A stretch of DNA of 64,000 nucleotides from Spirochaetota bacterium (GCA_963664815.2 CAXXHB010000003.1:320001-384000), one strand, 5' to 3'. Numbered from the stretch's first letter, positions 1 through 64,000 are shown. Numbers and translations are program-made. Notes: generated by a model from the letters alone, not told the origin.

Positions 1-43
1 ACCCGGGCTTTCTTTATATTCAGTATTTTAATATTCAGTCAGC

Positions 44-1303
44 TCAGTACCTGATATTGTTCCTCCCTGACTCCTTGGCATTGTACATAAGCTGGTCCGC
101 TTTCTTGATAAGCATTTCAAGGTTGCCTGTATATTCAGCGGCACCGCCGCTTACTGTTACTTTTATTTCATCTTTGCTGAACCTTAATGCTTCAATTCCT
201 GTGCGGATACGTTCAGCAACAGCTTTTACGCCCGAAATATGAACCTCCGGTAAAATGACCATATACTCCTCGCCGCCATAGCGACCCGCGATGTCAACTG
301 AACGTATTGACATTTTGATGACATTACCTACAATTTTAAGAACTTCATCACCAAATTGGTGACCGTATGTATCATTTATCTTCTTAAAACAGTCGATATC
401 AAGCATAAGTAGTGAAAATATGGTTCCATATCTCTCGGCCTTCTCAACTTCGTGGTTAAGCCTGTCGTAAATGTACCCACGGTTATAAAGTCCGGTGAGT
501 GCATCTGTAACGGCCATCTTTTCAAGTTCAACAGTTTTCTGCCTGACCTCCTGGAAAAGCAGGTAACCTCTTATATTTGTTTTGATTCTTGCCATGAAAA
601 GATCATAATTGAAAGGTTTGGTAATAAAATCATTGGCACCGATGGATAGTATCCGTGAAATAGTTTTTGTATTATCAATGCCCGAAATTGCGATAATAAC
701 ACTATCCGGGTCATCCTCTCTCAGTTTAAGTATAACCTTATCGCCTGATGTATCCTGAAGTACAAAGTCAACCAGGTACAGGTCGTATTTTTTGCCAGAC
801 TCGAGCAGAGCATGCCCGGAATCGTAATAATCGGCATTTTTTATATCATGAAGTGAAAATATTCTCTCAATTAATGTGCGGTCAACTTTGCTGTCATCCA
901 CAACAGCGTATGCAAGATCCCGCATTCTGGTAAGAAGGATGTCCTCTTTTCTGAAAGCGAGAAGACTCTGTTTGATAGCGTCTATTCCGGAAATCTTCAG
1001 GATATAGTCAACTATGCCAAGCTCATACATCTTCATCCTGTCTTCCAGGGAATCATTTCCTGTTACAACAACTACCGGGATTTCATTGTAGGGAGATATA
1101 TTCAGATCTTTGATAAACTGTTCCGATGGACCTGTCTCAAGCTCCATGGCTGTGAGTATGAGGTTAACTTTGTTCGCTTTAAGCAGGTTAAAAGCTTCAT
1201 CAGCACCGGAAGCTCCCAGATAATCGGCATTTATCTCATTGCAGAGCTCCTTTACTATTGTTTTGTATAACATTCCTGTTTCAAGATGAAGTATAGTGTA
1301 CAT
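44..1303 (-). CDS. Response-regulator diguanylate cyclase (pseudo-REC + REC + GGDEF)
   Basis: TDALTGLYNR, DIDCFKKINDTYGH, RSVD I-site five residues before GGEEY; second REC has VVDD...LVD...KPF; first REC lacks the acidic residues. Confidence 0.92.
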   Translation of the reverse strand: MYTILHLETGMLYKTIVKELCNEINADYLGASGADEAFNLLKANKVNLILTAMELETGPSEQFIKDLNISPYNEIPVVVVTGNDSLEDRMKMYELGIVDYILKISGIDAIKQSLLAFRKEDILLTRMRDLAYAVVDDSKVDRTLIERIFSLHDIKNADYYDSGHALLESGKKYDLYLVDFVLQDTSGDKVILKLREDDPDSVIIAISGIDNTKTISRILSIGANDFITKPFNYDLFMARIKTNIRGYLLFQEVRQKTVELEKMAVTDALTGLYNRGYIYDRLNHEVEKAERYGTIFSLLMLDIDCFKKINDTYGHQFGDEVLKIVGNVIKMSIRSVDIAGRYGGEEYMVILPEVHISGVKAVAERIRTGIEALRFSKDEIKVTVSGGAAEYTGNLEMLIKKADQLMYNAKESGRNNIRY

Positions 1304-1629
1304 TATTGTTCCCCTGATTTTTTACAGTATTCCTATTCTGTCGTTTGAGGAAATAATAGGAATATAATTATTCGGGGTTATAAAATCAACCATTTTCAGA
1401 ATTTTCTGAATGTGGAAATATATGAAGGTTGTTTTGATATGTTTTCCGGCAGTAGTATCTGAAATAAAGAGGATACAGGATCAATACGGCAGTAAATAGA
1501 ATAAATCTGTTAACCAATGACCCGTTGATCAGGGCATCGGGGTTTTTCCGGATAGCTCTGGAAGCAGCCAATGCCTTGGATGTGAAGATAACTGCTTAAA
1601 TGAGAAAACCAGAAAAGATCTGGATTAGA

Positions 1630-2646
1630 TCAGATTAAGCCGGAAGGTTTTTTCATTCTTGCAAGAACTTTATCAACAGCCTCGCGAACAATTTTTTTCT
1701 TGTCTTTTCCCATTTTTTCAATGGCTTCCAAGGCACGCTTTCCCCCTATCTTTTCGAGTGTATTTAAAGCTTCAATACGTACTTCAGGGAACCTGTCATA
1801 AAGAAGGTTTTCCACAAAGTCAATAGAGGATTGGTGTTTGAAAATTGCTATTGATTTCAATGCCTCAACGCGGATTACCCTGTACCTGTCATGGGCGGCA
1901 GTATATAAAATAGAGAGAGCATTCTGAATGCTTTCCTGTTTTATTCCCAGAACTGCTCTTTCGTAAACCGGCTCATTTCCGCTTCCATCATCTTTAACTA
2001 ATGGAGTGTCAAGCACTCTGTATGTACGATCGCTGTGTATTGCGGCGATATATGTCCGGACAGCAGCCAGGACTTTCAGGTTTTTATCTGCAAGAAGTTT
2101 TATCAGGTAATCAACACTTTCATATCTGTCAATATTATAAAGCGCTTTTGCCGCGAGAAGTCGCGCTTTGTACTGTTTTTCATCCAGCATATCGCCAAGA
2201 TATGGTATTAACTGTTTGTTTTTTACTGCGTTAGCGGTTGTTATAGCCTGCAGTCTCACAAGGACACTGCTATCGGCAAGTCCGATAATAATAATCTGTA
2301 AAACTGTGACATCTGTTGTAGGCCCGTTATCGGCTATAAATCGTAGAAGTTCGAGTTTGCTTTTCTGAGAACCTTCCTTTATTATCTTAATGAGATTTTC
2401 AGAGATTGACGGATCTCCCAGTACTGCAAACCGTAAAGTCGCCATAGTTTTTATCCATGGATCAGGGTCACTATACATCAGGCTTTTCAGTCTGTCTTTT
2501 AGATCATCACTGAGATCCGTTTTGCTTGCAAGGGCTGCGAATGCGCTGTAGCGAACACCAGCATCTTTATGATCCAGCAACCTCACCAGTTCTTTTATTC
2601 TGTTATTTTTTTTCAGTTTATAAATATCCGGTGTAAAAAGTCCCAT
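1630..2646 (-). CDS. HEAT/PBS-lyase-like repeat protein
   Basis: Repeated L.D....VR..A..AL units (LLDHKDAGVRYSAFAAL, LADSSVLVRLQAI, LYDRFPEVRIEALNTL); GGGGA RBS upstream. Confidence 0.85.
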   Translation of the reverse strand: MGLFTPDIYKLKKNNRIKELVRLLDHKDAGVRYSAFAALASKTDLSDDLKDRLKSLMYSDPDPWIKTMATLRFAVLGDPSISENLIKIIKEGSQKSKLELLRFIADNGPTTDVTVLQIIIIGLADSSVLVRLQAITTANAVKNKQLIPYLGDMLDEKQYKARLLAAKALYNIDRYESVDYLIKLLADKNLKVLAAVRTYIAAIHSDRTYRVLDTPLVKDDGSGNEPVYERAVLGIKQESIQNALSILYTAAHDRYRVIRVEALKSIAIFKHQSSIDFVENLLYDRFPEVRIEALNTLEKIGGKRALEAIEKMGKDKKKIVREAVDKVLARMKKPSGLI

Positions 2647-2916
2647 TTTATAATTCCCCTGTCAGACTTGTTTTGTATTTTTATTTTTTTGCTTTCCTCG
2701 GGATAATCTGTTTATTCATAATCACATTGTCAAGGTTTTCTGATGATCTATAAATAATCAAATATTGTGTAAATTTCAATCTGGGAAATTCTTAAATTGA
2801 CTATATGTTAAATTTAACTTCTTAAAACAATAAAACAGGATATGGAAAAAACGATACAAATACAGTAAAAGAGAGAGACTTATCTGCCGAAACGGTGTTT
2901 CAGAAGTATGAAGACC

Positions 2917-3037
2917 CTGTTAAAAACCGTTTCAATACCGTTTCAACTCCGTTACCGACAGAGAAAAACACGCGTTTTTAACTGTCAGCAGCGTGTTTGA
3001 GACGGAATTGAAGCGAAATTGAATACTCTGTAAACAG
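2917..3037. repeat. Long imperfect inverted repeat in intergenic region (candidate structured RNA or MITE-like element)
   Basis: 2931-2952 TTCAATACCGTTTCAACTCCGT vs 3002-3023 ACGGAATTGAAGCGAAATTGAA (18/22 Watson-Crick complementary); inner AAACACGC/GCGTGTTT; outer CTGTT/AACAG. Confidence 0.55.
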
Positions 3038-3296
3038 ATTGTGATATTTGTCGTAAATCTGCAGCGGTATTGATCATACACCTGTTGATGCACAACGTGG
3101 AGTACGCTGGTGTACGATACCTCTATCCGAAGTAAATCCCGGTAATCCTTAAATCCTGTAATTCTGTTCAGAATAAAAGATATAACAGGTTTAAGTATGG
3201 AACTGGTTTCTTCGTTGCGATCCCACCAGTTTAAATACGGGGGCGGTTGTCAGCCCTGTAACCGCTTTAAAAATAAAGTCCAAAAGAACTCTGTTA

Positions 3297-3321
3297 ATCA
3301 TAAAAAGATAATTTTTATGAT
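3297..3321. promoter_or_regulatory. Perfect 10-bp inverted repeat (possible operator)
   Basis: ATCATAAAAA-GATAA-TTTTTATGAT about 70 nt upstream of the promoter at 3389. Confidence 0.35.
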
Positions 3322-3388
3322 ACCCATATATGAATTAGATCCCGTACGTATAATTCGGGTTTTAGTTTCTTAACGATTGTACATTTTT

Positions 3389-3417
3389 TTGACAATAGTT
3401 AAAAAAGGGATTAAATT
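3389..3417 (+). promoter_or_regulatory. sigma70-type promoter
   Basis: TTGACA-17 nt-TAAATT upstream of ORF 3472. Confidence 0.55.
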
Positions 3418-3471
3418 ACCATATTCAGTATTTTGTATAAATAGCTCAGGTTTACCGGGGGAAATTTTTTT

Positions 3472-4563
3472 ATGCTCAGGCAGATGAGAAAACTGTTTAA
3501 AACAATAATAATTAATTCTTTAAATACGCAGCAGGTTAATTATCTCGGGGTACTTTACGACAGCTCTTTTGATCTCAATCGTGAATCCGGTTTCACTTCA
3601 TCAACTCCAATACCAAGACAATCTGCAGCTGAGATATTGCTTTACCGTTTTAAGGAGGAGCTGGATCTTGTTCATCTTTTTTCGATATTACTCCGTTATG
3701 AAGGTCAGCGTTTTTATAACAGGGACCTGATAATATGGGGCAAAGAGGATTTCTGTGTTATGCTTAAACGTCAGAAATGGGTATATGACCACGATCTTAA
3801 AATATTTTTCCGGGATTCTTTCTATGAGCATGAAATTAATTTCCTGAATAAAATACATATTATTGATCTGCGCACTGATATAGATATTGATGATCTTATA
3901 AAAAATATCACAGCTATAAGTAAAAAAATGAGTATCCTGGATCTGGAGTGGAGGATTACCGTAAGGCTTTATGACCTGGAACCAGATATAGGTGAACTCA
4001 TAAGAAGGATAATTGAGCTTCTACTTTCACGGCAGAATCTTCAGTCATTTACCGGCGAGCTTTTTTTCTGTTTCAAAGAACTTGCGATAAATGCGAGCAA
4101 GGCAAATTATAAACTGCTTTTTCAGAAGTATGTAGCAGATAAGCATGGATTTACTCCCGAGGAGGATTACAGGAAATTTCTTGAATTATTCAGGTCGGAA
4201 ATAGAGGAAAATGGTAATAGAAATCTGCTGGAGTGGGCAAAGAAGGATGATCGTTACTATACAATAACGTTTCAATCGTCAATCGAATCAATTGAAATAT
4301 GGGTCACAAATACGCAGAATATTACTTTGATTGAGAAGGAGCAGATACTCAAGAAACTTTCACCGGAAGATCTCGACAATGACAGTTTTTTTATTGATGA
4401 TGAAAATACTGAAGGGGCAGGACTCGGTCTTACTATGATAGTAAATATATTGACAAAATATTCATCGGATTCCAATCCTCTGAAAGTTGTTTTCTACCCG
4501 GATTTTGTAAAAATCGGTTTTGAATTAAAGCGTCAGGAAATAAAACAGAATCCGGGATCCTGA
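3472..4563 (+). CDS. Hypothetical protein with C-terminal HATPase_c-like (anti-sigma/kinase-like) domain
   Basis: N-box-like FKELAINASKAN and G2-box-like EGAGLGLTMI; no HisKA His box visible. Confidence 0.6.
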   Translation: MLRQMRKLFKTIIINSLNTQQVNYLGVLYDSSFDLNRESGFTSSTPIPRQSAAEILLYRFKEELDLVHLFSILLRYEGQRFYNRDLIIWGKEDFCVMLKRQKWVYDHDLKIFFRDSFYEHEINFLNKIHIIDLRTDIDIDDLIKNITAISKKMSILDLEWRITVRLYDLEPDIGELIRRIIELLLSRQNLQSFTGELFFCFKELAINASKANYKLLFQKYVADKHGFTPEEDYRKFLELFRSEIEENGNRNLLEWAKKDDRYYTITFQSSIESIEIWVTNTQNITLIEKEQILKKLSPEDLDNDSFFIDDENTEGAGLGLTMIVNILTKYSSDSNPLKVVFYPDFVKIGFELKRQEIKQNPGS

Positions 4564-4680
4564 TAACCGGGATTAAAAGAGATAAAATTCTTTACTTTCT
4601 TTATTCAACATCTTCCATGGAATATCTGTCTGTTATTATAGCGGTTAAATAATTAAAAACAGTTGATGCAGGAGTTAGTA

Positions 4681-5598
4681 ATGAAAAGAATCAGTAAAGT
4701 ATATATTTCCGGACTTGGAGCAGTTGGCGGGAGTTATGGCAGCAGGATTTTTGACACCTTTCCCGAAAGCCTGTCTGTCATTGCTGATAAAGAACGCATA
4801 GCCCGTTATGCAAAAACAGGGATCAAGGTTAATGGCAGAAACTATTCCTTTAACTACATCTCTCCTGATGATGACGCCGGGAAGGCTGACCTTCTGATAA
4901 TAGCAGTAAAACAGCATCAGCTTGAGCAATCAATTATTGAAATAGAAAATTTTGTAGGCGAGGATACAATTATTCTATCATTGCTTAACGGCATTGTAAG
5001 TGAAGAAATGATTTCTGAGAAATATGGAATGGAAAAAATACTTCATTCATTTGCTGTAGGAATTGATGCAGTCCGTGATGGAGCGGAGATAAGATTCAGC
5101 AGCATAGGGAAAATTGTTTTCGGTACAAAAGATGAAAGTGGGGAGACAAAGGTTAATTCGGTAAAGGACTTTTTTGACAGAACAGAAATTCCATATAACG
5201 TTCCAGATGATATTATTCGTGAACTCTGGTGGAAGTTTATGATGAATGTGGGGATAAATCAGATATCTGCTGTTTTGAAAGCAAACTATGGGGTATTCCA
5301 GAATATTAATGAGGCGCGCGAATTGATGGAGATGGCATCGTTTGAGGTTGTTGCCATTGCTGAAAAAGCTGGTATCAGTTTAAAAATGGAAGATATAGCA
5401 AAATATATTGCAGTTGCAGATACCCTCTCTTCCGAAGGTAAAACTTCAATGCTTCAGGATATCGAGAAGGGTAGAAAAACTGAGGTCGATATATTTTCGG
5501 GTACAGTTATAGAAATGGGTAAAAAATACGGGATTGATACTCCTGTAAATAGTATTTTATTCAGAATGATTAAAACTCTTGAAAAGATGAATAGTTAA
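4681..5598 (+). CDS. panE: 2-dehydropantoate 2-reductase (ketopantoate reductase)
   Basis: GLGAVGG Rossmann motif, AVK, LLNG, WWKFMMN, SMLQD...GRKTE; AGGAG before ATG 4681. Confidence 0.9.
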   Translation: MKRISKVYISGLGAVGGSYGSRIFDTFPESLSVIADKERIARYAKTGIKVNGRNYSFNYISPDDDAGKADLLIIAVKQHQLEQSIIEIENFVGEDTIILSLLNGIVSEEMISEKYGMEKILHSFAVGIDAVRDGAEIRFSSIGKIVFGTKDESGETKVNSVKDFFDRTEIPYNVPDDIIRELWWKFMMNVGINQISAVLKANYGVFQNINEARELMEMASFEVVAIAEKAGISLKMEDIAKYIAVADTLSSEGKTSMLQDIEKGRKTEVDIFSGTVIEMGKKYGIDTPVNSILFRMIKTLEKMNS

Positions 5599-6180
5599 AT
5601 CACAGTGTTTAATTGTATAAAAATCTAAGCATAACAAAGTTGGTGTTTTCACTATTGTGATCAGTTCTGATAATCGGGTTATTCAAGGTATTATACACAG
5701 CTAATCTTGAGTAAAACAAAAGCGGTTGATTGTTTATGATATTCAAGAGGCTGCTGTATAATAATTTTCTGTCGGATGAATTTTGAATAACATTGATTGA
5801 AACAGAAATTATTCATATTACGAAATTGTTAAATAATCACATACCTGTATTCATTGTATGAACGGCACTACAGGCTTTATGCAGATAGAACTTTCATAAA
5901 TGTGCTATTTAGTTATTAAATTTTTCTGAGGGAATTAATATTTTTAATTTTAACATTCATGTAATATAACAACTGTTTTTCTGCTTGCCAATTATTGTAA
6001 AGATACATTTATTATTTTGTAATGACTGACTTGATCAGTTTAATATTAAATATTTGTTAATTAATTATTCTCCGGGATAATTGTTAAACAAAAATTTGAC
6101 ATAAGTAATAATAGAAATTTTTATGGCTTATTGATAAGAAAAATTTAGATCTAAATTATTTGAGTGAAAGGAGATTAGAT

Positions 6181-8349
6181 ATGAGAACTAATGAGTATGT
6201 TGCCTCTCAACTGCGAAAAGTGTCTGAAGAAAAAAAAGAGAGAAAGCCTGTTTCAACTTTTTTCGGCGAATATACTTTTAACAAAGGTGTAATGCAGGAG
6301 AAACTTCCAAGATCAATATTCATGAAGCTGATGTCATGCATTGAAGAAAACACAAAACTTGATATTGATACAGCGAATGCAGTAGCACATGCGATGAAAG
6401 AATGGGCGATGGATAACGGGGCAACCCACTTTGCTCACTGGTTTCAGCCAATGACCGGAGCAACTGCAGAAAAACATGATGCCTTTATTGAGTTTTCCGG
6501 GACACATGAAGTAATTGAAAGATTTTCCGGATCACAGCTTGTTCAGAGCGAACCTGATGCATCAAGCTTTCCGAGCGGCGGAATCCGTGCAACTTTTGAA
6601 GCACGCGGTTACACGGCATGGGACATGTCAAGTCCGGCATTTCTGAGGAAAAATGGCCTTGGGATAACGCTATGTATTCCTTCAGCCTATATCTCATACA
6701 CCGGGGAAGCTCTTGATAAAAAAACTCCGCTTTTAAGATCCGCAAGGGCAGTAAATACAAGTTCAATAAGGATGCTTCGTCTTTTGGGGAATGACCATTC
6801 TAAAAAAGTAGTATCAAATCTCGGTCCTGAACAGGAATATTTTCTGATAGACAGAAGTTTCTATATAAAAAGACAGGATCTTATACTTACCGGGAGAACT
6901 TTGCTTGGAGCTGCACCCGCAAAGGGACAGGAGCTTGAAGACCAGTACTTTGGGAGTATAAAAGAAAGAATACAGTCATTTATGCATGACTTTGATGAGG
7001 AATTATTCAAGCTCGGAATCCCTGCTAAAACACGTCACAATGAAGTAGCACCTGCTCAATTTGAAATTGCACCGATCTTTGAAGAGGCAAATCTTGCTGT
7101 AGACCATAACCAGCTGCTTATGGATACGATGAAAAAAGTGGCGCGAAGACACAACCTTGCTGCGCTTTTGCACGAAAAACCTTTTGCGGGGATTAATGGT
7201 TCAGGAAAACACGTCAACTGGTCTATAGGCACCGATGATGGTATAAACCTTCTTAATCCTGGTAAAACACCGACTGAAAACATACAGTTTCTTGTTTTCC
7301 TTATAGCTGTACTTAAAGCAGTTTTTAAACACAGTGATGTTTTAAGAGCAACTGTTGCCACAACAGGTAACGAGCACAGGCTGGGAGCTAATGAAGCGCC
7401 GCCGGCGATTATTTCTGTGTTTCTTGGCGAGCAGCTTGAAAAAATTCTCAACTCAATCGAAAAAGGTGAAATTCTTAAAGATACAGATGCGGCTCTTATA
7501 GATCTCGGGCTTGCCTCATTACCTGTTGTTAATAAGGATAATACTGACAGAAACAGAACTTCACCATTCGCTTTTACAGGAAATAAATTTGAATTCAGAG
7601 CAGTAGGTTCATCCCAGTCAATATCGCTTCCGGCTGCTGTTATCAATATGATCGTTGCGGAAAGTCTTGATGAACTTTCTGATAAAATTGAGAAATCAGG
7701 TAAAGGTGATCTGAAGAAGACTATAATGGATTTGATCAGGGAAGAGATTAAAGAGATTAAGCCGATAGTATTCGGCGGTGATAACTACTCAGCTGAATGG
7801 TACAAAGAAGCTGAAAGAAGGGGCCTGCCTAACCATAAAACGACTCCCGAATCTTTAAAATCATTTAATACAGACAAAGCAAAAAAACTCTTTGATAAAT
7901 ATAAGGTCCTCTCAAATGTGGAACTATATTCGAGATATCATATACATCTTGAAAACTATATTAAAAAAATAGAGATTGAATCAAGAGCTTTTTACAGCAT
8001 TGTTACATCTCAGGTTATTCCTGCTGCATATAAATTTCAGAATGAGATTGCCGGATCCATTAAAAACACAATGGGGCTGGTAGATGACAGTATACTGAAA
8101 CCGCAGAAAGATCTTCTTCTCAGGGTCAGCACACTAATTGGGAAGATACAGAATGGAATGAATGAACAGATCCAGTTGAGTGAAAATGCAAAGAAGATTG
8201 AAAATGAACAGGAAAAAGCTGAATTTTATTGTGAAAAAGTAAAAGTCACAATGGATGTAAACCGTCTGCTGGTTGATGAACTTGAAACAATTATGGATGA
8301 CGACATCTGGCCTATACCGAAATTCTGGGAGATGCTTTTTATCTGTTAG
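6181..8349 (+). CDS. Glutamine synthetase type III (GlnN-type)
   Basis: ATHFAHWFQP, EPDASSFPSGG, GPEQEYF, HNEVAPAQFE, LHEKPFAGINGSGKH, HRLGANEAPP, DRNRTSPFAFTGNKFEFR; AGGAG before ATG 6181. Confidence 0.96.
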   Translation: MRTNEYVASQLRKVSEEKKERKPVSTFFGEYTFNKGVMQEKLPRSIFMKLMSCIEENTKLDIDTANAVAHAMKEWAMDNGATHFAHWFQPMTGATAEKHDAFIEFSGTHEVIERFSGSQLVQSEPDASSFPSGGIRATFEARGYTAWDMSSPAFLRKNGLGITLCIPSAYISYTGEALDKKTPLLRSARAVNTSSIRMLRLLGNDHSKKVVSNLGPEQEYFLIDRSFYIKRQDLILTGRTLLGAAPAKGQELEDQYFGSIKERIQSFMHDFDEELFKLGIPAKTRHNEVAPAQFEIAPIFEEANLAVDHNQLLMDTMKKVARRHNLAALLHEKPFAGINGSGKHVNWSIGTDDGINLLNPGKTPTENIQFLVFLIAVLKAVFKHSDVLRATVATTGNEHRLGANEAPPAIISVFLGEQLEKILNSIEKGEILKDTDAALIDLGLASLPVVNKDNTDRNRTSPFAFTGNKFEFRAVGSSQSISLPAAVINMIVAESLDELSDKIEKSGKGDLKKTIMDLIREEIKEIKPIVFGGDNYSAEWYKEAERRGLPNHKTTPESLKSFNTDKAKKLFDKYKVLSNVELYSRYHIHLENYIKKIEIESRAFYSIVTSQVIPAAYKFQNEIAGSIKNTMGLVDDSILKPQKDLLLRVSTLIGKIQNGMNEQIQLSENAKKIENEQEKAEFYCEKVKVTMDVNRLLVDELETIMDDDIWPIPKFWEMLFIC

Positions 8350-8401
8350 TCTCTGGAATTTCCTTTAATTAGTTACTTTTAAATTACTCCCGGCTTTGTC
8401 G

Positions 8402-8432
8402 CGCCCCTCTCTTTTTTCAAAGAGAAGGGGCG
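8402..8432. terminator. GC-rich hairpin between convergent genes (terminator or REP-like element)
   Basis: CGCCCCTCTCTTT-TTTC-AAAGAGAAGGGGCG. Confidence 0.55.
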
Positions 8433-8448
8433 GGGATAAGCAGAAGGA

Positions 8449-9774
8449 CTAATAGCCGGGCAAAATAAATCTTTCATATATTTTTTTTACCCTGTCTGTC
8501 AACTGAACAGATACATAATCCTTTGAGTTAACTGCAGTTTTATATAGCCTGTATCCCTCGGCCTGACATCTTTTACACCCATCTACCGGTATTTCTATGC
8601 CGATACATGGGGGATTTATAGATGCAGTGGATTCTATCATCAGAACTCCGCGGCATTCATTGCATATCATGATATGTTCTTTCTGGCTTTCCTGAATGCC
8701 GTCTGTATCATAGTAAATGTTTTTATGCCTCACTGTATACTGCCCTACAGGCGCTCTTTGCAGATCTGGTTTAGGATTGAGATAGTTGTTAAGAACTGGT
8801 TCCTTAAGCCTGGAAATGTACTCCGTAACTTCATCCTCCTGCGGGTGATAGTTCAGGTCATAATCCGGTTCTTTGACGCATGAATAATCCATCCCAGCCA
8901 TTGCAAGGACAATCCCAAGGTTTACATATGGGAGAGCACCCTGTATTGAATATCCTCCTTCAAGTACGGCTATATGAGGATTGAGTTTTTCGTTAAGCAA
9001 TGCGTATCCGTGAGCAGTAAAATTCATGTTGGTAATAGGGTCTGTATAGTGATTATCCTGTCCAGCTGAATTTATGATTAATTCAGGTTTAAAATGTTCA
9101 AGAATAGGAAGAACCATATTGTCTATTGTATAAATGAAGCCCTCTTCGGAAGTGTTAGGGGGGAGGGGAATATTGATAGTTCTCCCTCTGGCATTCGGTC
9201 CTCCAAGTTCAACAAGGTGGCCGGAGCCGGGATAAAGGGTTCTCCCATCCTGATGTATTGATATAAACAGCACATCAGAGTCATGCCAGAAAATATCCTG
9301 AGTACCGTCGCCATGGTGACAGTCTGTATCAACTATTGCTATACGCCTTTTGCTGTAGTTTTCCCTGATATATTCGATCATTATTGCTTCGTTGTTGATG
9401 TTGCAGAAACCCCTGTTTCCGTGAACACATTTCATCGCATGATGACCGGGAGGACGCACAAGAGCGAATGCTTTTTCAACCTCGCCGTCCAGAACGGCAC
9501 GCGCCGCCCTGATTGCACCGCCGGCTGAAATCATGTGGGATTCCGTTATTACACTCTTTACATCCGGGAAACAGAAATGCGAGCGCATAACATCTGTATC
9601 TGACGCGATGTCCGGCTTAAGCTCTATAATTCCTTCAATATCGAAAATTCCCTCCTCCTTTAGCTGGTCCTGGGTATATAGAAGCCTCTCTTCTCTTTCC
9701 GGATGTGTTGGAGATATGGCCCAGTCATAAGCCGGGAAAAAAACAAGCCCTAATCTATTCTTTGCTTTCAGCAT
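8449..9774 (-). CDS. Histone deacetylase (HDAC/AcuC/AphA superfamily) Zn-dependent deacylase with C-terminal Cys4 extension
   Basis: HPE...RL, RPPGHH, GFC, DTDCHHGDGTQ, SIHQ, YPGSG, NIPLP, SAGQDNH, LEGGY. Confidence 0.92.
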   Translation of the reverse strand: MLKAKNRLGLVFFPAYDWAISPTHPEREERLLYTQDQLKEEGIFDIEGIIELKPDIASDTDVMRSHFCFPDVKSVITESHMISAGGAIRAARAVLDGEVEKAFALVRPPGHHAMKCVHGNRGFCNINNEAIMIEYIRENYSKRRIAIVDTDCHHGDGTQDIFWHDSDVLFISIHQDGRTLYPGSGHLVELGGPNARGRTINIPLPPNTSEEGFIYTIDNMVLPILEHFKPELIINSAGQDNHYTDPITNMNFTAHGYALLNEKLNPHIAVLEGGYSIQGALPYVNLGIVLAMAGMDYSCVKEPDYDLNYHPQEDEVTEYISRLKEPVLNNYLNPKPDLQRAPVGQYTVRHKNIYYDTDGIQESQKEHIMICNECRGVLMIESTASINPPCIGIEIPVDGCKRCQAEGYRLYKTAVNSKDYVSVQLTDRVKKIYERFILPGY

Positions 9775-9786
9775 ATTATTCCCTCT

Positions 9787-11445
9787 TTACAGTTTATACA
9801 GGTTCATAACAACTCCTGGTCTGACCTGACATTTGACCCGGATGTCATTTCCTGAAGAGTAGTAATCGTCTATCATCCGGAAACTCGATGATTCAACAAT
9901 ATCTATCTTAAGATCTCTTGAGTTATAACCCGAACTCTCAAGGAATTTTTTCGTATAGTTAACCGCATCATTCTCTGCTTCGTTGAGAGAATATCTTCTT
10001 GATACTTTTACTTCCACACCAAGATTTGGAATAACCATTTTTTCTTTACCTGTATCTGAAAAAAGTTCAGTTTCAAAAGTTGTACGTGCGAGCGCTGCCC
10101 CGATTGCATTGGCAACACTGTAGTTCGCGGGGACAACAATTTCTGTATCACTCTCCATTACTTTAGCAAGAGCAGCAGCCGGTCCTCCTATAATATATAT
10201 TTTTTTCGGAGCTATTTTTTCACCCTGGATCATCTCGTGAATTGTATAAACAGGTTTCTGGTTTATTTCCGACAGCTGTCGACTTATTTCATCTTTTATT
10301 TTTTTTACGCTGAATGCAATGGCTTTATCTGCAAGATCCGAAGGGCTTAACCCGTTCGTTTCTGCAAGTTTTTTTACTGCAGCGACAGATTTTGCTTTGT
10401 TCTCATGGTTTATTATACCTGCGAAGTTCATTGCGTCAACCAGTGTCGGGTGGGTTCCACCTTCTGATACGCTTGGACCTTTCCTTTCAGGGCCAGCTTT
10501 AACTACACCATTAACAACAGAGATGGCAGAGTCTCCCCCTATGCCTATTGATCTGTTTTGAAGTGAACGAACAAGTGTCGGTATACCTTCGAGTGAAATG
10601 CCATCCCTCTCCATAAGAGGAGCACCTGATGCGAAAACAGCGATATCAGTTGTCGTGCCACCAATATCAAGTATTACTGAATCTTCGGTTATTTTACTCA
10701 GGGCTATAATTCCCATAATGCTTGCGGCTGGACCCGAGAGGATCGATTCTACCGGAAGTGTTTTAGATACTTCTGCAGGCATTGTACCTCCATCTGCTTT
10801 GAGAATATTTACAGGTGCATCAATTCCCATACTGTCCAATGCTTTTGTGATAGAAGTAAGAAAGTTTGAATATATTCTCCATACGGCTGAATTATAATAT
10901 GCAGTTGCGGCTCTTCTGGGAAAGCTTAGCTGGCTTGACAGATTGTGACCTTCAGTAATAAAATCAGAATGACTTTTAAGTGAACCGGCAATTATTGATT
11001 CCTGGATACTGTTTCTGGTAGAAAATTTTGTTACTGCGGCATAAACTCTAATTCCGTTTTTAACACATTCATTTATTTTTTTTTCAAGAGAGGATGAGTC
11101 AAGTTTACGCACTTCACTTCCTCTGTGATTTATGGAACCATCTATAATATATGTATTGCTTCCTATCCTGAAATTCTCAGGGTCAATTCCGGGGCCGGAT
11201 GATATGAAGAGAGCTGTCTTTTCCAGTTTATTTTCTATAATTGCATTTGTTGAAAGGGTTGTGCTAAGGTTTATATTTTTTATCTGTTTTACATCTTTTC
11301 CTGCGGTAACTTCTTTCAGGGCAGTTGTTACAGTCTGGAGAAGGTTGTGAGTATCAGTTTTAGCTTTAAAAGTTGATTCAATGCCGTCATTACCTATCAG
11401 GACAGCATCAGTATGAGTTCCTCCTACATCGATCCCGAGCAGCAT
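9787..11445 (-). CDS. Hydantoinase A/oxoprolinase family ATPase (ASKHA fold)
   Basis: GIDVGGTHTD, STTLSTNAI, SILSGPAASIMG, DIGGTTTD, SIGIGGDS, ANAIGAA; 12 nt from the HDAC start; GGAG RBS. Confidence 0.9.
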   Translation of the reverse strand: MLLGIDVGGTHTDAVLIGNDGIESTFKAKTDTHNLLQTVTTALKEVTAGKDVKQIKNINLSTTLSTNAIIENKLEKTALFISSGPGIDPENFRIGSNTYIIDGSINHRGSEVRKLDSSSLEKKINECVKNGIRVYAAVTKFSTRNSIQESIIAGSLKSHSDFITEGHNLSSQLSFPRRAATAYYNSAVWRIYSNFLTSITKALDSMGIDAPVNILKADGGTMPAEVSKTLPVESILSGPAASIMGIIALSKITEDSVILDIGGTTTDIAVFASGAPLMERDGISLEGIPTLVRSLQNRSIGIGGDSAISVVNGVVKAGPERKGPSVSEGGTHPTLVDAMNFAGIINHENKAKSVAAVKKLAETNGLSPSDLADKAIAFSVKKIKDEISRQLSEINQKPVYTIHEMIQGEKIAPKKIYIIGGPAAALAKVMESDTEIVVPANYSVANAIGAALARTTFETELFSDTGKEKMVIPNLGVEVKVSRRYSLNEAENDAVNYTKKFLESSGYNSRDLKIDIVESSSFRMIDDYYSSGNDIRVKCQVRPGVVMNLYKL

Positions 11446-11695
11446 AGTTTATCTCCAGTAATAATTTTTTTAATGGATATAGTAATATTAGTGCATTTTC
11501 TTTACAGTTCAGATATAATTTTAAAAAACCACAGGGGATATTAATTTTTTACAGCGCCTGTGATATAGTGGAAAAAATTATCCATCTGTTTTTTAGTAAT
11601 AACAATATAAGTAAAATAGTATATGTCAAGGAAAAGAGAATAAATAAGATATCGTTTTAGTTGAAGAATTTTACCATTTTTGATTTAATAATTTT

Positions 11696-11743
11696 CAGGT
11701 TTAACATGGTCTGTTCTTTTATATAAAGAACAAAACCTGACCA
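11696..11743. terminator. Nested inverted repeat downstream of polysaccharide deacetylase gene
   Basis: TGTTCTTT-TATAT-AAAGAACA core with outer TCAGGTTT/AAACCTGA and ATGGTC/GACCAT arms. Confidence 0.35.
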
Positions 11744-11799
11744 TTTTGTAATAATTGAGAAATACATCTCCTTAAACTCTGACGACTTTGGCAGTAGAT

Positions 11800-12843
11800 T
11801 TATGCGGTTTTCTTCTTCCTCTGGTTTTTTTTTTCATTTTTTGAGGAAATCTTTTTATTTGTATTCCTTAATTCTGCAGGAGTTTTTGATGTATGAACAA
11901 ATGGTTTGAATTTTTTCCCATGCTTATTTGTTTTTATTTGAGTGATATCTGGTATAAATTTTGTATTATCAGAAAGAATTTTTTTTATTCTTCCGGGATA
12001 ATCAATGATTGAGATTTGTTCCGCATTACCGGTATTTTTCTGTTCCGTTACTATTGGGTTATTCACCTGTAAGTTATTTGACGGAGTTTGACTGTTCTCA
12101 GCAACGGCGGCTCCACTCTGCTTGATAATGTGAGCAATTATACCTTTGTAACCTGTTTTTGTCATAAGGTAGCGGTGAATCTGGAAGTTGTTGGCAGAAG
12201 GTAGCGATTCCATCCTGGGTTCTATGGTCATTGCATATTTATATCCTGCATTTTTAAGTTCGTTTATGGCAATGGGGCTGTTCACTCCGAAAGGATAAAG
12301 CATTGTTTCAATTTTACGGTTAAGCTTTTCCTCGAGTATTTTTTTTGATAAATAAATCTCCTTTTTAAAACTGGCCGGTTCCTGGTTGTAGTATTTTTCT
12401 GATAAAAACATATGGTGGTATCCATGAGACGCAATGTAGCATCCATCTGCAGAAAGCTGTTTTACTTCATCCCAGGTCATTGCATAATGCATCCTGCTTA
12501 TAATCGCAGGATATATTCCAAGAAGAGGTTTTATCTCCATTGGTTTCATTATTGAATAATAGGCCTGGTAGACGCTTTTGTTTCCATCATCGATACTAAT
12601 AAGAATATTTTTATTGCCTGTAATTTTGTCATTGATGACATCTTCAAAAGTAACAAAGGTAAAACCACTGTTCTTAAGTTTATGGAGCTGTTCTCTGAAT
12701 ATTTCATTTGTGAAAGAATAGGGATCCTTTTTTTCCAGAAAAGCATGATAGCATAGAATATATACTCCCTTTGAATAGGAAGGGGCAGCAAAGATAAAAA
12801 AAATCAGGACTGAAGCCAGTGTTATGAAAGTTGTTTTTTTCAA
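11800..12843 (-). CDS. Exported polysaccharide deacetylase (CE4/NodB, IcaB-like) with basic low-complexity tail
   Basis: Signal peptide; ILCYH, SIDDG, MTWDEV, ASHGYHH, YPFG motifs. Confidence 0.88.
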   Translation of the reverse strand: MKKTTFITLASVLIFFIFAAPSYSKGVYILCYHAFLEKKDPYSFTNEIFREQLHKLKNSGFTFVTFEDVINDKITGNKNILISIDDGNKSVYQAYYSIMKPMEIKPLLGIYPAIISRMHYAMTWDEVKQLSADGCYIASHGYHHMFLSEKYYNQEPASFKKEIYLSKKILEEKLNRKIETMLYPFGVNSPIAINELKNAGYKYAMTIEPRMESLPSANNFQIHRYLMTKTGYKGIIAHIIKQSGAAVAENSQTPSNNLQVNNPIVTEQKNTGNAEQISIIDYPGRIKKILSDNTKFIPDITQIKTNKHGKKFKPFVHTSKTPAELRNTNKKISSKNEKKNQRKKKTA

Positions 12844-12965
12844 GGGAGATCTCTCTTTATGTATTATATACTTTTATAATCGAAAAAAAATATTATTTAC
12901 TCAAGTAAAACTGTTTAATATGATTAAAATCAGGTATTTTTCCAGAAAATATTCGTTACTTTTAT

Positions 12966-13541
12966 TTAAAATCCTTCCGGCAGGCCGGTGGTTTTGTTAT
13001 TTTCCTTTTCTTTTAATTCTTTCTGAAGCCTGGCATCTACATTAGTTTTAATTTTGCTTTTTCTTTCATCTAGCTCAGCGGCATATGCGGCATCTATTTT
13101 GATAACATTTTTTTCAAGGATACCCAGATATAACTCAGTTTCAGGGAGTATATGCTTCTGTATATAATTTGAGTTTGCCCAATTTTTCTTTTTTATAAAG
13201 TAGTTCATTTTCCATACCTGAATTTCTCTGACCTGAATTATTTTTTCATAAAATAACTCGATTTCTTTAACATCGTGTTTAAGAAGTATTTTTTCCATGG
13301 CTGGAGACTTTGCAGTTATCTCTTTGTCGGTAAATTTTCCATTTATAAAAACATAATCAATTTCAATATCAGGATCAAATCCGTATTTGAAATTAATGGA
13401 TGAGGTGGTTTCATCAAGCATTACTTTTTCAGTTTCTGAGAAAAGTTTACTCTCTTTTTTTGAAATCATTATCCAGAATGAAGAGTTGCATTCAAGCAGC
13501 ATTAGTGGTAAAATCATTAATGTCAATAGTTTAATTCGCAT
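12966..13541 (-). CDS. Hypothetical protein, probable lipoprotein
   Basis: Hydrophobic N-terminus ending LLEC; GGAG RBS; 12 nt downstream of neuB. Confidence 0.65.
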   Translation of the reverse strand: MRIKLLTLMILPLMLLECNSSFWIMISKKESKLFSETEKVMLDETTSSINFKYGFDPDIEIDYVFINGKFTDKEITAKSPAMEKILLKHDVKEIELFYEKIIQVREIQVWKMNYFIKKKNWANSNYIQKHILPETELYLGILEKNVIKIDAAYAAELDERKSKIKTNVDARLQKELKEKENNKTTGLPEGF

Positions 13542-13553
13542 TATATACTCCGT

Positions 13554-14585
13554 TTATTCAAGGTATTCCCATTTAATCAATGAACCTTCGTTTATATCAA
13601 CTCTTGCTTTTTTACCGGTTATATCATCTATCCTGTTGGGAGATATGCCGATTCCAGGTCTCAGTGCAATAATCGAATTCTCATTAATGATGTCTCCGGT
13701 GGATATTTTTTTTAAAGCAAAAAGGCTTTTTCTTGCAGCAAGAGCTGTACCTGTCTCTCTTCCCGAATATTTAATTTTTCCGTCACCAAGCATTGCGACT
13801 GCGTCTTTGACTTTTTCTGTCATTTCCCTGAAACTTTCCGCTGTAAGCGAAACGTCTTTATCGGGGCAATCATGATTTTTATCAATCATGAAATGTTTTT
13901 CGATGACAGAAGCGCCTAAGGCTGCAGCAATTACTGACGATTCATATCCGGAGGTATGATCTGATAACCCTACAGGCACATTGAACCTGTTTTTCAGTGA
14001 AACTATACGCGAGAGGTTTGTCTCCTCCTTTTTTGCCGGGTAAATTGAAACACAGTGGAGCAATAATGTCTCACTATTTCCGGCTTCCTTCAGGTTTCTG
14101 AGAGATATTTCTATATCGCTTTCGGATGTCATTCCTGTTGAAAGGAGAACCGGCTTTTTTGTAGCGCCGACTTTTCTTACAAGCGGGGTGTTTGTCACTT
14201 CTGACGAGGCAATTTTATAAAGTTTTACTCCCAGTTTTTCAAGGAGTTCAACCGATTCAATATCAAAGGGGGCGGAAAAAAATTCAGTATGACATTTTTC
14301 GGAGACATTTTTCAGATTTTCCCACTGGCCGGGAGTAAAAGTAAATTTTCTGAAAAAATCAATAATACTGTAATCGGGATTCTTTTCGCTGCCATTTTTC
14401 AGCAGTGAAGATGTATATGGTGAATTCATTTTTTCCGGGATAAATGTCTGAAACTTTACTGCATCAGCTCCGGATTCAGCAGCCCTGACAATCATTTCCT
14501 CCGCAAGTAACGGATCGCCATTATGGTTAAGCCCGATTTCTGCGATGAATATTATTTTCTTATTATTAAAGATTTCGTTAAACAT
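13554..14585 (-). CDS. neuB: N-acetylneuraminate/nonulosonate synthase (NeuB family with C-terminal SAF domain)
   Basis: IAEIGLNHNG, GADAVKFQ, KIASSE, LSTGM, LLHCVSIYP, GLSDHT, IEKHF, RPGIGISP. Confidence 0.9.
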   Translation of the reverse strand: MFNEIFNNKKIIFIAEIGLNHNGDPLLAEEMIVRAAESGADAVKFQTFIPEKMNSPYTSSLLKNGSEKNPDYSIIDFFRKFTFTPGQWENLKNVSEKCHTEFFSAPFDIESVELLEKLGVKLYKIASSEVTNTPLVRKVGATKKPVLLSTGMTSESDIEISLRNLKEAGNSETLLLHCVSIYPAKKEETNLSRIVSLKNRFNVPVGLSDHTSGYESSVIAAALGASVIEKHFMIDKNHDCPDKDVSLTAESFREMTEKVKDAVAMLGDGKIKYSGRETGTALAARKSLFALKKISTGDIINENSIIALRPGIGISPNRIDDITGKKARVDINEGSLIKWEYLE

Positions 14586-14837
14586 TGTTTCCTGTGGTGA
14601 ACAGCTTATTCTTTAAGAACAGTTCATGATTCATGCTGCTATGAAATAATTCCTGCGGGTAATTTCAAGACTTTTTTATTGTTTGACAATATGGTTTTTA
14701 AAAGTTAATTTTATAAACAATGCTGATTATCTGGAATAATTTATACATTGCTGCAATGCAGCAGGAGGATCATTAATTACATTAAAATATGTCTGCGAAT
14801 TATTAATGGAACAGCAACCCTTTATTCCGGAGGAGAT

Positions 14838-16328
14838 ATGTCTGGTAAAGAATTTATATTGGCAATAGATCTTGGAACAACTGGTAATAGAGTTTTCTGC
14901 TTTGACAGAAAAGGTAAAACTCTATCCAGTTCATATAGCGAATTTACTCAGTTTTTCCCGCGTCCCGGCTGGGTTGAGCACGATGCGCTTGAAATATGGA
15001 ATTCAGTTGTACATCTGATTCCTGAAGCAATATTAAACGGTAAACTTGATCCGGTTAACATAATCGCAATAGGTATAACAAACCAGAGGGAAACGACATT
15101 GCTGTGGGATGCTGAATCTGGAAAACCTGTTTATAATGCAATTGTCTGGCAGTGCCGCAGAACGACCGATATATGCAATCACCTGAAAGAACAGGGGTAT
15201 GAGCAATTGTTCCGGGGGAAAACCGGACTTGTCATTGACCCCTATTTTTCCGGAACTAAGATTAAATGGATGTTCGATAACGTTCTTGATGCACGTTCTC
15301 TTGCAAAAAAGGGGAGGCTTAAATTCGGGACCATTGACACCTGGATATTGTGGAAACTGACAGGGGGGAAAGCGCACACCACTGATTATACAAACGCATC
15401 CAGAACACTTATCTTTGATATTAAAGATAAGAAGTGGTCTGCTGAATTGTGTGAAATTCTTGATATACCCCTGAATATACTTCCGCATGTCCAACCCTCT
15501 GCGAGTGTTTTTGGAAAAACATCAGGATGCCCCGGCTTGCCGGACGGAATTATAATTGGCGGTATTGCCGGAGATCAGCAGGCAGCTATGGTCGGGCAGA
15601 ATTGTGTTTTTCCGGGCACAACGAAAAATACATATGGCACCGGATGCTTTATGCTTTTTAACAATGGTTCGGATTATATAATTTCTTCGAATGGTCTTTT
15701 AACAACTCTTACTCCGGATAATATGGGTAATCCTGTTTATGCACTTGAAGGATCGGTTTTTATCGGCGGAGCAGTGATGCAATGGCTGAGAGATTATATG
15801 AAATTTTTTGATAACTCAAAGGAATCTGAGGGGATGGCGTCTTCTTTATCTGGTAAAGAGGATGAGGTTGTCTTTGTGCCCGCATTTGTCGGGCTTGGGG
15901 CCCCTTACTGGAACATGGATGCAAGGGGAGCAATTTTCGGATTAACAAGGGATACTACAAGAGAACAGATAGTAAGGGCTGCATTGAAATCTATTGCGTT
16001 TCAATCAATGGAGGTTATACACTCTATGGAACAGGACACAATGAAGAAAATATCAGAGTTGAGAGTGGATGGAGGTGCTACGGAAAACAGGTTCCTTATG
16101 CAGTTTCAGTCGGATATTCTGGATGTTCCGGTTCTTATCCCTGAAATCAGGGAATCCACAGCCCTTGGTGTTGCATATCTTGCGGGTTTGACTGCCTGTG
16201 TATTCGGCAGTATTGGCGAAATTGCAAAGGAGAATGGAATTATAAAGAAGTATGAACCGGTTATGAATAATGATGAAAGGGAGCGGCATCATGATTTATG
16301 GAAAAAAACTGTTGCAAGACTTTTATAA
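14838..16328 (+). CDS. glpK: Glycerol kinase
   Basis: DLGTTG, GWVEHD, GITNQRET, AIVWQCRRT, PYFSGTK, GDQQAA, KNTYGTGCF, DGG; GGAGGAG RBS before ATG 14838. Confidence 0.95.
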   Translation: MSGKEFILAIDLGTTGNRVFCFDRKGKTLSSSYSEFTQFFPRPGWVEHDALEIWNSVVHLIPEAILNGKLDPVNIIAIGITNQRETTLLWDAESGKPVYNAIVWQCRRTTDICNHLKEQGYEQLFRGKTGLVIDPYFSGTKIKWMFDNVLDARSLAKKGRLKFGTIDTWILWKLTGGKAHTTDYTNASRTLIFDIKDKKWSAELCEILDIPLNILPHVQPSASVFGKTSGCPGLPDGIIIGGIAGDQQAAMVGQNCVFPGTTKNTYGTGCFMLFNNGSDYIISSNGLLTTLTPDNMGNPVYALEGSVFIGGAVMQWLRDYMKFFDNSKESEGMASSLSGKEDEVVFVPAFVGLGAPYWNMDARGAIFGLTRDTTREQIVRAALKSIAFQSMEVIHSMEQDTMKKISELRVDGGATENRFLMQFQSDILDVPVLIPEIRESTALGVAYLAGLTACVFGSIGEIAKENGIIKKYEPVMNNDERERHHDLWKKTVARLL

Positions 16329-16343
16329 AATTGACTGTAGAGC

Positions 16344-16375
16344 TTGATTTATAGTATAAGTGTATATATTATAAT
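16344..16375 (+). promoter_or_regulatory. sigma70-like promoter for the MshEN mini-gene
   Basis: TTGATT-17 nt-TATTAT with overlapping TATAAT; alternative TTGACT-18-TATAAG from 16331. Confidence 0.4.
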
Positions 16376-16411
16376 TATATAAATAGTTTACGGATTGTCC
16401 GGAGGAATTAA

Positions 16412-16609
16412 ATGTCAAAACCATTACTGGGAGAGATGCTGGTTGAAAATGGTGTAATTACGCAGGAACAGATGAAAAAAGCACTTGAAATACAGCATAG
16501 TGAAGGTGGTCTTATAGGTATTATTCTCGTTTCGCAGGGTATTATTTCGGAGCAGAAGCTTGTTGAATATCTCGCGATGCAGGCAAAAATTGTAACTAAT
16601 TCGGAATAA
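16412..16609 (+). CDS. Stand-alone MshEN-like (c-di-GMP-binding family) small protein, 65 aa
   Basis: GGAGGA RBS; two 24-aa repeats LLGEMLVENGVITQEQMKKALEIQ and LIGIILVSQGIISEQKLVEYLAMQ with a 5-aa linker. Confidence 0.85.
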   Translation: MSKPLLGEMLVENGVITQEQMKKALEIQHSEGGLIGIILVSQGIISEQKLVEYLAMQAKIVTNSE

Positions 16610-16674
16610 ACAGGTATAAATGCCGTTGTATAAAAATGCAATTCAGTATTTTTATACAACGAAAATAATAAAAG

Positions 16675-17700
16675 CTATTTCACTTCATGCAGCCAGTTAA
16701 ACTTATCTTCTATTTCTCCATATTGAATACCTGTAAGATTCCGGTATAATTTTGTTATAACCGGTCCGGCTGTCTCATCATTGCCGAATCTGTAGTCCTG
16801 TCCATTATAATGAATCATTGTAACAGGGGTAACTACAGCTGCAGTTCCACAGGCGCCTATTTCGTCAAATCCGGCAATTTCATCGATGACAACAGGTCGC
16901 CTTTCAATATTCATTCCGAGGCTTTCAGCGATTTTTAAGAGACTGTCGTTGGTTATACTGCCCAGAATACTTTTTGATTCAGGGGTTATATATGTATTCC
17001 CTTTTATTGCAATAAAATTAGATGTAGTGAATTCATCGATATATTTTTTTTCTTTTGGGTCAAGATGGAGTACAACCGGAAAACCCTTCTTTTTCCCATA
17101 TTCAGCTGCTGCCAGTCCGGCGGCATAATTTCCTCCAACTTTACAGTCTCCGACTCCATCCGGTGCCGCTCTGTCAAACTGTGATGCTACAAGAGCTTTA
17201 ACCGGTGTGAGCCCGCCTTTATAATAAGGACCAACAGGTGTAACAAAAATAAGGAATACATATTCTTCAGCAGCTCCGAGTCCAACCTTTGCGCCGGTTC
17301 CAATGATAAGAGGTCTCAGATACAAACTGGCACCTGTTCCATAGGGGGGAACAAATTTTTTATTTGCAGCGACTACTTTTGTCACGGCATCAATAAACAT
17401 TTCTCTGCTCATTGGAGGAATGGAGATTCTTACAGATGTTTTCTGTATTCGTTTCCAGTTTTCCTCAGGCCTGAATATGACAATTCTTCCATCTTTAGTC
17501 TCAAAGGCTTTCATCCCTTCAAAACATTCCTGCCCGTAATGCAGACATGGGGCTGCCATATGCATTGTGATATTCTCATCACTCACGAGTTCCCCGTCAG
17601 ACCATTTGCCATTACTGTAATAGTACCTGATGTTGAAATCTGTTTTTACATATCCAAACGGGAGGTCCGACCATTTAAGATCAGCATGTTCTCTGCTCAT
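16675..17700 (-). CDS. ilvE: Branched-chain amino acid aminotransferase
   Basis: LHYGQECFEGMKA, FRP, LYLRP, KVGGNYAA, SILGSIT, CGTAAVVTP; AGGAG before ATG 17700. Confidence 0.95.
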   Translation of the reverse strand: MSREHADLKWSDLPFGYVKTDFNIRYYYSNGKWSDGELVSDENITMHMAAPCLHYGQECFEGMKAFETKDGRIVIFRPEENWKRIQKTSVRISIPPMSREMFIDAVTKVVAANKKFVPPYGTGASLYLRPLIIGTGAKVGLGAAEEYVFLIFVTPVGPYYKGGLTPVKALVASQFDRAAPDGVGDCKVGGNYAAGLAAAEYGKKKGFPVVLHLDPKEKKYIDEFTTSNFIAIKGNTYITPESKSILGSITNDSLLKIAESLGMNIERRPVVIDEIAGFDEIGACGTAAVVTPVTMIHYNGQDYRFGNDETAGPVITKLYRNLTGIQYGEIEDKFNWLHEVK

Positions 17701-17742
17701 TTTAATACTCCTGATATATGAAAAATATGTGGCATTGCCCGG

Positions 17743-17794
17743 TAATTTCAGTATAAAACGCACCTATTCAACATGCTGTTTATACTGAAAATTA
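17743..17794 (-). promoter_or_regulatory. Hairpin in ilvE 5' leader
   Basis: TTTCAGTATAAA (17746-17757) / TTTATACTGAAA (17779-17790) perfect 12-bp arms. Confidence 0.45.
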
Positions 17795-18130
17795 TCACTG
17801 ACGCCATGGCCTGGCGGGAATGAGGACTTTTTTGTGACAATCCATGTTTATAAATCAGCTGCCGCAAGTAACATGAACTGTTATATAGTATTTCAGACAT
17901 TGAATAGTATATTATTATACCTGAAGCTTAATATGACATGTTTTATCACAATATTTGTCAAGTATTAAGAGAGTGAGTATAGTGATAACATTAAATATTT
18001 TAAAATTTCTTGACTAATTGCTGTCTGTTTATTTTTGTATTTTCATAATATTGCTATATTCATAATAACCGAAATCTGACAGACATATTGCGGAATAAGC
18101 TATTATAAATTTAAATTAAGGAGTCTGGTC

Positions 18131-19450
18131 GTGACAATTAAGAAAACCGATATAAAAAGCCCTGAAGGTAAACTTGGTATAGTGATGCCTGGTCTCGGCG
18201 CGATAAGTTCAACAGTTATAGCAGGTGTTTATTTAATAAGAAGAGGAATGCATAAACCTATAGGGTCTTTAACACAAATGGGAAAACTCAGGGTTGGTAA
18301 GGGAATTGATGCACAGGATATGAATATAAAAGATTTTATTCCGCTGGCGGCACTGGAAGATATTGAATTCGGAGGTTGGGATATCTTTGAAGATAATATA
18401 TATGAATCTGCAAAAAATGCAGCCGTTCTTTCAAGAGAGGATATAGATCCTATAAAAGATGAACTTTCAAAAATCAAGCCGTGGAAAGCTGTTTTTAAAA
18501 ATGAATATTGTAAAAATCTGAATGGAAAATGGGTAAAGGATGCTCCAACTTTGTGGGATCTTGCACAGATGGTAAAGGATGATATTTTAAATTTTCAGAA
18601 GGAAAAGAATTGCTCCAGAATAGTCATGATATGGTGTGCCAGTACGGAGATTTACCAGGAGATGATCCCCGGAGTGCATGATACTGTTGCCAATTTTGAA
18701 AAAGCTCTGAAGGAAAACCATCCCAAAATTGCCCCCAGTATGATCTACTGTTACGCTGCAATGAGTCTTGGAATACCTTATGCCAATGGTGCACCTAATC
18801 TCTGTAATGATATTCCAGCTTTCTGGGAGCTTGCCCAAAAGAACCATGTTCCCATGTGTGGTAAAGATTTTAAAACCGGTCAGACTTTCATGAAAACGCT
18901 TCTTGCTCCAGGTCTTAAAGCGAGGATGCTCGGCATGAAAGGCTGGTATTCTACTAATATTTTAGGGAACAGGGATGGGGAAGTGCTTGATGATCCGGAT
19001 TCATTCAAATCAAAAGAAGTAAGTAAACTTTCGGTACTTGACCAAATCCTTGAACCAGAAGTATATCCGATACTTTACAAAGATTTTTATCATAAAGTAA
19101 CTATAAACTACTATCCCCCAAGAGGAGATAATAAAGAAGGCTGGGATAATATAGATATATTCGGATGGCTCGGATATCCTATGCAGATAAAGGTAAACTT
19201 CCTTTGCCGGGATTCAATCCTTGCTGCACCCTTTGTCCTTGATCTTGCAATATTCCTTGATCTTGCCAAAAGGGCTTCTTTGTCAGGAAACCAGGAGTGG
19301 CTTTCCTTCTACTGGAAGAGTCCCATGCATGCACCAAATGAAGATCCCGAGCATGATATATTTATTCAATTGATGAGACTTAAGAATACTTTAAGGTGGC
19401 TAATGGACGAGCCTCCGGTTACGTATCTTGGATCTGAAACATATAATTAA
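18131..19450 (+). CDS. ino1: myo-inositol-1-phosphate synthase
   Basis: GLGAIS, FGGWD, ASTE, NGAPN, GKDFKTGQT, NILGNRDG, SKEVSK, GDNKEGWD, RDSILAAP; GTG start after AAGGAG. Confidence 0.93.
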   Translation: MTIKKTDIKSPEGKLGIVMPGLGAISSTVIAGVYLIRRGMHKPIGSLTQMGKLRVGKGIDAQDMNIKDFIPLAALEDIEFGGWDIFEDNIYESAKNAAVLSREDIDPIKDELSKIKPWKAVFKNEYCKNLNGKWVKDAPTLWDLAQMVKDDILNFQKEKNCSRIVMIWCASTEIYQEMIPGVHDTVANFEKALKENHPKIAPSMIYCYAAMSLGIPYANGAPNLCNDIPAFWELAQKNHVPMCGKDFKTGQTFMKTLLAPGLKARMLGMKGWYSTNILGNRDGEVLDDPDSFKSKEVSKLSVLDQILEPEVYPILYKDFYHKVTINYYPPRGDNKEGWDNIDIFGWLGYPMQIKVNFLCRDSILAAPFVLDLAIFLDLAKRASLSGNQEWLSFYWKSPMHAPNEDPEHDIFIQLMRLKNTLRWLMDEPPVTYLGSETYN

Positions 19451-19453
19451 AAG

Positions 19454-19485
19454 ATTAAAAGGCTGCCTTGAGGCAGCCTTTTAAT
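19454..19485 (+). terminator. Intrinsic terminator
   Basis: ATTAAAAGGCTGCCT-TG-AGGCAGCCTTTTAAT. Confidence 0.8.
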
Positions 19486-19624
19486 AATTATGGGAAGGTG
19501 TTTGTCTTCTCTCTTCTGTCTAGATATGTGCAAAACTTGCGTGTATTCAAATATTTGAGTGGGAAAAATCCTCCCTGCGTCTGTTGGAAGCTTCATTCTG
19601 CTCTGGAATATTGAAAGGTGGGTG

Positions 19625-20668
19625 ATGACAAAGAATTTATTTCTTCTCTTCATTTTTTTTATAACTGTGTGCCTGAATATAAAACCGGCCTATTCAGAGA
19701 ATATTTCTATTGCTACAAATAACGCAGGCTCTTTCCTGAACTTTATATTGGATGGAGATGTGTTATATAAAACTGTTTATGACGGCAGAATCAAGCTTTA
19801 TGATAAAGTAATGGCAATTTCAGGAGAGAGAGATACTTTATACTATATAAGGTGTTCAGGTGAAAAATGGATTGCCGGTTTTATAAAAGAAAATTCGAAT
19901 GCAGTGATAGAGTTTAATCTTCCCGGAAAGTTTGAAAAGCTTTATAAATATGCGGGCAGTAATAACGTTTTTTATTTTCTTGCAAAGCCGGTGAAAGATG
20001 ATGCCGGAAGTAAACCAGGCTTCAATCCGGTTTTCATAAGATTTAATCCCGATAAGTCAACTTTTCAGAGTATTGATGGAGTGGAGGACTTTATTCTGGT
20101 CGATGGTAAATCGGTTCTACTTAAAAATGGAGTTCTCGATTATAATGGAATGCAGATACCATTAATGTTGTCCGGGAAACTGGCAATATCCGGAATTATT
20201 GATTCAAGAATAGCGGTAATATCAGGTAATAATGGAACTGAAATAGTGGATATTATTGCAGAAAAAAGTATTTATCAGTATAAAGATAAATCCGTTCCGG
20301 ATTATAATGATGAATATAATCTTGTTCTGGAGTTTTCAGATACCATTAATAAGAAAGATACATCAAATATTGAAGATAACAGCATATATTATGAAATTTT
20401 TGTTAATGGAGTAGATGAGAACAGAACTGAAACAGGCCGGGGTGAGTTGGTTAAAACTGTTTATTCCAAATTTACACCAGGAAAATATTATATAATAAAA
20501 CCTGAACGTTGGGAACTTGACAGAATAAAAGGTCGTTATAGCAGGATGAATAATGTTTACCAGCCGGCTGAGTTGAAAATATACATTCCCGAAAACAGAA
20601 TCCTGAAAATTAAGATTGATTTTAACGGAAATGTTTATCAAGTTAAGCAGACAGTTTTGTTTAAATAG
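19625..20668 (+). CDS. Hypothetical exported beta-rich protein
   Basis: Long ORF; signal peptide MTKNLFLLFIFF...PAYS; AAGGTGGG upstream. Confidence 0.7.
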   Translation: MTKNLFLLFIFFITVCLNIKPAYSENISIATNNAGSFLNFILDGDVLYKTVYDGRIKLYDKVMAISGERDTLYYIRCSGEKWIAGFIKENSNAVIEFNLPGKFEKLYKYAGSNNVFYFLAKPVKDDAGSKPGFNPVFIRFNPDKSTFQSIDGVEDFILVDGKSVLLKNGVLDYNGMQIPLMLSGKLAISGIIDSRIAVISGNNGTEIVDIIAEKSIYQYKDKSVPDYNDEYNLVLEFSDTINKKDTSNIEDNSIYYEIFVNGVDENRTETGRGELVKTVYSKFTPGKYYIIKPERWELDRIKGRYSRMNNVYQPAELKIYIPENRILKIKIDFNGNVYQVKQTVLFK

Positions 20669-20703
20669 ATAAAAAAAGAGGTGTTACCCTCTTCTTTTAT
20701 CTA
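20666..20703. terminator. Bidirectional terminator between convergent genes
   Basis: TAGATAAAAAAAGAGG-TGTTAC-CCTCTTCTTTTATCTA. Confidence 0.6.
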
Positions 20704-20718
20704 AAGGTTTTCATTTAT

Positions 20719-21591
20719 TTATTTAAAGTTTATAACTTCACTTTTTCTTTCATCCTGCTGGATTATTTTCTGAACTTCTTTAAATTCCGGTGAATCAACT
20801 CCATATTGTAACTCCACGGCTGTCAGGGTACTCTGATTCTTTTTATTCTTGTAGAAAATAACATCTTCTTCGCTTGTTTTACTGCTTTTGTCAAGCATGG
20901 ATTCCATAACAGCATAGCAGCTGGAGAGATATTTATATGCCCATATATCCTTTCTGTTTTCATCTCTCATTATTACATACCTTTCCAGAATTGGAATACA
21001 CGCTTTCATATTCCCAATATCATACTGTGTGGAGACATAGATTCTGAATAGTTTTGATTTATAATCAATAAACTTTTCATTATTCTTAAGATCATTATTT
21101 TTAATCTCATCAAGAGTATTTATCGCTCTTGTAAAATATGTAACGGATTTTGTCTTGGCTTCAATCTTTAATCTGTTGATGTATCTGTCCTGGGCATTTT
21201 TCCTGTCAACTTCCTGCCAGTACCATTTTTCATTGAGATATTTTGTGTTTTTATATACCTCCCGTAAACGGAATACTTCTGACTGCATATCCTCGAGAGT
21301 ATCAAATCCTTTTGAATATTCATCAACTGATCTTTTAAGAAGAAATTCTGAGTATTCCTGACTGAGCTTCTCAAGATCTTTGATTGTAGAGATGTATGGT
21401 TTGTAATCAGTTGTCATCCATCCATCTTTTGCTTTATCGCCCGTTGTGCTTTCATCTTTTTTTTCGTTGGTCTGCTTGTTCTCATCTGCTTTTTTATCCT
21501 GCGCAAATGCAGCGTTTGAAAATAGTGCACATATAAGAAATAAACCATAAATTAATGTGGATGATTTCTTAAGCATAGATCTAAGTTTCAT
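20719..21591 (-). CDS. fcpA: Flagellar coiling protein A homologue (endoflagellar sheath)
   Basis: Signal peptide; LNEKWYWQEVDRK, YFTRAINTLDEIKN, QYDIGN...IPILERY, AYKYLSS, ELQYGVDSPEFK match Leptospira FcpA as recalled; start could be 21615 or 21591. Confidence 0.8.
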   Translation of the reverse strand: MKLRSMLKKSSTLIYGLFLICALFSNAAFAQDKKADENKQTNEKKDESTTGDKAKDGWMTTDYKPYISTIKDLEKLSQEYSEFLLKRSVDEYSKGFDTLEDMQSEVFRLREVYKNTKYLNEKWYWQEVDRKNAQDRYINRLKIEAKTKSVTYFTRAINTLDEIKNNDLKNNEKFIDYKSKLFRIYVSTQYDIGNMKACIPILERYVIMRDENRKDIWAYKYLSSCYAVMESMLDKSSKTSEEDVIFYKNKKNQSTLTAVELQYGVDSPEFKEVQKIIQQDERKSEVINFK

Positions 21592-21861
21592 ATATATAAC
21601 CCCTTTGAAAACCATATGTTTAGCTTTATTTTAATAATCGACTTCCTTATATTAAAATATTATATTTTTTTATTATTAAACAGCTTAAATTTATAAAATA
21701 CAGAGTACTGTTTCATAAAAAAAGAAAACTGCCTGGAAAACAGCTGAATAATTGATCAGAAGAGGTAATCTCTAATAATTAACAAAATGCGGCAATTAAT
21801 CTTGACAATTACTTTTACTATTAAGCAAGTTTTTCATATTAAAGTAAACTAATAAATATAA

Positions 21862-22662
21862 ATGAAAAAAGAAGATAAAAAAAAATTCTGCCCCTATTGT
21901 GATTATACGGGGATAGTGCATAATCAGGGCTTTGAAGAGATGGGTGAAAATGTACTCAGTCCGTGCCCAAAATGCGTAATTCCCACCTGTAGATGTAATG
22001 GGGAGGAGCCTTATTACATCTATGATGGTGAAAAAATCATCCCCTGTTCGTGCAGGGATGTAAGAATGAAAATTGATCGTGTAATAAGTATATATTATTC
22101 TTCAGGTATTGGAAAATACTTCAGGTGGAAGACATGGGGGGATTTTAAACCTGAGAGTGAACTGGCGCAAAAGGCTTATAGTGCTGCTTACGATATAGTT
22201 ATGGATTTTCCAGAGATAAAAAAAGGTCTTTATTTGTGGGGAAATCCAGGTACAGGGAAAACGCTTCTTTCAGTAATAATTCTTACTGAACTTATTAAGC
22301 ATCATGCTGTTAACGGAAAATTTATTAAAATATCGAGAGATTTTTTCAGCATGCTGAAGTCAACCTTTGTAGAAGGTTCAGAGAAGTATGGTGAATCAAC
22401 CAGAATAGAGAAGGAACTGGCTTCTGTTGACATATTGGTCATAGATGATTTTGGGGTGCAGAGAGATTCTCCATGGGAGCAGGAGACTCTTTACAATCTC
22501 ATAGATGCCCGATATGAAGGGGAGAGGTTTACTATTATAACATCTAATAATAATCCTGAGCAGTCATTGAAAGAGCTTTCCGGTGGGAGAATTCTCTCAA
22601 GGATTAGGGAAATGTGCAAAGTTCTTGAACTTAGCGGGAAGGATTACAGAGAGAAAAAGTGA
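21862..22662 (+). CDS. DnaC/IstB-like AAA+ ATPase with Cys-rich N-terminus
   Basis: GNPGTGKT Walker A, LVIDDFG Walker B, LYNLIDARY, TIITSN, RILSRIREM, GKDYR. Confidence 0.85.
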   Translation: MKKEDKKKFCPYCDYTGIVHNQGFEEMGENVLSPCPKCVIPTCRCNGEEPYYIYDGEKIIPCSCRDVRMKIDRVISIYYSSGIGKYFRWKTWGDFKPESELAQKAYSAAYDIVMDFPEIKKGLYLWGNPGTGKTLLSVIILTELIKHHAVNGKFIKISRDFFSMLKSTFVEGSEKYGESTRIEKELASVDILVIDDFGVQRDSPWEQETLYNLIDARYEGERFTIITSNNNPEQSLKELSGGRILSRIREMCKVLELSGKDYREKK

Positions 22663-23123
22663 TGGCTGTTGTATATATCGGACTTGGAAGCAATGTGGGG
22701 AACAGGAACGAAAACCTTCGAACTGCAGTAATTAAAATAATAAAAAAATCAGGAGCATCTCTCCTCTCACAAAGTTCAATAAAGGAAACGAAGGCTGTTG
22801 ATTATGAAGATCAGCCGGATTTTTTAAATCAGATAATAAAAATCAGAACAGATATGAATCCCCTGGCAGTTCTTGAATTGCTTAAAGAAATTGAAATTGA
22901 AATAGGGAGAGTTTACAGGTTTTCCAAAGGTCCGCGGGAGATTGATCTTGATATCCTTCTTTATGATGATGTAATAATAAGTGAAAATGACTTAAAATTG
23001 CCTCATCCCGGGATATTGAAAAGAGGTTTTATTTTAGAACATCTTGTTGAGCTTGATCAGGAACTGGCTGATCCGTTTTCAGGAGAGAAGTATTCTGAGA
23101 TATTACGATATTACGGTGGTTAA
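22659..23123 (+). CDS. folK: 2-amino-4-hydroxy-6-hydroxymethyldihydropteridine pyrophosphokinase
   Basis: YIGLGSNVG, QPDFLN, GPREIDLDIL, LPHP. Confidence 0.93.
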   Translation: MMAVVYIGLGSNVGNRNENLRTAVIKIIKKSGASLLSQSSIKETKAVDYEDQPDFLNQIIKIRTDMNPLAVLELLKEIEIEIGRVYRFSKGPREIDLDILLYDDVIISENDLKLPHPGILKRGFILEHLVELDQELADPFSGEKYSEILRYYGG

Positions 23124-23444
23124 TGATGAAGGATAGTCACAATAGCGTGATTTTTTACACAGTCTGTGGCTGATTTTTTTGATATAAAGGGTATCGTGCT
23201 GGCAGATTTTTGCCGGGACTGATTTTAAAAATTTTAAAAGATGTATTATTTTTTGTTTTTTTATGACTTTCAATCTATATTTTGGTAATATTTTATGCAG
23301 AGCTAAGGGGTTGACAATAAATAAAATTTCTTGGAGCCCGGTGATGGAAATATGTAATTTTTCAGTAAATATTAAATTACTTTTTTCTGTTTAAACCTGA
23401 GTCGGGGGGAGTTATAATAATTATCATAATCAGGAAAAAATTAA

Positions 23445-24467
<1,023 letters not shown>

Positions 24468-24603
24468 CATGAGAATCTGTTTAAATCACAAAGTCCCTGT
24501 GTACCCCTGATGGGCTTTTATGATTTTATTGGACAGTCATCTGGCTTAACTTAGTCCGTTGAAATGACAAAGGGGAAATTAACAATCCGGAGTATAATAA
24601 TTT

Positions 24604-25356
24604 ATGGGCAGAAGAGAAATATTTGCCGGCAACTGGAAAATGTATAAAACATCAGCTGAGGCGATTGAACTTGTAAAAGGCCTCGTTGCAGGTGTAAAAA
24701 AAAATGATGGCAGGGAGTATGTTGTATTTCCTCCATCGCCATATATAAAAGAGATTTCTTCCTTATGCACTTCAACAGTTTTTATGACAGGTGCACAAAA
24801 TATGTATTCTGAAAATCAGGGGGCCTTCACCGGTGAAATTTCACCGGTGATGGTAAAAGACTGTGGGGCATCTTTTATACTTATTGGTCACTCAGAGAGA
24901 CGGCACATTTTTCATGAAACAGATGAAGATGTGAATAAAAAAATAAAAGCAGCAATTATGCATGGAATTCAACCGCTTTTATGCATCGGAGAACTGCTTG
25001 AAGAGAGAGAAAATGGTAAGACCGTTGCAGTGCTTAAGGGGCAAATACAGGGAGCTTTTTCCGGAATAGAAAAAGCAGATGCTGTGAAAGTGGTAATTGC
25101 ATATGAGCCTGTATGGGCAATTGGAACTGGTAAAGTTGCCACTCCAGAAATAGCTGAAGAGACTCACCTGTCTATTCGGAACATTATGGAAGAGCTTTAT
25201 GGAGAGGATATCGCTTCTGCTCTTCCTATACTTTACGGAGGTTCTGTTAAGCCTGACAATATTGCCGGTTTATATAAAATGAATAATATTGACGGTGTCC
25301 TGGTCGGGGGCGCAAGCCTGGAAATAAAAACATATCTCGAAATAATAAATATTTAA
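24604..25356 (+). CDS. tpiA: Triosephosphate isomerase
   Basis: AGNWKM, GHSERR, AYEPVWAIGTG, YGGSV, LVGGASL. Confidence 0.97.
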   Translation: MGRREIFAGNWKMYKTSAEAIELVKGLVAGVKKNDGREYVVFPPSPYIKEISSLCTSTVFMTGAQNMYSENQGAFTGEISPVMVKDCGASFILIGHSERRHIFHETDEDVNKKIKAAIMHGIQPLLCIGELLEERENGKTVAVLKGQIQGAFSGIEKADAVKVVIAYEPVWAIGTGKVATPEIAEETHLSIRNIMEELYGEDIASALPILYGGSVKPDNIAGLYKMNNIDGVLVGGASLEIKTYLEIINI

Positions 25357-25438
25357 TAAGCAAATTTAACCGGAAGAGAGAATAAACCGGATAAATTTAT
25401 ATGTTTTGCTATAAGCATAATTTTTTAAAAAGTATTTC

Positions 25439-25467
25439 TTGACACAGAATTTATTACTCATTATTCT
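25439..25467 (+). promoter_or_regulatory. sigma70-type promoter upstream of secG
   Basis: TTGACA-17 nt-TATTCT. Confidence 0.5.
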
Positions 25468-25690
25468 GCCATGATCAACAGTGAGTAGTATAAAACGGCC
25501 TTAATCGGGTTTCTAATATATAGTTTATATAATCTGAGAAGTATCTGTTTTGAAATCAGTAACTCTGTCATATCATATGCATTTGTTTGTGCCGGGCATT
25601 ATTGAAGTAAATGAATCATTTAACCGGAAGTGATGCTTTGTATTTTTAATCATGTTAACAAAATAATAAGTTTATTTTAAAGAGGATAAA

Positions 25691-26026
25691 ATGGGTGTAC
25701 TTACTTCGGTTTTAACGGTGATTTTTGCAATTCTTTGCATTTTGCTTGTAATAGTAATTCTCCTTCAGGCAGATAAGGGTGCAGGTATGGGTATACTCGG
25801 TGGTGCTGGTCAATCTACTTTTGGTTCATCCACGGCTGATATTATCACTAAGATTACTACTTTTATGGTAGCTGTTTTTATGTTAGGTTCTCTTGGATTA
25901 TCAATCCTTGCTTCAAAAAAGACTTCATCGTTGAAAGATAAAATTTTTACCACAGAAGAAAAGCCTTCCGGTATGATTGAGAAAGCCCCTGTCCAGCCGG
26001 AAGCTGATAAAAAAAGCGATAAGTAA
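25691..26026 (+). CDS. secG: Preprotein translocase subunit SecG
   Basis: Two TM helices flanking ILLQ..KGAGMG..GG...STFG, then ITKIT; follows tpiA. Confidence 0.92.
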   Translation: MGVLTSVLTVIFAILCILLVIVILLQADKGAGMGILGGAGQSTFGSSTADIITKITTFMVAVFMLGSLGLSILASKKTSSLKDKIFTTEEKPSGMIEKAPVQPEADKKSDK

Positions 26027-26098
26027 TCCGGTATTTTTTAAAATACACCTGCCGGTAAAGATTATTAAGATAATAGCCAATTAAATAGGGATAATACA

Positions 26099-27253
26099 AT
26101 GTCAAATAAAGATTTTATTTTTACATCTGAATCAGTGTCAGAAGGACATCCGGATAAAATAGCTGACCAGATATCGGATGCTATCCTTGATGCTCACCTG
26201 GCCGGAGATAAAAATTCAAGAGTAGCCTGTGAAACTCTTGTAACTACGAATCGGATAATAATTGCAGGTGAAATTACCTCATCTGTTTCTGTAGATTACG
26301 AAAAGATTGCAAGAAAGGTTGTTCAGGAGATAGGTTATGATGATCCTGAAATTGGTTTTGACTATAAAAACTGTGAAGTTCAACTTTATGTTCATGCACA
26401 GTCGCCTGATATATCGCAGGGAGTTACCGAGGGAGAGGGGCTTTATAAAGAACAGGGCGCAGGAGATCAGGGAATGATGTTTGGATTTTCTGTTGCTGAA
26501 ACAGATGAGCTGATGCCAATGCCTATACTTACAGCTCATAAGCTTGTAAAAAAACTTGCAGATGTAAGGAAAAGCGGTGAAGTAAAATTTTTCAGGCCGG
26601 ATTCCAAATCTCAGGTAACAGTACGCTATGAAAACGGGAAACCGAAGAAGGTTGATACAATTGTAATATCCACACAACATACACCGGATGTGAGCAATGA
26701 GGATATAAGGGAAGCAGTTATTGAAACCGTAATAAAGAGAGTTATTCCGGCAGATATGATAGACGTCGCCACTAAATTTTTTATTAATCCTACGGGGCGT
26801 TTTGTAGTAGGAGGTCCTCATGGTGATACAGGTTTAACCGGGAGAAAGATTATTGTTGATACATACGGTGGGATGGGCAGGCATGGTGGAGGTGCTTTTT
26901 CCGGGAAAGATCCATCCAAGGTTGACAGATCCGCAGCTTATATGGGACGCTATATAGCAAAAAATATCGTAGCTTCAGGTCTTGCTTATAAATGTGAAGT
27001 TCAACTGGCATATGCTATCGGTGTTGCCGATCCGGTATCTGTAATGGTTGATACTTTTGATACAGGGCACATACCTGAAGCAGAGATAGTAGCAAGGGTA
27101 AAAGAGTTCTTTGATATGAAACCGACTGGAATTATTAAAACTCTTGATCTTAAAAAACCGCAATTCAGGGCAACAGCAGCATACGGGCATTTTGGTCGTG
27201 AAGATGAAGGATTCAGGTGGGAACTCACCGATAAATATGAAGTATTGAAATAA
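26099..27253 (+). CDS. metK: S-adenosylmethionine synthetase
   Basis: [34 protein letters not shown]. Confidence 0.97.
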
Positions 27254-27278
27254 TCCAGACATAAAACCGGACTTAAAT

Positions 27279-28853
27279 ATGAATTATTCATCAAATACAA
27301 ACAGAACTCTCAGAACGGGTTCTGTTTGTATTTTTTTATATAAGCCGGGATATTTAATAAAAATAGTTTTACTTACTTTTTTTTTATTGTTATCAGTCTT
27401 TAATTCTGCTAATTCTCAAAGTAATCCGGAGAATGATTCGGCCAAACCTGATAAGTCATCATCTTCAACTTCATCTACAACAAATTTTGACGGTAGAATG
27501 CTTGCCGGTTTAAATGGCGACTCCATGTTTTCCATTTCCATGACTCAGGGGCTCAATAATTTTGCCTACCAGTTAAATTCAACTTTATCCAATAATAATG
27601 ATTTTGATAAAAAGGACAACACAAGTTTCATGACAAATGAAACCGGCTTTACTGGCGAGCTCACACTGTTTGATTACTGGAAGATTATTCCGGAGTTTGA
27701 AATAGCGAACAGTTCCTATGGCATGTATGAAAATCAGTATTATAGCAGGGAAAATAAGGATGAAATAAGGCTCAGACTTAAAAATGAATATAAGCCTGTA
27801 CCGGCCAGATGGATTTTTGACCTGAACTATGCACGGTACGATCATGGGTTAACAGAAACTGATACCTCAGTTGAAGAAGCAGATACATTTCATTCCATGA
27901 TGGGTGTGATTGGTATGGAATATATATGGTCTGCTTCGAATAAAATCGGAATAAGGTCTGAATATGGATATAATAAATATCCTGATTTGTATAAAGATGA
28001 CTCATATTCGACTAATGAGTTATATCTGAGTTTTAAAGTAACCGAATATACAATGGTTACATTTACACCAATGGTATGCTGGAACAAGGATTGGAACAAG
28101 AATTGGAAAGATTATCTTTATTTTAAGGGAAATATATCAACTATTAATTTAAAATATCTTTCAGTAGAACTATTACATGAATATAAGCTCTCAGCTTATA
28201 AACCGGAAGAAGTAATGTATTCGCAGAAGTATATGTCCAGTCTTTACGATCTCCCCCCTGCGACAATAAATCATTCAGAACTGAAAACAGAACTTGAAAT
28301 TGAAACGGGGGCTGATTCGAGCTCGTTTTTGGGAGTAAAGAGGGTTGGTCTCAGATTAAGGGGAATATATGAGGATAATAATAATTTCTATAATTATTAT
28401 CCTTTAGCCAGCAATCTGCTGAGTGCAAAAGCGATTCCAGTGAATTTTTTAAATGGAAGAGCTGAATTTGTAACTTCAATAATTTTATTTACTCAGGTTA
28501 TAAATATGGCATTTGCCTGCGATTATTACAGGTATTTCCCTGAAGAGCCTTATGAAGATATAAAAATTACCTACAGACCGGATAGAATTTTTACCTGTAG
28601 TTTATCATACGAGGGTTCATGGCTTGAAATAGACTGGTCGAATTCTTATAGAAGCAATGTGTACATTAGTCCGGATGAAGACAAAACTCTTGGAAGTTCT
28701 GTAATCGGGAATCTTGATATTTATTTCAAACTACATGATACTCTATATCTTCACTCAAGGATAATGAACTTGTATAATGAAGAGTATAATCTTAGAGATG
28801 GTTATCCTGAACCTGGAATCCAGTTTTTTACCGGGTTGAGAATTATAATATGA
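27279..28853 (+). CDS. Putative outer-membrane beta-barrel protein
   Basis: Signal peptide, Tyr/Asn-rich alternating strands, C-terminus NLYNEEY..DGYPEPGIQFFTGLRIII resembling TonB-receptor-like barrel ends; start uncertain. Confidence 0.6.
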   Translation: MNYSSNTNRTLRTGSVCIFLYKPGYLIKIVLLTFFLLLSVFNSANSQSNPENDSAKPDKSSSSTSSTTNFDGRMLAGLNGDSMFSISMTQGLNNFAYQLNSTLSNNNDFDKKDNTSFMTNETGFTGELTLFDYWKIIPEFEIANSSYGMYENQYYSRENKDEIRLRLKNEYKPVPARWIFDLNYARYDHGLTETDTSVEEADTFHSMMGVIGMEYIWSASNKIGIRSEYGYNKYPDLYKDDSYSTNELYLSFKVTEYTMVTFTPMVCWNKDWNKNWKDYLYFKGNISTINLKYLSVELLHEYKLSAYKPEEVMYSQKYMSSLYDLPPATINHSELKTELEIETGADSSSFLGVKRVGLRLRGIYEDNNNFYNYYPLASNLLSAKAIPVNFLNGRAEFVTSIILFTQVINMAFACDYYRYFPEEPYEDIKITYRPDRIFTCSLSYEGSWLEIDWSNSYRSNVYISPDEDKTLGSSVIGNLDIYFKLHDTLYLHSRIMNLYNEEYNLRDGYPEPGIQFFTGLRIII

Positions 28854-29123
28854 AACAGCAGCAAAATTATGCTGAGAGGGAATAGCTTTCCTCTTTGATT
28901 TCTGGAAATCATTTTTCTTGACATCTGAGTAATCAATATATAGAGAGTTTGCTTGATAAGCTTACACAAGAATATTGTAATAATTCCTGAAAGTGAAAAT
29001 TAGTGTAAAAATTAAGATACCTTGTGCGCTTTTACAGTGGGTCGTAATAAATTAATTTTAAATGTAAAAGTTAAGGAATTATTACTTAGAGATATAAATA
29101 AAACCGGGAATAGTATTAATATA

Positions 29124-31685
29124 ATGACTATAAAAGCAAAATCTGTTTATTTAATTACATCACTGTTGGTCTTACTGATTTCTGTAACAGTTATTTTTAA
29201 AATTCTTTCATCTGAACCTTCAAAATATGAGGGTAAAATTGTGCGTAAAATAGAATTGGAAGGTCTTAAAAATGTTGATGAGGCTGATATTGAAGAAGTG
29301 ATGCTTACAACAGTCGGGTATCCTCTTAAGGCTGCAGAAGTAAGAGAGGATATAAAAAATATTTTTGCGCTTGGACAATTTGAGAATGTTAATGTTGAAA
29401 TTGATGATTATTCCGACGGAGTAAAACTGAGGTTTGTACTGGAGGAGAGGCCTGTTGTTGAAAAAATCGTGTTTAAAGGTAATGATGAATTAATTGAAAC
29501 AGATTTAATTGAAGCTATGCATTTGAAAGAGGGGAGTATTTACAGAAAGGATTTTCTTGAAAACAGTATAAAGTCTTTAAAAGAAAAATATAATAAAGAG
29601 GGTTATTATAATTCATATATTACCTATAAACTGAAAAAAGGTACGGACACCAATTCAGTGATAATTGATATTATTATTGATGAAGGTGAAGAGGTTAAGG
29701 TTGAGAAAATTGCTATTCTCGGAGCAACGAAGATTTATGTTAAAAAAATCCGGGGACTGATGGATACAAAAGAGGATGCATGGTATCAGGATGGAGCGTT
29801 TAAAAAGGAAGTTTATGAAGAGGATAAAAGAAAAATATTAGGATTTTATCAGCAGGAGGGGTATCTTGACGCCCAGATAATTGATGAAAAAGTTGATTAT
29901 GAATGGACTAATCCACTTGAACCGGGAACCCGTTGTATTTATATTGTTCTGAAGCTTAGTGAAGGTGAGAAGTATTATTTTGAGGGACCGTATGATATAA
30001 AAATCGGAGACGGGAAAAGTAATGTTCTTACTGAAAAAGAAATTGAAAAACTGAAGGAATCATTCCTTTTGAAAGAAAATGGAGAGCTGTTTGATAATAC
30101 AAAGTTTCTTAACGACAGACAGTCTATCAGTTTTCTTTATGCCTCAAAAGGATATATATTTGCAAGGGTTGTACCGAATAAAACAATCACTGAGCGGGAA
30201 GTTGAGGTTAATGGAGTTAAAGAGAAGAGAAAGTTTGTTAAAGTTGATTTTACAGTGGATGAAGGGAAAAAAGCATATATAGAGCAGATAATTATAAAGG
30301 GTAATAAAAAAACAAAAGATAAAGTTATAAGAAGAGAGCTTGCAATAAAGGAGGGGGAACTTTTCAATTCTGAATTGATGCAGATATCACGTGAGACAGT
30401 TTTCAATCTTGGTTATTTTAAACAGGTAAATTTTGATGTAAGGCCTGGAACCAAGGATGGTTATATGAATCTTATAATCGATGTTGAGGAACAGCCGTCA
30501 GGAACAATCTCTATGGGGGGTGGATATGGTTCATCTTCGGGGTTTTCAATCTTTGCAGATATTACTGAAAATAATTTTCTTGGCAATGGACAGACAGTGG
30601 GGGTTAAATTTGAGTATGGTCCTAAAAAGTCATCAGTTACATTGAGCTTCAAAGAGAGATGGCTGCAGGATTATCCGGTGGGATTTAACGCTTCTATTTT
30701 TTATTATGTTTATCAATATACTTCTACCTCCATTTTTGCTGATTCTGATGAAGATGCGAACTATAAAAAGCGCGGTATTGGATATTCACTTGGTTTAAGC
30801 TACAGATTCTGGTATTACTGGGTAACCGGAGTGACATGGGTTCAGACTGTTAAATCATATTTTGATCCATCTGGGAATGCCAATGATGCAATCTTTTTGT
30901 CTGTAGCCCGCGGGTTCCAGTTGAAAAATACACTGAAATATTATGTCTATCGGGATTCAAAAGATAACTACCTTAATCCGACAAAAGGTTTCAGGACAGG
31001 TGTGACTGCAGCTGTTACAGGCGGGCCAGTACTCAGAGGGAATGATCATTTTACTCAATATACTCCGGAATTCTATCTTTATTACTCTCCATTTCATATA
31101 CCGTTTCTTAAATCACATCCCACAGTTATCGAACTCAGGGCAAGCGCTGATTTTATTACTCCTCCCCTGGGTAGAAACTGGGTAAAGGACCATCAAAATT
31201 ATGAAAATAATGAATGGCTTGAATCTGAGGATCGGCTTTCAATCGGCGGGCCTGAAACTGTAAGAGGTTGGGATTATAACGATTCAAGTATGCCTGATTC
31301 ATGGAGATATGTGGGATTGTATAACAGAATTTTATACGGTGGAGAATATCGTATTCCGCTTCATCCGCAGATGCTCTGGGTTTCCGTATTTTTTGATGCC
31401 GGTTCTCTCTGGTCAGATAAATATTGGGAGCAGCAGTTAAGTGATACATATAAAAAATATGTGAATGAAGATCTTGCATCGGGGAAATTAAGAAGAATAA
31501 GCCAGCTGACTGATGGAGATCTTCTCCCGTATTTTATATATTCTTACGGTTTTGGAATTAAAGTACAGGTTCCGATGATGCCATTGAGGTTCTGGTTTGC
31601 AAAAAAAATGATTTATGAAGAAAAGGAATTTAAAACTATAAGTGGATATAATTTCCAGTTTTCCATAGGGGATATACATTACTGA
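29124..31685 (+). CDS. bamA: Outer membrane protein assembly factor BamA
   Basis: POTRA repeats (GLKNV, EERP, GNKKTKDKVIRRE, LGYF), ENNFLGNGQ, VRGW L6 motif, terminal FQFSIG. Confidence 0.93.
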   Translation: MTIKAKSVYLITSLLVLLISVTVIFKILSSEPSKYEGKIVRKIELEGLKNVDEADIEEVMLTTVGYPLKAAEVREDIKNIFALGQFENVNVEIDDYSDGVKLRFVLEERPVVEKIVFKGNDELIETDLIEAMHLKEGSIYRKDFLENSIKSLKEKYNKEGYYNSYITYKLKKGTDTNSVIIDIIIDEGEEVKVEKIAILGATKIYVKKIRGLMDTKEDAWYQDGAFKKEVYEEDKRKILGFYQQEGYLDAQIIDEKVDYEWTNPLEPGTRCIYIVLKLSEGEKYYFEGPYDIKIGDGKSNVLTEKEIEKLKESFLLKENGELFDNTKFLNDRQSISFLYASKGYIFARVVPNKTITEREVEVNGVKEKRKFVKVDFTVDEGKKAYIEQIIIKGNKKTKDKVIRRELAIKEGELFNSELMQISRETVFNLGYFKQVNFDVRPGTKDGYMNLIIDVEEQPSGTISMGGGYGSSSGFSIFADITENNFLGNGQTVGVKFEYGPKKSSVTLSFKERWLQDYPVGFNASIFYYVYQYTSTSIFADSDEDANYKKRGIGYSLGLSYRFWYYWVTGVTWVQTVKSYFDPSGNANDAIFLSVARGFQLKNTLKYYVYRDSKDNYLNPTKGFRTGVTAAVTGGPVLRGNDHFTQYTPEFYLYYSPFHIPFLKSHPTVIELRASADFITPPLGRNWVKDHQNYENNEWLESEDRLSIGGPETVRGWDYNDSSMPDSWRYVGLYNRILYGGEYRIPLHPQMLWVSVFFDAGSLWSDKYWEQQLSDTYKKYVNEDLASGKLRRISQLTDGDLLPYFIYSYGFGIKVQVPMMPLRFWFAKKMIYEEKEFKTISGYNFQFSIGDIHY

Positions 31686-32155
31686 TGCGATGCATTATGA
31701 AAATTATTATCATTATTTTCTCTTTGAGTGTTATCTCATGTTCAACAGGAAAAAACGTCTCCACAGATTATGTTATCAGATGTATTAACCTTAATGCTGT
31801 GTATAGCTATATGTATAACAGCAGCAATGAAGCTCAGAATATAAAAAGAAAAACAGATACCATGAATAATAAAATTGAAGAGATCGAAAATTCTGAAGCG
31901 GATGTTCAAAAATCAGAACTTGTTTACTATAAAAGTGAAATTGTAAAATTGAAAGAACAGGAAAAAAAACTTAAAGCTGAATTTTATTTAAAAATTAAAA
32001 CCGCGGTAAATAACATCGCTGCCAGACATAATGCCGACTTCATATTTAATTCAGGAGACAGTATGGTTTATTCGAAATTGTCATATGATGTTACAAATGA
32101 AGTTATAAGTGAACTAAAGAGTCTAGAAAAAAGAACATCGCCTGTATATAAATAA
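31685..32155 (+). CDS. OmpH/Skp-like protein with lipoprotein signal
   Basis: Follows bamA; VISC lipobox; coiled coil; KIKTAVNNIA...DFIF...YDVTNEVI Skp-like C-terminus. Confidence 0.7.
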   Translation: MRCIMKIIIIIFSLSVISCSTGKNVSTDYVIRCINLNAVYSYMYNSSNEAQNIKRKTDTMNNKIEEIENSEADVQKSELVYYKSEIVKLKEQEKKLKAEFYLKIKTAVNNIAARHNADFIFNSGDSMVYSKLSYDVTNEVISELKSLEKRTSPVYK

Positions 32156-32172
32156 AAAACGATCCGGAGATT

Positions 32173-32838
32173 ATGAGAAAAATCTGCTATATAATATTTT
32201 CTGCTTTAATTTTTATTTCCTGTAGTGATGTGAAAAAGGAGTCTCTGCAGAAAGTTTTTTCATCTCATAAAGTAGTATATGCTCTCGTAATAATAAAGAA
32301 AGAGTTTAAACTGGAAGTTTATGATTCCGGTTACAGGAAAATCAATTCATATAGTATAGGTATTGCTCACAACCCTGATATGAAACCCAAACTCTATGAA
32401 GGCGACAACAGAACTCCGGAAGGAATATATGAGATTAATGAAATATTGAGTATGGATTCTGCAAAAGAGTCTGAATCATACAGAAAGCTTATGAATATGA
32501 ACAGGGTCTATTTTAAAAAATCAAAGGGTTATCATAAATTTGGAGATCCTGAATCTGATCTTGGTGATAATGCCTATGGTCCAAGATATTATGGAATTAA
32601 TTATCCGGTTGATAAAGATTTTGATAATTACAGGAAAGCGTATGATAAGGGTGGAATCCCCTCCATAAATGGTAAACCTGCAGAGATAGGCTACGGGATA
32701 GCAATACATGGGAATAATGATGAAGAATCAATCGGGCATCTGTGTTCAAGCGGATGTATCAGGATGTATAACCGCGATGTTATTGATCTTGAGAAATATG
32801 TTGTGCTTTCTACGCCGGTTATTATACTGCACGAATAA
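32173..32838 (+). CDS. L,D-transpeptidase (YkuD family) lipoprotein
   Basis: FISC lipobox; EGDNRTPEGIY; IAIHG...SSGCIRM catalytic motif. Confidence 0.88.
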   Translation: MRKICYIIFSALIFISCSDVKKESLQKVFSSHKVVYALVIIKKEFKLEVYDSGYRKINSYSIGIAHNPDMKPKLYEGDNRTPEGIYEINEILSMDSAKESESYRKLMNMNRVYFKKSKGYHKFGDPESDLGDNAYGPRYYGINYPVDKDFDNYRKAYDKGGIPSINGKPAEIGYGIAIHGNNDEESIGHLCSSGCIRMYNRDVIDLEKYVVLSTPVIILHE

Positions 32839-32988
32839 CATTATGTATTTGTATATTTTTCCGGAGAATTATTAAGGTTTATTCTGAATGAATTATACTT
32901 ATGCATTTGTAATAGGTGGAAATTAATAAGTTGACATAAGCAACTTGTTATTAAGTATTGAAAATATTCAAAGAATTTATATAACAGG

Positions 32989-33297
32989 ATGTGTATTATG
33001 TTTGGAGCAGCTTACGCGCAGGGGCAGGGCGCAGCAGGATCGGGAAGCTGGATGAGTTTTGTCCCGATAGTCCTTATGATTGTCATTTTCTATTTCCTTC
33101 TGATCAGACCACAACAGAAAAAAGAGAAACAAAGGTTGGCTATGATTAATAATTTAAAGAATGGAGACAAGATAATTACTGCAAGTGGAATGTACGGAGT
33201 TGTTACAGGAATAAAAGATGACATCATTATTGTAAAAGTCGCGTCTAACACTAATATTGAATTTTCAAAAAGCGCTATACAGGCTAAGATTTCCTGA
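32989..33297 (+). CDS. yajC: Preprotein translocase subunit YajC
   Basis: IFYFLLIRPQQKK, LKNGDKIITASGMYG. Confidence 0.93.
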   Translation: MCIMFGAAYAQGQGAAGSGSWMSFVPIVLMIVIFYFLLIRPQQKKEKQRLAMINNLKNGDKIITASGMYGVVTGIKDDIIIVKVASNTNIEFSKSAIQAKIS

Positions 33298-33317
33298 AAA
33301 GGGTAAAAAAATATTTT

Positions 33318-33935
33318 ATGAAATTGTTAAAGGTGTTAACAATAATATTACTTTCGGTTTCTTTATTTTTTTCGGTTTCATATACCCAGGAAAATAATAC
33401 CGGTGCCGTTATTGACAATCTGCAGAACAATAACAAATCCGGAGATGTTCCCGCTGCCGAAATCGAGAAAACAGTTACAACGCCTACCAAAAAAGAAACA
33501 GAAACAGCGGACAAAAAACAGCCTTCAATTCCTGAACATAAAAGCGAAAACAGGAAAAAAGAAAAACCTGAAAAAAAAGTTACTGCTGCACCTGTTGAAG
33601 ATAAGGAAGAGAACACTGAGCAGGTAAAGGCAGAAGGGGATCTCCTTCCTATAAATGAAGGGAATTTTAAATATAAGAGAATACCTGATATAAAACTGGT
33701 CGATATAACTCCGGAAACTACCAATTCAGGCTCACTGATTTCTGAAAAACCGGGTCAAAGTAATGAGGTAAATACCGGCTTTCTTGGATTGAGTAAAACT
33801 GCATCCGATGTTATTGTAAAAGGCGGAGTACTTCTTCTTATACTTATAATCTTTATAATTTATAAAACAAGAATGTCCGGTCCTGGCGGTAAAAGTTCAA
33901 AAAGAAGAAATGTTTTGAATAGTTACAGGAAATAA
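33318..33935 (+). CDS. Hypothetical bitopic membrane protein between yajC and secD
   Basis: Signal peptide, Lys/Glu/Thr/Pro-rich linker, FKYKRIPDI motif, C-terminal TM plus basic tail. Confidence 0.75.
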   Translation: MKLLKVLTIILLSVSLFFSVSYTQENNTGAVIDNLQNNNKSGDVPAAEIEKTVTTPTKKETETADKKQPSIPEHKSENRKKEKPEKKVTAAPVEDKEENTEQVKAEGDLLPINEGNFKYKRIPDIKLVDITPETTNSGSLISEKPGQSNEVNTGFLGLSKTASDVIVKGGVLLLILIIFIIYKTRMSGPGGKSSKRRNVLNSYRK

Positions 33936-33954
33936 TATTTCACAGAGGAATTAG

Positions 33955-35610
33955 ATGACTAAAGAAATGATCAGGAAACTCATTTTTATAATCTTATTAA
34001 TTACATTTTGCGTTGTTTTAATACTTCCTACCATTGGGAGTAAAAAGATGGAAATAAAACTTGCGGATACTGCTACTACTGAAGATATTGAAGCGGTTAA
34101 ACAGCGGTTTTCCGGGAGCGGGTATAGTCTGAAAATAGATGATAAAAAAATAACTGTAGCGGGGAGAAATATTACTGATGCAGTTATGAATGAAATGAAA
34201 GTTTTAAATGGTGTTTCAGATGTAAAAATTTTAAAACACTGGGCCGAAACTGTATTTTTGGCTAAGAAGATAAATCTCGGTCTTGACCTTCAGGGAGGAA
34301 TGCACCTTGTTCTTAAGGCAGATTTTGAAGGTACTGAAAAAAAACTTGGCCGTGAACTTTCCGAAAAAGATAAAAACGAAATAACACAGCAGGCTTTGGA
34401 ACTCATCCGGAGCCGTATTGATAAATTTGGCGTATCTGAGCCTCAGATAAGACCTCGTGGAAATGAAGCAATTGAGATAGGTTTGCCTGGCATTAAAGAT
34501 CCTGCAGGTGTAAAAAAAGCTATTGGTACAACAGGAAGTCTGGAGTATAGGCTTGTAGATGATAATTATACAGGATTGGCTAATGCCTGGTTAAAAGAAA
34601 ATTTTAAAGATAAGGAACTCCCATCTGATCCTGTAGAACTGAAGTCTTTGCTTTTAAAAATTTCAGAAGGTATTAAGCTTCCTGATAATCTGGAAGCTTT
34701 ATTCTCATATAAGAGAGTTAAGGATAAAGGAATTATAGTTCCGGATTATCCGATAGTTCTTTTAAAAGAAATTTCTCTTAAAGGAACAGATATACAGGAA
34801 GCAATGGTTGAAAAAGATGAATATAATCAGGTAGTTGTCGCATTTAAAACAACATCAGATGGAGCTTCTAAATTTGCAGAAGCTACTTCAGAAAAAAATC
34901 ATGGGAAAAAACTGGCAATTGTTCTTGATGATAAGGTCAGGAATGCTCCTAATATTAAAGACACTATCGGATCCGGAAGCGGTACTATTAGTGGCGGTTT
35001 TTCTTTTGAAGAAGCCCAAACTCTGGCTAGGGTAATTAAGGAAGGGGCTCTTCCTGTCAATTTGAGAATCATTGAGGAAAGGTCAGTAGGGCCGTCTCTT
35101 GGTCAGGATTCGATTGAAGCGGGAATAAAGTCTTTTATCGTTGGTCTGGGTGCGATTATAATTTTTATGATTATTTATTATAAATGGGCAGGTGTAATAG
35201 CAAATCTGGGTTTAATTTTAAATTTTATATTTATGATGGCAGTACTATCCCTCCTTGGATATACTTTGACTTTGCCGGGTATAGCCGGTTTTGTACTTAC
35301 AATGGGGATGTCTGTTGATGCAAACGTAATTATTTATGAGAGAATAAAAGAGGAATTGAAAAGAGGAAAATCGGTAAGATTTGCTATTTCAGCAGGATTT
35401 GATAAAGGTTTCTGGACTATTTTTGATTCTAACCTGACAACTCTTTTGGCTGCTTTTATACTATATGAGTTCGGCACAGGTCCGATAAAAGGATTTGCTG
35501 TTTCACTTTTCGTAGGATTATTAGCAAGTATGTTTGTGGCTCTGTATATTACAAGATTTACCTATGAATTGTTATCATTAGATAAAAAGAAAACTAAACT
35601 TAGTATATAA
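33955..35610 (+). CDS. secD: Protein translocase subunit SecD
   Basis: NLGLDLQGG, RIDKFGVSEP, LAIVLD, VGPSLG, LTLPGIAG, VDANVIIYERIKEE, FDSNLTT. Confidence 0.96.
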   Translation: MTKEMIRKLIFIILLITFCVVLILPTIGSKKMEIKLADTATTEDIEAVKQRFSGSGYSLKIDDKKITVAGRNITDAVMNEMKVLNGVSDVKILKHWAETVFLAKKINLGLDLQGGMHLVLKADFEGTEKKLGRELSEKDKNEITQQALELIRSRIDKFGVSEPQIRPRGNEAIEIGLPGIKDPAGVKKAIGTTGSLEYRLVDDNYTGLANAWLKENFKDKELPSDPVELKSLLLKISEGIKLPDNLEALFSYKRVKDKGIIVPDYPIVLLKEISLKGTDIQEAMVEKDEYNQVVVAFKTTSDGASKFAEATSEKNHGKKLAIVLDDKVRNAPNIKDTIGSGSGTISGGFSFEEAQTLARVIKEGALPVNLRIIEERSVGPSLGQDSIEAGIKSFIVGLGAIIIFMIIYYKWAGVIANLGLILNFIFMMAVLSLLGYTLTLPGIAGFVLTMGMSVDANVIIYERIKEELKRGKSVRFAISAGFDKGFWTIFDSNLTTLLAAFILYEFGTGPIKGFAVSLFVGLLASMFVALYITRFTYELLSLDKKKTKLSI

Positions 35611-35621
35611 GGAGAGATGTT

Positions 35622-36527
35622 TTGGAGAGGAAAACAATAAATTTTCTTGAATATAGACATATAGCTATCGGATTTTCCTGGATTATGATTGTTGGTTTTA
35701 CCGCCATAACATTGTTCAGAGGTGGATTTATTATGGGTATTGACTTTGTCGGAGGATATAAAGTTATAGCCAAATTTGAGGATAAAACAGTTAACGAAGC
35801 TAAAATAAGACATGCTTTAACAGCATTTGATATAGAAATACAACAGGTTGGTGAACCTGTTAAAAATGAGTATATGATTTCTACAAAGCTTGAAAATATA
35901 CCAGCTAATAATTCCAGCGGAACACCAGTATTATCAAAGTATGAAATGTTGAAAAATACAATATCAGAAAATTTTAAGGGTTCTACAATTATAAGTGAGG
36001 AAAATGTTGGTCCTTCTATTGGAGATTTTTTAAGAAAATCTGCCTGGAAACTCTCCTTTATGTCTATAGTGATGATGACTATTTATCTTGCATTCAGGTT
36101 CGAATTGAAATATGCTGTTGGAGCCATGATTGCTCTGCTTCACGATATAGCAGCAACGATTGCCTTTTGCGGTCTTATGAAAGTAGAATTTAATATTCCT
36201 GTTATAGCAGCATTACTTACAATTTTTGGATATTCAGTTAACGATACAATTGTAATTTTTGACAGGATTAGGGAAACAAATGAACTGAAATTAAAAGAGA
36301 CTTTTATTCATACAATGGATAAAGCAATCACACAAACTTTATCACGGACAATACTAACGGTAATGTTAACTCTTTTTGCTGTTATAGCGCTGTTTATACT
36401 TGGCGGACCTGTGCTGCATGACTTTTCACTTGTCCTTCTTTTCGGATTTGTTGTCGGGGCATATTCTTCTATATTTATTGCTTCTCCTTTTGTTTATTGG
36501 TGGGAACAGTTGGTTGTAAAAAAATAA
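35622..36527 (+). CDS. secF: Protein translocase subunit SecF
   Basis: GIDFVGG, VGPSIG, ALLHD, GYSVNDTIVIFDRIRE, YSSIFIA; TTG start after AAGGAG. Confidence 0.95.
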   Translation: MERKTINFLEYRHIAIGFSWIMIVGFTAITLFRGGFIMGIDFVGGYKVIAKFEDKTVNEAKIRHALTAFDIEIQQVGEPVKNEYMISTKLENIPANNSSGTPVLSKYEMLKNTISENFKGSTIISEENVGPSIGDFLRKSAWKLSFMSIVMMTIYLAFRFELKYAVGAMIALLHDIAATIAFCGLMKVEFNIPVIAALLTIFGYSVNDTIVIFDRIRETNELKLKETFIHTMDKAITQTLSRTILTVMLTLFAVIALFILGGPVLHDFSLVLLFGFVVGAYSSIFIASPFVYWWEQLVVKK

Positions 36528-36576
36528 AATTATTTTCAGGAGCAGGAATAGACTTTGTCCTGAGCTCTGTTTAAAA

Positions 36577-37464
36577 TTGAAGAATCTTAAATATTCTTTT
36601 TTCATATTATTTTTGTTCATTCATACAATGGTGTCAGCTGAAGAAGCACCATTGTATGATGATTTTACTCCGGAGAAAATTTCCTCTTTTACCTGTTCAC
36701 TAATTGAAAAGGGTGAGTATTACAGGGCATATGTTGAACTCCTCAGGGTTCGTTCATATTATCCGTCATTCATTGATACTTCTGTTTATGATATTACTGC
36801 TGATTATCTGTTCTATAAAAGCAAAAGATATGAAGATCTGCTGAAGATTGATGTTGCGGGTGTCAATGATGATATTTTTATACCTATATCACTTTTCCAG
36901 ATTGATAGTTTTATAAAACTTAAAAGGAAAGCGGATGCTGAATTAAAATTGGCTGAGTTATATAAAAGACCTGATGCAGATATTTATATGGAATATCTTA
37001 AAAAAAGATCAGTATATTTGTTGATTCTGTCTTCCAATTATGATTCAAATAAGATAAAAAATATGTATCCTGAATATAATGAGTTGTTCTATTATTCTGA
37101 AATTAATTATGAAAGCAGAAAAAACCCGTTTATTGGAGCTTTTGCGGGAATAATTCCAGGTATGGGATATTGTTATGCCGGAGAAATCGGCACAGGCATT
37201 GTGGCAATGGTTGTTATCGGGATTGGTTCTGCTGTGACATATGGTGCACACAGTTATGACCTTAATTCACTTTCAGTAATCACCGGTGCTATAACGTTTT
37301 TTTTCTACGGAGGTAGTATTGCAGGTGGATATATGCAGACGCTTAAGTTTAATGATCGCCTTGAAAGAGCTTTGGAGATGAAGCTTGACAGGGAGCTTTC
37401 GCCGGAAAAAGATATCGATGAGATTTATTTTAAATTCGGGATAAATTCTAATGACTGCAAATGA
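36577..37464 (+). CDS. Hypothetical membrane protein (helical/TPR-like N-part, TM2-like C-part)
   Basis: Signal peptide; GEYYRAYVE; KNPFIGAFAGIIPGMGYCYAG followed by TM helices. Confidence 0.65.
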   Translation: MKNLKYSFFILFLFIHTMVSAEEAPLYDDFTPEKISSFTCSLIEKGEYYRAYVELLRVRSYYPSFIDTSVYDITADYLFYKSKRYEDLLKIDVAGVNDDIFIPISLFQIDSFIKLKRKADAELKLAELYKRPDADIYMEYLKKRSVYLLILSSNYDSNKIKNMYPEYNELFYYSEINYESRKNPFIGAFAGIIPGMGYCYAGEIGTGIVAMVVIGIGSAVTYGAHSYDLNSLSVITGAITFFFYGGSIAGGYMQTLKFNDRLERALEMKLDRELSPEKDIDEIYFKFGINSNDCK

Positions 37465-38677
37465 TAGATTCATGAAACGGGCTTGTGAGATCGCCTTTAC
37501 CAGAATCGGAAAGACTTCACCGAATCCGGCTGTCGGCGCAGTAATAGTCAATAATGGAATTATTATCGGGGAAGGGGGTACCGGTGCTTATGGCAGCGAT
37601 CATGCCGAAGTAGCAGCTCTAAAGGATGCTAAAAGTAAGGGTAATGACATTGAAGGAGCAGAAATTTATGTATCTCTGGAACCATGCAGCCATTACGGCA
37701 AGACTCCTCCCTGCACTGAAGCGTTAATCAAAAACGGAATAAAAAAGGTTTATCTGCCTCTTCTTGATCCGAATCCTGTTGTGTCCGGGAATGGTGTTAA
37801 GTCTCTGATCGGGGCAGGGATTGAGATAAATATCATGCATAATCATTTCAATGCTGCGTCGGATATGCTCCGCAGTTTTAAAAAATATATATTGAGAAAT
37901 GAACCTTTTATTATTAATAAATGTGCAATAACTTTAGACGGTAAAATTGCCGCAGATTCAGGTGATTCAAAATGGATATCAAATGAATATACCAGATTAT
38001 TTGTCCATAAACTCCGGTCTAAAGTTGATGCGGTAATAATTGGCAGCAACACTTTTATAAATGATAATCCAATGCTAAATGTCAGGTTGAATGATTTCAA
38101 CGGAGATATATATAATAAATTAAAAGAAAGCTCGGGGATTGTCAGTGGAAGGGATAACTTTTATCTTACCGGTTTGCTTAATAGTGAAATAACTGATTAT
38201 AAAGAACCGTTGAGAGTAATGATCGGCATGCCCCCTGATATTTCTCCGGATTCTAATTTTATTCGTGATAATAATTATATAATTATCACCGATGAAAAAA
38301 CATTTGGAGATGCAGTCTGTAAAAATCGTGAATTGAAAAAAATTACAGAAAAACTGAATATTGTCAAAGGAAGCTTCACCTCAAATGTTGAAAGTGTAAG
38401 GTTTGTTCTTGAAGTTCTTAAAGCAAAAGGGATTATGACGGCTCTCCTTGAGGGTGGAGGTACATTGAATGGTTCGTTCTTTAATGCGGGAGCTATTGAT
38501 CAGTTTTTATATGTTATTGCACCTAAAGTATTAGGAAGCGGAATTTCTCCAATTCGCGGGAAAGTGAGCGAGAAAATTACAGATTCGCTTATTCTGAGGG
38601 ATATATCGGCTGTTTTAATCGGAGATAATATGCTGTTCAATGGCTATAAAGAAGAATATAATTTTGAAATGATGTGA
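37451..38677 (+). CDS. ribD: Bifunctional riboflavin deaminase/reductase RibD
   Basis: PNPAVGAV, HAE, LEPCSHYGKTPPC, TLDGKIA, SKWIS, LEGGG. Confidence 0.94.
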   Translation: MTANDRFMKRACEIAFTRIGKTSPNPAVGAVIVNNGIIIGEGGTGAYGSDHAEVAALKDAKSKGNDIEGAEIYVSLEPCSHYGKTPPCTEALIKNGIKKVYLPLLDPNPVVSGNGVKSLIGAGIEINIMHNHFNAASDMLRSFKKYILRNEPFIINKCAITLDGKIAADSGDSKWISNEYTRLFVHKLRSKVDAVIIGSNTFINDNPMLNVRLNDFNGDIYNKLKESSGIVSGRDNFYLTGLLNSEITDYKEPLRVMIGMPPDISPDSNFIRDNNYIIITDEKTFGDAVCKNRELKKITEKLNIVKGSFTSNVESVRFVLEVLKAKGIMTALLEGGGTLNGSFFNAGAIDQFLYVIAPKVLGSGISPIRGKVSEKITDSLILRDISAVLIGDNMLFNGYKEEYNFEMM

Positions 38678-38684
38678 GGCGTCC

Positions 38685-39341
38685 ATGTTTACAGGTTTGA
38701 TCGAAGAAACAGGTTCAGTTCTTGGGATTAGAGGCTCTGGTGAAGGTAAGATACTAGAAATAGGCGCTGATAAAGTTCTGGAAGGGACAAAAAAAGGCGA
38801 TTCAATCTCAATCAATGGAGCATGTCAGACCGTCGTAGATATGTCATCAAATAGTTTTTCTGTTTTTGTTTCAAGAGTAACGCTTGGAATTACTACACTG
38901 GGAGAGTTTATACCCGGGCGGATTGTGAACCTGGAGAGGGCTCTGACTTTAAACTCAAGGCTTGGAGGGCATATTGTTCAGGGACATGTCGATTGCCGCG
39001 GGAAAGTGAGGAATATCAAAGCAGATGTCAAAGGTGTGGATATAGATATTGATGTAAGTGGAGATTATGGTAAATATATAGTTGAAAAAGGATCAATTAC
39101 AGTAGATGGGATTTCATTGACGGTAGTTTCAATAAGAGAAAACGGATTTAAGCTTTATCTGATACCGGAAACCATTGATAATACTATTATCAAAAACTGG
39201 AAAGCAGGAACTGAAGTAAATATTGAAACAGACATATTGGCGAGGTATGTTGAACAGATGTTAAAATTCGGGAAAAATTATCCAGATAAGAAGAATGATA
39301 TTAATCTCATGAATAAACTTTTTGAAAATGGTTATATATAA
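38685..39341 (+). CDS. ribE: Riboflavin synthase (alpha chain)
   Basis: MFTGLIEE, GDSISING, VNLERA, GGHIVQGHVD, KGSITVDGISLT, VNIETD. Confidence 0.95.
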   Translation: MFTGLIEETGSVLGIRGSGEGKILEIGADKVLEGTKKGDSISINGACQTVVDMSSNSFSVFVSRVTLGITTLGEFIPGRIVNLERALTLNSRLGGHIVQGHVDCRGKVRNIKADVKGVDIDIDVSGDYGKYIVEKGSITVDGISLTVVSIRENGFKLYLIPETIDNTIIKNWKAGTEVNIETDILARYVEQMLKFGKNYPDKKNDINLMNKLFENGYI

Positions 39342-39384
39342 CCATTTTCGTAATTTAAAAAATGATTTTATTCCTGAATTCTGA

Positions 39385-40470
39385 TCAGGGAAGGTTGAAA
39401 ATCTTTTTAAGATTAATTGATTCAGGTTTGAGAGGAAGCGCTATTATTTTTCTGCCAAGATGTGATGAATAATATATTGCATGGATTATCTCAAGGGCTT
39501 TATAGCCATCATCTATTCCGGATATTGCCGGCGGATTTTTACCGTTAAGAATCTGAGATGCATATTTGTAGAGTTCCGTAAAACAGTTTTTGTTTTTTAT
39601 TAATGGAAATTTTACTTCACTTATATCGTTAAAACCACTATATAGAACAGACTTCTTTTTAAGAAAAAGTCTGTTATATCCATTACCAATAAGAATCTTC
39701 CCTTCGGTTCCCCATATTTCGAGTTCAAACTGAAAGTATTTTCTTCCTCCGCCGGCTTCGAGGAAAATATTTATCCCGCTACTACTCTGAAGCCATGCAG
39801 ATGCTGTATCTTCAAAGCCTGAATTTCTTGTGAATCTTGAAAACTCTCCCTGAACAGTTATAACATCGCCAAGTATGTATCTGATAATATCAACGAGATG
39901 TGTTCCGTCATGAAGCAGAGGTCCGCCACCCTCTTCGATGAATGATTCGCCTCTGTATGAACCGGTTAACATTCTTGCATTGACAGTTTTAATTTCACCA
40001 ATTACTCTGTTTTCCACCATATTTTTTACTTTATTATATCTGCTGTCAAATCTTCTCTCGTGATTGACAATTACATGGCAGCCGGATTTTTGCGATTCGT
40101 AAATTATTTTTTTTATAAGTGGTAGAGATGCAGCTGCTGGTTTTTCAAGGATAATGATCTTTGCGCCGCTCTTTATTGCATCAAGAGCGATGGTTGCATG
40201 TGTATCTGTCCATGTGGCTATAATAACCATATGCGGTTTTCTGTTTTTAAGAAGTTTTTTGTAATCTGTAAAAAGTGAAGAATCCGGAATATTTGCCGTA
40301 AGGCCGAACTCTCTCAGTTTGTCTGGATTACTGTCACAAGCTGATGTGATTTTCAGATTTGCTGAGACTGCGCCGCCGAAATGTGTACAGGGTTTATTCC
40401 GAAGTTTGTCTTTTTCAAGGATGAATCCTATCCTTCCGCAACCAATCAGTGAGACTTCAGGAGCAGCCAT
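39385..40470 (-). CDS. Gfo/Idh/MocA family oxidoreductase
   Basis: IGCGRIG, TH, LEKP, VNHERRF, GGGPLLHDGTH. Confidence 0.88.
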   Translation of the reverse strand: MAAPEVSLIGCGRIGFILEKDKLRNKPCTHFGGAVSANLKITSACDSNPDKLREFGLTANIPDSSLFTDYKKLLKNRKPHMVIIATWTDTHATIALDAIKSGAKIIILEKPAAASLPLIKKIIYESQKSGCHVIVNHERRFDSRYNKVKNMVENRVIGEIKTVNARMLTGSYRGESFIEEGGGPLLHDGTHLVDIIRYILGDVITVQGEFSRFTRNSGFEDTASAWLQSSSGINIFLEAGGGRKYFQFELEIWGTEGKILIGNGYNRLFLKKKSVLYSGFNDISEVKFPLIKNKNCFTELYKYASQILNGKNPPAISGIDDGYKALEIIHAIYYSSHLGRKIIALPLKPESINLKKIFNLP

Positions 40471-40471
40471 A

Positions 40472-41782
40472 TCAGAGTCTGGGGAAATAAGCTTTTATTT
40501 CATAATCGGTAATATATCTGTTAAATTGTTCCTGTTCATAAATCTTATTATCGATAATATTCTGATGTATGAAATCACCAAGTATTTCTTTCATGAATGA
40601 ACTTTTTGAAAAGCTTGTAAGAGCTTCATGGAGCTGTAAAGGTAATGTCGGGAATTTCCCGGGTTCATTTTTATAATTGCCTGAATCCAGTGGCTCCTGA
40701 AGATCATACTTCTCCTCAATTCCTTTTAATCCGGAAGCAAGCATTACAGAAAACGCAAGGTATGGATTACATGCCGGATCAGGATTCCTCAATTCAACTC
40801 GCATCGACGCCGGTTTATCATGACGGCATTGAGGAATACGCACCATTGCCGATTGGCTGTTTCTGCTCCAGGTTGCGTGTGTTGGAGACTCATATCCTGC
40901 AACAAGTCTTTTATATGAATTTATCCACTGGTTTGTTATTATAAAATATTCGCTGCTGTGTTTTAATAACCCGGCAATAAAATGTCTTCCATCACTGGAA
41001 AGATGATTTTCACTTTTCTCGTCAAAAAAAATATTTACATCATCTCTGAACAGTGACTGGTGTATATGAAGACCAGATCCGTTTTGTCCTTTAAGTGGTT
41101 TTGGCATAAAGGAGGCATATATGCTGTTAAGCTGCCCAATCTCTTTTGCTATTACTTTAAATGTCATAATGTTGTCTGCTGTTGTAAGAGCATCTTCATG
41201 CCTCAAATCAATTTCATGCTGGCTGTATGACCCTTCATGATGGGATGATATTACATCAATTCCCATCTTTTCCAGTGTAAGGACAGTTTGTCTCCTGTAA
41301 TCAGCTGCCGCATCCAGAGGTGTAAGATCAAAATATCCGCCACGATCCAGAATCTCGGGTTTATCAATGCTTTTAAAAAAGAAAAATTCAATTTCCGGGC
41401 CTGTATAAAATGTAAGACCTTTGGAAGCAGCTTTTTGCAGGTTTTTCTTTAAAATATGCCTGGAATCTCCTTCAAATGGAGTTTTATCAATTCTGTATAT
41501 ATCGCAGAATATTCTGGCTACTGAATCTTCCTGTGGTCTCCACGGGAGCAGCTTGAATGTGGAAACATCGGGAATTGCAATCATCTCCTCTTCATCTGAT
41601 CGTATATAACCAAGCAATGTTGATCCATCAACACGGACACCTTCATCCAGGGCATCTTCAAATTCGTCAATTGTAATAGCAAAACTTTTCAGAAAGCCCA
41701 GGATATCGGTAAACCAAAGCCGTATGAATTTAATTTTATTATCATGGGCAAATTTTAAAATATAATCTTTATCTGTATTCAT
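40472..41782 (-). CDS. Glutamine synthetase type I family protein (active-site-divergent paralogue)
   Basis: FTDILG.LK, DGS, GPEIEFF, GGYFD, HHE...QHEID, FMPKP, NGSGLH, SYKRL, ELRNPDP.CNPYL; but the NRS motif reads SQS. Confidence 0.85.
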   Translation of the reverse strand: MNTDKDYILKFAHDNKIKFIRLWFTDILGFLKSFAITIDEFEDALDEGVRVDGSTLLGYIRSDEEEMIAIPDVSTFKLLPWRPQEDSVARIFCDIYRIDKTPFEGDSRHILKKNLQKAASKGLTFYTGPEIEFFFFKSIDKPEILDRGGYFDLTPLDAAADYRRQTVLTLEKMGIDVISSHHEGSYSQHEIDLRHEDALTTADNIMTFKVIAKEIGQLNSIYASFMPKPLKGQNGSGLHIHQSLFRDDVNIFFDEKSENHLSSDGRHFIAGLLKHSSEYFIITNQWINSYKRLVAGYESPTHATWSRNSQSAMVRIPQCRHDKPASMRVELRNPDPACNPYLAFSVMLASGLKGIEEKYDLQEPLDSGNYKNEPGKFPTLPLQLHEALTSFSKSSFMKEILGDFIHQNIIDNKIYEQEQFNRYITDYEIKAYFPRL

Positions 41783-41810
41783 TGTATTCCTTTTTTTAAT
41801 GATAGCAGTT

Positions 41811-42806
41811 CTACCAGCTCAGCATTATAAGAAGAATAAACAGGAGTAGTATAATGACAAAAAGACCAGCCATAATCATTATGCTCTTTCCGGAGCTTGA
41901 GTTGTCTTGATTAACTTCCGGTGAGGGGATGTCCTTTTTATCCGGAGGTTTTGCTTTATCATTTATTATATTGTCAGTTTTCGGATCATACATTTTAAGC
42001 TTAACCAGTTTTTCATCTTCTATACAGAGGCCATAAACTCCAGGTACAATTTCAGTAAGTAACTCAACAGGACTATTTTTCCCGGAGGATTTTATATCTA
42101 TTACTGCAGCAGGTATGGTTTTTATTCCCCGATCATCTTTTAAATTATAAAGATCAATATAATACTGTTCTTTGCTTGTAGTGGGTATTATTTTTACCAT
42201 GATTCTATCACCAATGCGAAGTTCATAGATAGGTTTGCCGTTGAGAGGGGCCAGTACGGGTTTGATTTGAAGTATTACTCCGTGACTGTCTTTTTTTTCC
42301 CGGGTTTCGTTTTCTTCATCTTCTTTTGAATTCTGAGGTTTAGATCTGTCTTCTTTTACATTCTGTAGTTCCTGTAAGGAAATCTCCTGTATTAGTGTTT
42401 CCATTACAAGGTTTTTATCATGAATTATTCTGTTTATTAAATCATAAAGAATCAGATCCATCTGGTCATAATCATAATTGTAAACGTTGTCATAAAGAAG
42501 TTTCATGTTTTTAGTGTCATCGGCAATCTTGTTGAAGGCTTCAGTAATTGATGCGGTCATACTATTATTAAAGCTGCCTTTCCATTTGCGATCTACAATA
42601 TATTCTTCATATTTATGCCATGGTGTTCCAGGTTCTATATCGTACATATCTGAATAAGAGGAAACAATTACATGATGGTTCTCAAGTTTCTTCATGGCAT
42701 TGAATGTCAGAAGGAAAAGACCATAGAGGTTCATTGAGGTAGATTTGAATCTGCCTTTGACAATCAGAATATTTCCTTCGGTTTGTGCTGATAATTCAGA
42801 ATCCAT
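41811..42806 (-). CDS. Hypothetical tail-anchored protein (DUF4899-like C-terminal domain)
   Basis: PVLAPLNGKPIYELRIGDRIMVKI motif; C-terminal TM helix; family name from recall. Confidence 0.55.
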   Translation of the reverse strand: MDSELSAQTEGNILIVKGRFKSTSMNLYGLFLLTFNAMKKLENHHVIVSSYSDMYDIEPGTPWHKYEEYIVDRKWKGSFNNSMTASITEAFNKIADDTKNMKLLYDNVYNYDYDQMDLILYDLINRIIHDKNLVMETLIQEISLQELQNVKEDRSKPQNSKEDEENETREKKDSHGVILQIKPVLAPLNGKPIYELRIGDRIMVKIIPTTSKEQYYIDLYNLKDDRGIKTIPAAVIDIKSSGKNSPVELLTEIVPGVYGLCIEDEKLVKLKMYDPKTDNIINDKAKPPDKKDIPSPEVNQDNSSSGKSIMIMAGLFVIILLLFILLIMLSW

Positions 42807-43166
42807 ATTTATTTACCACGGAATAGTTTTTAATTAATTATCAGTAATAATTTCTTAACATATATATCAGTACAAAAAAAATTAATATCATCACTTTCGT
42901 TAGTTTTGTTGATATCAGAATACTTTATATTTATAAAATTAAGGAACTGATAAATCATCATAGTTATTATTATGTCATTGAAACATAATGTCAATATAAA
43001 AAAAACCCCGCTAAACACAAATATTATTTATAACAAAGCAATTTTCAGACATTATATTGATCTGTATCAAAACTGATAAAATGATGTTTATAGTCCTCAA
43101 GTACAATATCGGAATATTATACTCTGCCGCTTCATTTTTTAATTAGCTGGAATCTATAAAATTTTA

Positions 43167-43195
43167 TTTACAATAAAAAGATTTTATTTTAATAT
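43167..43195 (+). promoter_or_regulatory. sigma70-type promoter
   Basis: TTTACA-17 nt-TAATAT upstream of 43272. Confidence 0.4.
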
Positions 43196-43271
43196 ATTAA
43201 CGACGATATATAAAATACATGGCCTGAATTATACAAGTAACACAGATTTTATTTCAAGGGGATAAGAAGTA

Positions 43272-44540
43272 ATGAGAATCAGAACATACCTTTCATCATT
43301 GGCAGTAATATTGCTTTTCAGTGTTACAAATTCTTTTGCATCTGTAGATCAGACCTTGGTTGAGAGAATATTGAAAGAAAACAGGGATTTTATCGATTTT
43401 ATTGATCTTTCTGTGACCAATTTTGCCCCTGATAAAAAAAATGATCTTTTTAACATATATCAGAAACATTTTAATGCGGAAGTTGCTTTTCTGCAGGGTG
43501 ATTATCAAAGAGCTTTCAATAATGTTTATGATTCACAGAAAGATATGGTTGGCCTCTATGAGTATATACTAACTGAATTTTATCTTGAAGATTCAAAAAA
43601 TATACTGGATGGATTTGCTGCTGATATAATCAGAACAAAAAATACAGCAGCTAAACAATACCTTACCTTGGGATACCGTGACAGAACTCTGACGAGAACA
43701 TTTTATATATCGGGGGAAGCTTCATACCCGAAACTTTACTCGTATAAAATATTTAAGTATGTAGAAGCGATAAATATGGCCCGACGGGCAAAAAGGTATG
43801 CTTTTATTTCACTATATACCGGCCAGGATCCAAAAGTTAAACTTAAAATCTATAATCAGATGTTCAAAGCGGAAAATGAAAAAGGTGGTATTTTTTTTAA
43901 AAGGTTTGTGGATAAAAATGAAAAAGATTTTATTGCCGAGATGGATAAAACCTATGAAGAGTATGAGAAGGAGTTGGCCAAACAGCCTGTTGCTGTAGAT
44001 GGAAATACAAAAACTCAGGAAAAGAAGGAGTCCGGGACTGTTGAAAAAAAAGAAACAGGTACTGCTGAGAGTACAAGTACAGCTACTTTTGAGAAAAAAA
44101 TGGAAAGAAGTGTGAGATTCAGGAAAGAACAGAGGGTCGCCCGTTATATTCTAAATGAAGAATTTGATAAAGCTGAAACAATTATAAGATCCTATGTTGA
44201 TAATTATAATTTTAAATTAATTATGGCTACCTTTAATACACTCGGTTCAGGCGATTCTCATACCCAGGAAGGCGAAACTTCGGCTGCGGCTAAAAAGGAT
44301 TATAAAAAATTTATTCAGCATCATAATGATAATTATAACATATTAAACGGAAAGTCAGTTCTTGAAAGTGTTGTTGGAGCTGTAAAAGTAACAGATTCAG
44401 TGAAAAAAGATGATAAAAAAGAGGATAAAAAGGTAGTCGAACCGGAAAAGATTGAGGGAAACAGCAGTAAAATTTCTGATTCAGAAGCTAATAAAAAGCT
44501 TGAAGATGCCGCAAAAGAGAATAAGGATGTGAGTAAATAA
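43272..44540 (+). CDS. OmpL37-family surface protein
   Basis: Signal peptide; EN..F..F...V.N, LTLGYRD, YSYKIFKY.EAINMARRAKRYA, HNDNY resemble Leptospira OmpL37 as recalled. Confidence 0.65.
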   Translation: MRIRTYLSSLAVILLFSVTNSFASVDQTLVERILKENRDFIDFIDLSVTNFAPDKKNDLFNIYQKHFNAEVAFLQGDYQRAFNNVYDSQKDMVGLYEYILTEFYLEDSKNILDGFAADIIRTKNTAAKQYLTLGYRDRTLTRTFYISGEASYPKLYSYKIFKYVEAINMARRAKRYAFISLYTGQDPKVKLKIYNQMFKAENEKGGIFFKRFVDKNEKDFIAEMDKTYEEYEKELAKQPVAVDGNTKTQEKKESGTVEKKETGTAESTSTATFEKKMERSVRFRKEQRVARYILNEEFDKAETIIRSYVDNYNFKLIMATFNTLGSGDSHTQEGETSAAAKKDYKKFIQHHNDNYNILNGKSVLESVVGAVKVTDSVKKDDKKEDKKVVEPEKIEGNSSKISDSEANKKLEDAAKENKDVSK

Positions 44541-44568
44541 TATTATATCATAACACTGAAGGTTTTTT

Positions 44569-44934
44569 ATGTATAAAAATAAATTAATGGCATTATTGTT
44601 AGTTTCTTCTGTTTTATTTTTTTCATCATGCATAGTGGAAAAGGGAAATGGAATACTGGGTATTGAAGTTCCAATCGGAGATGGAAGGGTAAGCGAAGAT
44701 ACTCCTTATCTTATTAGTGGTGTATATGAGGATAGCCCTGCATATAAAGCTGGAATCCGGCCGGGTGACATAATTATACAGATTAATGATATGCCCATAT
44801 CCAGAGGTATGAAATTTGATGAAATTTTTTCAACGCAGTTATCCGGAAAAGCCGGAACAAAGGTCGTTATACATGTAAAAAGAGGAAACGAGAATATTAT
44901 TTTCGATGTTGTCAGAGCTAAAATAGGGAATTAG
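44569..44934 (+). CDS. PDZ-domain lipoprotein
   Basis: FSSC lipobox; GILGI...V.EDSPAYKAGIRPGDIIIQIN...GKAGTKV.IHVKRG. Confidence 0.85.
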   Translation: MYKNKLMALLLVSSVLFFSSCIVEKGNGILGIEVPIGDGRVSEDTPYLISGVYEDSPAYKAGIRPGDIIIQINDMPISRGMKFDEIFSTQLSGKAGTKVVIHVKRGNENIIFDVVRAKIGN

Positions 44935-45038
44935 GTATCATCGTGAAAAATATAGTTTACAGGATTTTTAAAATCATTACATATTTTGTTTGTATTATGA
45001 TAATCCTCGATATAATTTACTGGTATTTTTATTGATTA

Positions 45039-45617
45039 CTAGTTTTTACCTTTTACGTTATATTCCCATAATTCGACCAGTTTATCGAATTCCCTGTCGG
45101 CTGGTTTATCTTTATATGCTTCATTTCTTCTCTTAATAAGGTAGTAAACAGTTGAATCTTCCAGCAGAAATTTTTCTCCAAGTCCGTTCAATATATTAAT
45201 CAGATAGATCAGGTTATAAGTATTAAAGTTTCCAAGAACTTCTGTAGATGCAACGGTAGGTTCATATTTCAGTAAAAGTTCTGTAAAATAGAGTGCGCTT
45301 CTCCATGAATCATCAATACCTGCAAGCCCTGACTTAAAATGCATACTCAGTTTTTCGTATAATTCCATGTTTTTATAATATGAATCATATATTGATTTTA
45401 TATATTGGGGGAAGTTGTTCTGAACTTCCATAAGATCAATTGGTTCATTCAGAGATTTGAACAGACTAAAAATTTCACGACTTTTTTCACTGTTCGGTTC
45501 AACATCAATCAGTTCAATTTTTAAATCCTTTATTATTGTACGGACAATACCAGCTTTTTTCAGGTAAATTTCAATTTCTACCGGTTCTATATAGTATTTT
45601 TTTTCGCTGTCATTCAT
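45039..45617 (-). CDS. Conserved-looking hypothetical protein
   Basis: 192-aa ORF overlapping the stop of the upstream gene (translational coupling). Confidence 0.7.
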   Translation of the reverse strand: MNDSEKKYYIEPVEIEIYLKKAGIVRTIIKDLKIELIDVEPNSEKSREIFSLFKSLNEPIDLMEVQNNFPQYIKSIYDSYYKNMELYEKLSMHFKSGLAGIDDSWRSALYFTELLLKYEPTVASTEVLGNFNTYNLIYLINILNGLGEKFLLEDSTVYYLIKRRNEAYKDKPADREFDKLVELWEYNVKGKN

Positions 45618-48048
45618 TTTTCATTCTTTCTTTATATACATTAAGAATCTCAATCTGCTGCTTCATATAAGTATTTTTTTCAGCTTCAGTAATAAGTGTT
45701 TTAAGCTTATTCTTATCAGATGTGCCGCTTTTTTCTATTTCATCGATTATTTTGTAAAAATCAGCATTCATTTTCTCAAGTTTGGCATGAGCAAGATCCC
45801 ACAGTGTATCCCCTTTCTGAACAACTACTTTTTCTCCATCCAGCATAATAAATATATTTGAAGGGAAAATCCAGTGGGGATTTTTATTCTTCAATCCTGT
45901 ATAAGACAGCTTATCGTATCCATTTTTTACAGCCACATCGTTTGAATAGTTATAAATATCAGATTCACTTATTTTTACTTTATGTTTCAGGAGAAGTTCC
46001 TTCTCCTGTTCGTTAACCCGCTTAACAGTGATAATAAGATGCTGATTTTCAACAGGATGTTGTACAAATTCGGATGTAGCACCGGGCTGCGATGTTTTGT
46101 TCCTGGTAATAAAAAATGCAGCGGCAAGGAGTATAAGTATTATAAGTGATGCAGGAAAGATAATTTTTTTGTTTGAAAATATGCTTTCTGAGATATTTTT
46201 TGATATTGTAGTCTCTTTATCTGTTTTTACAATTTCTTTTTTTTCGGTTGGTATCTGGTTGAGAATGTTTTTACTCTGCTTTTTCCTGTCGTTGGAATTG
46301 TTTATGGAATAGAATTCACTGGTGTAAACATCCTTTCTGGTAAATATTTCATTTTTAAGAAGCGAAACTTCTTTTTCAATTTCGCTATATGAAGGGGTTT
46401 TAGTAATTTCCTTATAGAACATTCCAAGTAATCTGGTAAGTCTTTCTCTGTCTTCAATAATTCTTTTACATAGTATTTTTTGTTCATGATTAAGGGTAGT
46501 TTCCAGCATTGCTGATTCATTGTAGTCATCAATGAACCTTTCAACAGTATTTGATGAAGTCTGTTTTATAATTGTACAGCATGAATTATTATACAGAGCA
46601 AGAACAATTTTCATTGATGATTTAAATTCAGGTGCTGGATTAAAATTTATTTTCGTATTGAAATTCTGGTATATTTCCCTGAGAGCTGAATATTTTTTTC
46701 GGTCAGTAGTATTTGCAATAAAAAATTTTATGAGTGATGGAAGATTCAGAAGTTCAAGTGATTGTTCTGAATTTCCTATTAGTGAACTGATCAGATTATC
46801 CAGTTTTTCCCTGTCAAAATTATCAATTGCACTTTGTATTTCATCGAGTCCGGTAAATTCTTTCAGCAGAATCTCGGATGATTTATATTTTTTAAAATCA
46901 TACTGAATCCCCGGTTTTAATATTATGTTATCCGAATGGCTGATTTTCTTTATATTAATATTTCCGTCATCTATAATAATGACAGGGGATTCTGTAGATT
47001 TAAAAAGGAGTGCAGATTCTTCGTATGCGGTATATGTAATCATCACGGCATCGGATTTTTCTTTTAATATTTTTGCTGTGTCCACCGGCGATTTAATGAA
47101 TGGAACCACAATCTCCTCATCTTTTTCATCACCCGGTTTATATGTAAGTTTTATATTTGGTGAACCTGCATATGAACTGATTTTTAATCCGTCACTTGTG
47201 TTGATATGCAGGTTTGAAAATTTTTCATCCGAGACTGTGGAATTTTTAAACAATTTTTTTATCAGTTCTATTTGCTCAGTATTATCTGAATAAAGTTTAA
47301 TTTTTCCACCACGATGATTTTTAAATTTCATAAAACCGGAGATATTTATTAAATTCTGTGAAGGAAGAAGTAATTCACGGATATAATTTGGATCGATCTG
47401 AAGCAGCGAAAAATCTCCAAGGCATTTATCGGGATACTGATAAGATGTAAAATAACCTTTCTGGTAAAAAATCGGGTTGTTGTCTATAATAATCAGTCCT
47501 GCTCCTTTATATCTTTCCGTGTTTTTTGAGTTTACAGAAATTTTTGTCAAAATTTCCGCATTGTTCAGGTTGTCGCGATCTATTGTGTTAAGATCAAAAA
47601 TATTCTTTCCATCACGATTTATCTTTATATTACCGTCACTGTAGAAAATTCCTATGAATTGATCCCGGTCAGATATATTTTTCTGGCTTGATAATTCCGG
47701 TATATCTTTTTCAATATTTACAAGCGATACATTTGTCAGATCAAGTCCGAATATTCTCTGATATTCAAGAAATCTTTTCAGTATTGATTCTCCGCCGATA
47801 TACCTGTTTGTTTCAAGGTTACGGACATCAATATTAAACTGCTCATAGGAGGGATTTCCGAGAATTCTGTCTGAAACTATTATATTTTCAACAAGAGGTA
47901 TTATCTCTACAGGGAGGTCATACCATGTACCTATTCTTATGAAGGGTCTTTCATCGTTAATGGATGCTCCGGTAAAAATGATAAAACACTCTGTATCAAC
48001 AATAAATAGTCTGTCCGAGTCTTCTTTAATGATGTCGCTGAGATGCAT
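45610..48048 (-). CDS. Large bitopic membrane protein with periplasmic LysM-like domain
   Basis: 812 aa; single TM (IIFPASLIILILLAAAFFIT); C-terminal NPHWIFP...VVQKGDTLWDLA; GAGG RBS. Confidence 0.75.
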   Translation of the reverse strand: MHLSDIIKEDSDRLFIVDTECFIIFTGASINDERPFIRIGTWYDLPVEIIPLVENIIVSDRILGNPSYEQFNIDVRNLETNRYIGGESILKRFLEYQRIFGLDLTNVSLVNIEKDIPELSSQKNISDRDQFIGIFYSDGNIKINRDGKNIFDLNTIDRDNLNNAEILTKISVNSKNTERYKGAGLIIIDNNPIFYQKGYFTSYQYPDKCLGDFSLLQIDPNYIRELLLPSQNLINISGFMKFKNHRGGKIKLYSDNTEQIELIKKLFKNSTVSDEKFSNLHINTSDGLKISSYAGSPNIKLTYKPGDEKDEEIVVPFIKSPVDTAKILKEKSDAVMITYTAYEESALLFKSTESPVIIIDDGNINIKKISHSDNIILKPGIQYDFKKYKSSEILLKEFTGLDEIQSAIDNFDREKLDNLISSLIGNSEQSLELLNLPSLIKFFIANTTDRKKYSALREIYQNFNTKINFNPAPEFKSSMKIVLALYNNSCCTIIKQTSSNTVERFIDDYNESAMLETTLNHEQKILCKRIIEDRERLTRLLGMFYKEITKTPSYSEIEKEVSLLKNEIFTRKDVYTSEFYSINNSNDRKKQSKNILNQIPTEKKEIVKTDKETTISKNISESIFSNKKIIFPASLIILILLAAAFFITRNKTSQPGATSEFVQHPVENQHLIITVKRVNEQEKELLLKHKVKISESDIYNYSNDVAVKNGYDKLSYTGLKNKNPHWIFPSNIFIMLDGEKVVVQKGDTLWDLAHAKLEKMNADFYKIIDEIEKSGTSDKNKLKTLITEAEKNTYMKQQIEILNVYKERMKNE

Positions 48049-48055
48049 ATTTTCC

Positions 48056-49756
48056 TCACTTTTGTTTTGAGTAAACCGGTTTTATTGAAGCTATAAATTC
48101 ATTGAATGTTTTAGATTTAAAAATACTGTCTCTGTTTTCTTTGTCCTGAAAAATTGATGATATATCTGCAAGGATCTGAATCTGAGCTTGATGGTCATTA
48201 AGAGGTGTGAGGATCATAAAAATCATTTTTGTTAATTTGCCATCTATTGAGTTAAAGTCAATTCCAGTCTCAGATTTTGCAACTACAATAACAGGTTTGG
48301 TAATTCCGGTTAATTTTGCGTTTGGTATAGCGATCCCATGGCCGATGCCCGTACTCATTAATTTTTCTCTTTCCGATACCATTGATGCCGCAGTTTCATA
48401 GTCAATTGATGTTTTATTTATTAAAGTTTCAGACATTATTCTTATAGCATGGAACTGATCGGCAGCTTTAAGATTGCTTATATAGAATCTGCTTTCAAGA
48501 AGGTCAATCAGATTGAGTTTTTCAACAGGTCTGAGGAAGTATTTAATCAATGGTCCGCTTGTAATGGATGTAAGTACGGCGGTTATAATAATCGCTTCAA
48601 AAATTTCGCCATTAATAAGTCCGTAACGTAAGGCTACAACGCCAAGTACAATCCCCATTGCTCCGCTTGAACTCATTGCGGCACCTATTGCCATTGACTC
48701 TCTGATATTAAAGCCTGCAATCCTCCCTGAAATTACGGTGCTGCTGAATTTTCCAGTGAAAATTATCAATAAAAAAATAATAACCAGAAGAGGATTAAAA
48801 TTTGCAATAAAATCAATTCGTAATCCTATCGATACAAAAAACAGGGGGGCGAAGATATTATCAATGAACTGAGATATTGTATTTCTCGTCTGTTCACGCA
48901 GGTGTGGAGAATCTCCTATTGCTATGCCGGCAAGAAATGCTCCAAGTATTGCGTGAGTTCCTGCAGACTCCGCAACAGCAGATAAAATAAGTCCCGTTAT
49001 TATAGTGAAAGTAATGACTCCGCCCGGCCATTCAGTTTTTGCCTGTATCCAGGGTAATGTAAGATTAATAAGATATCTCAATAAAGTGAGCGCTATTGCG
49101 GCTATTAAAACTGTCAGAGCAAGAGTTTTTGCCATATTGTAAAAATTGATAGATCCGGTTTCAAGAAGCTGTATGTTTACTGAAAAAATCAGCCAGCCTA
49201 TCAGGTCCTTGATTACAGCCGAGGCCATGATAAGCATACCGAATTCTGAGTGAAAAAGCTTAAGGTTGAGAAGAATTTTGGCAATTAACGGCAATGCAGT
49301 AATTGAAAGGGATATTCCTATAAATATTGCAAATGTAAAACTGCCTTCCGAAACACCAAATAATCCCGGGAAAAATATCACCACGCAGGCACCTATTGTA
49401 AAAGGAAATATAATACTTAGTGAACTTATTAATATAACAGATTTTCCCTGCTTAATAACAGATGAGAGTTCAACTTCAAGGCCGGCAGTAAGAAGAAGAA
49501 AAACAACACCTATAAGTATGAATGCTTCAAGTGCAATGAAAATTCTGGAATTCCCGGCAGGGAAACAGGTAGTATATATATCCGGAGAGAGTCTTCCCAG
49601 GATTGTAGGTCCGAGAATAATTCCGGCGAGTATCTCACCTATAACAGAAGGGAGCTTCATTCTTGTGAATAATTCTCCGATTATTTTAGCAAGTCCAAGC
49701 ATTAAAGCCAGGGAGAGAAACAGTATAACTATATCGCTTTTATTAAATATACTCAT
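48056..49756 (-). CDS. Cation:proton antiporter (CPA2/Kef family) fused to PTS EIIA-like domain
   Basis: P.VIGEILAGIILGP, AGLE, SITALP, LGAFLAG, PLFFVSIG; C-terminal ERE..MSTGIG.GIAIP...GIDFNSIDG. Confidence 0.9.
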   Translation of the reverse strand: MSIFNKSDIVILFLSLALMLGLAKIIGELFTRMKLPSVIGEILAGIILGPTILGRLSPDIYTTCFPAGNSRIFIALEAFILIGVVFLLLTAGLEVELSSVIKQGKSVILISSLSIIFPFTIGACVVIFFPGLFGVSEGSFTFAIFIGISLSITALPLIAKILLNLKLFHSEFGMLIMASAVIKDLIGWLIFSVNIQLLETGSINFYNMAKTLALTVLIAAIALTLLRYLINLTLPWIQAKTEWPGGVITFTIITGLILSAVAESAGTHAILGAFLAGIAIGDSPHLREQTRNTISQFIDNIFAPLFFVSIGLRIDFIANFNPLLVIIFLLIIFTGKFSSTVISGRIAGFNIRESMAIGAAMSSSGAMGIVLGVVALRYGLINGEIFEAIIITAVLTSITSGPLIKYFLRPVEKLNLIDLLESRFYISNLKAADQFHAIRIMSETLINKTSIDYETAASMVSEREKLMSTGIGHGIAIPNAKLTGITKPVIVVAKSETGIDFNSIDGKLTKMIFMILTPLNDHQAQIQILADISSIFQDKENRDSIFKSKTFNEFIASIKPVYSKQK

Positions 49757-49984
49757 AAAATTCCGGTTTTAAAAAATATAAAATCCTCTCTCATCTAATC
49801 TGTCCAGTTAATATAAATTAAATAATGTTGCAATTAAAAATTAAATAGCATATAATACAGCAACAGAATAAAATATGGGTTTTAAAACGCTCATCTTATT
49901 CTAAATATTAATACAGTTGAATTTTTTTGATCTTAAACCTGGAATGAACAGACCGATAGTATAAATACGAGATATAATTAAAAA

Positions 49985-52360
49985 ATGAATAGAATATCAG
50001 GATATATTTTTAATCTTTATTTCCGTTTTCCCGGCGTCAGAATGTTTTTAATGATGATTATTATTTTTATAATTTTCAGCTTTATCAGTGTTGCTGTCAT
50101 GATATCGAATGATGTCACAACAGATCCGATCGGGTGGGAAAAGATGAAGATCATTTCTCCTGCCGGGATTACTGCGAAAAATGTCCATGCAGACAGGAAG
50201 GGGAATCTGGTCGCCGCAATTTTTGAGGGTGGGGCTAAAAATAACACTAAGATATATGTCACACTTTCATTTGACAGCGGCAACAGTTTTTTAGATCCGC
50301 TTGTGATATCTGAATTTAAATCTGAAATAAGCAGTAATCCCAGAATTGCTATATCGAACAAGGGCGAAATTTACGCGGCATGGTATGTCCTTTCGGAAGA
50401 TGAATCGAACAGCAGAATATACCTGTCTAAATCGCCGGATATGGGGGCTACTTGGAGTGAACCGGAAGTAGTTACATTTGGTATGCAGCTGGAAATACTT
50501 CCGCAGCCTGTATTTGACGATAGAGACGGGTTTCATCTCTTTTTTACCTCTTATAACGGTAATAACTTTAATCTTTTTCACGCCGGTATGAATGAAAAAC
50601 AGCTATTTACCAGAGCTGATCCGATTGTTAAATTGAAGGGAAATTTAAAGGGGGCATTCTTTCCAGCGATAAAATTTGTTGGTAATAATGTCATCGTTGT
50701 ATGTCAGGGAAAAGAGGAGAGTTACTCAGACCATCTTTATTTTACAATTTCGGATGATTATGGTAAAAGCTGGCGTGGTGTTGACAGGATAACCACGGGG
50801 AAGTTTAACAACCAGGCTCCGGCAATTGAAGTATATGATGATATAATTTACCTTGTATATATGAGCAACAGTGAAAAAAGCTGGAGTATTAATATGCTGA
50901 GAGGATATAAACTCGGTTCGAGATGGGACCCTGATCCGATGAAAATTTCCACCACTAATGCAAACTGCTACTCTCCGGATATATCGAATTCTCCGGATAA
51001 TGAACTGTTTATTACCTGGCATGACCTACGAGAGAAAGGGAGCCGTATTTTCTATAGAAAATATTCTGTTAAAACTAAAGAACTTCTTGAGGAAAATAAA
51101 CTCTCAATAAAACAGGCTACTGGCAGAAATCCTCTGTGTATCAACACATCAAAAAAGCTTGTTGTTATGTGGGAGGATGGCGGGAGGATTGCTATTAATT
51201 ACTCTGATAATTATGTTTCAGCTCCAACAGTTTTTTCCTCATCCCATCCCGAAGGTAAATGGAGTGTTGAAAATTCTGCTGTTATTAACTGGAAGAAGCC
51301 TTATGATGAATCTGGGATTTCGGGATATGCCACAATAACTGATAAAAATCCTGTAACCAATCCAACTATTCAAAATCAGAGAGGTGATTCATCAAGTATA
51401 CTTGTTACCGGGCTTGATGATGGGATTACATATTTTCACATAAGAGCTATTGACGGAGCCGGCAACATGAGCAGGACGGTTCACTACAGACTTCAGGTCA
51501 GTTCTAATCCTCTTGCCATGCCGGTAATTGTATCTCCAACTCATCCTGAAAATGCAAAAACTGAAGCAACTGACGCTGTTTTCAGGTGGGCTGTAAACGA
51601 TTCACGCAGATTGAAAGGATTTGTCTATAGTATATCAAAAGATACAGCGTTAAAACCCGAAAAGTTTATTAAAGATTTTGAAATTAAATTCAGCGATCTT
51701 GAAAAAGGGGTCTATTATTTTAATCTTGCCGCGGTGAGTACCACAAACCAGATGAGCAGGATTTCAACATATGGTTTTATTGTGGGTGAGGGTGAAATAG
51801 ATACTAATTATTTAAAGGATATAGCAAATAAAGATTGGTTGAAAGATATTAAAAGAAAACCATTAGCACTTCCCGCTCTGGAAATAAATCTTCCATTCGG
51901 TGATGCGGGACTGTACAATAGTGGTAATTTTACGGCTATTTTAAAACCTATTCATATACCATCTGCAAATGTAAGCGGATATTCCGTTATGCTGGGGAAT
52001 GAGAAGAAAGTGCCTGCTGATAAAATAAACCTGATGTCGGGTATTTTGAATATTGCCGGACTGACCAGAGGGGAATATAATCTTGCAGTGAAGTGCAGGT
52101 ATTTTAAAATTCTGAACGGGAAGAGGAGATATTTCTGGACAGAACCTGTATATAAAAGCTTTACTATTATTCCTGAAACAGAAGTGTCACCTCTGGATAA
52201 AATTTACAGCAGGCTTATGGAAAGATTTAAATCATCACCCTATGCTTTTTCTATGATAATATTTCTATTTTCAACCACAGTAATTTACAGGGGGTATGGA
52301 AGCAGAATCAGTTTTTATTTTAAGCGTATTAACTATAAGTTGAGGTATTATTTCAGTTGA
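49985..52360 (+). CDS. Membrane-anchored protein with BNR/Asp-box (sialidase-like) repeats and Ig/FN3-like domains
   Basis: SFDSGNSF, SPDMGATW, SDDYGKSW Asp boxes; DESGISGY, YFHIRAIDGAGN; N- and C-terminal TM segments. Confidence 0.75.
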   Translation: MNRISGYIFNLYFRFPGVRMFLMMIIIFIIFSFISVAVMISNDVTTDPIGWEKMKIISPAGITAKNVHADRKGNLVAAIFEGGAKNNTKIYVTLSFDSGNSFLDPLVISEFKSEISSNPRIAISNKGEIYAAWYVLSEDESNSRIYLSKSPDMGATWSEPEVVTFGMQLEILPQPVFDDRDGFHLFFTSYNGNNFNLFHAGMNEKQLFTRADPIVKLKGNLKGAFFPAIKFVGNNVIVVCQGKEESYSDHLYFTISDDYGKSWRGVDRITTGKFNNQAPAIEVYDDIIYLVYMSNSEKSWSINMLRGYKLGSRWDPDPMKISTTNANCYSPDISNSPDNELFITWHDLREKGSRIFYRKYSVKTKELLEENKLSIKQATGRNPLCINTSKKLVVMWEDGGRIAINYSDNYVSAPTVFSSSHPEGKWSVENSAVINWKKPYDESGISGYATITDKNPVTNPTIQNQRGDSSSILVTGLDDGITYFHIRAIDGAGNMSRTVHYRLQVSSNPLAMPVIVSPTHPENAKTEATDAVFRWAVNDSRRLKGFVYSISKDTALKPEKFIKDFEIKFSDLEKGVYYFNLAAVSTTNQMSRISTYGFIVGEGEIDTNYLKDIANKDWLKDIKRKPLALPALEINLPFGDAGLYNSGNFTAILKPIHIPSANVSGYSVMLGNEKKVPADKINLMSGILNIAGLTRGEYNLAVKCRYFKILNGKRRYFWTEPVYKSFTIIPETEVSPLDKIYSRLMERFKSSPYAFSMIIFLFSTTVIYRGYGSRISFYFKRINYKLRYYFS

Positions 52361-52690
52361 AGCAACTCTGTTTGTGATTATTGAAGCAGGGTTTTACCTG
52401 TATATTGCAGGATCCATGGTCTGTGAAAATTTTCCATAAGACATTTCGTTGCCATTTGCTGTGTGTTTTCTATCCAGTTTTAAATTATTTTCCATTAATG
52501 TCATCTTCAGTAAAAGTGCTTTTCCGAATTTCGGGCTGGTTAATTATAATTTTTCTGAAAATTTCATGGAGACGAGAAAAATATTCCCGATTGTAACTCC
52601 TTTGCGTAATATTGCTGGACTTTTATTTTATACTTTAATATATAGCAATGTATATAAATGCTTAATTATTTACGTCAGGAGAAGACAATC

Positions 52691-53782
52691 GTGGACGGAT
52701 TCCTTGTTTTAGAGTCCATTTCAAAAAGTTTTGGCAATAGAAAAGTTCTTGATAATGTTTCAGTCTCAATCAGGTTCGGTGAAATCTTTTCAATCCTGGG
52801 GCCGAGCGGATGCGGGAAAACAACCCTGCTTCGTATATGTGCCGGACTAGAAGAGCCTGACAGTGGAAGGATATATCTTAACGGGCAGGACATTACCGAT
52901 CTCCCGGCAAACAAACGGCCTGTAAATACAGTTTTTCAGAATTATGCACTTTTTCCGCACATGACGGTAAGGCAGAATATTGCCTATGGCCTGAAAATTG
53001 CCGGCCGGGATAAGAACGAAATTGATGAAGAGGTAAATCGGTTTCTCAAATTAACCCAGATGGAGAATTTTTCCGGAAGCAAGGTGACAAAACTGAGCGG
53101 CGGCCAGAAACAGAGGACGGCAATAGCGAGAGCGCTGATAAACAAACCGAATGTTCTGCTTCTTGATGAACCTCTTGCAGCCCTTGATTTAAAGCTCCGC
53201 CAGAATATGCTCAGTGAATTACAGAAAATACATAACGAAGTCGGCAGCACTTTTCTTTATGTGACACACGATCAGGGAGAAGCAATGAGTGTTTCCGACA
53301 GGATTGCCGTTATGAACAGCGGAAAGATAGAACAGTGCGCTGCTCCCGTGGATGTTTATGAAAGACCAAGCACTTCTTTTGTCGCATCTTTTATCGGTGA
53401 TACCAATCTTGTTGAAGGGATGGTTGTTTCAAATTCCAATAACTTCTGTCAGCTGGTTATAACAGCCCTGCCTGCCATGAGAGCAATGAGCCTGGATGGG
53501 GTCAGTATAGGTGACAGGGTGCGTCTCCTTATACGTCCGGAAAATATACTTATACTTAAAGATAAACCGGAATCGCTGGATTCCATTGATAATATAATTT
53601 CAGGAACAGTTAAAGAAACAACATATATGGGGCAGCAGACAAAGTATCTTATAAACGCCGGAGATCACCTCCTTTCTGTTGTGAGACATAACGGTGCGGT
53701 TTCTGACGATTCCAACATCCGGGCTGGTGATACAGTTTGGCTTCAATGCCGTGCTGATAAATCCTACGTGCTGGCTGACTGA
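52691..53782 (+). CDS. potA: Spermidine/putrescine ABC transporter ATPase
   Basis: GPSGCGKT, RPVNTVFQNYALFPH, LSGGQKQR, LDEPLAALD, TOBE tail; GTG after AGGAG. Confidence 0.9.
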   Translation: MDGFLVLESISKSFGNRKVLDNVSVSIRFGEIFSILGPSGCGKTTLLRICAGLEEPDSGRIYLNGQDITDLPANKRPVNTVFQNYALFPHMTVRQNIAYGLKIAGRDKNEIDEEVNRFLKLTQMENFSGSKVTKLSGGQKQRTAIARALINKPNVLLLDEPLAALDLKLRQNMLSELQKIHNEVGSTFLYVTHDQGEAMSVSDRIAVMNSGKIEQCAAPVDVYERPSTSFVASFIGDTNLVEGMVVSNSNNFCQLVITALPAMRAMSLDGVSIGDRVRLLIRPENILILKDKPESLDSIDNIISGTVKETTYMGQQTKYLINAGDHLLSVVRHNGAVSDDSNIRAGDTVWLQCRADKSYVLAD

Positions 53783-53783
53783 C

Positions 53784-54659
53784 ATGCAAATCAACAGAAA
53801 AAAAATGCTTGAAGGCTTAATAACCTTTCCGGCTGTGGTATGGCTTCTTCTGTTTTTTATTATTCCGCTGGTCTTCATTCTTGGAATTGCGTTCAGATCA
53901 ACCGATCCATACGGAAACATAGGTACTGAATGGACCGTAATATCTGTTCTAAAACTTTCAAATCCGGCTTATACAGTAATTGTATTACGCACTGTAGCGG
54001 TCAGCTTAATTACCGCTTTGCTCTCTCTATTGCTGGCGATTCCTGCGGGATATTATTTCGCCCGTGTCAGGCGATCCTGGCGAACAGTAACGATGATGCT
54101 TATTATTATTCCTTTCTGGACAAACATGCTGATAAGAATATATGCCTGGCGCTCAATGCTCGGAAGGGGCGGGGTGGTGGAGCGTTTCTTCTCTATGCTT
54201 AATATAACGGCCGGTGACACATCGCTCCTCTATAATATAAATGCTGTAGTTTTTATTCAGATTGCATTATTTCTTCCCTTCGCGATTTTACCAATTTATG
54301 CTGCAGCTGAAAAGTTTGACTGGAATCTTATTGAAGCCGCCCAGGATCTCGGAGCCGGGAAATTGCGTTCATTTATGACAATTTTTATTCCGGGCATCTC
54401 CGGAGGAATAATAACCGCCATGCTGCTTGTTTTTATTCCGGCTCTTGGAACCTATATAGTTCCGGACATTGTCGGCGGTCCCACAGCGGAAATGATAGGT
54501 AATAAAATTGCGCAGAGGATTCTTGTGGACAGAAATCTACCTGAAGCCAGCGCACTTGCAGGCGTATTATTTATAGCAATGATTCTTCCCGTGATAGTGT
54601 ATTTTTTTGTACGGTTTAGTCTTGGTAATAGAGAAATCAGAAGGAGAGATATATATTGA
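53784..54659 (+). CDS. potB: Spermidine/putrescine ABC transporter permease
   Basis: IPFWTNMLIRIYAW, LPFAILPIY, LIEAAQDLGA. Confidence 0.88.
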   Translation: MQINRKKMLEGLITFPAVVWLLLFFIIPLVFILGIAFRSTDPYGNIGTEWTVISVLKLSNPAYTVIVLRTVAVSLITALLSLLLAIPAGYYFARVRRSWRTVTMMLIIIPFWTNMLIRIYAWRSMLGRGGVVERFFSMLNITAGDTSLLYNINAVVFIQIALFLPFAILPIYAAAEKFDWNLIEAAQDLGAGKLRSFMTIFIPGISGGIITAMLLVFIPALGTYIVPDIVGGPTAEMIGNKIAQRILVDRNLPEASALAGVLFIAMILPVIVYFFVRFSLGNREIRRRDIY

Positions 54660-55429
54660 AGAGAGAATCACGGTTCCCGGCTGTTATTGCCCTGATTGTT
54701 CTTACAAGCCTTTACCTTCCCATAATTATAATGGTAATTAATTCGTTTAACGGCGCCAAATACGGTTCAGAATGGCAGGGATTTTCTTTAAAGTGGTATA
54801 AACAGATGTTTAATGACAGTGCAATATGGAGTGCTGTCTGCACAAGTATGATGGTAGGGGTTATTTCAACATTAATCTCCACAATATTTGGAGTTTTAAG
54901 CGCATATGCAATCCGGCGATTCTGGAGTCGCCGTCAGTCTGTCCATTATCTTTTGATATATACACCGCTGATAGTTCCGGATATTCTTCTTGGAATGGGA
55001 CTTCTGCTTTTATTCATCATGTTTCACTTTCAACTTGGTATTATTTCAATTATAGTGGCTCATATAACATTTTCGATCAGTTATGTTGCAATGGTGGTTC
55101 TTGGAAGGCTTCAGAATTTTGATTTCACATTGATTGATGCGGCGTATGATCTTGGCGCATCGCAGTGGACTGCAGTCAGAACAGTGCTTGTCCCGCTCAT
55201 CAGTCCGGGTATTCTGGCCGGTGCGCTTATTGCCTTTACTCTGTCAATGGATGACTTTGTCGTTACTTTTTTTGTAGCCGGGCCTGGAATTTCAACGCTT
55301 CCTATACATATTTACGGCATGATGAAGTACGGGGCGCTCCCTGTTATAAATGCGCTTTCGGTAATATTCCTTTTAATTACCGTAGTAATAATATTGCTCA
55401 TACATAAACTTTCAGGAGATATAGCATGA
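54656..55429 (+). CDS. potC: Spermidine/putrescine ABC transporter permease
   Basis: LYLP...SFN, GFSLKWY, AHITF, AAYDLGA, FTLSMDDF, TLPI. Confidence 0.88.
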   Translation: MKRESRFPAVIALIVLTSLYLPIIIMVINSFNGAKYGSEWQGFSLKWYKQMFNDSAIWSAVCTSMMVGVISTLISTIFGVLSAYAIRRFWSRRQSVHYLLIYTPLIVPDILLGMGLLLLFIMFHFQLGIISIIVAHITFSISYVAMVVLGRLQNFDFTLIDAAYDLGASQWTAVRTVLVPLISPGILAGALIAFTLSMDDFVVTFFVAGPGISTLPIHIYGMMKYGALPVINALSVIFLLITVVIILLIHKLSGDIA

Positions 55430-56451
55430 AAAAAATATTTGTTTTATTGATGATTCTTTTAGTCATCACATCCTGCGGGAGTAAAAAGAAAACGCTTCAT
55501 ATTTATAACTGGGGCGATTATATAGATCCGGCAGTTGTATCACAGTTTGAGAAAGATTTTAACTGCGTTGTTAAAATGGATTTCTATGATTCGAATGAAG
55601 CCCTTTATACAAAATTAAAGGCGGGTGCAAGCGGATACGATATAGCAGTTCCATCAAGTTTTATGGCCGCAATTCTTGAAAAACAGGGATTACTGCTGAA
55701 ACTTGATCATTCAAAACTTCCTAATCTTGCCAATCTTGATAAAAAATTTATGGCAAAACATCCTGATCCGGATAATAGTTACAGTGTACCCTATATGATG
55801 AGTTTTATCGGAATCGGATATAATTCAAAAAAAGTTAAAAACTTTCAGCCTAGCTGGTCCCAGTTTGACAGGGTGGATTTGAAGGGTAAAATTACCATGC
55901 TTGACGAAATGAGACCCTGCCTGGGGGCTGCGCTGAAATTTTTAGGATACAGCCTTAATTCCACCAATAGCAATGAGTTATCAAGCGCTGCCGAAGTTGT
56001 TATCAGATGGAAGAAAAATATTGCCAAATTTGATGTTGATGGAGCAAAACGCGGTCTGGCTGCGGGAGAATTTGATCTTATACATAACTACAGTGGAGAT
56101 GTACTTCAGATCCAGAAGGAAAATCCTGATCTTCTTTTCGGAATCCCAAAAGAGGGGACATCTATCAATGATGACGACCTTGTTATTCCATCTGCGGCAA
56201 AAGAGATTGAACTTGCCTATAAGTTCATCAATTATCTTCAGCGGCCCGATATCTGTGCACAAAACATGAACTATATATGCTATCTTGCGCCGAATATCCC
56301 TGCACAAAAGCTGATGCCGGAGTCTTTCAGAAAAAATCCGTCAATATTTCCCGATGCCGGAGTAATGGCGAAGTGCGAAGTTATGCGTGATCTCGGGGCT
56401 GATAATGAGAAATATTCAAAACTTTGGGATAAGATAAAAGCGGCTCAATAA
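55426..56451 (+). CDS. potD: Spermidine/putrescine-binding lipoprotein
   Basis: ITSC lipobox; IYNWGDYID, YDSNE, GYDIAVPS, YSGD, PKEG. Confidence 0.9.
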   Translation: MKKIFVLLMILLVITSCGSKKKTLHIYNWGDYIDPAVVSQFEKDFNCVVKMDFYDSNEALYTKLKAGASGYDIAVPSSFMAAILEKQGLLLKLDHSKLPNLANLDKKFMAKHPDPDNSYSVPYMMSFIGIGYNSKKVKNFQPSWSQFDRVDLKGKITMLDEMRPCLGAALKFLGYSLNSTNSNELSSAAEVVIRWKKNIAKFDVDGAKRGLAAGEFDLIHNYSGDVLQIQKENPDLLFGIPKEGTSINDDDLVIPSAAKEIELAYKFINYLQRPDICAQNMNYICYLAPNIPAQKLMPESFRKNPSIFPDAGVMAKCEVMRDLGADNEKYSKLWDKIKAAQ

Positions 56452-56469
56452 GCCGCTTTTATCTTATCC
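56427..56469 (+). terminator. 19-bp perfect hairpin overlapping the potD stop codon
   Basis: GGATAAGATAAAAGCGGCT-CAATA-AGCCGCTTTTATCTTATCC. Confidence 0.7.
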
Positions 56470-56715
56470 GGCACTGATATCTGCAGTTTGATTTATTAAT
56501 TTTGTATAATAAAATATCAAATCTATACAATACAGAATCTATTATGCTTAATAGATACATTTGCTGAAGAAATATATCGAATAATCATCCGGCGAAACAC
56601 CAGTAGGTCCAGCGTATGTTTTAAGATTATATTATATCCATGTTTTTAAACTTTGAAATAAGAACACTTCTTTCGAATTTCCATCCTCAGTAAGCATCTC
56701 TCAATACAATAGTTC

Positions 56716-56764
56716 TTGACAAACATATATGTCAATTTTAGCATAAATGCTAATAAAAGCATTT
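56716..56764 (+). promoter_or_regulatory. sigma70 promoter with overlapping palindromic operator-like sites
   Basis: TTGACA-17 nt-TAGCAT; palindromes TTGACA-N8-TGTCAA, TTAGCAT-AA-ATGCTAA and TAAATGCT-N6-AGCATTTA. Confidence 0.55.
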
Positions 56765-56901
56765 AGGTTAAAAATAACATCTGAAATCTGTTATATGGTA
56801 TCAATAGCATAATTAAAATATATAATACAGGTAAAATACGTTTCCGGCCGGTTCATTTTTTAAAAATGAATGCGAAAATATAAAATATTAAAGAGGTTGA
56901 A

Positions 56902-59283
56902 ATGAAAAAGTATTTTGCAGTATTATTTATTTATGCTTTTCTTCTTTCGGGAACTGGACTTTTTTCACAGGAGAATAAAACTGATGAAAAAGCAGCAGAG
57001 AAAATAACTGAAGATTCCGTTAAAAAAAAGAAAAAGTCAACTAAGCCTTTTGAACAGGGAGCAATTATCGTGCGGGGAGAAAAAGACGCTACGATAGACA
57101 AGGCAACGACACAGACAGTCGTGACTGAGAAGGATATTGAAGCCCATAACGACAAGTCGCTCAATGATACACTTCAACTTGTCTCTGGTTTCCAGACATA
57201 TCAGCACGGAAAGGGTCACATCCGCTTCAGGATGCGAGGATTTGAGATGCCATATGTAGCGCTCCTTGTTGATGGAATTCCGTTTGCCGATGTCTATGAG
57301 GCTAATCTTGATATTTCAAAAATTCCTGTGATGAATGCTTCGGAGATAATTATCAATCGCGGGACTTGCTCGGCACTGTATGGGACAACAGGAACAATCG
57401 GGTCAATAAATGTTATTTCAAAGAAACCGGTCGATCTGTATCTGAAAGGTAGTGCTGAATATGGAGTAAATGGCGATTATACTATTAATGCAGCTCACGG
57501 TAATGCAATAGGCGGATTTTATTACTGGCTGACAGCCAATGTAGAAAATCAGGCGCCATTTGAGGTGTCAAAAAAATTAACAAAAGCGAAACGCCAGGAG
57601 TGGTACGATAAATTTTTCCCGAATGTAGGATACACAAATACTTCCTCAACGGCCAATAATACATATCTTAATGATACAGGAGATTGGCCGCACCAGGAGA
57701 TGCTCAAATATAATATTACAGGCAAAACCGGATATAAGATTTCTGATAAACTTGAAGCCGGTATCAGCGCAAGTTATACTGAAAGTGAGGCAAAACGATA
57801 TAGCAACAGTCTCAGCAATATTGAACAGCATACTTATAATACCACCACGCATGTCTGGTATTGGAAAGAACCGACATCTTCGTTACCCTATGCACTTGGC
57901 TCGGGAGCATTCAATTGGCGGGAAGTATACACTGTTAATGTGTCTCCTTATATTTCATATGAAAACAAAAATCTGAAGATCAAGGCAAATACATTTTATA
58001 TCTATACCGACGAAGATCTTGATGGATACCAGGATGAAGCTGAAACTGTAGCGGTTAAGGGCTGGGGCGGTGCTCATTCCAACTGGCAGAATACATCTGC
58101 AGGGTTTAATATATTTCCAACATATAAAATGGTTGAGTGGAATAAGATTAATACATCGTTATTATTCCGCTGGGATAAACATCTTGAACGTCAACAGGCA
58201 GATGAACAATACGCATCAAGCCCTCAGGGAGTATATACCAATTCATATAATTTTGCTGGATATGACTGGTTTGATACAAAACTGATGACAGGCAGACAGT
58301 TTACTCTTGCAATTGAAGATGAAATTGATCTTGATAAATTGATAGAGGTTCCTGTTAATATAAGTGCCGGAATTTCATATGATGCTCAAAGTTTTGATAA
58401 ATACAAAAAGAGGGATACCTCGGGAACTACTTATGGAGATCTTCTTGAACAATATATTGCAAAAGACGATTCTGTTCTATGGGGAACAAGAGATTCATTT
58501 AATCCTGTTATAGGACTGACATATGAACCGCTGAAAGATTTTCTGCTTCTGCGAAGTTCATATTCGCAGAAAACAAAACTTCCGACAATGTCACAGTATG
58601 CCAATGTTACTGATTCCACACTGGATACAGGATTGAAGACTGAAAAATCATATAATACTAATGCCGGTTTTGAACTGTTTTTTCTTGATAAAGAGATAAG
58701 CTTTAGAACTGATTACTTTTTTACAAGGTTTAAGGACAAAATTGCAACTGTTTATAATACTGATACATTTCTTAAAACTTACACGAATATAGAAGGTGAA
58801 GATCATCAGGGAGTAGAGGCTATTGTCAAGACATCTTTTGACAGAGTTTTCGATATCATGTCAGTAGATTCTGATTTTTCCTATACATATCTACGAGTCA
58901 GAAACCTTGATACCGGCAGCCAGGATTCAAATATTTATATGGGAAAGAAATTAATTGATATCCCCGAGCATCAGGTTACAGGTGATATAAGATTTAATTT
59001 CATATCAAAGACTTCCCTGAATATATTCGGAAGCTATACTGCGAATGCAATCAAATATGTAATGACGAGTAATCCGGGTACATCGGCTACATATACAACC
59101 AGCTATTTCAAAGAAGTCAAACTTCATAATCCATTAATGATAAATATCAAAATTTCACAGATCTTCATGGAGAAGTATGAAGCATTTGCCATGTGTAAAA
59201 ATATTATGGATGATTATGCTGCCGATCCATTTAATCCGGGTCCCGGAAGACAGTTCAGCTTTGGTGTAAAAGCTGAAATATAA
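56902..59283 (+). CDS. TonB-dependent outer-membrane receptor
   Basis: Signal peptide; plug motifs RMRGF...LLVDGIP, IIINRG..SALYG...G.INVISK; LKTEKS; PGPGRQFSFGVKAEI. Confidence 0.92.
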   Translation: MKKYFAVLFIYAFLLSGTGLFSQENKTDEKAAEKITEDSVKKKKKSTKPFEQGAIIVRGEKDATIDKATTQTVVTEKDIEAHNDKSLNDTLQLVSGFQTYQHGKGHIRFRMRGFEMPYVALLVDGIPFADVYEANLDISKIPVMNASEIIINRGTCSALYGTTGTIGSINVISKKPVDLYLKGSAEYGVNGDYTINAAHGNAIGGFYYWLTANVENQAPFEVSKKLTKAKRQEWYDKFFPNVGYTNTSSTANNTYLNDTGDWPHQEMLKYNITGKTGYKISDKLEAGISASYTESEAKRYSNSLSNIEQHTYNTTTHVWYWKEPTSSLPYALGSGAFNWREVYTVNVSPYISYENKNLKIKANTFYIYTDEDLDGYQDEAETVAVKGWGGAHSNWQNTSAGFNIFPTYKMVEWNKINTSLLFRWDKHLERQQADEQYASSPQGVYTNSYNFAGYDWFDTKLMTGRQFTLAIEDEIDLDKLIEVPVNISAGISYDAQSFDKYKKRDTSGTTYGDLLEQYIAKDDSVLWGTRDSFNPVIGLTYEPLKDFLLLRSSYSQKTKLPTMSQYANVTDSTLDTGLKTEKSYNTNAGFELFFLDKEISFRTDYFFTRFKDKIATVYNTDTFLKTYTNIEGEDHQGVEAIVKTSFDRVFDIMSVDSDFSYTYLRVRNLDTGSQDSNIYMGKKLIDIPEHQVTGDIRFNFISKTSLNIFGSYTANAIKYVMTSNPGTSATYTTSYFKEVKLHNPLMINIKISQIFMEKYEAFAMCKNIMDDYAADPFNPGPGRQFSFGVKAEI

Positions 59284-59305
59284 TACTGTTAAACTTTAAA
59301 AAAAG

Positions 59306-59360
59306 ATTAATGAATATTCGTATTGCAGGAGTTTATTCTGCAATGCGAATATTCATTAAT
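59306..59360 (+). terminator. 25-bp stem-loop after the TonB receptor gene
   Basis: ATTAATGAATATTCGTATTGCAGGA-GTTTA-TTCTGCAATGCGAATATTCATTAAT, two G-U pairs on the + strand. Confidence 0.6.
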
Positions 59361-59589
59361 GGCAAATATTCCAAACTTAATATAATTGAATTTAAAAACT
59401 AGCATCCCCGGTGAGCAGAATCGAACCATGAATGTTCCATTCATCAATATGACAGCTCTCGGGAATTCTGGTTTTATGCAACTGAAGAAGAGCGGTGGTG
59501 TTTGTTTTGTGAATATAATTAAAGACTATGGTGATATTGTACGGAGACTTGCATAATGATGATTTAATAATTTAAAACAGGAGTATGTT

Positions 59590-60186
59590 ATGGGTATAAA
59601 ACAAAACGATAATCTTGATCTGGATAAATGTCTTGAAGATGCAAAAGAGTTTCACGGCGACGCCTGCGGCGGGATACAGATGGGAACACGCATGGCAATA
59701 CGCGGAATGAAAGAAATAGGGATTTATGATCCGAAGGGGGAAGACAGAAAAGATCTTATGGTTATTGTAGAAATTGACAGGTGTCCCACTGACGCGATCC
59801 TTGCGGTAACGGGATGCCACCCCGGGAAGCGTACAATGAAAATACTCGATTACGGTAAAATGGCAGCAACATTTATTAACCTGAAAACAAACAAAGCAGT
59901 GAGAGTATCTGCAAGAAACAGGCAGGGGGATGAAATAAAGACCCGTGATATGATTGAAAACCAGCCCATGACTGACGATTTCGCAACTCTCAGTGATGAT
60001 GAACTTTTTACGGTTACTGAGGTAAAGGTTCATTTAAAACCGGAGGATATGCCCGGCAGGCCGGTCAGGTCCATTCCATGTGCATTATGCGGTGAGCGTG
60101 TACTTGATATGAAAGATATGGAAATAAACGGGAAGTATTACTGCAGGCCCTGCGCTGAAAATAAAAGTTATTATACAGCAGTATAA
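59590..60186 (+). CDS. FmdE/FwdE-family protein with C-terminal C4 zinc finger
   Basis: FHG..C.G..MG.RM, VEIDRC.TDA...TGC..GK, DYGKMAATF, CALCGE...CRPC; AGGAG RBS. Confidence 0.88.
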   Translation: MGIKQNDNLDLDKCLEDAKEFHGDACGGIQMGTRMAIRGMKEIGIYDPKGEDRKDLMVIVEIDRCPTDAILAVTGCHPGKRTMKILDYGKMAATFINLKTNKAVRVSARNRQGDEIKTRDMIENQPMTDDFATLSDDELFTVTEVKVHLKPEDMPGRPVRSIPCALCGERVLDMKDMEINGKYYCRPCAENKSYYTAV

Positions 60187-60202
60187 CAGGACGTGAATAG
60201 TC

Positions 60203-61042
60203 ATGAATAACGCGGCGAAATACCCCATTACGGATATCACAGATATCGACTGGAGCGAAGTGATTAAAAATAAAAAAAATGCCAGAATTGAGCCGGTTAA
60301 AAACAGCTCAGAGTTCTGGAATAAACGCGCCCCTTCATTTGCAGATCACGCCGGTAAGACATTTTATCCTGAGGCATTTCTGAAAATTATGAATCCGGAG
60401 TCTTCATGGACTGTTCTTGATATGGGATGCGGGGCCGGGACTCTGGCAATACCACTTGCAGATAAGGTTAAGCATATTACTGCCGTGGATTTTTCCGGGA
60501 AGATGATTGAGATACTCCGTGTTGAAGCAGAGAGGCGAGGAATAAATAATATTGAAACAATAAATGCGAGCTGGAGCGATAACTGGAATGAATACGGTAT
60601 TGGTACCTATGATGTCGCTTTGGCTTCACGTTCACTTGCGGTGGATGATATTCAGTCTGCACTGACAAGGCTGAATAATGCCGCGCAAAAACGTGTGGTA
60701 ATTTCTACAGTTGTAGGAGACGGCCCTTTTGACCGGAAGATGTTTGCAGCAGTCGGGAGAGAACGGGCGGAAAATATCGATTATATATACTTTTATAATC
60801 TATTATATCAGATGGGTATTTTTGCCAATATCGCGTTTATTACAGAGGATAATAATAAAACATTTGAAAGTCATAAAGATGCATGTGAATCCATGAAGTG
60901 GATGTTTCAGGATATGACCCCTGACGAAGAATTGCATTTAAAAAAATATTTAGCCGATCATCTTGTGGATGTGAATGGATCATTTACCCTTGATTATAAA
61001 AGAATTTCACGTTGGGCAGTCATCTGGTGGGATAAGGAATAA
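60203..61042 (+). CDS. Class I SAM-dependent methyltransferase
   Basis: FWNKRAPSF, VLDMGCGAGTLAIPLA, AVDFS, YDVALASRSL. Confidence 0.9.
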   Translation: MNNAAKYPITDITDIDWSEVIKNKKNARIEPVKNSSEFWNKRAPSFADHAGKTFYPEAFLKIMNPESSWTVLDMGCGAGTLAIPLADKVKHITAVDFSGKMIEILRVEAERRGINNIETINASWSDNWNEYGIGTYDVALASRSLAVDDIQSALTRLNNAAQKRVVISTVVGDGPFDRKMFAAVGRERAENIDYIYFYNLLYQMGIFANIAFITEDNNKTFESHKDACESMKWMFQDMTPDEELHLKKYLADHLVDVNGSFTLDYKRISRWAVIWWDKE

Positions 61043-61046
61043 TCAT

Positions 61047-61868
61047 ATGCAGGGTGCAATGACACAGAATAATGAGATACTTGAAATTGAAAATATCAAT
61101 TTCAGTTACCATGAACGCAGGATTCTTAACGGGATAAACTTTTCGGTAAAAAAAGGGGAGATTTGCGGTTTGCTTGGACCCAATGGCTGTGGCAAGACTA
61201 CATTGCTCAAATGCATTAACAGAGTTTTACATCCCGGATCGGGAACAATTCGGGTTCAGGGACGTGATGTGTCCAAAATGTCCAGGGATGAAATAGCGGG
61301 GATGATAGCGGTTGTGCCGCAGGAACTGAATGTGGTTTTCTCATTTACCGTTATGCAGATGGTTCTTATGGGAGGGAGTGTGCGGTACGGCTTTTCCGGT
61401 ATCCCGGGTAAAAAAGAGTATCTATATGCGTTTGAAATTCTTGAAGAGCTTAATATTGAGGATCTTGCAAACCGGAGGTTTAATGAACTTTCCGGCGGAG
61501 AAAAACAGGTGGTGCTGATAGCACGAGCCCTGTTTCAGAAAGCTGAAATAATGTTGCTTGATGAGCCGACATCTCACCTCGACTTTAAGCGCCAGCATAT
61601 AATAATGGAAATGATTAAAAAAATATCTGAGGAGAAAGGGCTTACAACTCTTATCACACTTCATGATCCGAATACAGCCGGAAGATACTGTAACAAGCTG
61701 ATTATGCTGAACAGAGGGTGCGTCTGTCACCAGGGTTCCCGGGAAAAGATTTTTGATGTGGAATCACTTGAATCAGTTTATGAAATGAAGATAAAAATAG
61801 AACGTACAGACACGGGGGCTGATTATGTGACTCCCCATTCTATCCAGAGGGAAAATGAAAAAAATTAG
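61047..61868 (+). CDS. Iron-chelate/cobalamin-type ABC transporter ATPase (FecE/BtuD-like)
   Basis: GPNGCGKT, VPQ, LSGGEKQ, LDEPTSHLD, TLHDPN; start 61047 or 61059. Confidence 0.9.
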   Translation: MQGAMTQNNEILEIENINFSYHERRILNGINFSVKKGEICGLLGPNGCGKTTLLKCINRVLHPGSGTIRVQGRDVSKMSRDEIAGMIAVVPQELNVVFSFTVMQMVLMGGSVRYGFSGIPGKKEYLYAFEILEELNIEDLANRRFNELSGGEKQVVLIARALFQKAEIMLLDEPTSHLDFKRQHIIMEMIKKISEEKGLTTLITLHDPNTAGRYCNKLIMLNRGCVCHQGSREKIFDVESLESVYEMKIKIERTDTGADYVTPHSIQRENEKN

Positions 61869-62868
61869 TCCATTTATAATCATCACTGTTTTACTCATGG
61901 CGGGAATTATCTTTGCTCTTACAGTCGGGCAATATCATATTAAACCTGAAACACTCCGGGAGATAATAATGTCAAAGTTTTCCGGAAAAACAGCAGGAGA
62001 TGATCTTGAAACCCCTGCAATGGTGCTGTGGTCTGTAAGGCTGCCAAGGGTAACAATGGCATTACTTGCGGGAACCGCGCTTTCAGTTGGTGGAGTTGTT
62101 TTTCAGGGGATAATGAGAAATCCCCTTGTATCACCTTCATTTCTTGGTGTTACACATGGAGCTGTATTCGGCGCATCCATTGCTATAATATTTGTCAGTA
62201 AATCATCCCTTTCTATTGAAACCTCCGCTTTTATCTGGGCAGTTGCTGCGGTGGTAATGGTTTATGTTGTAGGGGGCCGCGGGATAAATACACTTACCAC
62301 TCTTGTCATTGCCGGTGTTATTATATCTACATTTTTCCAGGCAGCAGGTTCTTTCTTGAAATATATTGCCGACCCGTATGAAGAGCTTCCTTCAATCGTG
62401 TTCTGGATGATGGGTGGGTTGAATAATGTTCTCTGGGTGAATGTTATCAGGGCATCGGTAATTATAACATTTGGTGTTGCCGTGATTTATGTATTCAGGT
62501 GGAAACTGAACCTCATGGCTTTGGGTGATGAGGAAGCTTTGTCAATGGGAGTGAATGTCAGACTAACACGAATACTGTTTATGCTTTTCGGTACACTTAT
62601 TGTGGCAGCAGGGAGTTCATCATGCGGGATAATTATGTGGGTTGATCTGATCGTAGCACATATATCGCGATTAATAGTAGGGCCAGATCATAAAAGGCTG
62701 GTACCGTTTGCAGCCCTTCTTGGCGCTTTTTTTCTGCTTATGACAGATACAATTGTCCGCAGTATTCCGGGTGGTGAAATTCCTATAAGTATTATTACAT
62801 CATTTATCGGGGCTCCATTGCTGGGATATCTGCTGATGAAACAGAATAAACAATGGAGTGAGCAATAA
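61855..62868 (+). CDS. FecCD/BtuC-family ABC permease
   Basis: VRLPR, QGIMRNPLVSP..LG...GA, W.MGG, LGDEEA.SMGV, H..RL..G.DH, GEIP. Confidence 0.92.
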   Translation: MKKISPFIIITVLLMAGIIFALTVGQYHIKPETLREIIMSKFSGKTAGDDLETPAMVLWSVRLPRVTMALLAGTALSVGGVVFQGIMRNPLVSPSFLGVTHGAVFGASIAIIFVSKSSLSIETSAFIWAVAAVVMVYVVGGRGINTLTTLVIAGVIISTFFQAAGSFLKYIADPYEELPSIVFWMMGGLNNVLWVNVIRASVIITFGVAVIYVFRWKLNLMALGDEEALSMGVNVRLTRILFMLFGTLIVAAGSSSCGIIMWVDLIVAHISRLIVGPDHKRLVPFAALLGAFFLLMTDTIVRSIPGGEIPISIITSFIGAPLLGYLLMKQNKQWSEQ

Positions 62869-63951
62869 ATGAATAAGAAAGTCCTTTTTTCTGTCTTGGT
62901 TGCAGCTTTTTCAATATTTATTGTTTTTTTAATAATTTCCGGGTTAAGATATCATAAAAATCCGCCTGATACAGGTGCATATAAAACTATAACGGATATG
63001 GATGACCGAAAGATAGAGGTTCCCTCTGATCCCCGGCGGATTGCATGTTTACATGGTGTTTCCTTTGAAAGGATTGTAATTCTTGGGGAAGGGAATCGCC
63101 TTGTTCTGTCTATGAAAGCTTCTCCATGGATGCTGAAGCTTTTTCCGGAGGTGAAAAGTTCTCAGATTGTAGAACCTCCATACACCGGTAATATTGAGAG
63201 AATGCTTGATCTTAAAGTGGATCTGGTATTTTATTCCCCTTTCCCGGGGGAGGCGGAAAAATATAAAGCTGCCGGGATAAAAAATGCATGCGGATTTTCA
63301 GCACAAAAAAGGCCGAGAACCCTTGAAGAATATTCAGAAAACTTTAAACGGCAGATAAATTTTTTTGGTGAGCTGCTTGGCCCTGATGCCAGAGTGAGAG
63401 CTGCCAGGTACTGTATATATTTTGATAAGAAAATCGGTCAGATTCGCGCAATAACATCAAAAATAAAGGAAAAGGATCGTCCGAGGATTTATTATGGAGG
63501 CAGAGGCGGGAATCCGTTAAACAGCCAGGGAAAAGCCAGCGTGATGAACTGGGATACCGAAATTGCAGGTGGTAATTTTCTTCCCCAATCGATGGATAAT
63601 AATTTTGTAGAAGTCAACATGGAACAGGTAATTGCGTGGGATCCTGACATTATTCTTCTCAGCGGATGGTGCAGTTCCACTGATATGATTAAAAAAAATC
63701 CTGCATGGGGATCTCTGCGGGCTGTTAAAACCGGGAAAGTTTTTCTTATACCTGAGGGAGTTCTCTTATGGGATTTTGCCAGCGGGGAGAGTGTTCTATT
63801 AATGATTTACATGGCAAAGATATTCTATCCTGAACAATTTAAAGAGTGGAATATGGCAGATGAAATGAAAAAATTTTATTCAGAAATATATGATAAAAAA
63901 ATAACAGATAATGATGCGGAAAGAATATTGAAGCATCTTCCGCCAATGTGA
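62869..63951 (+). CDS. Class III (TroA/FepB/BtuF-like) substrate-binding protein
   Basis: N-terminal TM anchor; TITDMDDR.I.VP.DPRRI, NIE.ML....D, V.MEQVIAWDPDII, LRAVKTGKV. Confidence 0.88.
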   Translation: MNKKVLFSVLVAAFSIFIVFLIISGLRYHKNPPDTGAYKTITDMDDRKIEVPSDPRRIACLHGVSFERIVILGEGNRLVLSMKASPWMLKLFPEVKSSQIVEPPYTGNIERMLDLKVDLVFYSPFPGEAEKYKAAGIKNACGFSAQKRPRTLEEYSENFKRQINFFGELLGPDARVRAARYCIYFDKKIGQIRAITSKIKEKDRPRIYYGGRGGNPLNSQGKASVMNWDTEIAGGNFLPQSMDNNFVEVNMEQVIAWDPDIILLSGWCSSTDMIKKNPAWGSLRAVKTGKVFLIPEGVLLWDFASGESVLLMIYMAKIFYPEQFKEWNMADEMKKFYSEIYDKKITDNDAERILKHLPPM

Positions 63952-63956
63952 ATATC

Positions 63957-64000
63957 ATGAGAAAGAAAGCTGTAATCCTTATATTCATTATCTGTGCAGC
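63957..64000 (+). CDS. Start of a further exported protein, truncated by the window edge
   Basis: ATG 5 nt after the previous stop; MRKKAVILIFIICA signal-peptide-like start. Confidence 0.5.
   Translation, partial: MRKKAVILIFIICA

Follow-up and report, generated by a model that had tools for sequence, protein, structure and literature searches.

Introduction

The closest described relatives of the two-gene system analysed here are the HyuA/HyuB-type enzymes, represented in our comparison by CapAB (6yra), OplAB/OPLAH, N-methylhydantoinase (9h03, 7hk5), AcxABC (5svc, 5m45) and Apc (5l9w). In caprolactamase (PMC8453981), CapA phosphorylates the substrate and the Asp-His-Asp-His zinc site of CapB opens the activated lactam via a tunnel. 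Three other groups share features with the locus. The classical deacylases compared were Kdac1 of Acinetobacter baumannii (8szt, 8szu), HDAH of Bordetella/Alcaligenes FB188 (1zz0), PA3774 (5g0x) and the eukaryotic HDAC6 CD2. In acuABC of Bacillus subtilis, an HDAC-type eraser (AcuC) and a GNAT writer (AcuA) both act on AcsA. Finally, the ASKHA reactivases (GlmL/MutL, EutA, DdrA, HgdC and DCCP-R, 7yyl) combine an ASKHA ATPase with a metallo- or cofactor-enzyme partner.

The pair described here consists of a hydantoinase A-like gene (hydA) followed by an HDAC-family gene. It was analysed in a 64,000-nt stretch of Spirochaetota bacterium DNA (GCA_963664815.2 CAXXHB010000003.1:320001-384000), referred to below as the window. 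Like the HyuA/HyuB systems, its first gene encodes an ASKHA ATPase of the HyuA type that is full-length and has both phosphate loops (P1 and P2), and this is followed, in the same A-then-partner order, by a metal-dependent hydrolase-type partner that is fused to it in two recorded proteins. Unlike them, the partner has the HDAC/arginase fold and is not HyuB (PF02538). Our literature search turned up no publication on this combination, and on that basis the unit is unstudied; in a term search of Graf et al. 2024 (PMC11532494), the terms 'hydantoinase', 'oxoprolinase', 'Desulfovibrio' and 'Spirochaet' have 0 occurrences each.

Organisation of the locus

The features of the locus are listed in Table 1. 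The first-pass annotation had described a tight two-gene operon converging on a glutamine synthetase gene, and this layout can be read directly in the sequence: both open reading frames are intact, the gap is exactly 12 nt (AGAGGGAATAAT) and the GSIII gene converges on the pair. The 99-nt spacer between GSIII and the HDAC gene contains a 13-bp GC-rich hairpin, with minimum free energies of −31.5 and −30.8 kcal/mol and z-scores of −2.0 and −3.0 for the two strands. Judged by sequence and fold, it is a probable two-way terminator; it has no clean T-run and was not listed by the terminator scan.

Table 1. Features of the hydA-HDAC locus, in window coordinates
Feature	Position	Strand	Basis and remarks
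Glutamine synthetase type III (GSIII) gene, 729 aa	6160-8349	+	Pfam GSIII_N, Gln-synt_C, Gln-synt_C-ter
GC-rich hairpin between the GSIII and HDAC stop codons	8402..8432	.	Sequence and fold
HDAC-fold zinc deacylase gene (P0002), 441 aa	8449-9774	-	ORF and Pfam
12-nt intergenic spacer	9775..9786	-	Read directly; contains GAGGG, the HDAC ribosome-binding site
hydA-like gene (P0001), HyuA-type ASKHA ATPase, 552 aa	9787-11445	-	ORF and Pfam; first gene of the pair
Candidate sigma-70-like promoter of the pair, TTGACA-16 nt-TATTGT	11602..11629	-	Consensus scan, 10/12 matches

The candidate promoter lies within a 354-nt AT-rich spacer upstream of hydA; the scan found 9 promoter-like sites against 10.1 expected from shuffled sequence, i.e. 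no excess. Two of the compared loci (L003 and L005) have the same CTTTTCCTTGACA box, and in three others (L004, L006 and L007) it seems to be shifted. Outside this box the leader is not conserved among the compared loci, and an Rfam search of the hydA leader gave no match.

The ATPase subunit

The hydA product matches Hydant_A_N (PF05378, E 2e-25) and Hydantoinase_A (PF01968, E 9.3e-41), and both phosphate loops are present (P1, DVGGTHTD, residues 6-13; P2, DIGGTTTD, residues 260-267), bearing out its earlier assignment as an intact hydantoinase A/oxoprolinase-type ATPase. Profile searches matched 6yra, 7hk5, 5l9w and 5svb. The AlphaFold model (pLDDT 77.8) resembles, from end to end, the HyuA-type subunits that activate small molecules (TM 0.63-0.73); the nearest solved folds found by Foldseek are acetone carboxylase beta (5svc_B, TM 0.73), Apc (5l9w), N-methylhydantoinase (9h03) and caprolactamase CapA (6yra). 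The protein is about 140 residues shorter than CapA or AcxB and differs from them in its C-terminal domain, which has no Pfam match. Scores against the NCBIfam models for CapA (80.5 versus a cut-off of 1000) and ApcA (69.6 versus 1250) are far below threshold. Motifs GGDS (146 of 147 sequences) and KADGG (143 of 147) run through the whole family. A possible identity with MfnF (TIGR03123), the methanofuran coupling enzyme of the H4MPT-linked C1 pathway model, was rejected: the score was 21.3 bits where the cut-off is 244.1, from a local match to residues 211-277 only.

The HDAC-fold subunit

The second gene product matches Hist_deacetyl (PF00850, E 1.9e-67, 228 bits). The intact zinc deacylase announced by the first-pass annotation is indeed there, with all its motifs present (RPPGHH, 107-112; D151-C-H153; D240; EGGY, 272-275) and matching the catalytic positions of HDAC6 CD2 in the alignment. 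The full set of His-His dyad (H111-H112), Asp-His-Asp zinc ligands (D151, H153, D240) and catalytic tyrosine (Y275) is shared with the class-IIb-like bacterial deacylases and does not vary in any of the 16 orthologues aligned. These zinc ligands are chemically close to the Asp-His-Asp-His site of CapB. The model (pLDDT 86.2, pTM 0.89) also has the fold of these deacylases (Foldseek E-values of 1e-24 to 1e-26) and comes closest to active bacterial enzymes; the nearest folds are Kdac1 (8szu), HDAH (1zz0) and HDAC6 CD2.

Unlike the classical deacylases, the subunit is obligately paired with an ATPase and carries an extra, family-specific C-terminal domain of about 130 residues (approximately 314-441) behind the catalytic domain (approximately 1-300). 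This domain has no Pfam match, contains four invariant cysteines (C371, C374, C400 and C403) and, in the 24 of its 117 matches checked with Pfam, is attached solely to this HDAC family. Sequence similarity to classical deacylases begins at residue 78; the 77 residues before it are peculiar to the family and hardly vary within it. Other family-specific invariant polar residues near the catalytic motifs are R121 (RGFC), R178 (DGRT) and Q239, N241 and H242 (AGQDNH). Family-wide, D.D.HHGDG is found in 145 of 145 sequences, AGQDN in 144, RGFC in 145 and the Cys4 set in 138; PPGHH, EGGY and P1 are left out of the motif counts for both subunits, because the open reading frames had been selected by them. 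The tunnel residues F123, Y181 and I247 are like those of acyl-lysine deacylases, a better match to a linear N-acyl amine than to a small lactam ring. Ile247 occupies the position that in HDAC10 belongs to the polyamine gatekeeper glutamate.

Conservation of the pair

The pair is a conserved module, held by hundreds of anaerobic bacteria. An association of the two genes, which the first-pass annotation had proposed to look for across genomes, was found. In 63 of 66 informative genome loci, hydA is followed on the same strand by a full-length HDAC orthologue, the median gap being 23 nt (63 loci); a locus counted as informative if its hydA was complete and 1400 nt or more followed it, and the other 14 of the 80 were cut. 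A far more divergent branch, in which hydA is 30-37% and the HDAC protein 52-57% identical to those of the window, keeps the pair in 77 of 80 loci. Among 301 Spirochaetota genomes, 43 have a hydA orthologue (at least 415 bits) and 44 an HDAC orthologue (at least 656 bits), with an overlap of 43. None has hydA alone, and in the odd HDAC-only genome (G253) hydA is cut by a contig end. The genome containing the window has one match for each family, and 149 of 201 Desulfovibrionales hold hydA.

In four genomes (G010, G014, G025 and G029) the two genes are on separate contigs, and in another (G505) the roughly 8 kb that follow hydA contain no HDAC gene, its HDAC orthologue being elsewhere in the genome; co-retention is thus not merely operon hitch-hiking. 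Pairwise distances in one protein correlate with those in the other (r = 0.93 over 133 pairs, uncorrected for shared species phylogeny), and the two trees have 96 of about 129 bipartitions in common. Two protein records, P0122 (1202 aa) and P0123 (1152 aa), are fusions with the domain order Hydant_A_N-Hydantoinase_A-Hist_deacetyl, which is that of the operon; both come from one source, and no fusion was found among the 80 related metagenome loci. The fused forms place the HDAC domain where fused oxoprolinases have HyuB.

Search for HyuB

No match to Hydantoinase_B (PF02538) was found in the window, as the first-pass annotation had claimed, nor in the rest of its genome (5.2 Mb in 3 contigs, 96.2% complete). 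Of five other pair-holding genomes, four have no match and one (G301) has a match about 1 Mb away. A HyuB encoded elsewhere, named earlier as the possible true partner, gave no match in five of the six pair holders examined. A role of the pair as a missing 5-oxoprolinase, also considered, has no phyletic support: the distribution of the pair is not complementary to that of PxpA (PF03746), and no anti-correlation is seen. PxpA is present in 20 of 201 Desulfovibrionales, 19 of which also have the hydA orthologue; 9 of 301 Spirochaetota genomes have it, 1 of them among the 43 pair holders, and it is rare there with or without the pair. The genome of the window has no PxpA match.

Proposed function and alternatives

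The strict co-occurrence and adjacency, the A-then-partner order, the two fusions, the lack of a HyuB match in five of six holders and the HyuA-type fold lead us to favour a two-subunit, ATP-dependent amide- or lactam-cleaving enzyme of lactamase- or amidohydrolase-like character, with the HDAC-fold zinc subunit standing where HyuB normally does; we put the probability of this at about 0.45. The caprolactamase mechanism provides the precedent. Of the earlier suggestion that the HDAC protein replaces the B subunit in a nitrogen-scavenging route feeding glutamine synthetase, the replacement is thus retained, and the route is without support. We infer a physical complex in which the ASKHA subunit would bind ATP together with a small amide or lactam, and perhaps bicarbonate as well, and would transfer a phosphoryl group to activate the carbonyl oxygen, a step already proposed for CapA and OplA. 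The activated intermediate would be handed to the HDAC subunit, where water on the zinc site, the His-His dyad and Tyr275 would complete C-N cleavage. Contact with the ATPase is probably made by two parts of the HDAC subunit, its Cys4 domain and its invariant N-terminal segment. Counting against this enzyme are the single source of the fusions and their absence from the metagenome loci, the acyl-lysine-like tunnel and the want of support for 5-oxoproline, the most obvious candidate substrate. Ordinary amide hydrolysis runs without energy input, and we know of no HDAC family member that requires ATP.

An unlikely alternative is that the HDAC subunit is a protein-lysine deacylase and the ASKHA protein its ATP-dependent activase, chaperone or gate, instead of a co-catalyst on the same small molecule. 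Such a protein might, for example, load or exchange the metal, or open the active site only at high ATP. GlmL, EutA, DdrA and HgdC are ASKHA ATPases that serve as reactivases or activases, and lysine deacylases (Kdac1, HDAH and HDAC6 CD2) are the nearest relatives of the HDAC subunit with a solved structure. The HDAC subunit is unusually conserved across phyla (54-89% identity) and evolves more slowly than hydA, at 0.71 times its rate, which would be in keeping with a macromolecular substrate that is itself conserved. Invariant segments modelled with low confidence in both proteins (64-71, 278-295 and 398-408 in hydA; 11-40 and 178-183 in the HDAC subunit) are as expected of partner-dependent loops, and weak local matches of hydA to MutL/GlmL models occur near the P2 loop, below threshold (22.4 bits versus a cut-off of 27). 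Against this, the fit of hydA to HyuA-type subunits is far above that to any activase (TM 0.73 for the best versus 0.26 for 7yyl_E), its alignment has no conserved Fe-S cysteine motif, C539 being the sole invariant cysteine, and neither an acyltransferase gene nor a candidate protein substrate recurs near the pair.

It is equally doubtful that the proteins catalyse consecutive, physically separate steps of one small-molecule pathway, such as phosphorylation and N-deacetylation of an N-acetylated metabolite, as by NagK and NagA. Tight operon linkage by itself is just as compatible with this, and in the clade of the window genes for sugar modification (polysaccharide deacetylase and NeuB-like) lie upstream of the pair, while a GH3 NagZ-like gene follows hydA in one further locus (L047); such neighbours are, however, clade-specific. 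Consecutive steps would also predict co-retention, but co-retention when unlinked, together with the fusions, fits a single enzyme better. To our knowledge, HyuA-type proteins do not act as simple hydroxyl kinases.

A carboxylase-type enzyme, in which the HyuA-type subunit would make carboxyphosphate from bicarbonate and ATP and the HDAC-fold zinc site would use it on an amine or enolisable substrate, appears quite improbable. Carbamates and N-acetyl groups are isosteric. In the structural comparison hydA matched carboxylase subunits best (AcxB, 5svc_B, and Apc, 5l9w), and caprolactamase requires bicarbonate and has bicarbonate-dependent ATPase activity (PMC8453981). However, Foldseek scores against carboxylases and lactamases are close to each other, and the sequence has no specific pointer to bicarbonate binding. 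We know of no HDAC-fold enzyme that forms C-N or C-C bonds.

Gene neighbourhood and biological role

GSIII is found nearby in 11 of the 66 loci (this one and 10 more), all from Spirochaetota, in one clade, and all convergent; of the five other pair-holding genomes, GSIII_N was not found in three and is far from the pair in two. Among 86 flanking open reading frames scanned (58 + 28) there is no amt, PII or GNAT/acetyltransferase domain, and no other nitrogen gene recurs beside the pair in the neighbourhoods scanned. The suggested link to GSIII is not supported. GSIII looks like a neighbour outside the module, its adjacency an accident of one lineage. The pair also departs from acuABC, which it resembles in linking an HDAC-family gene to a functional partner in a small operon: its partner is an ATPase and not a GNAT protein, and an AMP-forming acyl-CoA synthetase is found near one locus only (L058).

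The least probable of the readings is the CoA-independent nitrogen-control switch put forward in the first-pass annotation, in which the ATPase would activate a carboxylate and ligate it to an amine (a protein lysine, possibly on GSIII, or a metabolite) for the HDAC protein to remove: bifunctional writer/eraser proteins such as GlnE and AceK make fusion compatible with it, and GGACT in L049 and AsnA near L059 and L064 are scattered nitrogen- or glutamate-related neighbours, but the GSIII distribution, the hairpin separating GSIII from the pair in this window and the low MfnF-type score all argue against it, and we know of no HyuA-type enzyme that ligates.

No third gene cluster is conserved past single clades in the neighbourhoods compared. 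For the favoured two-subunit amide- or lactam-cleaving enzyme, the variable gene surroundings and a distribution close to core in Desulfovibrionales suggest a role in housekeeping or metabolite salvage, and not in a niche catabolic pathway.

Organisation of the gene pair

The ATPase, a HyuA-type protein of the ASKHA fold, and the deacylase, a zinc protein of the HDAC fold, are encoded in that order on the same strand. The translated ATPase contains the phosphate loops DVGGTHTD (residues 6-13) and DIGGTTTD (residues 260-267). The deacylase contains RPPGHH (107-112), D151-x-H153, D240 and EGGY (272-275), which match the catalytic residues of HDAC6 CD2 in an alignment; all the motifs named in the first-pass annotation are present in the translations. 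The two-gene arrangement described there, convergent on the gene for glutamine synthetase type III (GSIII), is likewise found in the sequence: the two genes of the pair are separated by 12 nt, including a GAGGG ribosome-binding site, and the 99 nt between the pair and the GSIII gene contain a 13-bp GC-rich hairpin. The spacer 5' of the ATPase gene is 354 nt long, AT-rich, and contains a candidate sigma-70-like promoter, the TTGACA box of which recurs in related loci; the remaining leader is not conserved. Judged from the spacers, the convergent hairpin and the upstream candidate promoter, the pair looks like a transcription unit of its own.

Coordinates of the pair and of surrounding features in the window
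Feature	Position	Strand	Description
GSIII	6160-8349	+	729 aa; Pfam GSIII_N, Gln-synt_C, Gln-synt_C-ter
Deacylase	8449-9774	-	441 aa; Pfam Hist_deacetyl, E 1.9e-67
ATPase	9787-11445	-	552 aa; Pfam Hydant_A_N, E 2e-25, and Hydantoinase_A, E 9.3e-41
Hairpin and T-run	~11525-11565	-	between promoter and ATPase start codon
Upstream trio	11800-14585	-	polysaccharide deacetylase-like; 191-aa ORF without Pfam match; NeuB-like sialic-acid-type synthase
myo-Inositol-1-phosphate synthase	18131-19450	+	Pfam NAD_binding_5 and Inos-1-P_synth

The hairpin and T-run in the leader were spotted by eye. A riboswitch or attenuator was rejected, as the 354-nt leader matches no Rfam family and the hairpin and T-run are not kept in five related leaders. 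The trio upstream of the pair is syntenic in the closest spirochaete relatives (loci L003-L011 and L013), and a gene for glycerol kinase is located within a few kb of the myo-inositol-1-phosphate synthase gene.

The genome containing the window (5.2 Mb in 3 contigs, 96.2% complete) has one match each to Hydantoinase_A and Hist_deacetyl, namely the pair itself, and none to Hydantoinase_B (PF02538), the family of the usual metal subunit HyuB. The lack of a B-type match, first noted for the window, thus extends to the whole genome at this completeness. Among named homologues, the closest come from uncultured Spirochaetota and Leptospirales, and neither protein of the pair matches an anti-phage defence system in PADLOC.

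Conservation and co-retention of the pair

A search with the ATPase profile against contigs from one genome per species yielded 546 relatives, and 80 loci were kept. Sixty-six of these are informative, with a complete ATPase gene followed by at least 1400 nt; in the other 14, a contig end truncates the locus. A full-length deacylase orthologue is located downstream on the same strand in 63 of the 66, at a median spacing of 23 nt. In the three exceptions, the deacylase is reduced to a C-terminal fragment (L050), aligns over residues 1-392 only (L069), or is replaced by a GH3 gene, with the orthologue elsewhere in that genome (L047). The pair occurs in Spirochaetota, many Desulfovibrionaceae, Desulfomicrobium, Desulfohalobiaceae, Desulfobulbaceae, Nitrospirota, Thermodesulfobacteriota and Bacillota (Peptoniphilaceae). 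A fused relative served to retrieve a further 80 metagenome loci, a divergent branch with 30-37% (ATPase) and 52-57% (deacylase) identity to the proteins of the window; here the pair is kept in 77 loci, the remaining three being cut at the contig start. This neighbourhood comparison bears out the pairing itself as a conserved arrangement.

Across the 301 Spirochaetota genomes sampled, both proteins have bimodal bit scores. Orthologues of the ATPase (at least 415 bits; next score 234) are present in 43 genomes and those of the deacylase (at least 656 bits; next score 202) in 44, with both together in 43; in the odd one, G253, the ATPase gene runs off a contig edge after its first 20 codons. In four genomes (G010, G014, G025 and G029) the two genes are on separate contigs, and in G505 there is no deacylase gene within ~8 kb downstream of the ATPase gene, the orthologue being elsewhere in the genome; the two genes are therefore co-retained even when non-adjacent. 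Of 201 sampled Desulfovibrionales genomes, 153 match the ATPase at E <= 1e-60, and 149 of these reach E <= 1e-100; the matches in the remaining four (E 1e-71 to 1e-75) resemble classical HyuA. Counted by ATPase orthologue, about three in four of the Desulfovibrionales species sampled hold the pair (149/201).

Pairwise distances of the two proteins correlate with r = 0.93 over 133 pairs, with a rate of change for the deacylase that is 0.71 of that for the ATPase, and their FastTree trees have 96 of about 129 bipartitions in common, both comparisons including the effect of shared species history. In one Spirochaetota genome, a gene for a 333-aa WD40 beta-propeller (L018:9617-10618) is situated between the ATPase and deacylase genes.

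Neighbouring genes

A GSIII gene is found inside 11 of the 66 informative loci, all of them Spirochaetota records and all convergent. Of five pair-holding genomes of other phyla, three gave no GSIII_N match and two have it far from the pair. All-against-all clustering of the ORFs from the 80 loci, together with Pfam scans of 58 + 28 flanking ORFs, revealed only clade-specific neighbours, and a conserved third gene was rejected. These neighbours are GSIII, the NeuB, orf191 and polysaccharide deacetylase set, PdxA, and isolated instances of GGACT, Macro, DUF362 and AsnA; sigma-54 activators and histidine kinases are further lineage-dependent neighbours in the Pfam scans. No amt, PII or acetyltransferase gene is present among the 86 scanned ORFs, so the association with nitrogen-assimilation genes envisaged in the first-pass annotation did not hold up. 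The position of GSIII beside the pair is best read as lineage-specific synteny, and for the window the tempting link to glutamine synthetase regulation is removed as unsupported.

In five loci of one Desulfovibrionaceae clade (L019, L047, L067, L068 and L070), pdxA immediately precedes the ATPase gene in the same orientation, with gaps of -15 to 107 nt. At single loci, the pair is adjoined by genes for a GGACT/AIG2 gamma-glutamyl cyclotransferase (L049:7519-7950), a Macro domain protein (L051:476-1129) and a DUF362 Fe-S protein (L050:10680-11840).

Structure models of the two proteins

The ATPase model (pLDDT 77.8) is nearest to nucleotide-binding subunits, namely those of acetone carboxylase (5svc_B, TM 0.73), acetophenone carboxylase (5l9w), N-methylhydantoinase (9h03) and caprolactamase (6yra_A). 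Its NCBIfam equivalog scores are all far under the cut-offs, and its C-terminal 95 residues match no Pfam family. The motifs GGDS and KADGG are conserved in 146 and 143 of 147 orthologues, respectively.

The deacylase model (pLDDT 86.2, pTM 0.89) is nearest to Kdac1, HDAH, PA3774 and HDAC6 CD2. Similarity to solved HDACs begins at residue 78, whereas the first 77 residues are family-specific and nearly invariant within the family. Compared with the four nearest structures, the deacylase adds a confidently modelled C-terminal domain (~314-441) with four invariant cysteines and has specific polar residues adjoining the catalytic motifs. RGFC, DGRT and AGQDN are kept in 143-145 of 145 orthologues; PPGHH and EGGY served to select the deacylase ORFs and are thus not counted as evidence. 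From the polar motifs of the deacylase and the conservation of GGDS and KADGG in the ATPase, both active sites seem to be preserved throughout the family. A number of invariant segments have low model confidence (64-71, 278-295 and 398-408 in the ATPase; 11-40 and 178-183 in the deacylase); partner- or ligand-dependent loops would look like this, a resemblance rather than proof.

The C-terminal domain of the deacylase matches no Pfam family beyond trivial, sub-threshold zinc-ribbon hits. As Pfam gave only such hits, its identification with a known domain, for example one related to the gamma subunit of acetone carboxylase, was rejected. An exhaustive phmmer search gave 117 hits, 24 of which were checked with Pfam: none of the short ones matches a Pfam family, and the tail of an HDAC domain is present in most of the longer proteins (219-498 aa). 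In these 24 of the 117 hits, the domain is seen solely attached to this HDAC family.

Fused forms

Both partners are joined in one chain in two recorded proteins, P0122 (1202 aa) and P0123 (1152 aa), in the order Hydant_A_N, Hydantoinase_A, Hist_deacetyl; this is the operon order, and the Cys-rich tail is kept. As both come from one source and are known from protein records alone, and as a fusion is seen at the DNA level in 0 of 80 related metagenome loci, these fusions are only suggestive support for the pairing. Other HyuA-like ATPases of ~970-1230 aa (P0359-P0375; genomes G007, G060, G106 and others) carry DUF1638 (PF07796) or TPR repeats as the fused part where HyuB might be expected, and HyuA-type modules thus seem to have several kinds of partner domain other than HyuB.

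A possible ATP-dependent two-subunit enzyme

The reading we favour, with a probability of roughly 0.45, is that the pair forms a two-subunit, ATP-dependent enzyme cleaving an amide or lactam, in which hydrolysis would fall to the HDAC-fold protein. The model for this is caprolactamase, for which PMC8453981 proposes that CapA phosphorylates the lactam (or bicarbonate) with ATP and that the activated lactim travels through a 40-angstrom tunnel to the CapB zinc site (Asp41, His99, Asp102, His124) to be hydrolysed. By analogy, the two proteins would associate, the HyuA-type ATPase would activate the amide or lactam, and the HDAC-fold zinc subunit would hydrolyse it; the complex, its coupling to ATP and its chemistry are inferred, and what is observed is the linkage, the co-retention, the folds, the intact sites and the lack of a HyuB match. 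The pair has a bona fide A-type subunit and no B-type subunit, in place of which stands a zinc hydrolase with Asp-His-Asp ligands; it would work like the HyuA/HyuB class, yet without one of its defining features. Fold and catalytic residues place the deacylase in the classical HDAC family, from which its N-terminal part, the additional domain and the seemingly obligate partner set it apart.

Several points count against this two-subunit enzyme; for instance, we know of no HDAC-family enzyme that requires ATP, and the tunnel residues of the deacylase, aligned to HDAC6 CD2, resemble those of acyl-lysine deacylases. The ATPase might instead activate or gate a protein-lysine deacylase in an ATP-dependent manner, which we consider unlikely; the same low likelihood is given to two consecutive but separate pathway steps, an arrangement to be weighed against the co-retention of non-adjacent genes. 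A carboxylase-type reaction, for which the carboxylase subunits among the nearest structures of the ATPase would speak, is improbable. Least probable is the writer/eraser acylation system, possibly acting on GSIII, proposed in the first-pass annotation, GSIII being beside the pair in 11 of 66 loci, all Spirochaetota.

A role of the two-subunit enzyme as 5-oxoprolinase was also considered, 5-oxoproline being the obvious substrate, on the basis of complementary distribution with PxpA (PF03746), a known component of 5-oxoprolinase. The window's genome matches PxpA no more than HyuB, and PxpA is rare in Spirochaetota generally (9/301). Among Desulfovibrionales, 19 of the 20 PxpA-holders also have the pair, by ATPase orthologue, so there is no complementary pattern, and the phyletic distribution in these two groups does not support this role, a further point against the favoured reading.

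Implications

We found no description in the literature of a HyuA-type ATPase paired with an HDAC, in agreement with the earlier remark, whose author knew of no characterised example. The main text of a survey of bacterial deacylases (PMC11532494) contains 'hydantoinase', 'oxoprolinase', 'Desulfovibrio' and 'Spirochaet' 0 times each, and its supplements might list the family; PMC13081902 mentions hydantoinase solely as a member of the amidohydrolase superfamily.

The pair merits experiment; the GSIII story does not. Known HDAC-family enzymes are, to our knowledge, hydrolases that act alone and without energy input. If true, an obligate pairing with a HyuA-type ATPase would be a new catalytic mode for this heavily studied fold and a new type of partner for the HyuA/HyuB class. 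We tentatively suggest an HDAC-fold zinc enzyme working only within an ATP-driven two-subunit machine, perhaps a previously unrecognised class of ATP-dependent amidohydrolases in which a recruited HDAC fold has replaced HyuB. Such an enzyme would be near-core among the sulfate-reducing Desulfovibrionales, widely spread among other anaerobes, and directed at a common metabolite or damage product. Given the wide distribution of the pair and the lack of a paper describing it, its substrate is likely a blank spot in what has been mapped of the metabolism of environmentally important anaerobes.
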